This document shows, piece by piece, positions 1 through 64,000 of a stretch of 64,000 bases of DNA (positions are counted from its first letter, which is position 1; every line of letters starts with the position of its first letter). The stretch lies in NCBI GenBank assembly GCA_951406725.2, contig OX597823.1:69688001-69752000 (forward strand). The letters run 5' to 3'. A program made the position numbers and the translations under genes. Below the pieces are notes generated by a model, which ran no database searches, had not been told where the DNA came from, and saw only the letters and a program-made list of their open reading frames with translations. This stretch comes from Octopus vulgaris (taxonomy: Eukaryota).

Positions 1-1994
1 TATGCACCTGCATATACATGTGTCTGAGACAGAGAGAGGAAGTGCCAATGTGCATGTGTGTACATGTGTGTACATGTGTATGAGCGAGTGTGGTTATATG
101 TTTATAATTTTAAGAATGTGAAGTTTGTGAGTGTGTGCAAGGGATTCTAAGAAAAACAGTCGGAGGGAAATATAGAAAAATTCAAAAAGGAAAAAGTGAA
201 CGTGTGTGAGTGCGTATTTATTTGTGAATGAATGAGTGAAAGAGAACGTATGTTTGTGAGTTTGTTTGCGAGCGTATATGTGCAATTATGTATGATTTTG
301 TTTATGTGTAAAAGGAAGAGGATGAAGTGATAAGGAAGAGAGAGACACAGACAAAGAGAGAGAGGGAGGCACAAAAAAATACTATGAATATGAATGATGC
401 GATCGTGTTTCTGTCATGCGGAAAATGAGAAAAAGGGAGAAGAAAGGGAATGGAAAGGATATATGTTTGTGTGACAGAAAGTGAAAAGAAAAGAACCGCT
501 TCAGGGAGAGAATTTACCGGAGAAAATGATTTAAGTGAGGAAATATATGTGAAAGAAATAGAGCGAGGAAGAGGAATAAATTCAGAAGGACATAGGTGTA
601 AGAGAGAGTCGTGGGATGTGAGGTTAGAAGTGACATGCCAGTGAGAATAAATAAAATGCATGGTGGAGAAAAGACAGCGAAATGCGTAGATAGACTATCT
701 AACGTAGAAAAAGAAAGATTGGTATGATCATGGTGATGATGTTTAGCCCTGGGTACATCAGCCTTCATTGAACAGACGCTTGTTATCAAAGCCATTCTCT
801 GTTTGTCTATCGTGCATATAAATTATATTTTTAGCAATACTTTTTCTAATCTGCCAGTTTTTTTGTAAGACGAATAAATATCTATGATTTGATGGAATTT
901 GGTTACTGTTTGTGGCATTTCGAGTAACAGCATAGAGCATAAAGACAATCGAAAATGTTAATGCAATGAAGCAAGTTTCACTATTATGTTTTCAAAAACC
1001 TTAAGTATGGAACGAATTCTACAGCACAATCGTAACTTTGACATAATAAAATAATGTTATGGAAATGGAAATGGAAATCTATAAATTATTCCTCAAAATA
1101 GAAGTAAATCCAAATTTAAAATTGTGGAACTTTTACAGATCAAGCTAAGGCTTATCAAAACGAGGAAAAGGGAAGTGAAAAGCAAACAAGAATTATAAGG
1201 GATTAAGGGTTAACTGAATGTTTTAGTCGTTATAACACACTGTTATTCAACAACTGCAGGAAAGATATGAATAGAGAAAGATATTAACAGAGGGCAAACG
1301 TTTTAAGAAGAAATGTTTAGACATAGCAATTAATGAGGGGCCTAAGTGATAGGGTGCTCCATAGGTGATGGATACAAGAGAAACGAGTGGGACAGAAGTG
1401 CTTGAGTCGCAAGAGTCCAACCAGATTCAAGGAGAAAAGACCATTTTATTAAGACCATTTTAGTGACCTGATGCCAATCAGTCGGACGCCCCTTCTCTGG
1501 ATGCGGATTAGGATGTTGGAGTATGCAGAATAGCTTCATTTTGAATTGACCTCAGATTTGAATTTCTGAAATGATTTGGGTGATGAGAACAATGTCATAT
1601 TACAAGTATTTTGATTCTTTTCCAATAGAACAATATTATTTTAAATGCTACATTCTTCTTGTCTATGAGTAAGTTTTATCAAAGGTATTTTATATGATCA
1701 TAAGAACATAAAACCAAATTTATATCCACTCATAAACACATACCCACACACACATACGCGTACACATATGGTGATGTTTGTTCTACTGTTTTGTTTTCTG
1801 TAGGTATTAGTTGTTTTAATGCCCAATTAACATCGCTTCTTGGTCCTTTGATGCCTTAATAGATTTCACGCTGTTGCAAGCATTTGAGTCAGGTCACTGG
1901 ACTTAGAATAACATCCTGTTGTTTACCCACAGGTCCCAGGAACTCTGAAAAAGAGACGTGTGTCAATAGACACTCATCAATTCCACAATATTGA

Positions 1995-2050
1995 ACGAGA
2001 ACAAAGGTAAGAACGAGAGCAATGGTAAGAACGAGAGCAATGGTAAGAAA
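1995..2050. repeat. 18-bp minisatellite, about 3 copies
   Basis: AACGAGAGCAATGGTAAG repeated in tandem; the first copy has 2 substitutions. Confidence 0.85.
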
Positions 2051-2899
2051 CCAGTGATGGAAGAGGGAGGGATTTACAGTTGCTTTACACGATAGAGCAC
2101 CATTGTCATTCTTTAAACACATTTCCATTATTTATTCTTCAATCTTTTTCTCACATTGCATACGCCATAAAAACATTAACGCGTACGTGAACGTGGTTAG
2201 GCCAACAAGATTAGCTGGTGGGAAATCAAAAACAACGTAGACTTATAAAAGGCTGAAATATTAAAGACCCACGCAACACTCTTAGATGCTACATAGAACC
2301 GTCAGTTAGTTTTTTGAAGAGTTCTCATTCATTTACATATTTAGTCTTTAATAAACATGACCAATCCTCATACAAATATCTAAAATATTTTAGGCAATGA
2401 AGACCTTTAACCATTATATTCATTATCCGTGTATGTTGTTTTATTACTTTAATGGTTGCACATATGTAAATGCATATGTTCCGGATAATAATAACTATAT
2501 AGAAACTGATATGTTTCACACTTTCACACACAGCCTAATGCTGCGTGCTACCAACGAGGATTTAATAACATACCTCCTAAGTTGGTGAACTCGACGAGCC
2601 CGATCCGACGAACTCGACCCTCAGATAACACAAAACTCGAACACTATCAAAACAACTAATAACAGCAGGGTGGTTGAGCTCCCTATGCACGAGAGGTCGA
2701 TGACAGTCTGATTTCTCCCGGGAGACAACTAATTACCCTCTGCAATTCTTAGACCTGAAGCAACATTTTCCAGCAACCACAGAACTAAACTCTTTTCGAC
2801 CAATACTGGCATTGATAAAATGATGTATTTGATATGCTTCCATTTATCCTGAGACATACATCTTATGTCATTAACCATAGTAAATAACATCACTTGACT

Positions 2900-3830
2900 G
2901 CTATTTCTAGCCAGTTTCCAACATTTCTAAGAACCCATTTTGTCTTGCACGGCAATAAAAAATACTTTTCTTATATATCTGTGTAACTGGCACCTCAGCT
3001 TCCTCTTCCAGTCGGTCGTTTTATTGCTAAGTATAAGTAGATAAGAACATTTCTCTGCCATGTCTTTTCTACCTGTTCCAGCGTCGCAAACAACAGCATG
3101 TTTCTCGGCACCTACTCCGAAGGCTGGAAACGAGGTAATTTGGTTCACACAGTTGAAATCACACTTTTCAATAAACAAAATCTAGTTTGAATTTCACCAA
3201 TGCAGTTTCTAATTAGCGTCCTTTCGACAGCCTTAAGCCGTGAAGTAAAGCACTTAATTACAGCTCTTGCAGTTAACATGTCTGGAAAAACAAACTGGAG
3301 CTTTCCAAACGCACACGTAGTTCTCAGTAAAAGCGTTTAGATTAACTTTTACGAAGAATGAAGGAATTACCAGGAAATATTTCTTCACAATTATTTCTGT
3401 CATGTTTACCGCCAAATGTACAGATAACTCAGTAAGGCATCGCAACTTTGTCGATCAACTGGCAGGTAGTTAGTGATGGTATTATAGACATTTCACTTCT
3501 AGATTTCTCTACTTTTCTTTTCTTTGTTTCTGCACAGTTGGCGGCGTTCCGTAATTTTATCGAAGCCAAGATTCAACATTCACGGAAAAAAATAAAACTT
3601 ATCGAATCTCCTTGTCTTTCTGTATGGTACACTATTCTAGAAATTCGGCATGAAGAGGTTCTTCTAATTCCTGTAGAAAAAAGATCATACAGTCTTGATA
3701 CCATTATAGATTCGGCTCGAATATTTATCGTTGTGAATAACCTTGTTCTTTTCAGTTTGCTTCTAAGTAACAAGAAACGTTAGACACCAGCAAATAAGAG
3801 GTACTGCATCGCCTGGCACTTCTACAGTAA
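2900..3830 (-). mobile_element. Highly degenerate RTE-like LINE reverse transcriptase relic
   Basis: Minus-strand fragments KVPGDAVP (cf. KAPGPDGIP), MVSRLYDLF...ERQGD, VDRQ and AFGKL resemble RTE ORF2 motifs; many stops and frameshifts. Confidence 0.4.
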
Positions 3831-4149
3831 GTAGCTTAATTTATGTTACGTTCTAGTGAGTACTAGTGTTGAGTGCAATATTTGACCTTGCAGTATTTTA
3901 CAAGGTACACGGAAGCCGATACCATTCAGCAATACTCATTAATAGAGAAAAATATATGATGTTGCACTTAAATTTATATGGAAGTAATAATTGGATTTTC
4001 ATAGAAGCTGATTTTCCGTATTCAGTTATTGGTATTGTTTTTTCTTCATTATTTTCGCTTCGCCATCTAGTTGCTTGAAAAGATAAAAAAGTATTGATTA
4101 ATTAATTTATTGTTTAATTAATTTATGATTAGTTTGTATTGGCGTTATC

Positions 4150-4420
4150 ATTCCTTCAGCATCTACTAATGTCACATTTCTTTTAGTCGATTCCGGACAT
4201 CTCCCGCCCGTTTTTAGTGATAGAATGATGCTATTTCATTCTGTGACATATCATATTGTTAAGACTAGTCCTGTCTCTGCATATCGTAATGTCTTGCTCC
4301 AGCAAGATCTGATATTGCTAAAGATGAATTTATCCGCACGGTACAGGGTTTACTGATATTATACGAGTCTCTTGCAGGAATTGGGCGTCTCTTCTACTTA
4401 TTGTTCTGAAAATGACTGAA
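4150..4420 (+). mobile_element. Ty3/Gypsy pol fragment (protease-RT junction), pseudogenised
   Basis: Frameshifted peptides PDISRPF, HSVTYHIVKTSPVSAYR, LAPARSDIAKDEF and NWASLLLIVLK match the Gypsy pattern HSVTHHI.TTGPPV...RRLAP.RL..AK.EF...SPWASPLHMVPK. Confidence 0.7.
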
Positions 4421-4639
4421 GGGGGCTGGGTAGCGGGTCGTGTAATTGAGCAAGCCGCTTCTTTTCATGTAGCTTAAGTTCATTCAGACGAGGTCCAACA
4501 ACAGCAGGACTCTAATCGAGAGATTGACGGGTATCTCATTCAGTGGTGGGATATAATTTTGTACTAACAACTGCTTATTCCCCATGGAACCTGGGCCTAA
4601 TGGACTTCTAGGTTCGAGATAGGAAAGAAGGTGGAACAA

Positions 4640-5869
4640 CGAGATGATATCAAGACGTTCCCGGACTGGTTATGTTTAATAAAAATAACTTATTTACCTA
4701 AGTTTAAACATCCTCTCCTTCGTAATAGTCACCCTGCGCAGCAAAATACCGGTCCCAGCGTTCTCTGCCACTTTTGGAATCCGGCCTGGAAGTTGTTTTC
4801 CACGAGCCAGTCGTGGGCCTTCTGCGATTTGCTCTTGATCTTGACAACAGTGTTAAAACAGCGACCTTGAGCAGCATTTTCATCTTGGGTAAGAGATGGA
4901 ATTCCACAGGTGCAAAATGTAACGAATAGGGCGGGTACGGAAGTGATACTATGTTCTTTTTGAGGGAGTAGTGCTCGGCGATAGAGTACATTGTCGTCGT
5001 GTAGAATCCAATTCTTCGCGCCCCACACATCCGGTTGCTTTCGCCGAATGTTCTCCCACAACTCCGCCAGTAGAATTCCCGATTAACGGTCTGGCTCTGG
5101 GGGACGAATTCTCTATGCACAGTACCGCAGATATCATAAAAAAAAGATAAGCATGCTTTTGATTGAACTGCGGCTCTACTGTGCCTACTCCGGTTGTGGA
5201 GATGAAATGATCTTCTACTGAGACGACTCTGCTTCGTCTAAGGGTCGTATCCGTACACCCAACTCTCGTTACCGGTGATGATACACGACATGAAGGAAGG
5301 GTCATCAGCGGGACACTGACGGAGATCTTGACAGACTTCGACGCATTGTACTTTCTGCTCAATGGTGAGCAGACGGGGGACGAACTTTATAGAATTTAAG
5401 ATTGGCTGCCCAGACCCATACGACAGACCAATAACATCAGCAATGTCATTGATTGTACTCAGACGATCTTGATGCACAAGCTGATGAATATCCTCCACAT
5501 TTCCGAAGGTGACGCACGTGGCAGGTTTTCCAGATCGCTTCTACTTTTCAAGGACCTGTGCCACTCAAAATATTGCGTACAACCCATTGCTTCGTCACCG
5601 TAAGTTTGCCGAAGCATGCTCAATTTTTTGGTATTAGACTATCCAAGTTTAACGCAAAATTTCACGTTGGCTTTTGTACCATCTTACTGTCCATGACAAA
5701 AATTGCAGATTACAGCATACAAATAATCACAAAATCACAAGTTTTACAACTTGCAAAGTGCACAAAGCGACGTCACTCGGCGCACTGCCTCATGAAAGTC
5801 ACTGCTAGCACTCATTGCACACGTTGGTGCGCTACGGACTAGTCCGGGGATCTTTTGACGCACCTGGTA
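4640..5869 (-). mobile_element. Full-length degenerate mariner (Tc1/mariner) transposon, about 1.23 kb
   Basis: Imperfect TIRs CGAGATGATATCAAGACGTTCCCGGACT (4640-4667) and AGTCCGGGGATCTTTTGACGCACCTGG (5841-5867), with TA at 5868-5869; encloses a broken transposase. Confidence 0.9.
4704..5694 (-). pseudogene. Mariner transposase pseudogene
   Basis: Fragments ANVKFCVKLG, FVPRLLT, IITGNESWVYGYDP, HREFVPQSQTVNREFY, WILHDDN, PYPPYSLHFAPVEFHLLPKMK (YSPDLAP motif) and QGDYYEG, spread across several frames. Confidence 0.9.
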
Positions 5870-5979
5870 TCTAAAGTTGAAAACAACTTTCAAATATAAT
5901 CTGTTTTCAAATTCAAGTATTCCTGCATTGAAATACAAAACTATATATATTGAGACATTCTGCTATGTATACCTACCTG

Positions 5980-6209
5980 CCTATTTCTTTACTACCCACA
6001 AGGGGCTAAACACAGAGGGAGCAAACAAGGACAGACAAGCGGATTAAGTCGATTATATCGACCCCAATGAGTAACTAGTACTTAATTTATCGACCCCGAA
6101 AGGATGAAAGGCAAAGTCGACCTCGGCGGAATTTGAACTCAAACCGTAACGGCAGACGAAATACGGCTACGCTTTTCGCCCGGCGTGCTAACGAGTCTGC
6201 CAGCTCGCC
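5980..6209 (-). mobile_element. tRNA-derived SINE, family A (long-tail form)
   Basis: Reverse complement reads GGCGAGCTGGCAGA..GTTAGCAC (A box), GAGTTCAAATTCC (B box), then GCCTTTCATCCTTTCGGGGTCGATAAA; nearly identical to 61601-61831. Confidence 0.9.
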
Positions 6210-6789
6210 GTACCTACCTACCTACATGCCTGCCTACCTGCCTACCTACCCTCTCACCAATCTACCTACCAACCTCCCTCCCTACCTACTTACCTACCTA
6301 CATACATGCATACATACATACATACATACATACATACATACATACATACATACATACATACATACATACATACATACATGCATATGTATCTTTATATACT
6401 GTTGCTTAGCTCCAGGTCATTTCCAATATTGTAAATCAATAATCAAAATCGTAGGAGTCGTGACCCACCCAATTGCTTTCAGGCATTGTATTTAAAATAA
6501 AATTGTCCAACGTATTCTTTAAAAAGTTAAATTATGCGTTCAGTAACAGGTTTTAAAAGGTTCGGGCTGATAAGAGCAAAATAGCACTGTAAAGGTAAGG
6601 CCTTCACAAAATAGCAAAACATTATTTGTAATACGTTCACTGACAGTGCCCCAGCATGGGCACCAACGACTGTTGAACAAGGGAAAGTGTAGAAGATACA
6701 TTTATTCCTATATTGTCGCACAAGCAAACAGGATTTCTTTCAATGTTACAGTGTTATTAATCTTGTGTAAAAATTGTTCTATAGAGAGT

Positions 6790-7013
6790 TTCACATACGC
6801 ACACATACACACACATACATACACACACATACACACATATACACATACACATACACACACAGATAGATAGATGGATAAATAGATATGTGTGTAGGTGTAT
6901 ATGTGTGGGTATATATATATATGTGGGTGTGTGTGAGAGAGTATATATGTACATGTATATGTGTTTATATTCGTATGCATACACGTATATAAATATATAC
7001 ATATATCTATATA

Positions 7014-7047
<34 letters not shown>

Positions 7048-7250
7048 CGTATATTTATATATGTGTATATACATGCATATATAATTATATGTATATTTGT
7101 ATATATGTATTCATGCAGATATGTGTGTATATATGTGTATACACACACACACATATATATATATATATACACTCAAATGAATACACACAGAGAGACACAT
7201 ACACACTTCACGCATGCACACACTCAAACACCACACTCACAGACACACAC

Positions 7251-7294
<44 letters not shown>

Positions 7295-7295
7295 C
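6790..7295. repeat. Compound CA/TA/TG microsatellite
   Basis: Dinucleotide runs; these generate the spurious YIYI/HTHT ORFs. Confidence 0.95.
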
Positions 7296-7699
7296 ATTTT
7301 CCAATATTTCTCGCACAATAACTTAGATTTGTCTATTCGAGGTATTATTTCAATATGAAAGAAGGAAGTGAGCGAATAAAAAGAAGCTTATATTTGACTT
7401 TTGAAGTCAATTAATCTTGATACGTGTTAGATACCAAAGAAAGTCCGTAGGGAGTCAGCGAGGTCATGCTGATAAATGTTGGCAGGAAAAACGAAACGAA
7501 ACGAAGGGAATGTTAAGGCGGAAAGAAATAATTCTTTGACTGCATTCTGAATAATGGCTAAATGTAATAAAGGAAATGTAGCAAAAGGAAACTAATTTAT
7601 TTAAGAATATTGATTTTTTACATACGCACAGTTCTCAATAACATGAAGAAGGATATAGGTGATCATATCGATCCCAAGACTTGACAAATATCTATTTTA

Positions 7700-8350
7700 T
7701 TCACGCTTACTGGAGCCTGACAATTCCAATTGCAAAATTAGTAGACATAGCATATTATTAGATAAACCTGCCTTATTAACACATGAAAATCACAGAGTAA
7801 TTCCGCAGCTGCTCAAAGATCAGCAGATACGTTTTTGCAATACAGTGCAGTCTGGTATCACGTGAAACGTCTATGTTTATATTTGAGAGAAAGCATTAGA
7901 ATATGAATAGAATTAGCCATAATGTTACCTATTAAACATTGTAACAATGAGATTTATATAAGGAATGAAGTTTTGTTCTTCAATGCTGTTCAGACCATTG
8001 TGCGGTTGACAGTGGAAGAATCTACGAGGAAGACGTGCCAGATATGTTCGAAAATCTGAGTTGTTGTCTCTTTTGTACGGATTCATTGATGGTGTTTTTA
8101 AGTCTACAATTGACTTCTGTGTTTGGAAGGCAGAGAATGAACCCAGAAAAACTGAGAAATTTCCGAAGCCATTGGATGTTTACTCACTGTGCATTTGTAG
8201 GGGATGGTACTGCTATGGTATCATATTCTGGAAGCATTCTAATTGTTGTTACTCTACGTAGAACATGTGGTGCGAAGTGCCATTGGTGTTATATGTTCAG
8301 AATAATCCTTTCATAATCCTTTCATAATTCGCAACAGCAATTGATATGAT
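7700..8350 (-). mobile_element. Ty3/Gypsy RT-RNase H relic
   Basis: Minus-strand peptides IQWLRKFLSFSGFILCLPN (cf. LR.FLG..NFYRRFIPN) and FLVDSSTV (cf. LMVDAS.VAVG). Confidence 0.45.
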
Positions 8351-9278
8351 GACTTGCAAATTTTCTGCAGTGTGAGATAGAAAATCAGTTATCAGCGTAC
8401 TTCAGCTCAAAAATCTGCTCAGCTTTTGTCTGTTAGTGGCTGTAACCAACTAACAGCGACTCGAGACTGTCCTTTCTCTTGCATAACACTATTGTTACTT
8501 AGAGGAGGAAATGCTTAAGAGTGCCGACACTTCGCTTGTTTCCTGTTTTTACTCTATAAGTCTGAATCCATTGCCTTAATGAAAAATGTAGGCCGCGTTT
8601 TTCATGTGTAGAATCAATAAATAAGATTCACACAACTGGGTGAGAAACAGAGTTTTATGAAAATATTTCACACATAGAACCGAAAGCATTTAACGTTTGT
8701 GCAAATCTAATTTGCAGGTTCTTAGTTCTCTTATTGCATTTCTCCTGAAGTTAATTTTCAAAGATGATCTTGATGATACTGCCTCAGTTTTTGCCGAAGT
8801 CACACCAGGAATCTAATTTGATATTCTCTGACATTCATTACACCAATTATGTGAACTTGGTCATAATCATCTAGCAACCGATAGTATATAGTTATACAGT
8901 TAATTTTGAAAGCAGACACATTTGGTTTCTTCGTTTTCAAAAGATGGTCGCAATGTAAGCCTCTTTCTCGTGTTAAGATTACAATCCTTGTTCCATTCCG
9001 GCGTATGAAATACTTTTATATAGATATATTCACGCTATGTCGACACTTCTTTAAGAATATTATCGAGTCAGTGATATTTATTGCTTTATATGGTTTTCGA
9101 TGATCCACCAGCCTTAGAAAAATACACATCAACTGCCAAATAAACTAATCAAAATATTTCTCTTAACTACTTATGACTGAAATCCTGACTAGAGATGTGC
9201 CGTCTGCTGATTTCACTGGTACAATGAGATAATACACATACACACACACTCACAGCCACCCACTGACAAACACACACG

Positions 9279-9326
<48 letters not shown>

Positions 9327-9329
<3 letters not shown>

Positions 9330-9530
9330 GAAATTTACGGAAAAACAAAAGACAAAGACAGGTGTATAAACAACAAGCAGGTGTATTAGTTTAACGATGG
9401 GGAAGGTGAGAAGGTCTTTTATAATTCGAGCCTACTCTCTTCAACAGAAACGAACACGAGGAAATAAACAGAGAGAGAGAATAAGAAAAAAATACTTGTA
9501 GATTTGACGGTCAATCATCGCGACCTATTC
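9327..9530 (-). mobile_element. Short (TA)n-associated element with a decayed minimal hammerhead (probable Penelope-like pseudo-LTR fragment)
   Basis: Reverse complement TTT-CTGTTGA-A-GAGAGTAGGCTC-GAAT-TA-TA-AAAG; homologous to 21320-21480. Confidence 0.6.
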
Positions 9531-9675
9531 GCAGCAGGCGTTATATAAATATGTTAACGTATCAATCTGCATTTCCATTGGGTAACTTGTTTGACACATC
9601 TCACTCGCAGATAACTTCAACATATTCCGGCACTGAAAACCAAAATTCGAAAACACACACACACATACAGATATA

Positions 9676-10710
9676 TCTCTCTATATATAAAACTGAGGAT
9701 GTGTGTCTGTCTGTCTGTCTGTGTGTTTCCCTAAAACTTGAGAACTACCCAACCAATTTCATTCAAATTTTACACATGCCTTACTTAGGGTCCGAGGAGT
9801 GTCATCGGCAAAAAATCGTTTAACTTTTTGCCTAGGGCGAGCTCACAGCAATATCATATCTTCTCCACTATTTCAGTATTACGTGTTAAAAGTGAAACAA
9901 AAACATTTCTCTATTTTATGTCAGATACTTTCACTTTAACAATAAAAATAATAATAATAATTGAATTATATGTAGTAAGTAATAATTAAAATCAAACTAA
10001 AGTATAATATAATTGTAACATAACAAAAGTAAAAATAGCAATTGGTATAAAATTGCATCAATAACTTGAACTTGAATAAGTGGTTTCACATGAATGGGAA
10101 TAAATTAAAAATAAAATTAGCGTGCAGAAATGGAATAGTCCAGATGGATAATAAAAAATTAAATCAAAGAAAAGACTATTGTCTATAAAGTATACAATGT
10201 AGACAAAAAAGATTTGAACACATGGAGAAAAGCACTATCAAAAAGTGTTTTGGTGCGACTATGAAGATATCTAACCAGAGGCGGTAAATTCGCCACAATA
10301 GAAGCAAGGTTTGAGTCAACGGAGCGTGCAAAGAAGTACTCGACTCGAACTTGCAAAGTGGAAATATTTTATTTTTACCTTTATATCTGGGACGTAGGAC
10401 GTGCCGGATAAAAATTTTAAATGCCCCCCCACCCCGAAGTTGAGGTAGGCTGGATTGTAGCCACACTTCTATACAAGAGGGAGGACAAGATACAATTGAT
10501 CGAAATTGCAAGAGACGGGCTTACAATTCCAGTCTGTTATATATTTTGATTATTGTTATCACTAGCGATATCAAGATATAACTTTGTATTTTGTATTTTA
10601 TGTGTAGATGTATATATATAGATGTACATGTAATATGTACACATATATATATATACACATATATACATGCACTAGCACTATGACCCGGCAACGACGGGTC
10701 ATAATGCTAG
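9676..10710 (+). mobile_element. Non-autonomous Helitron-like element
   Basis: Begins A|TCTCTCTATATATAAAA and ends with the hairpin TATGACCCG-GCAACGA-CGGGTCATA followed by ATGCTAG|T (TC...CTAG inserted at AT). Confidence 0.7.
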
Positions 10711-10765
10711 TATATATATATATATATATATATATCATCACTAAATGTGACTGAGGTTGCTGAGG

Positions 10766-10915
10766 AACCTATATTTTTAGAAATAAGAATTAAAGACTCT
10801 TAATGCTGGAAGAAAAACTTATTATATATACACTGACAAGGGTGTCAATACATATATATTGCACTCTTCTTACAACATCAAGAGTCTTTAACTCTTATTT
10901 CTAGCAATATAGGTG
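10766..10915. repeat. Imperfect inverted repeat between (TA)n tracts
   Basis: ACCTATATTTTTAGAAATAAGAATTAAAGACTCTT versus AAGAGTCTTTAACTCTTATTTCTAGCAATATAGGT. Confidence 0.8.
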
Positions 10916-10977
10916 CTTCGGTCCCCCCTAAATGTTGCTTTTATATCATATTGCGACTAGCCGTTTTTAATATTATA

Positions 10978-11024
<47 letters not shown>

Positions 11025-11033
<9 letters not shown>

Positions 11034-11174
11034 GAGTAAATAATTTCTTCGGTGGTTTTCAGACAACCAACAATTATTTACCGCTAATGGTCATATTTAC
11101 ATACCGAATTCTACCGGTAAATAATTGTTGGTTGTCTGAAAAACCATCGAAGAAATTATTTACTCTTATTATTA
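11025..11174. repeat. Fold-back inverted repeat, arms about 58 bp
   Basis: AAGAGTAAATAATTTCTTCGGTGGTTTTCAGACAACCAACAATTATTTACCG is mirrored at 11115-11173. Confidence 0.9.
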
Positions 11175-11384
11175 TATTACTAATTGGAATTTTCACTCCC
11201 TTACGACGACCCATAGTTTCTAACCCTAAGGAACTATTCTTGTAATGCGCATGGCAAAATTTTGGAGGGAGAATTTACGGATTCAATCGTCAACATAGGT
11301 TTAACCTATGCTCGCTTTTCTCCCACTACTTTGATGTCGCCTGGTCAAAGGTGGAGGTAGGTGGCATTTGATAAATCTATCGAA

Positions 11385-11451
11385 GATGGCGATGATGAAA
11401 GACATGAAGTATTTTCTTACTTCTGATCCTGAAACATGCGTGTCCGCTATT
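11385..11451 (+). ncRNA. Type I hammerhead-like motif (C3A core)
   Basis: Stem I GATGGCG/CGCTATT, core ATGATGA, stem II containing GAAGTA/TACTTC, GAAA, stem III CATGCGTG, then TC. Confidence 0.6.
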
Positions 11452-11718
11452 AACGGTAAGGCATTGTTTTCGTTATTTATTCCTCCTATTTTGCATTTGT
11501 GAATTACAGGGTTATGTGGTATGTGGAGCCCCACTTGTAGAAAATAGAAATAAATAGTCTCTGACTGCTATTTCTAATTCTTCCTGTTGCCTGCCCTTCT
11601 ACTTTACATATATATATATATATATATATAAATTGAGGAGATAATCATTAAAATGATTATATCAATGGTTAGCTTATAAAAAATGATCATATCTGTAAAT
11701 TTTACCGATAATTTTACC

Positions 11719-11755
<37 letters not shown>

Positions 11756-11816
11756 GTATATAGCAAGAGAGAGAGAGAGAGATAGAGAGAGGTACACATA
11801 TATATCTACGTGCATA

Positions 11817-11857
<41 letters not shown>

Positions 11858-12599
11858 GCTCCAATTTGTTGTCTTCTTGATGCATGAAATTATAAACTGT
11901 AATAAAACCTGTTACAAGTTTCCGTAATGAAAATTGATTGATTAATTTACTTCAGATTTTAACATGCGTTTCAGATTGACTAGAACTGTTTGGGAATTCG
12001 AACGAAGATAAGTTGTTTGATTTTGCAATGTATCCCTTTGATGTAAGTGCAGGATGCCATGAATGAGTTTAGGGTTTAAAAGGAAATACAGCCACAAAAC
12101 AAAGCTAAACTGTTTTATACTCTGCAACCTAATGTATGAAAGGCAGCTTTAAATTAGGGAATGTTTCCATTCGCTGAAGACACAATTGAAAATTTCGATA
12201 TGTCAGTTCACAATCAAGTAATTTTTTTTTTTAAATATATATCTATTGTTTCATTTGAAATAAAGTTCTGACATGTGCAATTACCAGCATCGGAATAAGA
12301 GAGTATGGGAACGAATGAATTTCAATTTTGTGCTGACTCTCTAATCTCAAGATTGATTATAGTTTACTGAAATAATATGATCTTTCTAAGCTCAATGTTC
12401 TTGTGGCAAATCTATTTATTCCTTTTTATCCAACTTTAATATATGTTATTGTGATTCCTTTCAAATTTCGCATCGATCACTATGTGTTGAGCGTTTTTGA
12501 TGAAACTGCAAGTTACACTATTTTGCTTTACTAGAGGTTTTACAATAAGTTTGCTTTTGTTTTTAACTCTTGATTCAGCTATTCTCATTTTGGTTTATA

Positions 12600-13010
12600 T
12601 CCAAGTTTACCCCGATCGAGAGGATCAATAATCAAATATACATACTCTACCTATGTATGACTTTATTTTCGGGTCTGGTGTATGTACAACTATGTTATCA
12701 AGTGTGTCCTTCTGTTTTTAAGACAGCAGAGTATATTTTAAAGGTGATTAGACTGTTCAGGCTATCAGGACGAACCACTGCATAGAGACCCTTACTATCG
12801 CCTCAAATTTTCCCCTCCATTTTATCTAGATGGAGGATATATCTAAGACCTCTCTAACTAATGCCTCTATGAAATAACATTCCACCGCCTTAAAATGATA
12901 AGGATACTGTCAACAATGTAGTACCTTATATACAACATAACGGAATGGTCATAACTGGAGAAGCTTTTGATCGTAGATCTACTACATTATGGGTGATCTG
13001 GTATAAGCAA
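12600..13010. repeat. Ancient dispersed repeat, two copies in opposite orientation
   Basis: Degenerate TTTAGCCCCAGG..CTGATCGAG..GACCTATGATCAAA-type motif, also seen near 740, 34360, 36730, 44400 and 62500-62710. Confidence 0.45.
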
Positions 13011-14037
13011 CTATAGCAAAATAACCAATAATATAATAAATGTTCCAGGATTGACCTTAACTTGCGACATTCAGTGCACTGGTGTCATGAGTTGCATGTA
13101 AATATTTGATGTCAAAATTTATTGATATAAGTGTACTCGTGCCAGGCACGACGACAGAATATTTCTATAATTCAGTTACTTTTTATGAACGTTCTAGAAT
13201 CCTAATGCGCATGATGACAATACACACTCACAAAAGAAATTGCATGCAAAAAATAACGACCAGAATCCATTACGTATAGAAAAATGTTACGAAGTTTATT
13301 AGCTGATAAGTGGAAAACATGTAAGTAGTATCTAGAAAACAAAAAGAAATATTTGGTAACGTCTTGTTGTAATTTAAATATAAGAAAATTATTTCAGCTG
13401 GTAAGAGGCTTTTTTTAAAAAAAAATTTGTTTGATTAGCTCTAAGAGAAGCATAATGAAACTAATTTGTTAAAAAGTAACAAAGACTTCGTTAGATCACA
13501 TTTTTCAGTATTACTTAAGATTCACACGGCGCGTACATGTAAAGATGTGTTCATGCAAGAAAATAAATATATATCTCATTACAACAATGTATACATATTG
13601 CATCTATGTGTGAGTATACTTGCACAAATGTACCTACGTACATAAGCACATACAAACGCGAACACGCACAAAAACTGCGGGGAAGATGGTTAGAAAGTGA
13701 GTGATTATATGATGAACATTTGCTCATAATATGTAGTTTTGTACACGTATGTTTCTCATCTGTTTTTTATTTTTTAAATTTTTCCTTAGAAGAAGGAGCT
13801 GGTTTCTAATGTATGTATGTATGGATGGATGGATAGATGGATGGATGGATGCATGCATGTATTCAGTTTATTTCTAGATTCTTGCCAATAGAGAAAGAAC
13901 CAGTTTCTAACCTAGATCCAAGTGTTTTTCATTGGAATTTCAACATCAACAACAGGGTATTTTTATTAGTATGTATGTATGTATGTATGTATGTATGTAT
14001 GTATGTATGTATGTATGTATGTATGTATGTATGTATG

Positions 14038-14141
14038 TAGAGACACTTGCTGCCAACCGCTCATCCTGGCGCAGCGCAATCACCGTGGGAGCAGGGACAG
14101 CCGAGGAGGGACGGATTCGGTCAGTGGAGCAGAAACGTCAG
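14038..14141 (+). mobile_element. About 100-bp RTE LINE ORF2 C-terminal fragment inside (TATG)n
   Basis: Encodes ETLAANRSSWRSAITVGAGTAEEGRIRSVEQKRQ, typical of the RTE C-terminus (WE.LA.DR..WR..I..G...AE..R....E.KR). Confidence 0.75.
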
Positions 14142-14475
14142 ATGTATGTATGCATGTATGTATGTACGTACGCACGCACGTACATATGTCAGTGCATCTG
14201 TGTGTATGTATATGTCAGGTCACTCTTAGTATTGCTAACTAAGTAACAGGTAACTAAGTACAACCTGTCGCATGGTCGGACAGTCGGTGACAAAACTGTC
14301 AACCCTATTTAGCTTACTCGCTAGGAAGCGTGGTCTCGTTGGAGACACTGCAGGGTGAAAAACAAAACCTATAAATGGGTGGATTAACTCCGTTGGGACT
14401 GAAATACCACAAACTTGCTGTTCGTGGTATAGAGGACAATCTAGCTGCGCTGTAATTTAAATATTTATATATACA

Positions 14476-14525
<50 letters not shown>

Positions 14526-14526
<1 letters not shown>

Positions 14527-14946
14527 TCTTACTCTCTTTTACTCTTTTACTTGTTTCAGTCATTTGACTGCGGCCATGCTGGAGCACCGCCTTTAGTCGA
14601 GCAAATCGACCCCGGGACTTATTCTTTGTAAGCCCAGTACTTATTCTATCGGTCTCTTTTGCCGAACCGCTAAGTGACGGGGACGTAAACACACCAGCAT
14701 CGGTTGTCAAGCAATGTTAACGGGGACAAACACAGACACATAAACATATACACACACACATACATATATATATATATAAATATATACGACAGGCTTCTTT
14801 CAGTTTCCGTCTACCAAATCCACTCACAAGGCTTTGGTCGGCCCGAGGCTATAGCAGAAGACACTTGCCCAAGATGCCACGCAGTGGGACTGAACGCGGA
14901 ACCATGTGGTTGGTTAGCAAGCTACTTACCACACAGCCACTCCTGC
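14526..14946 (-). mobile_element. tRNA-derived SINE, family B (about 420 bp, internal microsatellite)
   Basis: Reverse complement GCAGGAGTGGCTGTGTGGTAAG (A box)...GTTCAGTCCC (B box)...CTTGGGCAAGTGTCTT...CAGCATGGCCGCAGTCAAATGACTGAAACAAGTAAAAGAG tail; homologous copies elsewhere in the window. Confidence 0.92.
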
Positions 14947-15012
14947 ATGTATGTGTACACACGCGCGATTGAGTTCGTGCGTTTGTGTGTTGTGTGTATG
15001 TGTGTATGTACT

Positions 15013-15092
<80 letters not shown>

Positions 15093-15639
15093 TGTGTGTG
15101 TGTGTGAGTGAGTGTGTGTGTGTGTGAGTGTGTGTGTGTATACTGGAGTGCACACAGTTGCTCCATACATCTAAATATTGGACCTGCACTACACACAAAG
15201 ATAAAGAAATTATATTAAGGATTACTTCCATGATATTTGATCATCTGTATCGATTACGCTCTTGGCAGTTCTGAATATTTTAGATGTCAGCACTTCAGAA
15301 CGTTATGTTTGTTATTTTGCCAATGTTTGTCATTTTGTCGTGGAGACTTCCCACACTTGAGTATCATACGAAAAACAGGCCATTAACAAATTAGCATTAA
15401 TCTACATGCAGCCTAGCAGCTTTAAATGTTTACCCAAAGAACTGAATTAATTGCTTGACGTGTGAAAGCTCAGTTATTCTTTAAAAAACGATCCAAATCA
15501 AAATAGCATATCTGTTCGTATAAATGAATTCTGGGTACATTTGCATCCATTTTGTGGCGCATAAAATGAGACTAGTGGTGCTGTTATCACGTAGCATCCA
15601 TTTCTTTATCATTTGTTTTTTGCTATTTCTACCGGTTCC

Positions 15640-15795
15640 TTACGTTCAGTGTTCAAATTCCGCCGAGGTCGATTTTGCCTTTCATACTCTCGAGATCGAT
15701 AAAATAGGTAAAATTCAAGTACTAGGGTCGATGTAGTCGATTAACCTTATCTCCTAAAATTGTTGGCCACGTACCAAAATTAGGAAGAATAATTA
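15640..15795 (+). mobile_element. SINE family A, 5'-truncated
   Basis: GTTCAAATTCCGCCGAGGTCGATTTTGCCTTTCAT...GTCGATGTAGTCGA. Confidence 0.8.
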
Positions 15796-16446
15796 AGGCT
15801 CTGTCCCCCCCACCCTGAAATCTGTGTTGTAGTAGGCGCAGAGATTCCTATAGATTTGAAAACTGTAGGATAACGGATAAAAAAATTAGTTTTCTAATCA
15901 CATAGTGACTATTGATGTGTAGAGATAAATATTTCCTTGAAATGCTTGCAGCAAATACTAGCTAATGCCGTTAAGCCAAACAATTTTACGTACAACCATT
16001 TCTGTGTCAGTTAACGTTTGAAGTTGAGAACACCTTCGTTATCAATTCATCTGCAGTATTAAGAATTATGCTTATGGGAGCTGCACTATTGGCATTATAT
16101 CTGCCCGAAGAAAAATTACGCCCTGCAACCAATTACACATTTTTGGCAAAATAACCAGGCAGTTGATCTTCAAACACATTGATTCTCATATTTGTAAACA
16201 GTTTGAAAATTCTAAGCATAGTCCTGATTTTTTCAACTTTTGTTCTGGTGAATATTAGTAGCTGTGTCTGATGGAAGTAACCGCGCAGTGCAAATACTAC
16301 TCCTCGCTTTTGAAAGTAGTTTTCACGAAAATCTGCAACCAGACATTGTTAACCAATGCTTATTCGTCTCAGATGATCACACGATATCTCATAGGAGATA
16401 CCGCACTCAATCTATATATACATAATGCATACACACGTGTTTATAT

Positions 16447-16540
<94 letters not shown>

Positions 16541-16644
16541 TTTAGAGATAGAAGTCTCCATGCAATTCATCAAATCCTAATATACATCACACCATATCAT
16601 AGAATTTTGTTTTAATACTTACTATTTCAGTTCCAAATTTCTCT

Positions 16645-16738
16645 TCTACACTTGTTTCATGAGGTGCGTTTAACGTTCCCGAGACACTCAGTCTTTTTCA
16701 GAAACATGTATTAACTGCAACCCCAATCATCAGGACTC
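16645..16738 (-). ncRNA. Hammerhead-like motif with long stem II
   Basis: Reverse complement GAGTC-CTGATGA-T-TGGGGTTGCAGTTAA...TTAAACGCACCTCA-T-GAAA-CAAGTG-TA-GA; stem I pairs for only 2 bp. Confidence 0.5.
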
Positions 16739-17019
16739 TCCATAACATATTTATAATTCTATAACTATTCCTATATTTTTATATTTTATCAGTTACGAAT
16801 CTAACAAACAAACATGCGGGTGTGCAAAATTCGCCAAACCTTGCCGTGTAAGCCATAATTTAATTAATTAAAATTTTATTTGCACACCCGCATATTTGTT
16901 CGTTAGTTACATTCGTAACTAATAAAATATAAAAAAATATAGGAATAGTTATAGAATTACAAATAAGTTATGGAGAGTCCTGATGATTGGGGTTGCAGTT
17001 AAGTCATGTTTCTGAAAAA
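16694..17019. repeat. Fold-back inverted repeat, arms about 135-140 bp, spacer about 47 bp
   Basis: TTTTTCAGAAACATG...GTGTGCAAA is mirrored by TTTGCACACCCGCA...CATGTTTCTGAAAAA. Confidence 0.92.
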
Positions 17020-18249
17020 CTTGCTGACGAAGGTGGCTAACGAAGGTGGCTAGATGCATATAAAACCATAAAGGAAAAATTTATTTCTCCCTAATAATGA
17101 TTGAGGATGCAGAGTAACACCTATATTGCAAGAAACAAGAGTCAAAGATGCTCATAATTTATTCAATAAAAAAAAATAACAATCCGTTATATGCAGCAAA
17201 TGCAGTGTTAGATTAAATTAGCAATTTATGTATCATGTTCAGTATAAATACTTCGTCAATAGGAAAGTTATAGCAGCATTGATCCGGAGAAAATATCTAT
17301 GACGGTTCTGTGTTTAAAAACATTGTGGCGTATAAAGGACTTTTATTCAACCGGGCAGCTAATTGTAGCGCTACTGATTGTTAAATTTTCAATTAACAAT
17401 GACTGGTGGGAGGTGTATATCTCTAGCATGAGGGAGCATCAAGTTATATAAGTCCAAGTATATGAAACAAAATACTGTTGTTCTCGCTTGTTCTTGCATC
17501 TGGATTTGGGAGTTGATATATTCTTAAAGAGAAAACTACAAAGTCACTAGCTATAAAGAACAGGTGGCAAAGGCAAATGAAAACGCCTGTCAGTGACAGT
17601 TGAGAAGAAACCAGTGTGGTTTTGGAGGAAAAAGAAACGATAACTGGGACAGAAAAGGAATACAGCAAATCACTAAACATGGTAGGAAGGAAACCCAGTT
17701 TGTGCAGTGGTGATTGTTACCAAGCACTAAGCATACCCAAAGGTTCCGAGTTCAATCGCGACTAACGGTGGCATTTAGATAACAGCAGGGGGATACTTAG
17801 GAGTCACTACCTAGGTGCATCCGGCACTCTTAGAGCGCCAGGAACGGGCCCAAATACTTGTGTCATGGGAGTTCTTCTGAAGATTTCCCTCTCTGTTTTC
17901 CTTCCACCCATTTAATTTTTGTCTTTAAAGACGTTGTTTTATTTTACACTGATAGATATGATGCTAAAGATTCACACGCTTATGCTGATTGCTGACTGCA
18001 TTTTTGAAAAGTATGGGTGGGTCACAAGATGTGTGTTTCTGTATGCCAGTTTTTTTTTTTTTTGCTTTATTTAGATTATAATAATGCACCTATGTGTTGC
18101 TGCCTAAGTTAAGGGAGACATAAAACTGTTAGCCATTTTTTATAGACATATTCCCTTTCAAAGCATGTTGTCTTCCTGATTTTCCGTCATATTCTGTCAT
18201 CTATATCAACATATCTTTTAGCGAAGTATAGAAACCTACCAAGTGGGAA

Positions 18250-18360
18250 AATAAGTTGTCTACGGGAAGATATCAACTACGTATGAGTGTATGTATAGAG
18301 TAGATATCAACTATGTATAAGTGTATCTACGGATAGATATCAACTATGGATAAGTGTATG
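18250..18360. repeat. About 33-bp minisatellite, about 3 copies
   Basis: AGATATCAACTAYGKATRAGTGTATSTA repeated. Confidence 0.85.
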
Positions 18361-19290
18361 CATAAAGAGTTTATATTGCATAGAGTATACAAACACTTTA
18401 ACTTCTCTAGTTAATTTAAGGTGCAGATCCACATGCAAGTCCATAAATGGATGTCAGATCTAACCTACCCCACATAGCTTCTAGCAAACAATGATTTGTG
18501 GCCGAAGTATATGCCTTTGATTACTAATCCATATTTTGTAAAAAGTTATTATTACTTCAATCTACATACGACCCAGTAGCAAGTATTGAAAATCCAATTT
18601 CTGTTAAATGGATTTCCTATCTGTCAATTCTCCTTATGCTTCCATTAATAACATTGTATACGATTTTCAATAATATATCAGCCTCAATAAAAATGCCTTT
18701 GTGTATGATTTACTTTTCATTACGTACAATACAATACACAGTGATGTAGTGTTTGAAATCTTCTCAATATTCTTCCTTGATATTCCTGGTAATCATAATT
18801 ATCAGCAACCCTTCTTTAGAAATTATATCTTCTTCCAAGAAATGACCGACTTGAATTCAGTTACTTATTTGCATTAACAATTTCAACCTGCATTACTGAG
18901 TCTCACTTTATTTTAATTATTGTTATCGTATTCAGTATCAGCCTTACTTGAGATTAAGTTATTTTATTCGAAAGCAAGAAGTTTGATCTCATTTAAGAAG
19001 TTTGATCGTAATGAAATATTAAGATTTGAAGAATAGTGTGTATGTTAACTTTTTGATCATAGAATTGCAAATGACTGAACTTCTTCGCAATTACTTATTT
19101 GAAGACAGCTCTCTACAAGAGGAGTTAGTCACTTTGTATTTAGTGATATTTGTGCTGTTGCCGTCCATACTTGGTCAGACACATTGTGTAAGATCGGAGA
19201 ATCAATTGCTTAGCTGTGATCAATGAACTCAACGAACTAATTATGGCCCCAGACAAATTAATGACATCAACTTAATCTTTAGTTTTTTAT

Positions 19291-19329
<39 letters not shown>

Positions 19330-19404
19330 CATACGTACACATATGTACATGCATACATGCATATACTCTCTCTCTCTCTCTCACACACATACATACATGC
19401 ATAC

Positions 19405-19453
<49 letters not shown>

Positions 19454-19619
19454 AGTAGTTGAATGAATTATCCTTCATTATTCTCATTAGGAGAGACAAG
19501 GAACTTATGTCAGCATCAAGATGAACAAAAACTCTTAGATGACTGCCCACTCGGAGTCCATAGCGATAATGTCGAGAATAAAAGAATTTTATTAAATCGT
19601 CGTTCAACTCCATTCTTTC

Positions 19620-19683
<64 letters not shown>

Positions 19684-21004
19684 ATATCTTTTCAAGATAA
19701 TTTTCAGTGACTAGTAAGAATACATCTTGAATTGCAATTGTCTGTATCGTGTATATAACCTACCATTTCCAATTGTTTGCCATCTCCTGTGATTATATAT
19801 GTCCGTAATTAAAAACGCACCTGGAATAGGTTTATATTTGAAGACATACATATAAGCACGCATATATGTGTGTGTGCGAGTATATTTATTCTGGGTACAC
19901 AAGTGGAAGATACAGTAGTCAATTCATGTAGAAGAGTGTTTGTATTATTCATTACAAGTTACTGATTTCTTTTTATTATTTCCTGTTTTCTCATATGTGA
20001 CTCTCTCTTTCTCTCTATGCATGAATGTATGTATGTATGTATGTACGCATGCATGCATGCATGTATGTATGTATGTATTTGTACATATCTATATATGATA
20101 CTTTTTAAAATCGGATATCTATTGTGCATAATCTTATTAAATAAATCTCCCCGTTCCCTGAATACGAAATAATTCTTTGCCTGGAAACACTTTTACTGCT
20201 TATTCCATTTAAGTATGATTGGAATATATTTAGACTTGTATCGGAATGGTAGTATTGGAGACTAATCCACCATAACTTCTGTTCGTTGGCACGTCGAATA
20301 GGCACTATTCTCTTTTTATTTGGTGAAAGAGTTTATCGCCACACCGTACACTTGAGTCTAACCACTCCTTGACCTGCAGTCTATTGTTTATAACCAACAA
20401 GTAAACAACTCTGTAGAACTCATATATTTTGAATAACATGTCTAAATATTGAAATATTTCAGCTTAAATTATAAATATTTCCAAACTTTGTATAATTGTT
20501 TTAAAGCTAAAATGAGAATAAAATTAATCAGCTAAATAATGGAAACATACAAAATTAATTAGCAATTATTAAGAAATTAATTAAAAAATCATACAAAATT
20601 AATGAAATACTGAAATTCTACTGTTATTTTCAAAACAATAAACATGTTGGAAGTTTATTGAGGTCCACGAAATCTGTAATTTCTTTTAAAGTTATATATT
20701 TCTGAAACGTTTACTTCGAGGTGTATAGTAAACATACATTGTACTAAAGATACTGTTTTATAACAGAACACTATATTTTGCTAGACATTTGCCATACATG
20801 ATGCTATCCACATTTGCATACACTCGAAGCGTCTTCAACCAGTAAAGATGTTATCTATTGATTTATATCTTTACGTCAATAAGTAAAACGGTTTTAAGAA
20901 TGCAACAAATCGATGACATACTTGGTAAAATTATTTTTATGGTGCGACTGCGTTGGTACATCTTTAAAGAATTTTAATGTCTTATATAGTTAATATTACA
21001 TCAC

Positions 21005-21129
<125 letters not shown>

Positions 21130-21199
21130 ATAAAAATGGTAAGGCAACAAAAGAATGAAAGAGACCTCGATATTATGTAAATAGAGGAATTTCTTCCGA

Positions 21200-21273
21200 T
21201 GGCCGGATAACTGAAGAGATAGCGGCGTGGATTTCCACCTCGGCGTCCGAAACTCGGAGTTTTATCATGGCTA
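21200..21273 (+). ncRNA. Type I hammerhead ribozyme candidate, canonical core
   Basis: Stem I TGGCCG-GATAA/TTATC-A-TGGCTA, core CTGAAGA, stem II with GTGGA/TCCAC closed by G-C, GAAA, stem III CTC-G-GAG, cleavage triplet GUU. Confidence 0.75.
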
Positions 21274-21316
21274 CCGAATAATTGTCATATATTACATTTA
21301 CAGATATATATATATA

Positions 21317-21480
21317 GGTTAATCCTTCTACATTTTTTCGCTCCGCGTTTTTTCTTTTTCTGTTTTCGTTCTGTCTCCATTCTTCGCCTCTCAATACTTT
21401 CAGCCGAAGAGCGTAGACTCGAAACTTCATAGACTTTTCCATTCTTCCACAAAGTCAAACTAATATACCTGCTTGTTAGA
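21317..21480 (+). mobile_element. Short (TA)n-associated element with a decayed minimal hammerhead
   Basis: TTT-CAGCCGA-A-GAGCGTAGACTC-GAAA-CT-TC-ATAGAC; shares AAACTAATAyACCTGCTTGTT with the 9327-9530 copy. Confidence 0.6.
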
Positions 21481-21687
21481 AAGAACATCTTAGTACCGGT
21501 TTCATCCTTTGTGACTTTTTCAAAGCATGGAAAGTAAAGCATGAAAGACAATTATATTGTGAAAAATTAAATGAAATGTTTTTTCAATATATTTACATAG
21601 TTTTCAAATGCAAAGGGCATTTTCCCTTTTTCTCTCTGTCTCTATATTTCACTTTTACTCGTGTGAGATCTTGGTAGCAGGTAGCAG

Positions 21688-21764
<77 letters not shown>

Positions 21765-21926
21765 TCTAATATGAGTTCTTGGTTTTGATTCTCTAAGCAG
21801 CAGTAGTAGCTGAGAAAGGAGGCGATGTAGAAGACGAAGAAGAAGAAGAAGAAGAAGAAGAAGAAGAAGAAGAAGAAGAAGAAGAAGAAGAAGAAGAAGA
21901 AGAAGAAGAAGAAGAAGAAGAAGAAG
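21688..21926. repeat. (GTA)n and (GAA)n microsatellites
   Basis: Direct observation. Confidence 0.97.
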
Positions 21927-21962
21927 AGGGAGCATGAAAAGGAAAGAAAGAATAATATATAT

Positions 21963-22056
21963 ATTTATTTTATAGAAGGAGCTTCTACAGGACTAGAACT
22001 GTTTCATTCAAATGAAACAGTTCTAGTCCTGTAGAAGCTCCTTCTATAAAATAAAT
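21963..22056. repeat. Perfect palindrome, 46-bp arms, 2-nt spacer
   Basis: ATTTATTTTATAGAAGGAGCTTCTACAGGACTAGAACTGTTTCATT-CA-AATGAAACAGTTCTAGTCCTGTAGAAGCTCCTTCTATAAAATAAAT. Confidence 0.97.
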
Positions 22057-22726
22057 TAATTTACTCTGCTATGTATTGAGTACCTTATTTACTGTGGTTA
22101 ACCCCGACTCAACCCGGGACCTACATATATATATATATATATAATGGTAAGATCCAAGAATCAAGGTGTAGACACACAGACATACACACACATACACACA
22201 CATGTATATGTAATATTTACATATATATATATGTATTTGTAGCGCAATATATGGATTCATGAAATCATGTGGCGGTCGAACTAAGCTCCTCTAATAGACC
22301 TGGCTACCATACTACATATTATTCTAGTACAAAGGAGTGTAATGTAGAGTTCTATGCAACTTTTATGCTGCAATAGTACCTTCTGTTCATATTAAAGTAT
22401 TTTACATGGCTGCACCAGTATCCATGCTGTACATTGCACAGTACAATTCTACAATTACATATCAATGCAGATACAGAAGGCTAGCTCTTCGGATCAGCAG
22501 AACATCATGGTTACACCAATATTTCAACTCTGAGATGATGAGGATGATGATGCTGGCAGTAGTCATCGCCGTTGTCAGTCTCTGATGCTATAAGAATCAG
22601 GATTGTGGGAATGCTGAGGTAGAAATCCATTTTAAAAAAAACAAAACAAAAAAGAAAGAAAAAAGATGGGTACGTTGGTGGATAGGAGAAATATTAAAGG
22701 AAATAAAATGGTGACGATGATGATGC

Positions 22727-22765
<39 letters not shown>

Positions 22766-23254
22766 TATTATTGTTGTTGTTGTTGTTTTTTTTTTGTTGT
22801 TGTTGTTGTTGATGATGATGTTTTTAATGTTGCTATAATTATTTTGATGATGATGATGATGAGGATGATTTTAGGTGACAAACAGAGATTTGTTCAGTGT
22901 TTCATCTCGGAAAAAAACAAAACACATTTCTTCGCTACCACTTTTACTGCTACTGCTGCTGCGACTCCTGCTGCTTCTGCTGCATCTTTTCATGTTGTTA
23001 TCTCACGTCTGTTATTATTTTTTTTTTCCTGCCGATCCCTCAGATGTCAGACTTTCTCTCATCGTCACCGCCTTCCTCTCCTATTTCATCCCTTCAAATG
23101 GAACTGGTGCCATGAATTATCTCTTTATGAAATAACACACTATTTCTGATGGAGTGGTGTGGTCGTAGCAACCTGGATAGATGCAGGGACGGAGTAATGA
23201 CAATGGAGTGTGGACATCGGTGTTGTAATTTCTGGGTATTGATGTTGGTAGCTA

Positions 23255-24575
23255 TGATGTTGTTGTTGTTGTTATGGTGGCGGTAGTTGTGGTGGTAGTG
23301 GTGGTGGTGAAGGTTATGGTGTTGTTGGTGGTGGTAGTGCTGGTAGTGCTGGTAGTGGTGGTGGTGATGGTTGTGGTGGTGGTGGTAGTGGTGGTGATGG
23401 TGATGATTGTGGTGGTGGTGGTAGTGGTGGTAGTGGAGGTAGTGTTGGTAGTGGTGGTGTTGATGGTTGTGGTGGTGGTGGTGGTGGTGGTGGTGATGAT
23501 TGTGGTGGTGGTGGTAGTGGTGGTAGTGGTGGTAGTGGTGGTTGTGCTAGAGGTTTTGGTGGTAGTGGTGGTAGTGGTGGTAGTGGTGGTTGTGCTAGAG
23601 GTTTTGGTGGTAGTGGTGGTAGTGGTGGTAGTGGTGGTAGTGGTGGTAGTGGTGGTAGTGGTGGTTGTGCTAGAGGTTTTGGTGGTAGTGGTGGTAGTGG
23701 TTGTGGTGGTGGTGGTGGTAGTGGTGGTGGTGGTAGAGGTTGTGGTGGTAGTGGTGGTGGTAGTGGTAGTGGTGGTATTGGTGGTGGTGGTATATGTTGT
23801 GGTGGTAGTGGTGGTGGTAGTGGTAGTGGTGGTGGTGGTTGTGGTGGTGGTGATGATTGTGGTGGTGGTAGTGGTAGATGTTGTGGTGGTAATGGTGGTG
23901 GTGGTAGTGGTTGTGGTGGTAGTGATGGTGGTGGTGGTGGTGGTGTTCGTTATGGTGGTGATGCTGTTTGTAGTGTTGGTAGTGGTGGTGGTGATGGTGG
24001 TGGTGGTGGTGGTGGTAGTGGTGGTGGTGGTGGTGGTAGTGGTGGTGGTGGTGTGGTGGTGGTGGTGGTGTGGTGGTTGTGGTGGTGGTTGTGGTGGTGC
24101 TAGTGGTAGTGATGGTTGTAGGGGTGGTGGTGGTGGTGATGATGGTGTGATGGCAGTTGCTGTTACTGCTAGAGATGCTGCTATTGGTGATACTCCTGCT
24201 GGTGATGCAGCCGCTGGAGATACTGCTGCTGCTGATGATGATGATAATAACGAGAAGGAGGATGACGATGATGATGATAATGATGACGATGATGATGATG
24301 ACGATGATGGTGATGACGACGACAACGATATGATGGCGATAGTGATGACGACGACACAGCGACGAAGATGGTGATGACGATGACAACAACACGACGACGA
24401 TGATGACGATGACGACGTCGCGATGACAATGATGATGATGATGATGATCATGAGGAGGAGGAGGAGGGGAAAGGGAGGGGATGACGATAGCTGTGATGAT
24501 GATAATGATAATGATGACGATGATGATGATGATGATGAGGAGGAGGAGGAGGAGGAGGATGACAATGATGATGAT
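23255..24575. repeat. Long degenerate trinucleotide tract (GTG/GTA)n followed by (GAT/GAC/GAG)n
   Basis: About 1.3 kb of in-phase triplets; source of the poly-V/T/S/D ORFs. Confidence 0.95.
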
Positions 24576-25127
24576 TGCGTTAACTGACTTTTCAGTTTTT
24601 CCATCGGAGATACAACTGAAGCTATGGCCATTTGCGATGGAATTTGGAATCAGACAGGTGATGCATATTAATTTACTGATAAATAAAAATCTGGAAAAAA
24701 AAAACAGAGCTATATCAGGAGGTTAAAGGCATACCTAATGCATAAGAACCTATACAGATAAGAAGAGTTGTAAATGTGTTTCATTAACAATAAAAAAAAG
24801 AAAAATGAAATGAAAAGTTGTTTTCATTACTTACACACCTCTGTAACGTGTGTTCGTGTGTGTACGTGCGCGTGTGTATTCGTGCGTGTGGTGTATATCA
24901 CTCTATTTTGTCATATATATATATATATATATATACATATATATACAATTTCAAAATTAGGATAAAATCTTTATAAGAATTTATCAAGTAGTTAGCGTGA
25001 AAAACCTCATAAGAGAAAAAAAAGCCATCAAGTTTTCTCTTAAAAATATTTATTTGTATTATATATAGGGCATTACTATACATTAATGCCACACGCTAGG
25101 AGGGATTCTTAAGGTCAAAACTACCAA

Positions 25128-25618
25128 AATAAATAAACACATAGTATTGAATGCGAGGGAATGTAACTCTCGAAGCGAGCCTTTTAAAAACAGAATTCAG
25201 CTGCAATTTACATGATTTCACAATAAGTGCAGAAATGCACTTTTTCATCGTCAGTTCAAGCATAATTCAAGATTTATAACGAATGAACAAAAATCAACAT
25301 ACCAGCTGAACACCCAATGTATCCAGCATGGCATATAGAAATGTTCAACCTTTATACATCTATGTAAAAGCCGGCCTTTTACATAGATGTATAAAGGTTT
25401 AACATTCCTATATGCTACGCTGGATACATTGGGTGTTCATCTGGTATGTTGATTTTTGTTCATTCGTTATAAATCTTGAATTATGCTTGAACTGACGATG
25501 AAAAAGTGCATTTCTGCACTAATTATGAAATCATTTGATTTGCAGCTGAATTCCGTTTTTAAAAGGCCCGCTTCAAGAGTTGCATTCCCTCGCATTCGAT
25601 ACTATGTGTTTATTTATT
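25128..25618. repeat. Large near-perfect palindrome, arms about 243 bp
   Basis: Centre ...ATGTAAAAG-CCGGC-CTTTTACAT...; the arms align out to AATAAATAAACAC/GTGTTTATTTATT with scattered substitutions. Confidence 0.95.
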
Positions 25619-26019
25619 ATGTTGCACAGGAAACAAGAATATAACTGGTAACTTCAATGTTGATAGAAAATGATAAAGAGTAAAACAAACAAAAAACATT
25701 ATTTTTTAATTTGAACTCAATACATAAATATATCTTTCATTCGAATTTAAATTTCATTTCTTTACCCCCACCCACTCTCCAGGTTTCGATGTGAATTTAA
25801 TTTGTTTAAATAAACGTCACAGTCTGAAATTGGTAATTAAACTAATTATGATTTATAAAAATAGGCCGAGAGCAAAACATCGCAAAAGTTACCGATAATT
25901 AACTACAATTAATCGATACAACCTTAAGCAGAATATTTTTTTAGTAAAAGCTAAAGAACGAAAAACGAACTAGAATCCAGTTTTGTTTCTATCCATAATG
26001 TTTCTATCATCAACCTCTA

Positions 26020-26560
26020 ACAATAAATATAGGAATAAAGACAGAAATGTGGAGGAGGGATTAGTTGATACCATCGATTTGACTGGTACTTGATACCATC
26101 AACCACAAATGGATGAAAGCCAAAGTTGACCTCGGCAGGATTTAAACTGTGAACATAAACAATCAGGGCCAATACCAAAGGCATTTTGTCAGACACACTA
26201 ACGTCTCTGTTAATTCACCTTCATTAATAATTACTTTTAACAAGACTTGAAATCTTGAGGTAGAGTGTAGAACAATGAAACTGACCCCAGTATTTGACGA
26301 TTATTTCATTTTATCGATATCAGAGAAATGGAAGGCAAAAATGCCCCGTTTGCAATTTGAACTCAGAAAGTTAAGATCCGGAAGAAATATTTCAAGACAT
26401 TTTGTCTAACACTATAACTATTCTGTCAATCTATCGCTCAGAATAACGATAGTTTATGATTTAGGAACAATGACAGAAATTACAAAGGGATAAATCGATA
26501 AGGTTCTTTTTATCAAACCCAGAGGAACGAAAGGCGAGTTCATAACTCGGCGAGATATCC
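26020..26560 (-). mobile_element. Cluster of about 3 degenerate family A SINEs
   Basis: Repeated GGATGAAAG(G)CAAAGTTGACCTCGGC..GATTT(G/A)AACT motifs at about 26110, 26330 and 26530. Confidence 0.75.
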
Positions 26561-28010
26561 CATCTACCCATATGACTTGCTCAATCCACAGCTCAGAGTA
26601 GGCTTATGCAGTCAGACCGCACTTGCCATTCTCATCTACCTTCCAACTAATTTACTGGAAAAGCTAATCTGACAAAATGCTACCACACTAGCTTACCGCC
26701 ATGAAATCGCTGTAGGTGTTGCAGTCTCAGTGCAAGTCTGCGTATCATCAGCAACAGAATGTTCATTCCTCCCCCTCCCAGGGGATATTTATAACAAAAG
26801 GGACGCCCAACCAGTGGAAGTCGTCCCTTTCACAAAAAGTGGAAAAACAGGGCACAATATTGGTCAGGCGTGAAATGGTGTTAGGTACGATGGTCAGTGG
26901 GTAATGTAAGACGGGTACAATGTAAACGTTTACCAATTTTGCGGGTCTTTTCAGGGATAGTTTCCTTTCGGAAAACTTTTATTGACATTGATTTCCATGC
27001 AGGCCACCAAATACCAGTTCTTCTCCAGCTTGAGATCTGAGACAAACCAGAGCTTGAGCAATTTAACTAGCCCTTCTGTTCGACACATTCGACCTCACTC
27101 TCCAGGTGTCGTGGTGTAGGACCACTGACTTTGCTTTGTTGAAGTTTGCCCCTGTCCCAGCCTTGTATTCCCTTAGAGCAGTGCTGGTGACTTGTATATA
27201 CTTGGCGTCACATACTATTATGGAAACGCCGCTCGTGTATGCTCCCCATGTCCTACTTCACGAGGGTCATTCCTTAACGTCATCAGTTTCACTACACACA
27301 GAAGAGGCGATAGAGGAATATCTTCACAAACGAAACGCATAATACTGAAGCGCTACGATAGGTGACCATTCACTTGAAGCACCGAGCAGATGTACACTGT
27401 GACGGTCTAACCACGAAGACGAGACTGAAATCGCCCATGTTACAATGTTAACTTTTACGGCTTTCGTCCCCACATACCTTAGAGCACGAGCTTTAGCCCT
27501 GACGACGCAGCATTCGTGTTTTGCGTTTGGTCGAGGGCCATCTCACTGCGAGCATGTCGATTGCGATGTCTTTTCTAAGCACCTCTTAGCATCTAACTAA
27601 GTTTCACTCTGTTCTATTTTTTATATTGTGTGACCTTACTAAACCTAATTGGTTTTACACTAATGGCCTTTGTTTTTGACGATTGTCCAGCCAACATCCG
27701 CTTAACTAATTCGCTAATCTGTAAGCTGGGCAGAAACGTCCGAGCAGTTGGAAACATCTGAGCAGGTTTGCTAGTTATTTGAAACCCCCTCTCCTATCAG
27801 CTAGTCCCACAAAATCGAAGAGGGTACCGAAAATGGTATTCCAGTCGTCCATAAGTTCTAAAGAGCAGGACGGTCTGAGAAAAACTTCCAGACACTTGAA
27901 AAGATCGGGCTATTTCGTCCCAGTCAGGTGATATTCAGCTACTAGTCTAAAGGCACTTTCTTAGCTTCTGTCTACACCATCTTACCTTCAGCCTCCAAGA
28001 AAATGTGCCG
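26560..28010 (-). mobile_element. Tx1/L1-clade LINE ORF2 relic with internal deletions
   Basis: Endonuclease segment PDLFKCLEVFLRPSCSLELMDDWNTI, linker ECCVVRAKARAL, RT segment AYTSGVSIIV..LREYKAGTGANFNKAKSV (decayed YADD), then EGLVKLLKLWFVSDLKLEKNW, RKLSLK and FL*KGRLPLV..YPLGGGG. Confidence 0.85.
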
Positions 28011-28680
28011 TGAGATCCAGACACTTATTTGCATTCCATTTCTGATGAAATTTTGTAAATATGTAGGACAAGTGATCTACTCTTTATGTGCATGTTCATA
28101 TCCCTTCGCTACTAGAGATAGATTACAGCAATTGTCATGCTGTTGGCAAATATTGAGGCAAAAATACGTGTCTGTCCTCTTATCCCTAAAGAATAAGCTT
28201 GCTCTATTTTTTAATGACCTACCGACTTTGTATAATTCTTGAGATTATCATCCTATCTTATATGGAACTGCTCCCAGTTACTATTTGGTAACTGTAATAC
28301 TTCCTGTGCTTTTCTGTTGTTAATATACATGCCATTGGCCACTCTGTTTTCCCTTGGCTCTCATTTTTGTTTCATTTTAGTCTTCCTCTGCAGTCTGTGC
28401 TATTGGGTTTGTTGCTCCACAATTAAAATTAACAACTATGTGAAATTCTACAGTATATCTTCGCTTCTGGAAGTTAAATTTTCCAAATAATATTCATTAT
28501 CCACAATATTACTGCACTTAGGGCTTTGTATAGCATTAGGGAGCAGATAATGAATCCGGTTTTGGCAAATCCATGCTTTTATAATCTAGAAAATTAAAAT
28601 GTCTTCCCCCTTCATAAGCTGTTCAGGTTCTTTCAATTTGTTCGTAATTTTACGTATTCAAATACAAGTATACACACCCA
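28010..28680 (-). mobile_element. R4/Dong-like LINE RT relic
   Basis: LKEPEQLMKGEDILIS (cf. PEWLT.GRTILIPK) and IICSLMLYKALSAVI (cf. PITCL..MYK.LTAII); 28490-28680 is visibly homologous to 33935-34120. Confidence 0.65.
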
Positions 28681-29001
28681 TGTATGTATGTATATATATA
28701 TATATGTATTCATGCATGTATATGTGTGTGTGTGTGCGTGTGTGTGTATTTGTGTAACATTGTCCGTTTTTCCGTCCTTGTTTTTGTACACATTCGCTGC
28801 TTTCTTAGTCTTTCTTTGGGGCTGGCCAGATTGGAGCGATCTCAAGAATAATCAGCCGAAATTGCGAGGATAATCTGATGCTTGACTGAGGAAAGAAAAC
28901 TTCGAATGACCCGTCCTTGTTTTCTTTGTATCGTCTAACTTGATGTTTTGTTGTCCCTTTTTACATCACCTAGCTGTCCGGATGTTTTGCGTCCTTGTCC
29001 C

Positions 29002-29556
29002 ATTTTTACACGTTAGGCCACTGGATGTGAAAAACTTTAATTAATTTTCCATTTCCCTTTGATATGTTTAAGTATTATAAGCCTTTGGATAATTTTCTGT
29101 TTTAAAAGTTGGCATTTTTTATTGCCGGCGAAGGGCTGCGTCTGTGCAGTAGATTTGGAAAAAATTAGGATATATAAACGGGAGGCATATTGTTTGATTG
29201 CCTCGTTGTTTACATATTTAGCCCAAGGTATACTTGTTGAGGACGATTTCACCTCGTGCGCAAATATTATTTGCTTGCGAAGCTAAAATCAGTAACCAAT
29301 TGGTCTCGGAAACTTGATAGTAAAATGTTTTTATTTTTCATTTCGTTCCTGTCGAATTTTATCCCTAATTTTTGTGGTTATAAAACTTACCTGTTCTTTC
29401 TAGCGTGCTGAATTCCACGAGTGGATTCCTTATGTGTTTAAATGTACACCATATATTATGACTAATTCATAGTCTTTTGGGACTAAATTTTTACACGTTA
29501 GGCCACTGGAAGTGAAAAATTTTAATTAATTTTCCATTTCCCTTTGATATGTTTAA

Positions 29557-29560
<4 letters not shown>
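29002..29560. mobile_element. About 560-bp element bounded by 74-bp direct repeats, ending in (TA)n
   Basis: 29002-29075 and 29487-29560 differ at 2 positions; period 485 bp. Confidence 0.8.
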
Positions 29561-29615
<55 letters not shown>

Positions 29616-29617
29616 CA

Positions 29618-29648
<31 letters not shown>

Positions 29649-29805
29649 CCTTAAATCCTTTAAAATGTTTTAGCCTGAAGGCCGCGGCCATGCTGGGGCA
29701 CGTACATAAATATATATATATATATGTGTATGTGTGTGTGTACTTATGTATGTATGTATGTATGTATGTATGTATGTATGTATAGATAGATAGATAGATA
29801 GATAT

Positions 29806-29888
<83 letters not shown>

Positions 29889-31588
29889 TACAAGTGTTGC
29901 ACAGGCCTTTTGCATGACGCATAATTAATCTTTGGGTATCGTCTCTAATTACCACCAATAGAAAATCATAAAACGTATCTTGTAAATACATCATAAATTT
30001 TGCCTTAATATTCCACTTTTTCACATAAAATTTGAGTTACATACACATGCAAGTACCGTATAAAAGCCCCCCCCCCCAAACACACACACACACATATAAT
30101 CACATTTTCACATTTTCTAATATATATATAAAGAAAATATACAAATCTACATACATACCAATACGAGCAGAGATATGTGCTTATATCTGTGTATGCATGT
30201 ATATATAATACTGTGTGCGCATGTGGATGTGTATGTGTGTGCTTGTATGTGTGTGCTTGTATGTGTGTAAACATATGTGTGTGTCTGTGTGTGTGATGTA
30301 CTGTGATGTACTTCCTCTGTTTAATTGCTTTTCACTGCGTTTTCACTTTAATTAAATACACACACACAGAGGCACACACACATACACAGAATTATATATA
30401 TATATAATTATATTGTATTATATTATGTGTGTGTATGTATGTATATGTGTGTATTTGCTTGTATTTACGAATGTATATATGTACGTAAACATGTGCATGT
30501 GTTTACATATATGTGTATATAATGTCCAAATGATGAAAATGAAAGGAAAAATAAAAATAAAAATAAAAATAATGTTATGCAACAGTGTTTTCTTGTTGAA
30601 AGGGGAAAATTCTGTTAAAAAATCAATAATCAATTATTTCAACATGCCATTTAATCATCTGTTCTGTTCTCTAAATCATGTATTCAATCACTTCCTATAG
30701 ATTGTTGTGACTATTATACATATTTTTTCTCTTATTATATATATATTTTTTATTGCTGTTATTTTTTTTTCTCTATTGTTGTCTTCTTTCAAGAGTTCAT
30801 CATCCATCAAAGTTTTCCTATAACACTGATACAATCCGGTAATTTCATGATGATTGCTTGCTTTGATTCATTTCTTTTTCTCTGTATTTCTTACTTTTAT
30901 TTTCTTGATTAATCTCTGCTACGCTTTTTATTTGTTTGTCTGTTAGTTTGTTTTTCCTGTTTTATTGTTTGTTTTTTTCTTCTTGCTATTTTTTCTCCCT
31001 TCTGCTATGGATTAAGTCCGAGATATTTTACGACCAATACATCATATTCTGATAAATTCTTTTAATTTTAGTACCTTCTTAGTTTCCTCCCTCCTTTTTT
31101 TCTCTTATCTTATAAGAACTATCGTTGGAATTAAAGCGAACATGAAAGGAAAAATTCATCAATTAATTCCAATTTTAAAAGAATAAACAGCACTTGCTTC
31201 ATTGAATCCTGCTTCCTTTTGATAAACACTCGCTATTACATATTTCTTTTTTCCTTTGTTTTCTTTGGGGTTTTTTTAAAGATGTATGTTCAAGTTTTTA
31301 TGGGGATTATTTCTCTTTTCAATCCCCGCATTCTAGTTATCTCTCTTCCCAGATCTTCATATTTCAATAGTTTCTGTGATTCTTTTAGAGATATAACTTC
31401 ACCCGTTGAGGAAACAATACGTGGTCGATTTTTTTTTAAATCGTGTCGTCTGTATGATTTGACATGTCTCAAAGTATAATTAATTTCCTTCTTTCTGAAG
31501 TACTTCGTGTTATATATTTGTACATATAGGTATTTCATAATGCCAGCATAATTTCCACTGCATAAAAGCTCTACTTGTGTAATAGCTG

Positions 31589-31693
<105 letters not shown>

Positions 31694-32498
31694 GCATCTA
31701 TATATGTGTGGCTGCTAGTATTTTCTGTATTGGTCAAGATTGTTCGACCAGGAAACAATGTAATAGATTCTTCTTTCATATCCTTCATATATTCTGGGGT
31801 TACATTGTATATTCTATTTCATTATATGCCTCTGGTAGTCATTGGTTGGACGGCTGCGACAATATATAAAAAAAACTATTCTTTCTTAGCTTCGAGTCCT
31901 TCATTTAACAGCCTCTGCTATGTCCTTTACACACTATCGCTTTGATCTGTCTCGTTAGATATTGGCTATGTAAAGTCTTTTCATGCCAACGGCTAAATAG
32001 AATATTTTCCAATATCTTTGGTTTCTGTTTAGTTTTCAGCAATTCTTTTTTATATATATTTTCTGTGTTATTTATCAACTTTCATTTCAGCTGTATTTTA
32101 CCTCAGACTCTGTTTTATATATGTTGGATTACTTGAAGAAAGAAACCAACATTTCATCCATACGACGATGTTCTCTCCGCGCTATTCTTGGGAGGGTCGG
32201 GGGGAATAGGAACCGTCTTCATGTTGTTTTTATTTTGTAGGTGATTTTTATTAGTTCTTTATTCTTTACTTGTTGTTTTTGTAGTCTTAAAGTAGTTTAT
32301 TTGAAGAAGATCCCTGTATTCGTGGCAATATTTAATCTTTTTGAGTCAGACATTGAATGGTGTAGATTCTAAAGAGAGACAGTCATTAATTTATCTTGTT
32401 TTTTTTTTCTGACGGGTTTTACTCTTATTCTAATATCTACACGATAATATCATAACTATAACTCATTACTAAAACAGAATATAAATACCTATAATCTA

Positions 32499-32907
32499 CG
32501 TAGCTGTCTGGTAAGAAGCTTGCTTCGCAACAGCATGGTTCTGGGCTCAGTCCCACTGCGTGGTACCTTGGGCGAATGTCTTCAACTATAACCTTGGGCC
32601 AACCAAAGCCTCGTGAGTGGATTTGGTAGGCGGAAACTGAAGGGAGCCCGTCGTACATATATATATATTTACCTGTATATGTACGTGTGTCTTTGTGTCT
32701 GTGTTTGTCCCCACTTCACCGCATAACAACCTGTGTTGGTGTGTTTACATCCCCTTAGCGTTTCAGCAAAATACACCGATAGAATAAGTACCAGGCTTTA
32801 AAAAGAAATAAGTACTGGGGTCGATTGGTTCGACTAAAACCCTTCAAGACACTGCTCCAGCATGGCCGCAGTCAAATGACTGAAACAAGTAAAAGAATAA
32901 AAGAATA
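32499..32907 (+). mobile_element. SINE family B
   Basis: Homologous to 14526-14946 along its full length. Confidence 0.92.
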
Positions 32908-33338
32908 AATCATTTATTTATTTCTCACATTTTCTTTCCTCTGTGTATGACGTACTTTGCTAATTTATTAAATCCTTGCTGTTTGTGTTTGTATAAATCT
33001 TATATATTTGATCCTTTATCCATCTTTATATTCGCTACGTATTTCACCTTTACTCTATTCAGCGTTTCTTAGCGCATTTCTTTTCAACAAATTTTCAGTA
33101 CAATTTCTCTGCTTAATCTGTGCATAGTATTTAACAGTGCATTCAGTTGTTTAACATCAGCAGCGTACAGTTTGAGATCATCGATTTTCAAAATAATGCC
33201 GGTTGTCCTCCCGTACAATTCAATTCTCCAAGTAAACTTTGACAGAGCATTCTGAGTGAATGTGTTTCCTTTATGTAGAAAAAGAGCAGACGGATAGATG
33301 AAAATGATCTTGAAACACTCTACTTGAAATAAGACCGT

Positions 33339-33757
33339 ATTCTTTTATTCGTTTATTCTTTTACTTGTTTCAGTCATTTGACTGCAGCCATGCTGGAGCA
33401 CCGCCTTTAGTCAAATCAAATCGACCCCAGGACTTATTCTTTGTAAGCCTAGTACTCATTCTATCGTTCTCTTTTGCCGAACCGCTAAGTTACGGGGACT
33501 TAAACACACCAGCATCGGTTGTCAAGCGATGTTGGGGGGACAAACACAGACACACAACATATACATACGTATATATATATATATACATATATACGACATG
33601 CTTCTTTCAGTTTCCGTCTACTAAATCCACTCACAAGAATTTGGTCGGCCCGAAGTTATAGTAGAAGACACTTGCCCAAGGTGCCATGCAATGGGGCTGA
33701 ACCCGGAACCATGTGGTCGGTAAGCAAGCTACTTACCACACAGCCACGCCTGTGCCT
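33339..33757 (-). mobile_element. SINE family B
   Basis: Homologous to 14526-14946 along its full length. Confidence 0.92.
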
Positions 33758-35464
33758 TGAATTGTTTTACACTTATTCATGACATATTTGATGTAACTAC
33801 TTAACTTCTTATTATTACTATGGCTAATGCTTGAAAAATTTATGGATGGGAAACATTATCAAATTATGCCCCAGACATTTTTGTCTTCCTCTGCCGTTTG
33901 TGGTTATCGTTTTGTTGCTCTGTAGTTATTCATTATCTGCAATATTATTGCAGTTAAGGCTTTGCATACAAATAGGAAGCAGGTCATAAGTCCAGGCTTT
34001 GGCAAATCCCTGATTCTGTAGTCCGTTCTTCTATAATATAATTCCCCATTGGTGAGCCGTTCAGGCTCTTTCTATTTCTTCGTATTACGTGTACAATTCC
34101 AAGTACACATACTCAAATTTGCACTGATTAATATGGTATCCAGCAATTTATAAATATTTCTGAGGGAAAAAGATGTGGTGACTTTGTTGTGCTGATTTGA
34201 TTATTGTCTGTTAGTGTACATGATGGATACTCGACAAAATCAGTAAAATTTGAACGGTTTTAATACTTTAATTAAACATATAACCACATATAATTGCTAA
34301 TATTTTCATCATTTATTGTTAATTTTCTTCGTTGCTATCATCCTAGTTGGTCTTGTCCTTTAGCCATAGGTTAGTCTTAATTCTGAAACACTGTTCAAAG
34401 ACAACCCTGTTATGATCATCACATCTATTTATATATCAGTGATGTTCTAGTGTCTTTCTTTATTCAAGACAACAGGGTACATTTTAAGGAGATTTTGCAC
34501 AAAGTTTTCCGCTCTGTTTTTATTCAACCGATACCGATTAATAGGTATATTATAATATACACGCCTATAGACACTAACACTGTCCGTATCTTTCACTCAA
34601 ATATAAAATAGGTCATTTTGAAGCACTTCTCGAGTTGTCGTACCGAAATCAATTTATGCTTTTGTCAACTTTCTTTACAAGCCAACACTTTCACTTTCCA
34701 ACGAATATGTACACAGTACTAAGACACTAAGACACGTTATTCTTGTCTTTAATAGAATTATCAAACTCTCAATGGTGATCTATGGGAAGCAAAATCAAGA
34801 GTTCAAAGCAAACTACAGGACAAAAATTCCTAATTTATGAACAGGCGATCTAATTACCATTTCCAGTAGACCATTTTATTCTTGCTCACTTCGTTGTAGT
34901 TGTTATAACTCATATATCTTATATATTACAGTATTTTAATGACAAGTTCGAGCAGTTTGCATTCTCTGGTGAACCATAAATCACCTTCATGATAAAGCAG
35001 TAAAGAATATACAGAATGCGCAGAAGAATGTGCAACAAATATGAAGTTCCAGACTTCATAAGATTTTACAAACTTGCCAAAAAAATCTGAGAGAAAAATG
35101 ACCACGAAGCAAAAGGCCAGTTACTAGACATCCGTTATATTTAGACTACGTTAGCAGTCAACTCCTGCTCACAGAAACAGAGACATTTTTCAAATATATG
35201 TATCTCTTTAATGTTCCCGTTTTTTCTTTAATCTTTGTCTTCTTTAGAATGGTAAAGGTTTTGGATATTAGAACATTCCATTCGATTGGCAATACTTATC
35301 CAAATTCTGGATCATAAATCACTCTGCAAAGAAAACAGATAAACTTTCAGCTGACTGAACTATATTTGAAGCTGATAACATTTTATCAATGAATACACAA
35401 TACAATAATTCTATTTCGGTATGTGTGCGTGTGTGCGCTTTGCGGTTTTACGTATGCCAATATG

Positions 35465-35609
<145 letters not shown>

Positions 35610-38214
35610 AAGATAGAGAGGAGTAGTTGCACATGGATATATATATATATATATAACTGCATACAAATATATACACACTTATTTTTATATTTAAATATAT
35701 GTATATATAAAAGGGTACGTGTGTGTGTGTATTCCGTGTTGTTTATTGTCTAGGGTAATGCAGAAGGTGAACCGTGAGTAGAGTGAATTTGACTTGTTTC
35801 AATTTACTTAATTTATAGTTCTGCTCATAATGCATCTCCTGCTGGTGCTAGTGCTGCTACTGCTACTGTTGCTGCTGCTGCTGCTGCAACTGCTGCTGTT
35901 GATACTACCACTGCTGTGCTACTGTTGCTTCCGTTTGTGTTATGGTGGTTGCTATTATTTTGATTATACCGAAATCTGTGCTGCTCAGTCTGTGGCTGTA
36001 GATCTTATAATTCTAATAATCCGGTACTTTTCCCTCGTTCTTTTACTCTCAAGTATTCCAGACTATATTATTCAAAGTATACTTCGCTTTATAGGACGGG
36101 TTTGCCTTTAGTAAAATAACGTTAGTGTGGAGAAAGGACTGCCTGTATAGGCAACTCTCATTCTTTCGCAAAACAATCTTGCCCAGGTCTGCACGTACAG
36201 GGTCTACACTCACCGATGAAGGCTTGCAATATTATGTGCTTCAAGTTTTGACTATCTTTTCTCTTTTTCAGCAGTGAATAAAAACAGTAGTATCTAGATT
36301 GTCACAGTTTTTCCTAAAATGACACAGTATAACTTAATCCTTTGAACACGGGAAGTAGATATATCCAGTCAACATTTTGTTACAGGTAATTGCGGAAAGC
36401 TTTCAAAAACAGACTCCCCTTGTGCTGCGAGGAGCGGAGACACCTCTAGTTGCACATTTTGCAAAAGACAATTTTTCAGATTCTCTTGAATTTTTTCACG
36501 TATTTCCTAAAATATTTTTGTACAGGGCAAAAATCAAATAACTTTAGTGGTGGGTATGAAAACCGTACCTATAGGAGATACTAGAATAAGATTGAAGAAG
36601 TATTTTGGTGGATAATTAACATCATTACAGTAATGACTATGAAATTTAATTATGCAGCCAAAGGGTTAGAGGAGATGGAAATTTCGTTGCTATTTTGGCA
36701 TGCGGAGTTCCTGTTGTTTTTACTGTTACTTAGCTCCGAGTCAGCTCTAATAAATCGGATCTACGTTAGAAGACTTCTTAGTCGTCCCTATCTCATTTCT
36801 TTCTTAGCAATGTATAAAAGAAATATCTAGTGAGACCTCCTTTTACTTAAAACACTCAGCTATTTCTAGAATGCTGAGTATCCAGAGACTTCCCGTTGCT
36901 CGCAAATTGGCCAATAGGCAGCACCATTATAATGTTATATAAGAGGCCGCACGATATTCGTGCTTAATCTCTGCGCTCTGAGTTCAAATCGCCACCTAGA
37001 TCAACTTTTATCTACTCGAATCAATAAGATAAGTATATTCCGGCACGATAGATTGGCAGAACTGTTAGGAAGGAGAGCAAAATGCCTTACAGTATTTGTT
37101 CCGGCTCTTTGAGTTCTAACATCAGCTCTTACCTTAACACTGATTGCAAGTTGTATCGGCCCAGGTTGGAGGCCTCTCCCGTGGTTAAACATCAGTGGGG
37201 AGGAGAGTGGGAAATATATGTGTGCATGGGTAACTGCTCGTCTTCAATAACTCTAAATTAGGCCTGCACACACATGGTGAACATTGACCGATAGGGGCCA
37301 TGAGGTTTTTCTATCATGTGATTCTAATCTACAGCTAGAGGCATTGGGACGTTCGAGACGTAATTAACACTGGCATCAAAAACATCTTTCAAGAAAACGA
37401 TATAAATCGCTAATGTCTCCGTTCGCGGTTCAGCGTCATGAATAGAAAAAGAGATAAATTTCAATACTAAAACTACGTTTTTATGTTAGTATTCATAAAA
37501 TTCATTATATTTCCATATTTAATTAAAGTGTATTAATAACATAGTAATCAATAAGAAAACATTTCTGATAATAGTTTGGTCTAATTGGCTAATTTTTAAT
37601 TAAATGTTACCCTTACACACCTTCTCATTATTTCTACATAATACGGCTCATCAGGTTTCCTTTTGCCTGAATAGGAGAACGGTGACGTAGAGGAGAATAA
37701 CTAGAGAAACAATTCCACTAAAATGACACATTGTCCCAAATAATTACGGAGCTGTCTGTCAATATCCACAGGTCTATTAAAATCAAACTTGGCATACAGC
37801 AGACTCACATTGCCGTTTTAATTCCATTCTAAATTACCGATTTTTCAATTAGCATGCAGATGTATAGTCTTTTGCACAAAATTCTGGGAACTGTAGAATT
37901 TTCTTCACACAAAAAACTATCAGTAAAATACAGATTCTCTCTCTCTCTCTCCGTCTCCCTCCTTCTCTCAGCTTCTCTCGCGTCTCTCAGCTTCTCCCTT
38001 CTCTAAGCTTTTCTCAGATTTTCTCCCTCTTCCTACGTCTCTCCCCCTCTCCCGTGTCCCTCTTTCTCTCTTTCTCTCTGCCTTCTTTCTCGCTATACTT
38101 ACCTATCGCAACCAATCACCTCTTTTTCTCTCTCTTTGTATTTCACTCTCTTCTACACTCACTCTCCTCTATCTCTCTCTCTTTCTCTGTATTTCACTCT
38201 CTTCTACACTCTCT

Positions 38215-38279
<65 letters not shown>

Positions 38280-38489
38280 GTTCTTTACTTCACGCTGTCC
38301 TTTTTCGTTATCTTTCTATCTCTCAACAGTGACTAAAATGGTGAAGAAAAAAACTATCATGGTAAAAATTGCTCTTTCATATTATTATTTTAAAGATAAT
38401 TATCTTGATTAATTTCATTCTTTCCAATTTCGACAATGAGGCACCATCATAGAACTTTTATATTTTTCTTTAAAATTTACCATGTCTTA

Positions 38490-38502
38490 TATACATATAT
38501 AA

Positions 38503-38562
<60 letters not shown>

Positions 38563-38693
38563 ATGTGTGTATAAACATATATGTATATATATACATACAT
38601 ATATTTATATATGTATGTATGCACGTATATAAACATATATCCATGTATAAATATATACATATATATATGTGCATATATATATGTATATATGTA

Positions 38694-38762
<69 letters not shown>

Positions 38763-38939
38763 GTGTGTGTGTATGTATGTATTATGTAGGTGTATGTACA
38801 TATATATAAATTATATATATATGCATGTATACATACGTTTATATATATATAAATATATATATACACAGACCATGAGAGATATACATATACATACGTATGT
38901 ATGTATATTTGCATATATGTATGTATGCATGCATGTATG

Positions 38940-38970
<31 letters not shown>

Positions 38971-39010
38971 ATATGTTTGTATGTATGTATGTAAGTACGC
39001 ATGTATGTAT
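38490..39010. repeat. Compound TG/TA/TATG microsatellite
   Basis: Direct observation. Confidence 0.95.
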
Positions 39011-39349
39011 GTGCACTTTTTGATCATTTTTTATATAAAAACAGTTAATTGGAAAATTTACATTGTTTCCTTTTGTTTTGGAACCAATTTTCTCATAATG
39101 AGATTCTTTGCTACCAATATATAAATATTTATACAACTCTGTTGCTGTTATAGGATTTCAAATAATACTTTTTATTCTCCATCTCCATTCTTTTTTTTCC
39201 TCTGAAATTTGAAGTATAAATTATAGACAATTATATCATAGCAATTTATTTTTACTGATAATATTATTGTTTCAACAGGCTTATTTCTATTACATGTTTT
39301 CACTGCACAGTCGCATAAATTCATATAGTTCGTGTGACCTATAATAGCT

Positions 39350-39350
39350 G

Positions 39351-39403
<53 letters not shown>

Positions 39404-39640
39404 GGGTGGTTGTGGGGGGTGATGATGATGGTGTTGGTTATGATGCTGGTGGTGCTTGTGATGCTGGTGGTAGTGCTGCTGATGGCTATGATGAGGAGGA
39501 GAGTATGAATGAGGATACTGATGTTGATCACGATGACGACGATGATGACGACATACACGATGATGACGATGATGATGATGAAGATGATGATGATGATGAT
39601 GATGGTGGTGATTATGATGACGGTGATGATGATGATGACG
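39350..39640. repeat. (GAT)n degenerate trinucleotide tract
   Basis: Direct observation. Confidence 0.95.
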
Positions 39641-39884
39641 AAGAGTCGACGAATAAAATTCAGTTCGATCAACTAAAGTACGTACTTACTAAATTAACAT
39701 GTATGTAATTTAGTACTCCACGTATACGTTTACTCTCAGATAAGTTAATCCTGTAAACGAACCATAAAGAAACAATAAGGGGACACGATTCGACCTTTAG
39801 ATCCCAGGTAGGATCCATCTGATGGACTTCTATACCGTTTCTGTCGACTCGACTCTATTTTATTATCATGGTGACGTTGGAAGT

Positions 39885-40056
39885 AGACATGACAAAGTGG
39901 CTAAGACGTTCGCTTGGAAATTCCGATGTCCTATGTTGAAACCCACCACCTGATATCTTGGCCAGCAGCCTCTTACCATAGCTTCGATCTCGCTCAGTAA
40001 TAAACACATACGTATATACACACACATGAACATACGCAAATTCTCACCCTCTCTCT

Positions 40057-40155
<99 letters not shown>

Positions 40156-40490
40156 TGTATGTATGTATGTATGTATGTATGTATGCATGCATGTATGAAT
40201 GTATGCATGTACATAAAACCTCGGGCTCACCAAAGCCTTGTCAGTGGGTTTGGTAGACAGAAACTGAAAGAAACCCATCATGTGTACGTATGTGCGTGTC
40301 TTCCTATCTGAGAATTTCCCCCACCTCCGCTAGAAAACCAATGTTGTGTTTACTTCCCTGTATCTAAGCATTTCAGCAAAAGACAACGATTAAATAAGTA
40401 TGAGGACTCGATTTATTCGACTAAAAATTTCTTATGGCTGTGCCCCAGTATGGCCACAGTCTAATGACTGAAACAAATAAAAGATAGAAT
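39885..40490 (+). mobile_element. Degenerate SINE family B with expanded internal microsatellite
   Basis: CCAAAGCCTTGTCAGTGGGTTTGGTAGACAGAAACTGAAAGAA and the tail GTGCCCCAGTATGGCCACAGTCTAATGACTGAAACA. Confidence 0.8.
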
Positions 40491-40492
40491 AT

Positions 40493-40569
<77 letters not shown>

Positions 40570-40588
40570 TATATATATACAATATATA

Positions 40589-40643
<55 letters not shown>

Positions 40644-40726
40644 TATATATATATATATGACCACGTCTGTACCGATGGCGATTTTTTCCCTCTCTCTTCC
40701 CTTCTCTGGATCTTTCCTTCTCCTAC

Positions 40727-40761
40727 GTTTCCGACGAAGAGCTCCGCTCGAAACTTTAAAC
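40727..40761 (+). ncRNA. Minimal hammerhead-like motif (U4C core)
   Basis: GTTT-CCGACGA-A-GAGC-TCC-GCTC-GAAA-CT-T-T-AAAC inside an element of about 220 bp between (TA)n and (TAGA)n. Confidence 0.6.
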
Positions 40762-40865
40762 CCTCCTTCTTTCCTTCTCTCCTGAGCGTTCAATAATACT
40801 ATATTTGTTCTACGTCCTCGCGTTGTTATGTTTTTTTTGTGCTTTCTTGTTTGGATTAACTTTAT

Positions 40866-40960
<95 letters not shown>

Positions 40961-40967
40961 CATTTTT

Positions 40968-41424
40968 TTTTCAGAATGAGATTAAAAGACCCAGGGTGTG
41001 AAGATTTTAGAACATTTATAAATTGGTCATACAGCCGTTTCCAGGATATTTATTAAATCATTTCGTTGGAGACGGTGTGAGAAAATGGTTAAGCAATAAT
41101 CAATTTAGATAAGATACGAAATAGTGAGTGAAGTGGAGAAAATAGATGTGAGATATGCAAGTATATTGCATTTGTAGATCTATTATTTGGGCAAATAAAT
41201 AATGGATCTACAAATGCAATATCCCTGCATATATCACATCTATTTTCATTCCTCCACTTCACTCTCTATTTTGTATCTTATCTAAATAATTATTGCTTAA
41301 CCATTTTCTCACACCGTTTCCGATGAAAGGATATAATAAATATCTTGGAAACAGCTGTAAGACCTTCTATTTGTAAATTTTCTAAAATCTTCACAACCTT
41401 GTGTTTTTTTATCTCATTCTGAAA
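40968..41424. repeat. Fold-back inverted repeat, arms about 220 bp, abutting (TAGA)n
   Basis: TTTCAGAATGAGAT...GCATTTGTAGATCTATTATTTG is mirrored by AAATAATGGATCTACAAATGC...ATCTCATTCTGAAA. Confidence 0.92.
41316..41363 (+). ncRNA. Minimal type I hammerhead candidate (U4C core, palindromic stem III)
   Basis: GTTT-CCGATGA-A-AGGATAT-AATAA-ATATCTT-G-GAAA-CAGCTG-TA-AGAC; a decayed mirror copy lies in the left arm at about 41025-41075. Confidence 0.7.
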
Positions 41425-41578
41425 TAAATATATATAAATACACGCGCTGATATATGACCTACGTTGGAGTCCTTATTCGCATGATCACCGAACCTGGAGC
41501 TTAACTATGGCTATCCATAGCACTTACCCAGCATTACCTGACACCTTTGGATTTTCCGACACCATTTCCTCTCACAAC

Positions 41579-41656
<78 letters not shown>

Positions 41657-41661
<5 letters not shown>

Positions 41662-42789
41662 CAAGGAAAAATTGTAAAAAGGCAGAATGCTAAATTGAAA
41701 GAAAATTTTAATGAAAATGGGTGTATGGAAAAAGTTTTTGAAAAATTGATAACATATACATATATATATTAATTCAAACTGGTTTTCGTCATAATGTGAC
41801 TTTTTCAAGAATTGTAAAGAAAAGAATTTTTTTTTAATGTGAGGAGGGGGGAAAAAAAGAAAATTACATTGTTTTTGGCAAAAAAATAAAAATAAATATA
41901 TACAAAAATTAAAAAATAGGTACTCCGATACATTGTAAAGTCTTTGTGTATCTTGAGTTTAATGATTGTTCACGAAAAAATTACCTTGAAGTATTGACAT
42001 CCAATGGGATTAAATCCATCTGTTGTTTAATTTAATTAAGGTTGTCTCTTAAGTGGATGCAAAACAGAAAGTAGTAGTAGTAGTCCAGTTCCTGTGTTGT
42101 GAATAAGGGGAGATAACTCTTTTGGGTTTTTTAAGCTCTTCAATTTGTGTTTGTTCAATTTTTTGTAATAAAGGATGTTAATAAACCTTAAATTATAAAA
42201 TTATCATTTTAGCTTCATTTGCATTATCTTTTTTATATAATTGTTTGCTAACTTAACATTCAGATTTTAACACTTTATTTATATTATTTTCTAATTATAT
42301 AAATTTGCATAAACCAATTTATAATTACATTTCAGATTGTTATGTCATATATAATAAAAATGATAGTAATAATAACAACAATAATAATAATGATATTTAA
42401 AGAATATAAGTTTTAGCTTGAAGTGATGACTGCATGGTATCCTTATATATTTGTTTTAGTCCATCCAAGAAGTATGATCAACGAGGAGTTTGCATATTAA
42501 GATGCGTTTTGAATTTTTCAATAAAGAGATTCTCCTTGTTAATTCTCTCCTGTGTGGTGATCCCGTCTTTACATTGATAGAAGGGGAATGGGAATTTGGG
42601 ATTTTTCTCTTTAGCGCATGAGTCTATGTGGTCACTCTGTGGGATTTGCCGGTATTCCGGGAGATTTACTTTTTTCCATACACCCATTTTCATAAAAAGT
42701 TTCTTTCAATTTAGCAATCTGCCTTTTTACAATTTTTCTTTGCTTATCATTTCTCCACGTGCGATCAACACAACCCCACCATTTATTGA

Positions 42790-42792
<3 letters not shown>
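41657..42792 (-). mobile_element. Penelope-like element copy A: 5'-truncated, with an inverted copy of its 3' tail
   Basis: 41657-42669 is the reverse complement of about 46827-47826 (encodes [16 protein letters not shown]...[12 protein letters not shown]); 42669-42792 is a plus-strand copy of the terminal about 120 bp; (TA)n on both sides. Confidence 0.92.
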
Positions 42793-42827
<35 letters not shown>

Positions 42828-43166
42828 TATTATGATGAGGATTATGATGATGGTGATGATGAATGATTGTAGTCTTCCGAGTAATACGGTTCTGAGATTT
42901 CATGATGAACAGTGTGCACAAATATTTTGTTAACAGTGATGAAATGTTTGTGCTGTACATTAGCTGACTTCCTCCATCAATTTGACGTAGGCTGAACACA
43001 TGTACGACACACCAGATGCTGCTGTCATCGCTTAGTAGTGGGGGCTAAAGTGTTTTGCTCAAGAACACAGCGCACCACCCTAACACAAGGCCATGCAACC
43101 TCACACATACGCGCGCACACATACACACTCATATACACACTCATATATATATATATAAATATATAT

Positions 43167-43247
<81 letters not shown>

Positions 43248-43249
43248 AA

Positions 43250-44250
43250 TCTTTTCATTTGTCTTGCTCGCTTACGTTCTGGCATTTGCTAAATTTTGTT
43301 GAGAACATTCCTTTCTTAGTGGTAAGACCATAGCGGATCTTTTTCTAGCATAATGGATTTCCACTTACAGGGCATCCATTTTATATGAATGTAATACAAT
43401 TTTTCTTTTTTGAAACTTCAGATTTTTCAATATGCTAGACCACTGGTTTTAAATTGATATTAATCAAATTAATATCCAGTTTTTCACCCTTATTATAACA
43501 CATATATATAAATTACCTCAATTATTGAAACAGTGTATTTGGGATTTGTTGTATATAAATGTACACGTCTTATTTAGTCTCACTAAATGTATATTCCTCT
43601 TCTAATAGAGAAATGCGTAGTTTTGCTGATTTTTCTCCCCTAAACCTTTTTGGGATTTGTATTGTCACACGTCGGAAGAATCATAACAAATATATCTATA
43701 AATATATATCATATACAACGGCTGCTGTTTCTCTCTATTTCTCATTTCTTTTTGAAGAAACACTAGTATCAGCAGAATAGTTTGCCATTTATGCATGAAA
43801 TATTGAAAACGTCTGCCTATTGTGCGTCTTTGCTAACGGTCAATATCTATTGGATTCATGTGAAGTGAACACCATCACACCCACGTTCAGTATTTTATGT
43901 TCAGAGCTTTCATCTCCTACAGTTTTCAGTTATGGTTTTGTTGATCAGTAATTTATCTTTACAGCCATATGCAGATCCTTTGCAAGTTTTCTTTCCGCTT
44001 TCCTGAAAATAAATTGTTTATTTTTCTAGATAATTATTATTTTATCTTTTCACTTACCACCAGTGGAAGTATCTTGCAGGAGTTCATGAGTTTCTGGAAA
44101 ATATTGGATTATATTCTAAATTATTTTTGCGTTTATGTGTGAATGTGCTGGTCTTGTATGGCCCTTTCTCATATTTTCTCTCGTTTACGGGGGACGGTAG
44201 GAATTTTACATTTCGAAACGTAACTTATTTTGCTGTCAGGCGATTAAAAA
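43250..44250 (-). mobile_element. R4/Dong-like LINE RT relic (third copy)
   Basis: CKGSAYGCKDKLLINKTITENCRR (cf. GC.RGSYGCKDQLLINK.ILENC) at about 43910-43985. Confidence 0.6.
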
Positions 44251-44663
44251 CAAACTGAAAATACAGAATCTACTGAGGTCTCGGTATAAGAAGGTTCCAG
44301 TGAAACTGATATGACGATTATTTGATTGCTAATTCTAGTATATCAACGACTGGGTAAAGGCATTTTTTTTATTTGGCCTTTTATTAACAATCTTGTTGTT
44401 GTTTAACCCAAGGTCAATCTAATCAAATAGACAAACGTATGATCAAAAACATTCGAAAGTTTTTACTCCATACTTCATGTGCATGTAGAAATACATTATT
44501 TAATGTATCCTCGCTTTTGTTCCTAAACTGTGGGGACTGATTTCAAGTGAAATTTTCTGCTGCTTGTAATAAACTGAAATGCCACTTAGTGACTCCTTTG
44601 CTTTGCTGGTTGGTGGACTTACTATTTGTCAAGACTGACGTTATTGTTTGTCTATAATAACAA

Positions 44664-44930
44664 AGGTGGAGGCACGTGGCTTAGTGGTTAGGGTGTCAGC
44701 ATCATGATCTTAAGATTGTAGTTTCGATTCCTGGACCGGGCGACGCGTTGTGTTCTTGAACAAACCACTTCATTTCGCGTTGCTCCAGTCCACTCAGCTT
44801 GCCAAAATGAGTAACGCTGCGATGGATTGGCGTCCCGTCCTGCTAGGAAACACATACGCCATTGAAACCGGGAAACCGGGCCCATGAGCCTGGCTAGGCT
44901 TTAAAAGGGCGCATTTATTTTTTATTTTAT
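44664..44930 (+). mobile_element. tRNA-derived SINE, family C
   Basis: A box GTGGCTTAGTGG, B box GTTTCGATTCC, a central CTGCGATGGATTGGCGTCCCGTCC (V-domain-like) and an (ATTT)n tail. Confidence 0.85.
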
Positions 44931-46068
44931 AATACCAAAGATGATGTTCCTATCTGGCCTCCGCCATGATGACTAAAACCAAATAAAGAACTTCACAACT
45001 AACGATTATAGTGTGATAATCTAAGTTATCCTTTTTCTAATAACGTTCTATGTAATGTTTACTGCACAAATACTAATATGAACGGCTCTCAGAAATCTAT
45101 CAATATTATTAAAAAGAAAATCGATAAATAAACGAAGTAAGGGAAGTAATTAAAGTAACCCAATTAGGTTGTTTAGGGTAAATAAGTTAAGGGGTGATAT
45201 ACTGAAAAACGCTCATGAACTAAAATTCCCTATTTAGCCAAAGAAAGGATACAAAAAGTCCAGCTGAAACTGTTAGCGAGTCACAGAAACGGAAGAGATT
45301 TCTTAGAAATTAAGAATCAGAGTCAAAGTTAATAGACGTACTTAGAGAAAGGTAAGTTTGATCTTTGCATGCAAGAGTCAATTATAGCTGTGATTCATGT
45401 TTATTATGATATAGAATATTTATTGTATAGACAGAATGACGCGAGTCTTAGTGGTCTATGTCAGTTCTCTCGACTCTGATAATATATTAACTATTGAAAA
45501 GCTGTTCATTTTTAATATTTCCTATTATTACATTTATCTAATTGTATTTTAGATTTACTTTGTAAGGTTCTTGTTTTGTTTTGTTTTTTATTCTATCCGT
45601 TGGATGCTGTATAATTGCTGCATATAACAATAATGAAATACAGCTTCATGTGCACTGCATTCTCCGTACTTCTTAGCTGTAGGTAGTAACCTGTTTTCTG
45701 TCATATATTTATTATATTTTCTGTTATATATATATATTATATTTATTTAAGCCCACAGTAGGACACCACTTTCAACAATCAGAGAATGGCAAATGTTTAA
45801 TAACTAGTTTTTATGTTTTAAATAATTTTTTCTTTCCTTTTCTTTTGCTTTAATTTTTTGTTTTTGTCAGTCGTTTTAATAACCGAATCGCAAAATTTAT
45901 TGCATTAAAACTGGTTTATCGGTAAACGTCGTTTGTTCTGACTTGAATATCATGTTAATGTGTCTATATTCTTTTCTATTTTTTCATTCATTTATTATAT
46001 AATATTCATATAGTCTATATCTTTAAACTTGCTTTTGTTCTAGTTCCTTCCCTTTCTACATCTTAACT

Positions 46069-46226
<158 letters not shown>

Positions 46227-46236
46227 ATATATATAT

Positions 46237-46282
<46 letters not shown>

Positions 46283-46284
<2 letters not shown>

Positions 46285-47020
46285 ACTATTACAACGCCAA
46301 TATCCCTCCACCCTTATAGAGTATGGAATAAAACGCGCAAAAGAACTGGACAACATTACACTGAAAACCACCCAACCCAACACCACACACAACCCCAAAA
46401 TACTTCCATACATTTCCAACCACAACCCCAAAAATACCGAAGCATACACCACAGTCATACAAAACCTCCTCAGTCTACTGTCAACAGACCCAAAAATGAA
46501 AAACATTATAAATACGCACAAAATCCTCAAATGTAAAAGGCAACACAAATCTTTAAAAAAATTCTTGACAAATGCCAAACTTCACACACTACATCCATCC
46601 CCAGCAGTTAAAAAATGTGCACGCCTAAACTGTGGCACCTGCCCCTTTCTACTTGAAGGCTCTGAATTTATCTTCAAAGAAGGAACGAAGTTTAAAATCA
46701 AGACCAACTTCTCCTGTTCCTCTGAGAACCTTATCTACGTTCTCACATGCGCTGGTTGCCAACATAATTATGTTGGACAAACGAGCCTCCCGTTACGTAA
46801 AAGAGTAGCGGTGCATAAAGAACAAATAAATCTCCCGGAATACCGGCAAATCCCACTGAGTGACCACATAGACTCATGCACTAAAGACAACAATCCCAAA
46901 TTCTACATATTCCCCTTCTACCAATGTAAAGACGGAATAACCACACAGGAGAGAATTAACAAGGAGAATCTCTTTATTGAAAAATTCAAAACGCATCTTA
47001 ATATGCAAACTCCTCGTTGA
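46283..47020 (+). CDS. C-terminal 245 codons of a Penelope-like ORF (RT thumb/linker plus GIY-YIG endonuclease); no native start codon
   Basis: Uninterrupted frame [22 protein letters not shown]...LPYISNHNP...[31 protein letters not shown]...[13 protein letters not shown]. Confidence 0.85.
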
Positions 47021-47676
47021 TCATACTTCTTGGATGGACTAACACAAATATATAAGGATACCATGCAGTCATCACCTCAAACTAAAACTTATATTCTTTA
47101 AATATCATTATTATTATTGTTGTTATTATTATTATTAGTTTTATTATATATGACATAACAATCTGAAATGTAATTATAAATTGGTTTATGCAAATTTATA
47201 TAATTAGAAAACAATATAAATAAAGTGTTAAAATCTGAATGTTAAGTTAGCAAACAATTATATAAAAAAGATAATGCAAATGAAGCTAAAATGATAATTT
47301 TATAATTTAAGGTTTATCAACACCCTTTATTACAAAAAACTGATAAACACAAATTGAAGAGCTTAAAACCCATAGAGTTGTCTCCCCTTATTCACAACAC
47401 AGGAACTGGACTACTACTACTTCCTGTTTTGCCATGCACTTAACAGACACACTTAATTTCAATTAAACAACACATGGATTTAATCCCATTGGATCTCAAT
47501 ACTTCAAGGTAATTTTTTCGTGAACAATCATTAAACTCAAGATACACAAAGACTTTACAATGTATCGGAGTACCTATTTTTTAATTTATATATATTTATT
47601 TTTATTTTTTGCAAAAAAACAATGTAATTTTCTTTTTTTCCCCCTCCTCACTTTTAAAAAAATTTGTTTTCTTTAC

Positions 47677-47718
47677 AATTCTTGAAAAGTCACATTATGA
47701 CGAAAACCGGTTTGAAGT
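47677..47718 (+). ncRNA. Minimal hammerhead candidate with U3-A8 core in the Penelope 3' repeat
   Basis: AATTC-TTGAAAA-GTCA-CATTA-TGAC-GAAA-ACCGGT-T-T-GAAGT; homologue at 41771-41813 (minus). Confidence 0.7.
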
Positions 47719-47874
47719 AACATATATATTTTATCAATTTTTCAAAAACTTTTCCATACACCCATTTTCATTAAAACTTTCTTTCAATTTAGCATTCTGT
47801 TTTTTTACAATCTTTCCTTGCTTATCATTTCTCCACGTGCGGTCAACACAACCCCACCATTTATTGATCTATAT

Positions 47875-47966
<92 letters not shown>

Positions 47967-47976
47967 ATATATATAT

Positions 47977-48066
<90 letters not shown>

Positions 48067-48239
48067 GTTTAAATATTTGTTGTGCAAGATTTTTAATTGA
48101 AGTCGTGTGTTGAAACAGATATTGTTATATTTCGGATGGTCATATTCCCAGTTTAGCCAATAAAAACACACGCACTATATATTTGATGTTATTTTGCTTT
48201 AGTGTTATTTATTTTTTACATTAATCTTAATCTTATTTC

Positions 48240-48283
48240 GGCCAGAGTTCTTTCGTCACACTCCTGTGACCGCATCAGTGGTC
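48240..48283 (-). ncRNA. Minimal hammerhead-like motif (A9C core)
   Basis: Reverse complement GACCA-CTGATGC-G-GTCAC-AGGAGT-GTGAC-GAAA-GAAC-TC-TGGCC. Confidence 0.6.
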
Positions 48284-48616
48284 CTTTGTTTTCTTCTTTC
48301 TTATTTGTGTCTCTCCTTACTAACCGTCAGCGATTTTGTATTTCTATTGTATGTCTTCATTTGCGCATGCTTATATCTCTATGTGCGTCTATGTTTATTT
48401 AGTGTGTGTATGTGGGGGGATGCCTGTAATATTTGTATCTTCTGTTTATATATGTTCATGTAATTTGTATTTTGTTTTTGTTGTTTTTGTTTATTCTAAT
48501 TTTGTTCATGTGTTTACATTCACTTATTATTATCATTACATATACTTGTATGTATGTATGTATGTATGTATAAAAACAATACTAGTAATAATAATAATAA
48601 ATCGAATCGAAAAAAA

Positions 48617-48639
<23 letters not shown>

Positions 48640-48650
<11 letters not shown>

Positions 48651-48865
48651 ATGAGTGTGTGTGTATGTATGTTTCTCTGTGTGTTTGTCCCCCCAACATC
48701 GCTTGACAACCGATATTGGTGTGTTTACGTACCCGTAACTTAGCAAAAGAGACTGATAGAATAAGTACTAGGCTTACAAAAAATAATTCCTGGGGTTGAT
48801 TTGCTCAACTAAAGGTGGTGCTCCAGCATGGCTGCAGTCAAATGAGTGAAACAAGTAAAAGAATA
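48640..48865 (+). mobile_element. SINE family B, 3' half
   Basis: GTGTTTGTCCCCCCAACATCGCTTGACAACCGA...GCTCCAGCATGGCTGCAGTCAAATGAGTGAAACAAGTAAAAGA. Confidence 0.88.
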
Positions 48866-49669
48866 ATATATAGTCAAAAAATGAGATCCAGAGATTCTCG
48901 GTATAGAAAACCCTTAGTAGCACTCAAATGATTCGAACTTAGTCTCTGCCGGGTAAGGAGTAGCTATAAAAGAAATCCAGGCGGGCACATATGGAAGCTA
49001 TTATGTGAATAAGCAAATTAAATATAACAAGTTAGGCTTGATATATAAAATGCATATTTATGTTGTATATCAAACCCAAGGTGTTATACCTAATTTATTT
49101 ATCTGCTTAATAGCCTACACACGCACGCGCATATTTATTGTATATCTAACCCATATATACATACATAAATATATATGAAATATGACTTCATATGCATTCT
49201 TCTCTTTCTTATGCTAACACTTTTTCTTCTCTGTAATATATATGATATATTCACACTAAACCTTTGCACCATTTATTATAACAAGTTCAGTTGGTTATCG
49301 TCATTCTCATAACGCTTTAAATCAACTGTATATAAAAATATGGTTCGATTTAGTATATTTGTCGATTTAGTATAGTTGTGCTAGCACGGCGTAAAGCGAC
49401 AACGAGAATGAATCTTGAAATATTTTTCTATTTGTAGTAAATTCATTTGTCTATCGAAGCATCTGTTTTGGACTTGTGTTCCAATTCTTCATCCTTCTTA
49501 TCTATGCGACTACCTTCGTCTTGCTTTCCGCTGCAAGGATCTGTGAAAATATGACATTTTGTAAAAAATTTGTTTTTGTTAGTCAAATAGCGCCATGCAT
49601 CAACACAAGACATTTAATAGTGCTCCACATGTATGGATTTTGAAGGCACTTCCCATTAATAAGGTAGGA

Positions 49670-51330
49670 TCTTAACGGCATTTAATCTGTGTATATGGTC
49701 CGAGTTCAAATTCCGCCACGATCGATTTTGTCTTTCGTCCTTTCGGGGTCAATAAAATTAGTCCAACTTCATTACTAGGGTCGATGTAATCGACTTACCC
49801 ACATTTCTCAAGCTGCCCTTGTAGCAAAAATTTGAAATGATAATGATAATGATAATGATTACTATTATTATTATTATTATTAAGTCCATGAGCTGGCAAA
49901 ATCTTTAGCACGCCGAAGAAAATGCTTAACAGCATTTCGTCCGTCTTTACGTTCTGAGTTCAAATTTCGCCGAGGTCAGCTTTGTGTTTCATACATTCGG
50001 GGTCGATAATGTAAGTGCCAGCTGAGCAGTGGGGTCGATGTAATCGACATATCCCTTCCATTGAAATTGCCGGCCTTGTGCCGGCAGAATCGTTCGCAAT
50101 CCCGTCAAAATACATAGTGACATTTCGACCGTTCTTGCGTCCTCTGTTCAAATTTCATTGAGGTCGATTTTGCCGTTTATCCTTTCAGGAATTTTGCAAT
50201 CAGTACCAGTTGAACACTGGTGTCAAAGTAATCCTCCAGTCTTCACCCCAACAATTTCAGGCCTTGTGCCTATAATAGAATGAATTAATATTATATATTA
50301 ATGCGGCGAGCTGCCAGAATCGTTAGCGCATCGGTCAAGGTACTTAGCTACATTTCTTCTGGATTGCTATGATCTGAGTTCAAATCCCGCCGATGTCAAC
50401 TTTGCCCTTCATCCTTTCGGGGTCGGAAAGCTAAAGTACCATTCATGTCCTAGTGTCAAAATATTCGACTTGCCTCTTTCCCTGAAATTGCGTGCCTTGC
50501 ACTAAATTCTAGGACTATTAAGACTGCGAGCAAGTAGAATCGTTGGCGCATCTGTTAAAACGTTTAACAGCATTCCTTCCGATTCTCTAGGTCCTGGTTT
50601 CAAATCCTGCTGAGGTCTGCTTTGCCCTTCATTTTTTCGGAACCCTTGAAATACAGAACCTGTTAAGTATTGGGGTCGATTACATCGACCCTTCACTCCA
50701 AATTTTAAGTCTTGTACCTATATCAGACAAAATAAGGTGGCGAGCTACAAGAAGCATTAATGTTTCAGGCATAATGCTTAGAGCTGGCTATTTACACCTT
50801 CAGCTCAAATGCTCCGCTTCCTCACGCTCTGAGTTCAAATGCCGCCACATCAACTTTGCATTTATGCTTTTGGGGTTGATAAAATAACAGTACTATGGAA
50901 GTAGTGGGGATGACATAATCATATAGTTCCCATCCCTCAAAATTTCAGGCCTTCTGCTCAAAATAAAATGAATTATTTTAAGGGGCGGTTGAATGGCAGA
51001 ATCGTTAGAGCGTCTAAAGAAATTCTTTGCCATATAGCTTCCAGCTCTTTATGGTGTGACCTCACATTCCACAGAGGTCAAGATTACCTTCTATTTCTCT
51101 CGTACCGAAAATATAACATACTAAATCACATACTTGGGTCGATGTAATCAATTAGTCTCCACTCCACCCCTCAGAATTGCTGGCCTTATACTTAAACTAG
51201 AAACAATTATTTTTTTAGTCTGAACAAGTTAAAGCAAGTGCATTACTTCATGTCGGTTTGCATTCTGAGTTCAAATCGTCCTGAGGCCCGGCTCTGATTT
51301 TCATTGTTCTGTAATTGAAGAAGACGTACC
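49670..51330 (+). mobile_element. Head-to-tail array of about 8 diverged family A SINEs
   Basis: Units of about 200-240 bp start at about 49670, 49885, 50082, 50303, 50523, 50736, 50983 and 51215; each has a B-box-like GAGTTCAAAT, and most end GGCCTTGTGCC..AGAA..ATT. Confidence 0.85.
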
Positions 51331-51548
51331 GTTTAAAGATTTAGGTTCATATAACCTTCAAAAATTAAAATATTTAATATTTGTAAAACATAAGTGAGCA
51401 GAGATATCTGGAGTTCCACATACTGCCTGAATTGGCAATTCTCTTCAGTATCTTTAGGGTAGTAGTTTAATTTTCCCATTGTGTGCTTGTCTTTCACTGT
51501 CAGCTATTTCTCCAACTAAACAACCAATCCCTCGAAAAATCAGCTTCA

Positions 51549-51740
51549 AGTGGAGGCGCAATGGCCCAGTGGTTAGGGCAGCGGATTACGGTCGAAAGAA
51601 TGCGGTTTCGATTCCCAGACTGGGCATTGTGAGTGTTTATTGAGCAAAAACACCTAAGCTCCACGAGGCTCCGGCGTGGGTGGTGGTGAACCCCGCTGTG
51701 CTCTTTCACCACAACTTTCTCGCACTCTTTCTTCCTACTT
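51549..51740 (+). mobile_element. tRNA-derived SINE, family D (related to family C)
   Basis: TGGAGGCGCAATGGCCCAGTGGTTAGGG (A box), GGTTTCGATTCCC (B box), TTGAGCAAAAACAC. Confidence 0.8.
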
Positions 51741-54700
51741 CTTCCACAAAGGAGAGGAACCATGGTGTAACCCACTATGGTGTGGTAAACTTTCAGACCC
51801 TAGTCTAGTTTGCGAATCCTCTGTACCCCGGGATGGTTCAGCTCTCCACCCGTTAAAAGACCACCGTTTACAGAATGAGGATAACAACGTGGCTTTCGCG
51901 CCCGTGCAACCGCCAGTCTATCGCGTGTGGTGGGTGGATCTTCAAGTTGCCACACGCATTCTTAGTAGCTTGGAGTAGGCTCGAATTAGAGATTATTCTT
52001 TGTGGCTAATGGCTTGAGTCTCGATTGGAAGAAGACAACAGCTTCACGTAGTGTTTTATCCTACTAAAACGCATTTCAAACATTAGCTTTTGAAAATTTG
52101 CACCATTCACTTGTTTCAGTCGTTGCTGATCTTGTTGTACAGCAAAATGCTCAGTTTCAAAATATTTTATATAAAATTTATTCCTCTATACAGCAATTTT
52201 GCATTTGTTATAAATTCTAGGTACGACATTTTGTGCCATTTTCACATATATAGTTGCAGTAACCCGTTTTTTTCTTAACTCATATTGTTTAATAATGCAT
52301 TCTTAAGTTGTTTTAACATATTTGTATCAAATATTTTACGCCCACATAGCAAAAGATTATTTCTTTATGTTGCCTACACACATTTCTATCAATTACGTGT
52401 ACTTTATTTATATATTTATTTATTTCGTGTTCTTGGCTTTTATAAGTTGTTGTGTCACGTTAAGAATGGAATTAGTTTCTTTTCATAGAGTTAAAAATAA
52501 TAATTCACAAATTTCCTTCTGCAGAATGACACCAGGCTTCATCGTTGCTAGACTTAGCCTCCAGGCAACTGTTTGTTGCTACACTTCAAACGACACGAAA
52601 TTGGTAACAAAATAGAATGTCAATTCCACTCAAATTGAATTTCAAAAATATTATAGTTCAAGTAAAACAAGTCGTTACCATCTGTAAATGAAGTCTGATT
52701 ATAGTCTTGAATTTCAGTTTTATGTTTTGTCTCTACATATTTATTAATTGATGTAAATGTTTAAGTATGTGCAAATTGATAACAATTTCCAAGGTGATAG
52801 ATAAAGTAATGAATAATGGTGTCTCACGTTGTTCATAATTTCTGAAATATGAGGAGAAGGTATCAAATTGAGTTTAATCGCCTCTTCAATGATGTGATCG
52901 ATCCCATAAGGTAAAAGACCATCGATATACAGAAGGGTTTAAGGAAACCAGTTTTCAACTATGTCAGCAATTAGTACGTAGAAACAGTTCAGAAATCGAT
53001 TATATTGGTTTGCTGTGATCAAGAAAAGAATGTCGGCGCTTCTTCGTTATTATTCTGCATCGCATATTTTTTCCCTGCCTTTTTAACATGACTAAATTAT
53101 AAATTATAGACTGTCCATTTGATCATGATACACTAAGTAGACTATTTCGCAAATAAGATCATTATATGACTGTGTAAGAAAGCTTTAACTTTTTGACAGC
53201 GTTAATCAATTTCATGGTCATTCCTGTGCTGATGTTAAATATCCACTGAAAATAGGATTGACATTTTCTGCTTCTTCGATACATCTTCAGTATCTTCTGT
53301 AGGTACAGTTTTTCATATCCACTACTAAAAGTATTTGATTCTTACTGTTTTATAGAGCAATACTTTATGTAATATGAGGTAAAAATTTCAGAAAATCTGA
53401 AAAAACTGTTTTGTATGTGTGTGTTTTATATATATTACACACAATAATTTCGATTGCAGTAAAATCTTCATGCATAGTGGTATAATATATACGGATGCAT
53501 GTGTGTGTGTGCACGCGCATCTGTGCATACTGCTTTTTTTAATAGCTTTGTATGGAAAAGGTGATGTGCTCATAGCCAGAAGAGTTGAGGTTCTTTTTCA
53601 AACAACAGCAGTTCGACGACTAAAGAAAAAAGTATCGTTAAGGGGAGAATTCCAAAGTTATAATTTTCTGGAGAGGAAGCATTACGTTAGGATATATAAC
53701 AGATGTGCCAATACATAGACACGTATGTTTTTATGTATGTATGCCCATTTGCAAATTACTGCTAATTCGAGATATTGGGAGGCCGAGAAGTTTGAATTGC
53801 AAAACTAACTGGGGTTAGTTTCCACTTAGCGAAGAATAAGGAGAGGATTTTTTTTTCAAAATCGTGTGGTAAAACTACTTTCTGCAGTTAAAGATAATAA
53901 AATTTTGTATGGATATAACGGCTTTGTTCCTTCAAACGCTTGATAAAACTTTAAACTTTGACATTGTATGGTATATTTAGTTTCCAAATACGTTGTTCTT
54001 CGTTGTTTTTCATTCAGTTCATTTCGTTTTAAAATGCAGCCATAATAATGAAAAACCGTCAAACACTCTACCAGGTTTCTTTCCCGGAAAGCAATGTTTC
54101 TGAGCACAGAATAAATAGATCAAGATTAGTAACTCAGGAGAGAAAAAAAAAGAGAAATCAACGTGTACGTATGCTTGCTTAATCGAGATCGCAATCTTAG
54201 AAATATGCATAACAATGTCAATCCAGTTCAATTTGAACTCAAAATCCACAAAATATCATAACATATGGCGTCTGTCACAAAATTTCTTGCTTGGGGAATC
54301 ATTGATATTCAGATGCTGACGCATCGTTGATTACTTTTTCCCCCTCGGGTCACAGATTCGAAGACAGAAATAGCTTTATTCAACGATAATAATATTGATA
54401 AAAACATTCTAGATGACAGGCATGTGATTGTCCCTCAGTTATATCTGAATTGATTACTTGCTTTGAACGCAATAGGTCAGTGCACTACATTTCCCTGTTC
54501 GTTGTATTTCTGTGACATACATCTATACTCTGCAAAATCAATCCTATTTATTATCTCACTTTCGATAATTACAAATCAAACTGAGTCTCAAATGAGATTA
54601 TTCATGACAGTTTAGACAAGGGAAGATTTGACCCATGTCATAATATTGATATAAATAGTATTTGAAATATGATTTATTGCTCTAAGAAAAATTTCCCAAT

Positions 54701-55259
54701 GATTCCTTAGAACGGGGAAATGGATTTAGCTGGAAAATCATTTCCATTTACCAAACCACCAAACGTATATTCTGTGTCAGATACATATCATTAATGACGA
54801 TTTCTCATGAACTCGACGCAAAGCCGAATTTGTGTTAGGCAGGAAGTTTACTTGATCTCAGTAAATTACGGATGTTTTATGCCCCATAGCAAGATCGAAA
54901 CTCAGAAGCCCGAGGGAAGAGATTAAGGACAATAAATCATTTAAGGTGAGCTAAACGGTATGAAAAACCTCTCTTGTCGTTTATCACTTTATCACAAATC
55001 ATCACTAATTCTGTACGAAGAACACATTAAAACTAATTACTCTAGCTCCGACTGAAGTGTAAGGATTCTCAACATTGCAATAGTTTGGTTTCTGCTTGCT
55101 TACTCTAATTAAGTTGTATCATAACTTATCTCAATTGTCAAAAGTGTTTGTTTTGAAAACCAAAATTTCAAGTAGTTTAGTGCGCTTAACAGTAACCTCA
55201 TGTAGTATTTCTGTACATATAGGTGCAGGCATGACTGTATGGTAAGAAGCTAGCTTCCC

Positions 55260-56580
55260 GTGCTAGCGTTGGTCTATTCACTGTGTTGATTTTTGACGAG
55301 TCGGATGGAATATTTTGGGCTGCTTAGCAGCGGTTTGTCAGTGAATGTTATACCGGTAGAAAAAATGTATTCAGACCTTAGCGAGTATGAGCTGTCCTCA
55401 GCAGAGGAGTTCGTTAAGGCGGTAAATAGAATGGACGAGCATTTGGAAAGATTAAAAAGTTTTGCTGAGGCTGCAGAGGTGAAGAAAAAGGAGGTGGACC
55501 TAGCCGGACTGAAGGAGCTGAGTAAGATGACACAGAAGGTGGGCGGTGACGTAAAGTTACTACCCACGAAAAGGGTCATGGAAAATATGGAAAAGAAGAC
55601 CATTACCTGCAAGGTGTACTCAGTGGAGAGTAGGAAGGTGGAGCGGATGGAGATGGAAAAAGTTGAAAAGGCATTGAAGGGGCTTTCGAAAGAAGTAACA
55701 TACTTAGCGAAAGGAAATGGATATGGGACGATGGTTGTCCAGTTTAAGACAGCGAAGGAGGCAAAGAGGCTGGCGAGGGCAAATGTAAAAACGGAGGAAG
55801 TGGTACTTCTACCTACGAAGCTTGGAAAAAGATTTCTAAGATGAGGCTAGAAGAAATTCCACCCAATATAGAAGTGGTTTGAGTTGCGACAGCCGTCCTC
55901 GTTGGAAGTGAGGAGGAGGTGGCTGTCCTCTAAGCCATGGAAACGGAGGATGGAGAGGAAAACACTGAACCTCATTATACAGGCAGAGAAGAGGTAATTG
56001 GAGAGTTTGGTGGAGACGGTGACGTTGGGAGAGATTGTGCTAAGAGTGTGGGTGGAGTGCAGGATCCCACGATGTTTTAAATGTGGCCAAAAGGGCCACG
56101 TTAGAGCGCACTGCCCTCTGCAGAGGAAAACGACAGAAGAAGCGGTGGTGGAGACGGAGGAAAAACAGGAAGAAGTACAGATAGATGGAAGGAACAAGGA
56201 GGATGACTGGACAGTGACAGAGAATAAAAGGAAAAAGAGAAAGAAGAGGAAGAACAGTTAGTGTGATGTGAGACCCCAGACCAACTCCAACTCGCCCCAG
56301 ACCACTCTGATCACCCTTCCCATACAGACACCAAACCCACCCACCCCCTCTCCTCACAGGAAAAAAAGAAAAAGAACAGACACCACAACATTTACCAGAC
56401 CCCTCCCCCACCGTGAAAAAAGGTTACGTGTACATGGAGGAGAGAGTGTTGTCACTCAGCGATGGGGGGAAACGGTAAACAAAAGAGATGAATGACTAAA
56501 GAGGACTCGGGACTCAGAGGTGGCGAGTAGTGTTACTCAGTGTGGGGTGAGTAACACACGTTTTATATTCTCATTTCTCT
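55260..56580 (+). mobile_element. Tx1/L1-like ORF1 (gag-like, CCHC zinc knuckle) element lacking ORF2
   Basis: ORF 55293-55844 continues past a stop (LEEIPPNIEV) and a frameshift into LRVWVECRIPRCFKCGQKGHVRAHCP, then the basic W..TENKRKKRKK; no endonuclease or RT follows. Confidence 0.75.
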
Positions 56581-58115
56581 TTCCCAATCCTAATGATCCA
56601 GCTGATCAACAATTCTCTCTGATTTCAGTTCCGGCAGAAAATTGATCATAGTGCTGCAAGCAATAAAATATTCAAGCCAACTGATCAGCAACTGCTACGT
56701 AGTTGTTCGACTTGCTAAAATAAGTAACAGAGCTTTGTCCATGTCACACTATATTGTCGTAAAAATCTACATTGACGTATTAACAGAGGTCTTCCTGTCT
56801 GTAATGTCTCTTAAATTAAAACAACATCATTAGTAGAACATAGAAAATCATAGGGTTGGTAAATTACCTCATCTGAAGATAAAGGAAAATAGCAAAACAT
56901 TCTTTAGAAATTTGTCAAATTCACTATTTTTGTTGAGGGATTAAAATTTTCGTCACACAACCGACACCTGTCCAACGACGCAGTCGCGCTCTGTCAGTTC
57001 AAATCCTCACAGTGTTGAAGTGAAGTAGTGTCTATGTCCAGGTCGCAGTAGTATGACAAAAAGTTTGTCACTTCAAGAACTAAATGAAACTCGAACAGGC
57101 TTTGTGGGTAAAAATAGCTCTTGCCCCAGTAATTGTCTCAGTTTCAATATTTAATAGAGTCTCAAGTGAAATCCGAAGCAATATATCATTGGAATCATTA
57201 TTGCATTATTGCTGTAACTTAGGCTGGTGAAGTTGTTGTAGGGGAAAACCTAGTGGAGAATGGGTTACTCAATGATACTTAATTTAGTTTATAGAGAAGA
57301 CTCATTTCAAGTGGTGGTTCACTAAAGGATCGACCTTACTCCGTTAATTGTTTCGTACCTTGTTAAATTCTGTAACCATCTGCACTCTCGTGACATTCAT
57401 TATTCTTAACTCGATTGAAATATTTCAAGTTTTTTTCCAATATTCTAATGCAGAGGAAATATGTCTGGTCTGCGGTATTTAACTGTCTACAAGTAACTCT
57501 TGAACGTTTGCTTCAATGAATTTTCACAAGTTTCCAAGTCACAAAAGACCAGAGGCATAGATTTACACTTTTACCATTCTCTTCCAAGAGAAGCTTTGCC
57601 ATTTACAAATTAATTGATTTTCTTTACAAACATTGTGTCATTTAAATTCCATTCACTGTCGTTTTCTTAATTATCTTCCAAAAGAAGCCAGTCGTCTTTT
57701 AAAAAAAAGATTCTGTATATTTTCATTTTGTATTATCTGTTGTGTCTTTTTACATGTTTAATGATTTCTATTAATTGATTTATTTATTTATCTAGCTATC
57801 ATTTATTTATATATTTATTTCTTTAGCTATCATTTATTTATTTATTTATTTATATAGCTATCATTTATTTATTTAACATTTATTTATCGTTTATTTATTT
57901 TTGGCTAGCAACCGTAGTAGGGTAGCAGAGTGATTAGAGCGTTGCAAATAAAAATGTCTTGCAGAATTTGTGTAAGCATTTTACATTCAGAGTTCAAATC
58001 GCGCTACGGTGAACTTTCTTTTCATACTTCAGGTAACAATAAAATAAATGTGGCATTGCACCAATGTCAGTAGAACTTCTTTTCAACGTAAATAAATTTT
58101 TCATATAGTGATATA

Positions 58116-58509
58116 CTAGCAGTATCGCCCGGCGTTGCTCGGGTTGTAAGGGAAATAACTATATAAGCATTTTTAGAGAGTTATAGCCAAAAAATAGCAA
58201 AAAAATGCATTAAAAATTGAAAAAAAATTAAGGTAAATTTTTTTTTAAATCGTTGACACATCGTAGATATTTTTAGAGAGTTACTTCCCTTATATAAAAG
58301 CGAAAAAATGCATTAAAATGGAAAAATATGATGGTAAATTTTTTTTAAATCGTAGACTCATCGTAGACGCACGCTAATACCCAGAAGGGCTCGATATGAA
58401 TCACGACTATAAGATACCCGCTTTTGGTTAAACTGCACCGCAAAATGTGGGAGTAGTTAGGAATCTAAATCGTAGGAGACAGACACACAACTTCACTCTT
58501 ATATAAAGA
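58116..58509 (-). mobile_element. Non-autonomous Helitron (394 bp)
   Basis: Reverse complement starts A|TCTTTATATAAGAG and ends CCCGAGCAACGCCGGG-CGATACTG-CTAG|T; internal direct repeat TTTTTAGAGAGTTA..AAAAAATGCATTAAAA..GGTAAATTTTTTT. Confidence 0.9.
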
Positions 58510-58859
58510 TGCTTTTTTTTTCAGTCATAGAGTTAGATTTATGAAGGTCTTCAGTAGAAAATCCTTCGAATTCTGACTCGCTGCTTGATATAATGAAATT
58601 CGTATCCATTTTTTGTCAGAATTACAAATTTTGAAAACACAATAGGAACAAATTTCTGAAAAAAATCTCCCATAATTCACGGAATTAAAATTACACTTCG
58701 ATTTTTGTACAAAACTGTAGTTGAAGTGTTTACGAAGTATAATACGTCTTTTCACGAATGTACTAAAGAGATTTGCTCTGATATTCTCATTTAAATATGA
58801 ATAGGTAAATTCGGGCGGCTTGGTAACGAAAGGGTTAAACGGATGCATACATTTATTAA

Positions 58860-59727
58860 TCTCTTATTATAATAACTATATATAAGTGTCGTCTGTTTAT
58901 ACATAAACACTGTTTCATACTGCAATTATATATACATATATCTATATATAATATTATATAATAAAATATATACAGAGTAAAATAAAAACCAATTTACCTT
59001 TTCTGTCCGTCCGTGTGTCTTTGCAAATGTGTTGGAATGATAAGTGAGTTGTGATTTGGCGCCTTTTTTACTAATAACAAACACACACGTGTTTGTATGT
59101 AGTTGTATGTGTATGTAGTTGTATGTAGTTGTATATGTATGTGTATGCGTGTGTGTGAGGAATGACACACACACACTCACGCACGCACACATGTACATCA
59201 ATGCTTTCGGAGTGATATGTTAAAATATTGAGTTTTCTCGAATTTTGTCTTAATTGGGGGTGAAATTGAAAGAAATATATTATGGCATGAGCGAATGGAG
59301 TACTTTGAAAAATCTTAGGTAAATTCTAATTGAAGAAATTGTGTGAGGAGTAAATGGTTATGTATTTATTTGTTTCTGTTTGCTGTGTTTTTTTATTTTT
59401 TGAGTAGTGGTTTAAATACTTTCAGTTTAGTCTTCCTCAAATCACTCTGTCGCTATTTACTTTCATTTTATTCGTTGCACACTGTGTGTGTGCGTTTGCG
59501 TGTGGTGTAAACCAGACTAAGAAAAGCATTTGACACACACACCAGAATGTGAGTTTTCTGTAAATTTTGCTTAATTGGAGTTTAAATTTTAAAAACTGAA
59601 CCTGGCATGACGCGATGCATTCTACTCTTAAAAATGCTAGGTAAATTGTAATTGAAGAAATCCTATATTGTAGATTTCTATAACTCCCAAAGGGAGGCAG
59701 ATAAAATCTGCCTTTTATAATAAGAGA
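58860..59727. mobile_element. Element bounded by inverted 13-bp TCTCTTATTATAA termini (Helitron-5'-like ends), with internal duplication
   Basis: A|TCTCTTATTATAA at 58860 and TTATAATAAGAGA|T at 59715-59727; 59230-59340 is similar to 59550-59660. Confidence 0.55.
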
Positions 59728-61600
59728 TTATTATTATTATTTATGCTCAAAGTTTCTGTGTTCATATCCCACTGGAGTCAACTATACCTTTCGTTATTTT
59801 AAGTCAGATAAAATAAGTATCATGTATGTAAAGGCATTATGTTGCCTCTTCTTGCCTATAGGTAGATTGGAATCCCTTGTGCTATCCAGCCTGTCCCTCT
59901 GGGCTTTGATTTCAAATCCCAGTGTACACATTCCAAGTTCTATCAATCCATGTTCTGGGTTGATGGAATTATGGAGCGTCGTGTGAAATGTCTTGCGATA
60001 CCTTTTTGCGTTCAGATTTCTAATTCTTCTTAGATGCTCGCTGCTAGACCAAAACTAATCACCCAGCCATGAGAGCGCGCCAGCCAAACCGCACTTAGCC
60101 ATCGTGCTCAGGTCAACTTACGTTTTTAAACCAACAAAGACCAGCTGTCAATAGCAAAATGTCGAATACAACGTAATGGAAAACCTTCTTCAAAGATTTG
60201 CGTCTTCATATCACTGTTGGAAATCTTCAATGTTACTGTAATTTAATAATTTCACTGTGTTTCTATCATGAAAGTTATATTTTTATAGAAATGAATGTCT
60301 ACACTGAGGATGCCTTTAACACAAAATGGTTTGAGACATTTAGTCATGGCTCTTAACATTCTGAGTTCAAATCCAGCTGAGATCATCTTTACTTTTCATT
60401 TCTTCAAGGTCGATAAAATAAAATGCCAATGGAGGAATGGAATCGATGGAATTGCAGAATTTGTGCCGAAATTAGAGATACACACAGGCATAATACTTAA
60501 TTCTCAGACAGATTCAAGGCAGACCTTGAAGAGAGGAGGCGCGTCATTGATGAGCAAAGGACTTTGGTAAAAAAAAAAAACAGATTGATTGTTTAACCAA
60601 AACATTAAACAAACGATCTGTTAGTTTGTTGGTTAGATATTTAACCCATTTGACTGATAATAAAGAAGTGATATTGAACCAGTGCGAGGGTTTATTATTA
60701 TTAGCGTAATGACTCTCCCAAGAAACAGCAAGATTTGTGTCAACACACGAATTCACATTAAGAATTTTGCAAACCAAATACAAAGTGTGTATGTGTGTGT
60801 GTGTATAATTTTAAGAACTATATACACTATACAATTTTAAACCGATGGCCGCTCAACGTATTATGCTTTTTGTATAAATTAAAAAGAGATAAAAAAGAAA
60901 AGGTACATAAACTACTCTCACATAAGTCAAAAATGAACGTCCTTATCTTCAGTACTACTTCATAGCATCTCTGATAGAAAAGAAATAACGGTAACGGTAT
61001 ATAAAATGACAAAAGCTATTCATTCTTCAAAACAAAATAAGCTTTATACGAAGGATTTACTTTTTTTAACTGATACCAAATCCATTAAACTTCCACCACT
61101 ACCACTACAATATATCTCCGCTCTTAATCTCATTTACTTTGCTGAAATTTTAGGTGTTCTTACCACTAGCTAGTGATGAGGATAAAACTCAGTCTCTGGA
61201 GAATGGTTAAGATACAAATAATCTGTGAATCGATCTCAACTACTTTGCAATATGTGTAAAGATAATTGTATAAAAATACATTTCAAGCACAAGGATTTGA
61301 ATTTCAATACGGAATCATTTCAAGCCAGGTAAACAAGACCAATAAGATATTCAAACATTAAAAAAGGAATAAAAGCAAGAAGAAATGAAGCTTATGAGCA
61401 AGCGCTGACGTTGCAAATCTATTGCAATCTTTTAAAAGTCAATAATTTTAATTATTAAGTTAAGACATCAAATTACTTTGGTTCTTATTCATATCTTTAC
61501 TTTGTTAGTATCTGAAATATCTATTTAAGCAGTAGTTATCCATTTACAACAAAACATTATTTACTATTCTGACAATATTTCTATCTAAGGCGGCAAGACG

Positions 61601-62460
61601 GGGCGAGCTGGCAGAAACGTTAGCACGCTGGGCGAAATACGTAGCCGTATTTCGTCTGCCGTTACGTTCTGAGTTCAAATTCTGCCGAGGTCCACTTTGC
61701 CTTTCATCCTTTCGGGGTCGATAAATTATGTACCAGTTACGCACTGGGGTCGATATAATCGACTTAATCCGCTTGTCTGTCCTTGTTTGTCCTGTCTGTG
61801 TTTAGCCCCTTGTGGGTAGTAAAGAAATAGGTAGTAAAGAATTAGAAATAGGTATTTCGTCTGCCGCTTCGTTCTGAGTTCAAATTCCGCCGAGGTCGAC
61901 TTTGCCTTTCATCCTTTCGGGGTCGATAAATTAAGTACTGAGGGCGATCTGATGGATTGGCCCCCTCGCCAAAAATTTTGGACCTTGCGCCTAGAGTAGA
62001 AAATACTATTTCTAAGGTGGTGAGCTGGCAGAATCGTTAGCACGCCGGGTGAAATGCTTAGCGGGATTTCGTCTGCCGTTACATTCTGAGTTCAAATTCT
62101 GCCGAAGTCGACTTTGCCTTTCCTTCTTTCGGGATCAATTAAATATGTACCAGTTACACACTGGAGTCGATGTAGTCGACTTAATCTCTGTCTTTGTTTG
62201 TCCCCTTTATGTTTAGTCCCCTGTGGACAATAAAAAAATAAATACTTCTTAGGAGGCGAGCTGGCAGAATCGCTAGCATGCCGGGCAGTATTTCGCTTGT
62301 CTTTACGTTCTGAGTTCAAATGCCGCTGGTGTCGACTTTGCTTTTCATCCTTTTGGGGTCGATAAATTATATACCATTGAAACACTGGGGTCAATGTAAT
62401 TGACTGGTCCCCTCTCCCAAAATTTCCTGCCTTGAGTCTATAGTGGAAAGGATTATTCTG
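61601..62460 (+). mobile_element. Head-to-tail array of 4 young family A SINEs (long, short, long, short tail)
   Basis: Units at about 61601, 61851 (5'-truncated), 62016 and 62252, all with GAGTTCAAAT and GCCTTTCATCCTTTCGGGGTCGATAAA-like cores. Confidence 0.9.
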
Positions 62461-63209
62461 ATAATATTTCTTTTTTTAATTTGACATAACGACGGAGCTT
62501 CTGCACGATCACTCAATTTGGTATAAATAGCAACCATATCTCTTTCTAATCAAATTAGACGATGTAGAGGGAAGGATACTTTGAATGATATAGTCTGAGC
62601 TACATCATTTCTAGAAAATTAATGTAGGAAAATAAAACTGGTGGTCACCGCTAAAGTATTATTGATCATAAGATTGCCTCAACGAGAGGCGACTTGGGTT
62701 ATAAAAGAAGCAATAAGAATAACAATAGCTATGTATAATAAATAACCCTGTAAAACTTTCAGCGACACCTGTTTCCACTTACCCAAGAGTTCAGATATCA
62801 ACTGCTACTGGACCATTTGAAGGAATTTTACACGAATAAGTGAGCCTACACTTGCTCACTAAACTTGCTAAACACAGTATTTTCATCTCTTTTAATTCCT
62901 ATCCTACTGTCTTAAGAAATATGAGAGCACTATATCTGGAAATAGATACACGATTATTTTGGGTCATAGATTTGGGGGGAATGATCTATAAGGAATAAAA
63001 TTAAAAGTTATTTTCTATTCCTTTCTACTATAGTCATAAACACGCTGACGGGAAATAACATCATTAGGTGAGACAAGCTGACTGAATCAGCTTCGCTGAC
63101 TGACAGGTGACGGTCGTTTAGAAAAGGCGCGGGCTAAAACTACGCGCCTTCACTAGTCAGTTAAGGTGAGACAGTGTCACGTGACAAAGGGGGCGCCCCG
63201 CCGTCACGT

Positions 63210-63325
63210 CAAAACGGTAGAGGAGTAGGGGCCGAAACCGGACGGGGTTCCTCCTGATGATGTCTTGAGCTAACTGGATCCTATAAAGGAGCTGTTGAGG
63301 TAGCAGACCACGAAACATGGTTGTA
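63210..63325 (+). ncRNA. Hammerhead-like motif, possible type III topology
   Basis: GTA-GAGGAG...TTCCTC-CTGATGA-T-GTCT..GCTA..TCCT-ATAA-AGGA..TAGC-AGAC-CAC-GAAA-C. Confidence 0.5.
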
Positions 63326-63479
63326 ATTCCAGTGCCATTACATTATTGTAATAACTTTAGAGGTATTTTTAATTGTAAGGTACTTTAATTACCAACTATA
63401 ATACATCCAGCTGACACTCGTGAGCAAGTATTCTTTAATGACATACTTTAAATAAATATTGAATGTGCGTCTATATTTG

Positions 63480-63717
63480 CGACTAGCCGTAGAAACCCTC
63501 TCGTCTCTATTTAACTGTGACTCAATGGCACATTCAGCATGTGAGCACAGCGGGAGAGACGGCTGCACCAGTACCCTGGTTGGTACACGTAGGAATTGTG
63601 CAGCTTGAAGCAATGTCAAATGAAGTGACATGCCCAAGGACACGAACAAGCAACCTGATTCGTACACCCTTATGGTCATGAATCGAAAGTTCTAACGACT
63701 TGCCTAAACACCTTCAC
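63480..63717 (-). mobile_element. Degenerate tRNA-derived SINE
   Basis: Reverse complement GTGAAGG..GTCGTTAGAACTTTCGATTCATGACCATAAG...GTGTCCTTGGGCATGTCACTT. Confidence 0.55.
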
Positions 63718-64000
63718 AGGTTTACCAAGATTAACACAGAAATAAAATTTTTAAATAACACATTTCATAGTGTGTAGCACTTGGTTATTCTTGCAACTTT
63801 TTGATACTCTGCATCTTCCTAACATTTATGTTGACATGACTGACGGGAAGACTGGCACTAAATTCTGCATTAATTGGTACAAGTCTAGCACTTCCCATTT
63901 GCTCTCTCCTACCAGTAAGTCCTTCACATTTTAAGAAGGAAATGGTCTGAGACCATTAAAACTGTAATTATATATTCTTCCTTTATATATATTTTATCAT

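Follow-up and report, generated by a model that had tools for sequence, protein, structure and literature searches.

The window analysed here, a stretch of 64,000 nucleotides of Octopus vulgaris DNA, contains 42 bases that can be read as a small hammerhead ribozyme with U at core position 3 and A at position 8. The question raised by this locus is whether these bases are such a ribozyme, to which element they belong, and whether they could cut RNA. We consider, with a probability of roughly 0.7, that they form a minimal hammerhead with a U3-A8 core in the terminal repeat (pLTR) of a Penelope-like element (PLE) of Neptune/Nematis type, that the motif is conserved family-wide and would, by prediction, cut RNA only when dimeric, and that the copy at this locus, carried in a truncated insertion, is likely dead.

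The motif parts described by the first-pass annotation were all located at 47677-47718 (Table 1). In terms of the type I PLE hammerhead, the focal copy shows the core boxes, G12 A13 A14, A15.1-U16.1 and the U3-A8 pair, and U17 agrees with H17 at the cut site. Its helix III palindrome, through which a dimer would form, is intact. Stem I is 5 bp long in the family, where 4-5 bp is expected, and the focal copy is mismatched at the fourth pair. Its stem I 3' strand, GAAGT, occurred in 1 of 28 copies parsed from 30 loci, the sole carrier being the focal copy itself. A relaxed scan for the core, stem II and GAA found five further matches inside the window, so the core alone is weak evidence. An Rfam search of the window gave no hammerhead among the 150 listed of 187 matches, and the listed ones were mostly microsatellite noise. 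Both results, together with the short and AT-rich nature of the motif, speak for a reading in which a hammerhead-like string arose by chance and was copied along with a young repeat; the family data below bear on this reading.

Table 1. Positions of the focal hammerhead motif, the second copy and the insertions that carry them, in coordinates of the window.
Feature	Position	Strand	Remarks
Minimal type I hammerhead motif, U3-A8 core	47677..47718	+	Private stem I mismatch at 47717; predicted cut 47713/47714
Stem I 5' strand, AATTC	47677-81	+	
Core box 1, TTGAAAA	47682..47688	+	U3 U4 G5 A6 A7 A8 A9
Stem II, GUCA/UGAC, with 5-nt loop	47689..47701	+	Strands 47689-92/47698-701; basal pair G10.1-C11.1
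GAAA, ACCGGT and TT	47702..47713	+	47702-05, 47706-11 and 47712-13; G12-A15.1, self-complementary helix III (AACCGGUU) and U17
Remnant of RT-EN frame, 245 codons, 5'-truncated	46283..47020	+	CX4CX2C linker and GIY-YIG endonuclease (PF01541, E 4.8e-05); no RT, no start
3' UTR/pLTR with hammerhead	47021..47822	+	First of two family 3' ends near 47822
Optional PLE tail, ~47 nt	47823..47870	+	Followed by (TA)n target
Second independent truncated insertion, same subfamily	41657..42674	-	93% identical over 1023 columns
Second hammerhead copy	41771..41813	-	Extra A after core, perfect stem I, broken palindrome (ACCAGT)
Inverted pLTR end with tail, joined to second insertion	42672..42802	+	Typical PLE inverted structure

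The motif had been tied to an element with an open ORF. A 245-codon frame with a GIY-YIG endonuclease does lie ~660 nt upstream of the motif, but it is a 5'-truncated remnant and not a complete ORF. Considering that this frame begins at a (TA)n run without a start and without RT, the focal element was inserted in 5'-truncated form. The (TA)n runs on its two sides (46086-46282 and 47870-48066) share similar CCA interruptions, and they are possibly a long duplicated target blurred by slippage. On the minus strand of 47733-47870, antisense to the pLTR end and tail, a short frame is present that we take, by eye, to resemble a PLE RT-thumb motif. In a copy elsewhere in the genome (L087), RT is followed by a GIY-YIG endonuclease at the C-terminus (PF00078 and PF01541), of which the window copy has the endonuclease only. 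The motif is found in both pLTRs: L073, L076 and L088 carry a 5' and a 3' copy, and L089 carries a 5' copy upstream of ORF1. The family is large in this genome of 2.8 Gb and 227 contigs, with at least 150 scored protein matches, all at least 91% identical and at least 20 of them in open frames of at least 753 codons. The linker in the window ORF reads CARLNCGTC, (TA)n flanks the insertion, and a tail and an inverted/tandem pLTR arrangement are present, with two 3' ends ~47 nt apart. A CX2-5CX2C linker, (TA)n targets, a tail and inverted pLTRs are given for Neptune/Nematis-type PLEs in excerpts of bioRxiv 2021.04.23.441226, and the octopus element would fit a Neptune/Nematis-type EN+ PLE, a clade name taken from motifs only. 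No named reference PLE protein appeared among the 120 protein matches listed.

Family-wide conservation was examined with a pattern of core and stem II that allowed C or U at position 3 and G or A at position 8, and its reversed form served as the control. The pattern gave 941 exact genome matches against 1 for the control, which excludes a chance origin. Among the first 100 listed of these 941 matches, 98 were U3-A8 and 2, from one locus, were C3-A8. A C3-G8 version with the same stem II had 0 matches in the genome, meaning that no direct C3-G8/U3-A8 switch was seen within the family. When 30 loci were chosen by the endonuclease protein alone, 29 showed U3-A8 at the expected place. Core position 7 is A, C or U depending on the subfamily (A, B or C), and the window copies belong to subfamily A.

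According to the first-pass annotation, its proposal would fail if the motif were no more conserved than the surrounding 3' region. We ran this comparison, and the motif passed it, both among the subfamilies and in the sister family described below. Between A, B and C, using the 75 of 120 copies that were long enough to align, none of the 24 columns of core, stem II and palindrome was substituted, compared with 96 of 621 flank columns (one-sided Fisher P=0.019), a modest P value from copies that were picked by the motif pattern and are biased towards conservation, with longer invariant runs of 40, 27 and 26 columns present elsewhere in the UTR. The free columns (N7 and loop II) changed between subfamilies in 4 of 6 cases (P=0.0005), and the two stem I changes between subfamilies constitute one compensatory pair. 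A low rate of private mutations in the motif was discarded as evidence, because the copies had been selected by the motif.

Stronger evidence of conservation than these columns comes from sister family D, whose ORF is ~69% identical in nucleotides and whose 3' UTR is not alignable with A, B and C. Family D keeps the core and the palindrome, and its stem II is compensated to GCUA/UAGC, with at least 4 bp in 20 of 22 D motifs. Across families, stem II with its G10.1-C11.1 pair covaries as GUCA/UGAC, GCUA/UAGC and GCUG/CAGC. A relaxed search (95 matches against 16 for the control) supplied 52 motifs from 50 loci, of which 32 have a stem II of at least 4 bp, as against a mean of 3.1 after shuffling; the motifs do not count as independent events, since related D copies make up 22 of the 52. 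An alignment of the families by MAFFT came out in the wrong register and was left out of the results. That the motif was kept with compensated stems in a family whose UTR does not align already contradicts the reading of a chance string copied with a young repeat. In addition, the changes are concentrated at N7 and loop II, and the motif lies where PLE hammerheads have been published to lie; we regard such a chance string as extremely improbable. On the basis of these comparisons, we read the motif as a family trait under constraint in both core and stems. Position and family data together bear out what was proposed at first pass, namely a minimal type I hammerhead with a U3-A8 core in the pLTR of a Penelope element.

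The second copy in the window had been described as having the same core, one extra A and a perfect AATTC/GAATT stem I, and this description holds, but the defect in its palindrome had gone unmentioned. The self-duplex energy of the second-copy palindrome is 0.0 kcal/mol, compared with -10.1 kcal/mol for the intact 8-mer. Each window copy is defective in its own way, the focal copy by its stem I mismatch and the second by its broken palindrome. By structure prediction, an intact subfamily-A copy folds as a double hammerhead through the palindrome; in the predicted dimers of the window copies, stem I is missing for the focal copy and helix III for the second. The second insertion, including its inverted end piece, spans 41657-42802. 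Since the two copies belong to independent insertions on opposite strands, one transcript cannot yield a double hammerhead from both, and in this respect, as in that of the truncated ORF, the first-pass annotation went too far.

One could suppose that the window copy is nevertheless a ribozyme, active or co-opted, with a host transcript as its target. On the one hand, its core, stem II and palindrome are intact, and the self-pairing of helix III is kept in the predicted dimer. On the other hand, the stem I mismatch is private to this copy and stem I is lost in the predicted dimer. The sole neighbour copy, whose palindrome is broken, lies on the other strand; the focal element is truncated, and signs of special conservation were not seen. 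We consider an active or co-opted window copy very unlikely; both window copies are probably inactive.

Several other features of the window were recorded. An open frame of 184 codons at 55290-55844 (+) has no significant Pfam match and may be a retroelement ORF1 fragment. A frame at 4704-5237 (-) resembles, by eye, what we presume to be a decayed mariner-type transposase. At 41146-41239, a near-perfect palindrome inside a small inverted-repeat element (~40970-41420) was matched only by unrelated miRNA models.

The proposed mechanism concerns intact members of the family. Helix III would arise from palindrome pairing between two motif copies, as predicted here and following the mechanism in excerpts of PMC4209133. 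Such a dimer would process a longer transcript to unit length by slow cutting, perhaps together with the protein of the element. The predicted cut lies 173 nt upstream of the ORF1 ATG in full-length relatives, and the genomic 3' ends lie ~110 and ~155 nt downstream of the cut site. Among 21 long copies with a scorable upstream pLTR, 16 span the 5' motif, 5 start downstream of it and 0 start within 5 nt of the cut, so that 5' ends did not accumulate at the cut site in these copies (9 of 30 loci had no scorable upstream pLTR). Because the 3' ends are downstream of the cut and the 5' motif is spanned by most long copies, integration does not start at the cut, and RNA that is uncut or re-ligated likely serves as the template. 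This end pattern agrees with the internal RT start described in excerpts of PMC11167929, or with a re-ligated circular template.

The cut site itself differs within the lineage. In subfamily B (e.g. L091), the palindrome and stem I are separated by one U fewer, and this UU form has 621 exact matches compared with 282 for the UUU form. Family D (e.g. L169) likewise lacks one U, with 18 of 22 motifs going directly from the palindrome to stem I; both subfamily B and family D are outside the standard H17 register of the type I PLE hammerhead. In a tree of the endonuclease region, built from 34 distinct copies picked by the motif pattern and rooted on D, A is basal, followed by C and an intermediate UUU copy, and then by B. 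This order argues that the loss of the U is derived in B, which is the youngest and commonest subfamily. The UU form was also present in one contig from another organism's sequencing run, which argues against an assembly error. In terms of the hammerhead fold, the UU form could be either a motif in which N17 is missing and no cut occurs, or one in which the fourth A counts as an insertion in GAAA.

The loss of a U at the cut site, both in the youngest and commonest subfamily and in family D, favours a reading in which the fold is conserved for a non-cutting role, for example in RNA dimerisation or as a binding site for the element's protein, and catalysis is weak or dispensable. The finding of no 5' ends at the cut points in the same direction, as does the statement in excerpts of PMC11167929 that cleavage is unnecessary for insertion in vitro; excerpts of PMC4209133 leave roles other than cleavage open. 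However, the catalytic core letters, and not only the stems, are invariant across A-D, and the UU form is readable as a GAAA insertion, with a natural U13a insertion tolerated according to excerpts of PMC3088659. We judge a purely non-cutting role to be unlikely, although it deserves real weight, and we prefer the reading of a hammerhead that cuts as a dimer.

The full-length elements also differ from canonical EN+ PLEs in their coding layout, having two overlapping frames and not a single ORF. An ORF1 without a Pfam match overlaps the RT-endonuclease frame at a UUUUUUA heptamer (region G000:C1:90016351-90016511 for L089 and L270, and also L073, L076 and L088). At 21 junctions in 30 loci, the upstream frame stops 11 or 16 codons past UUUUUUA, and a stop of the -1 frame precedes the heptamer by 11-12 codons; in many copies, single-base indels blur the frames. 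An ORF1 homologue, with pieces 42-63% identical, is present in family D as well (L236, L239 and L249). In 8 of 25 loci, D also has the same U run, with AGAC after it, at the corresponding place, and the remaining loci are mostly truncated or decayed. From this arrangement of frames, ORF1 and the RT-endonuclease frame are likely joined by a programmed -1 ribosomal frameshift. A search without pseudoknots found no stimulatory structure after the slippery site (z -1.2 to +1.1). This layout may be known already, considering that a figure legend of PMC8557442 refers to a frameshifted ORF1 in some PLE types. A literature search for Penelope-like elements with ribosomal frameshift and pseudoknot, covering mostly papers outside subscription, found nothing, which does not imply absence from print.

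Other motif families in the genome carry other palindromes, namely UACGUA, AGCGCU and AUCGAU. Family G, with the AUCGAU palindrome and a canonical C3-G8 core, has 217 exact matches (e.g. L205, G000:C1:62960584), and the first 100 listed of these comprise 88 C3-G8, 8 C3-A8, 2 U3-G8 and 2 U3-A8. We rejected family G as a second U3-A8 family, the 2 U3-A8 copies among these 100 representing decay; PLE protein similarity was found nearby in 1 of 25 loci. In family E, U3-A8 occurs in 6 of 9 motifs, and weak RT similarity adjoins 2 loci. A link of family E to PLEs is tentative, the nearby RT similarity being weak and limited to these loci. A tandem array of 50-nt units at G000:C23:42842934-42843721 (L142-L150), each with CUGAUGA, a 4-bp hairpin, GAAA, a second GAAA and an ACCGGU palindrome, is possibly a decayed retrozyme-like hammerhead satellite.

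Taken together, we tentatively put forward, at somewhat less than even odds, that this PLE lineage twice arrived at a hammerhead with one nucleotide too few at its cut site. Such a hammerhead would either still cut by means of an additional A in GAAA, alongside U3-A8, forming a natural double core variant, or be a selected non-cutting fold, and the same elements would make their RT-endonuclease by a -1 frameshift from an unannotated ORF1. A single genome contains a natural allelic series, consisting of UUU (A and C), derived UU (B), an independent UU family (D) and canonical C3-G8 (G). With this series, one could test directly if cutting by PLE hammerheads is required for the element's spread. 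Should B not cut and yet be the most recently amplified lineage, cleavage would be dispensable in vivo; if B cuts, a further core variant would be tolerated that is missed by current descriptors.

In comparison with known systems, the novelty that the first-pass annotation implied for U3-A8 is not supported. U3-A8 in natural hammerheads is stated to be active in vitro in excerpts of Perreault et al. 2011 (PMC3088659), and for PLEs, excerpts of Cervera and De la Pena 2014 (PMC4209133) describe it in the pLTRs of Schistosoma mansoni Cercyon elements, with ~1,300 matches. A literature search for octopus hammerhead ribozymes, again mostly among papers outside subscription, found no matching title or abstract, and absence from print is not implied. 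The PMC3088659 variants resemble the octopus motif in the U3-A8 covariation and in a tolerated insertion in GAAA. They differ, as far as those excerpts go, in a context other than PLE pLTRs and in the position of the insertion, which is U13a there, whereas the UU forms here would need an extra A.

In the anole Poseidon element PAc, as described in excerpts of Frangieh et al. 2024 (PMC11167929), hammerhead mutants were without effect on in vitro insertion, no RNA-seq ends were seen at the hammerhead site, and RT starts internally. PAc and the octopus family are alike in having a hammerhead near the ORF start and in an arrangement in which internal RT start sites correspond to two 3' ends and a tail. 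On the other hand, PAc is a Penelope/Poseidon element with C3-G8 and a single ORF, whereas the octopus family has a CX4CX2C linker and two overlapping frames. From excerpts of PMC4209133, the PLE hammerheads of Aedes, Drosophila and shrimp share with the octopus motif a short stem I and a helix III that is self-complementary over 6-8 nt, but their listed rows are C3-G8, unlike the U3-A8 found here.

The closest likeness is with Cercyon, for which excerpts of PMC4209133 give a type I motif in pLTRs, U3-A8, G10.1-C11.1, a palindromic 15.2-16.2 region, U17 and a predicted dimer, all of which have counterparts in the octopus family. A supplement row of that paper, S. mansoni(4), shows a UUGAAAAA core with a GUU site. 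The two systems differ in stem II, which is 4 bp in the octopus family and 7-8 bp in Cercyon, and in the palindrome, which is longer in the octopus family. An extra nucleotide between 9 and 10.1 is a Cercyon feature that is absent in the octopus family and was seen only in the second window copy. Judged from its sequence, the U3-A8 core described here is a further host and a further family for a published variant.
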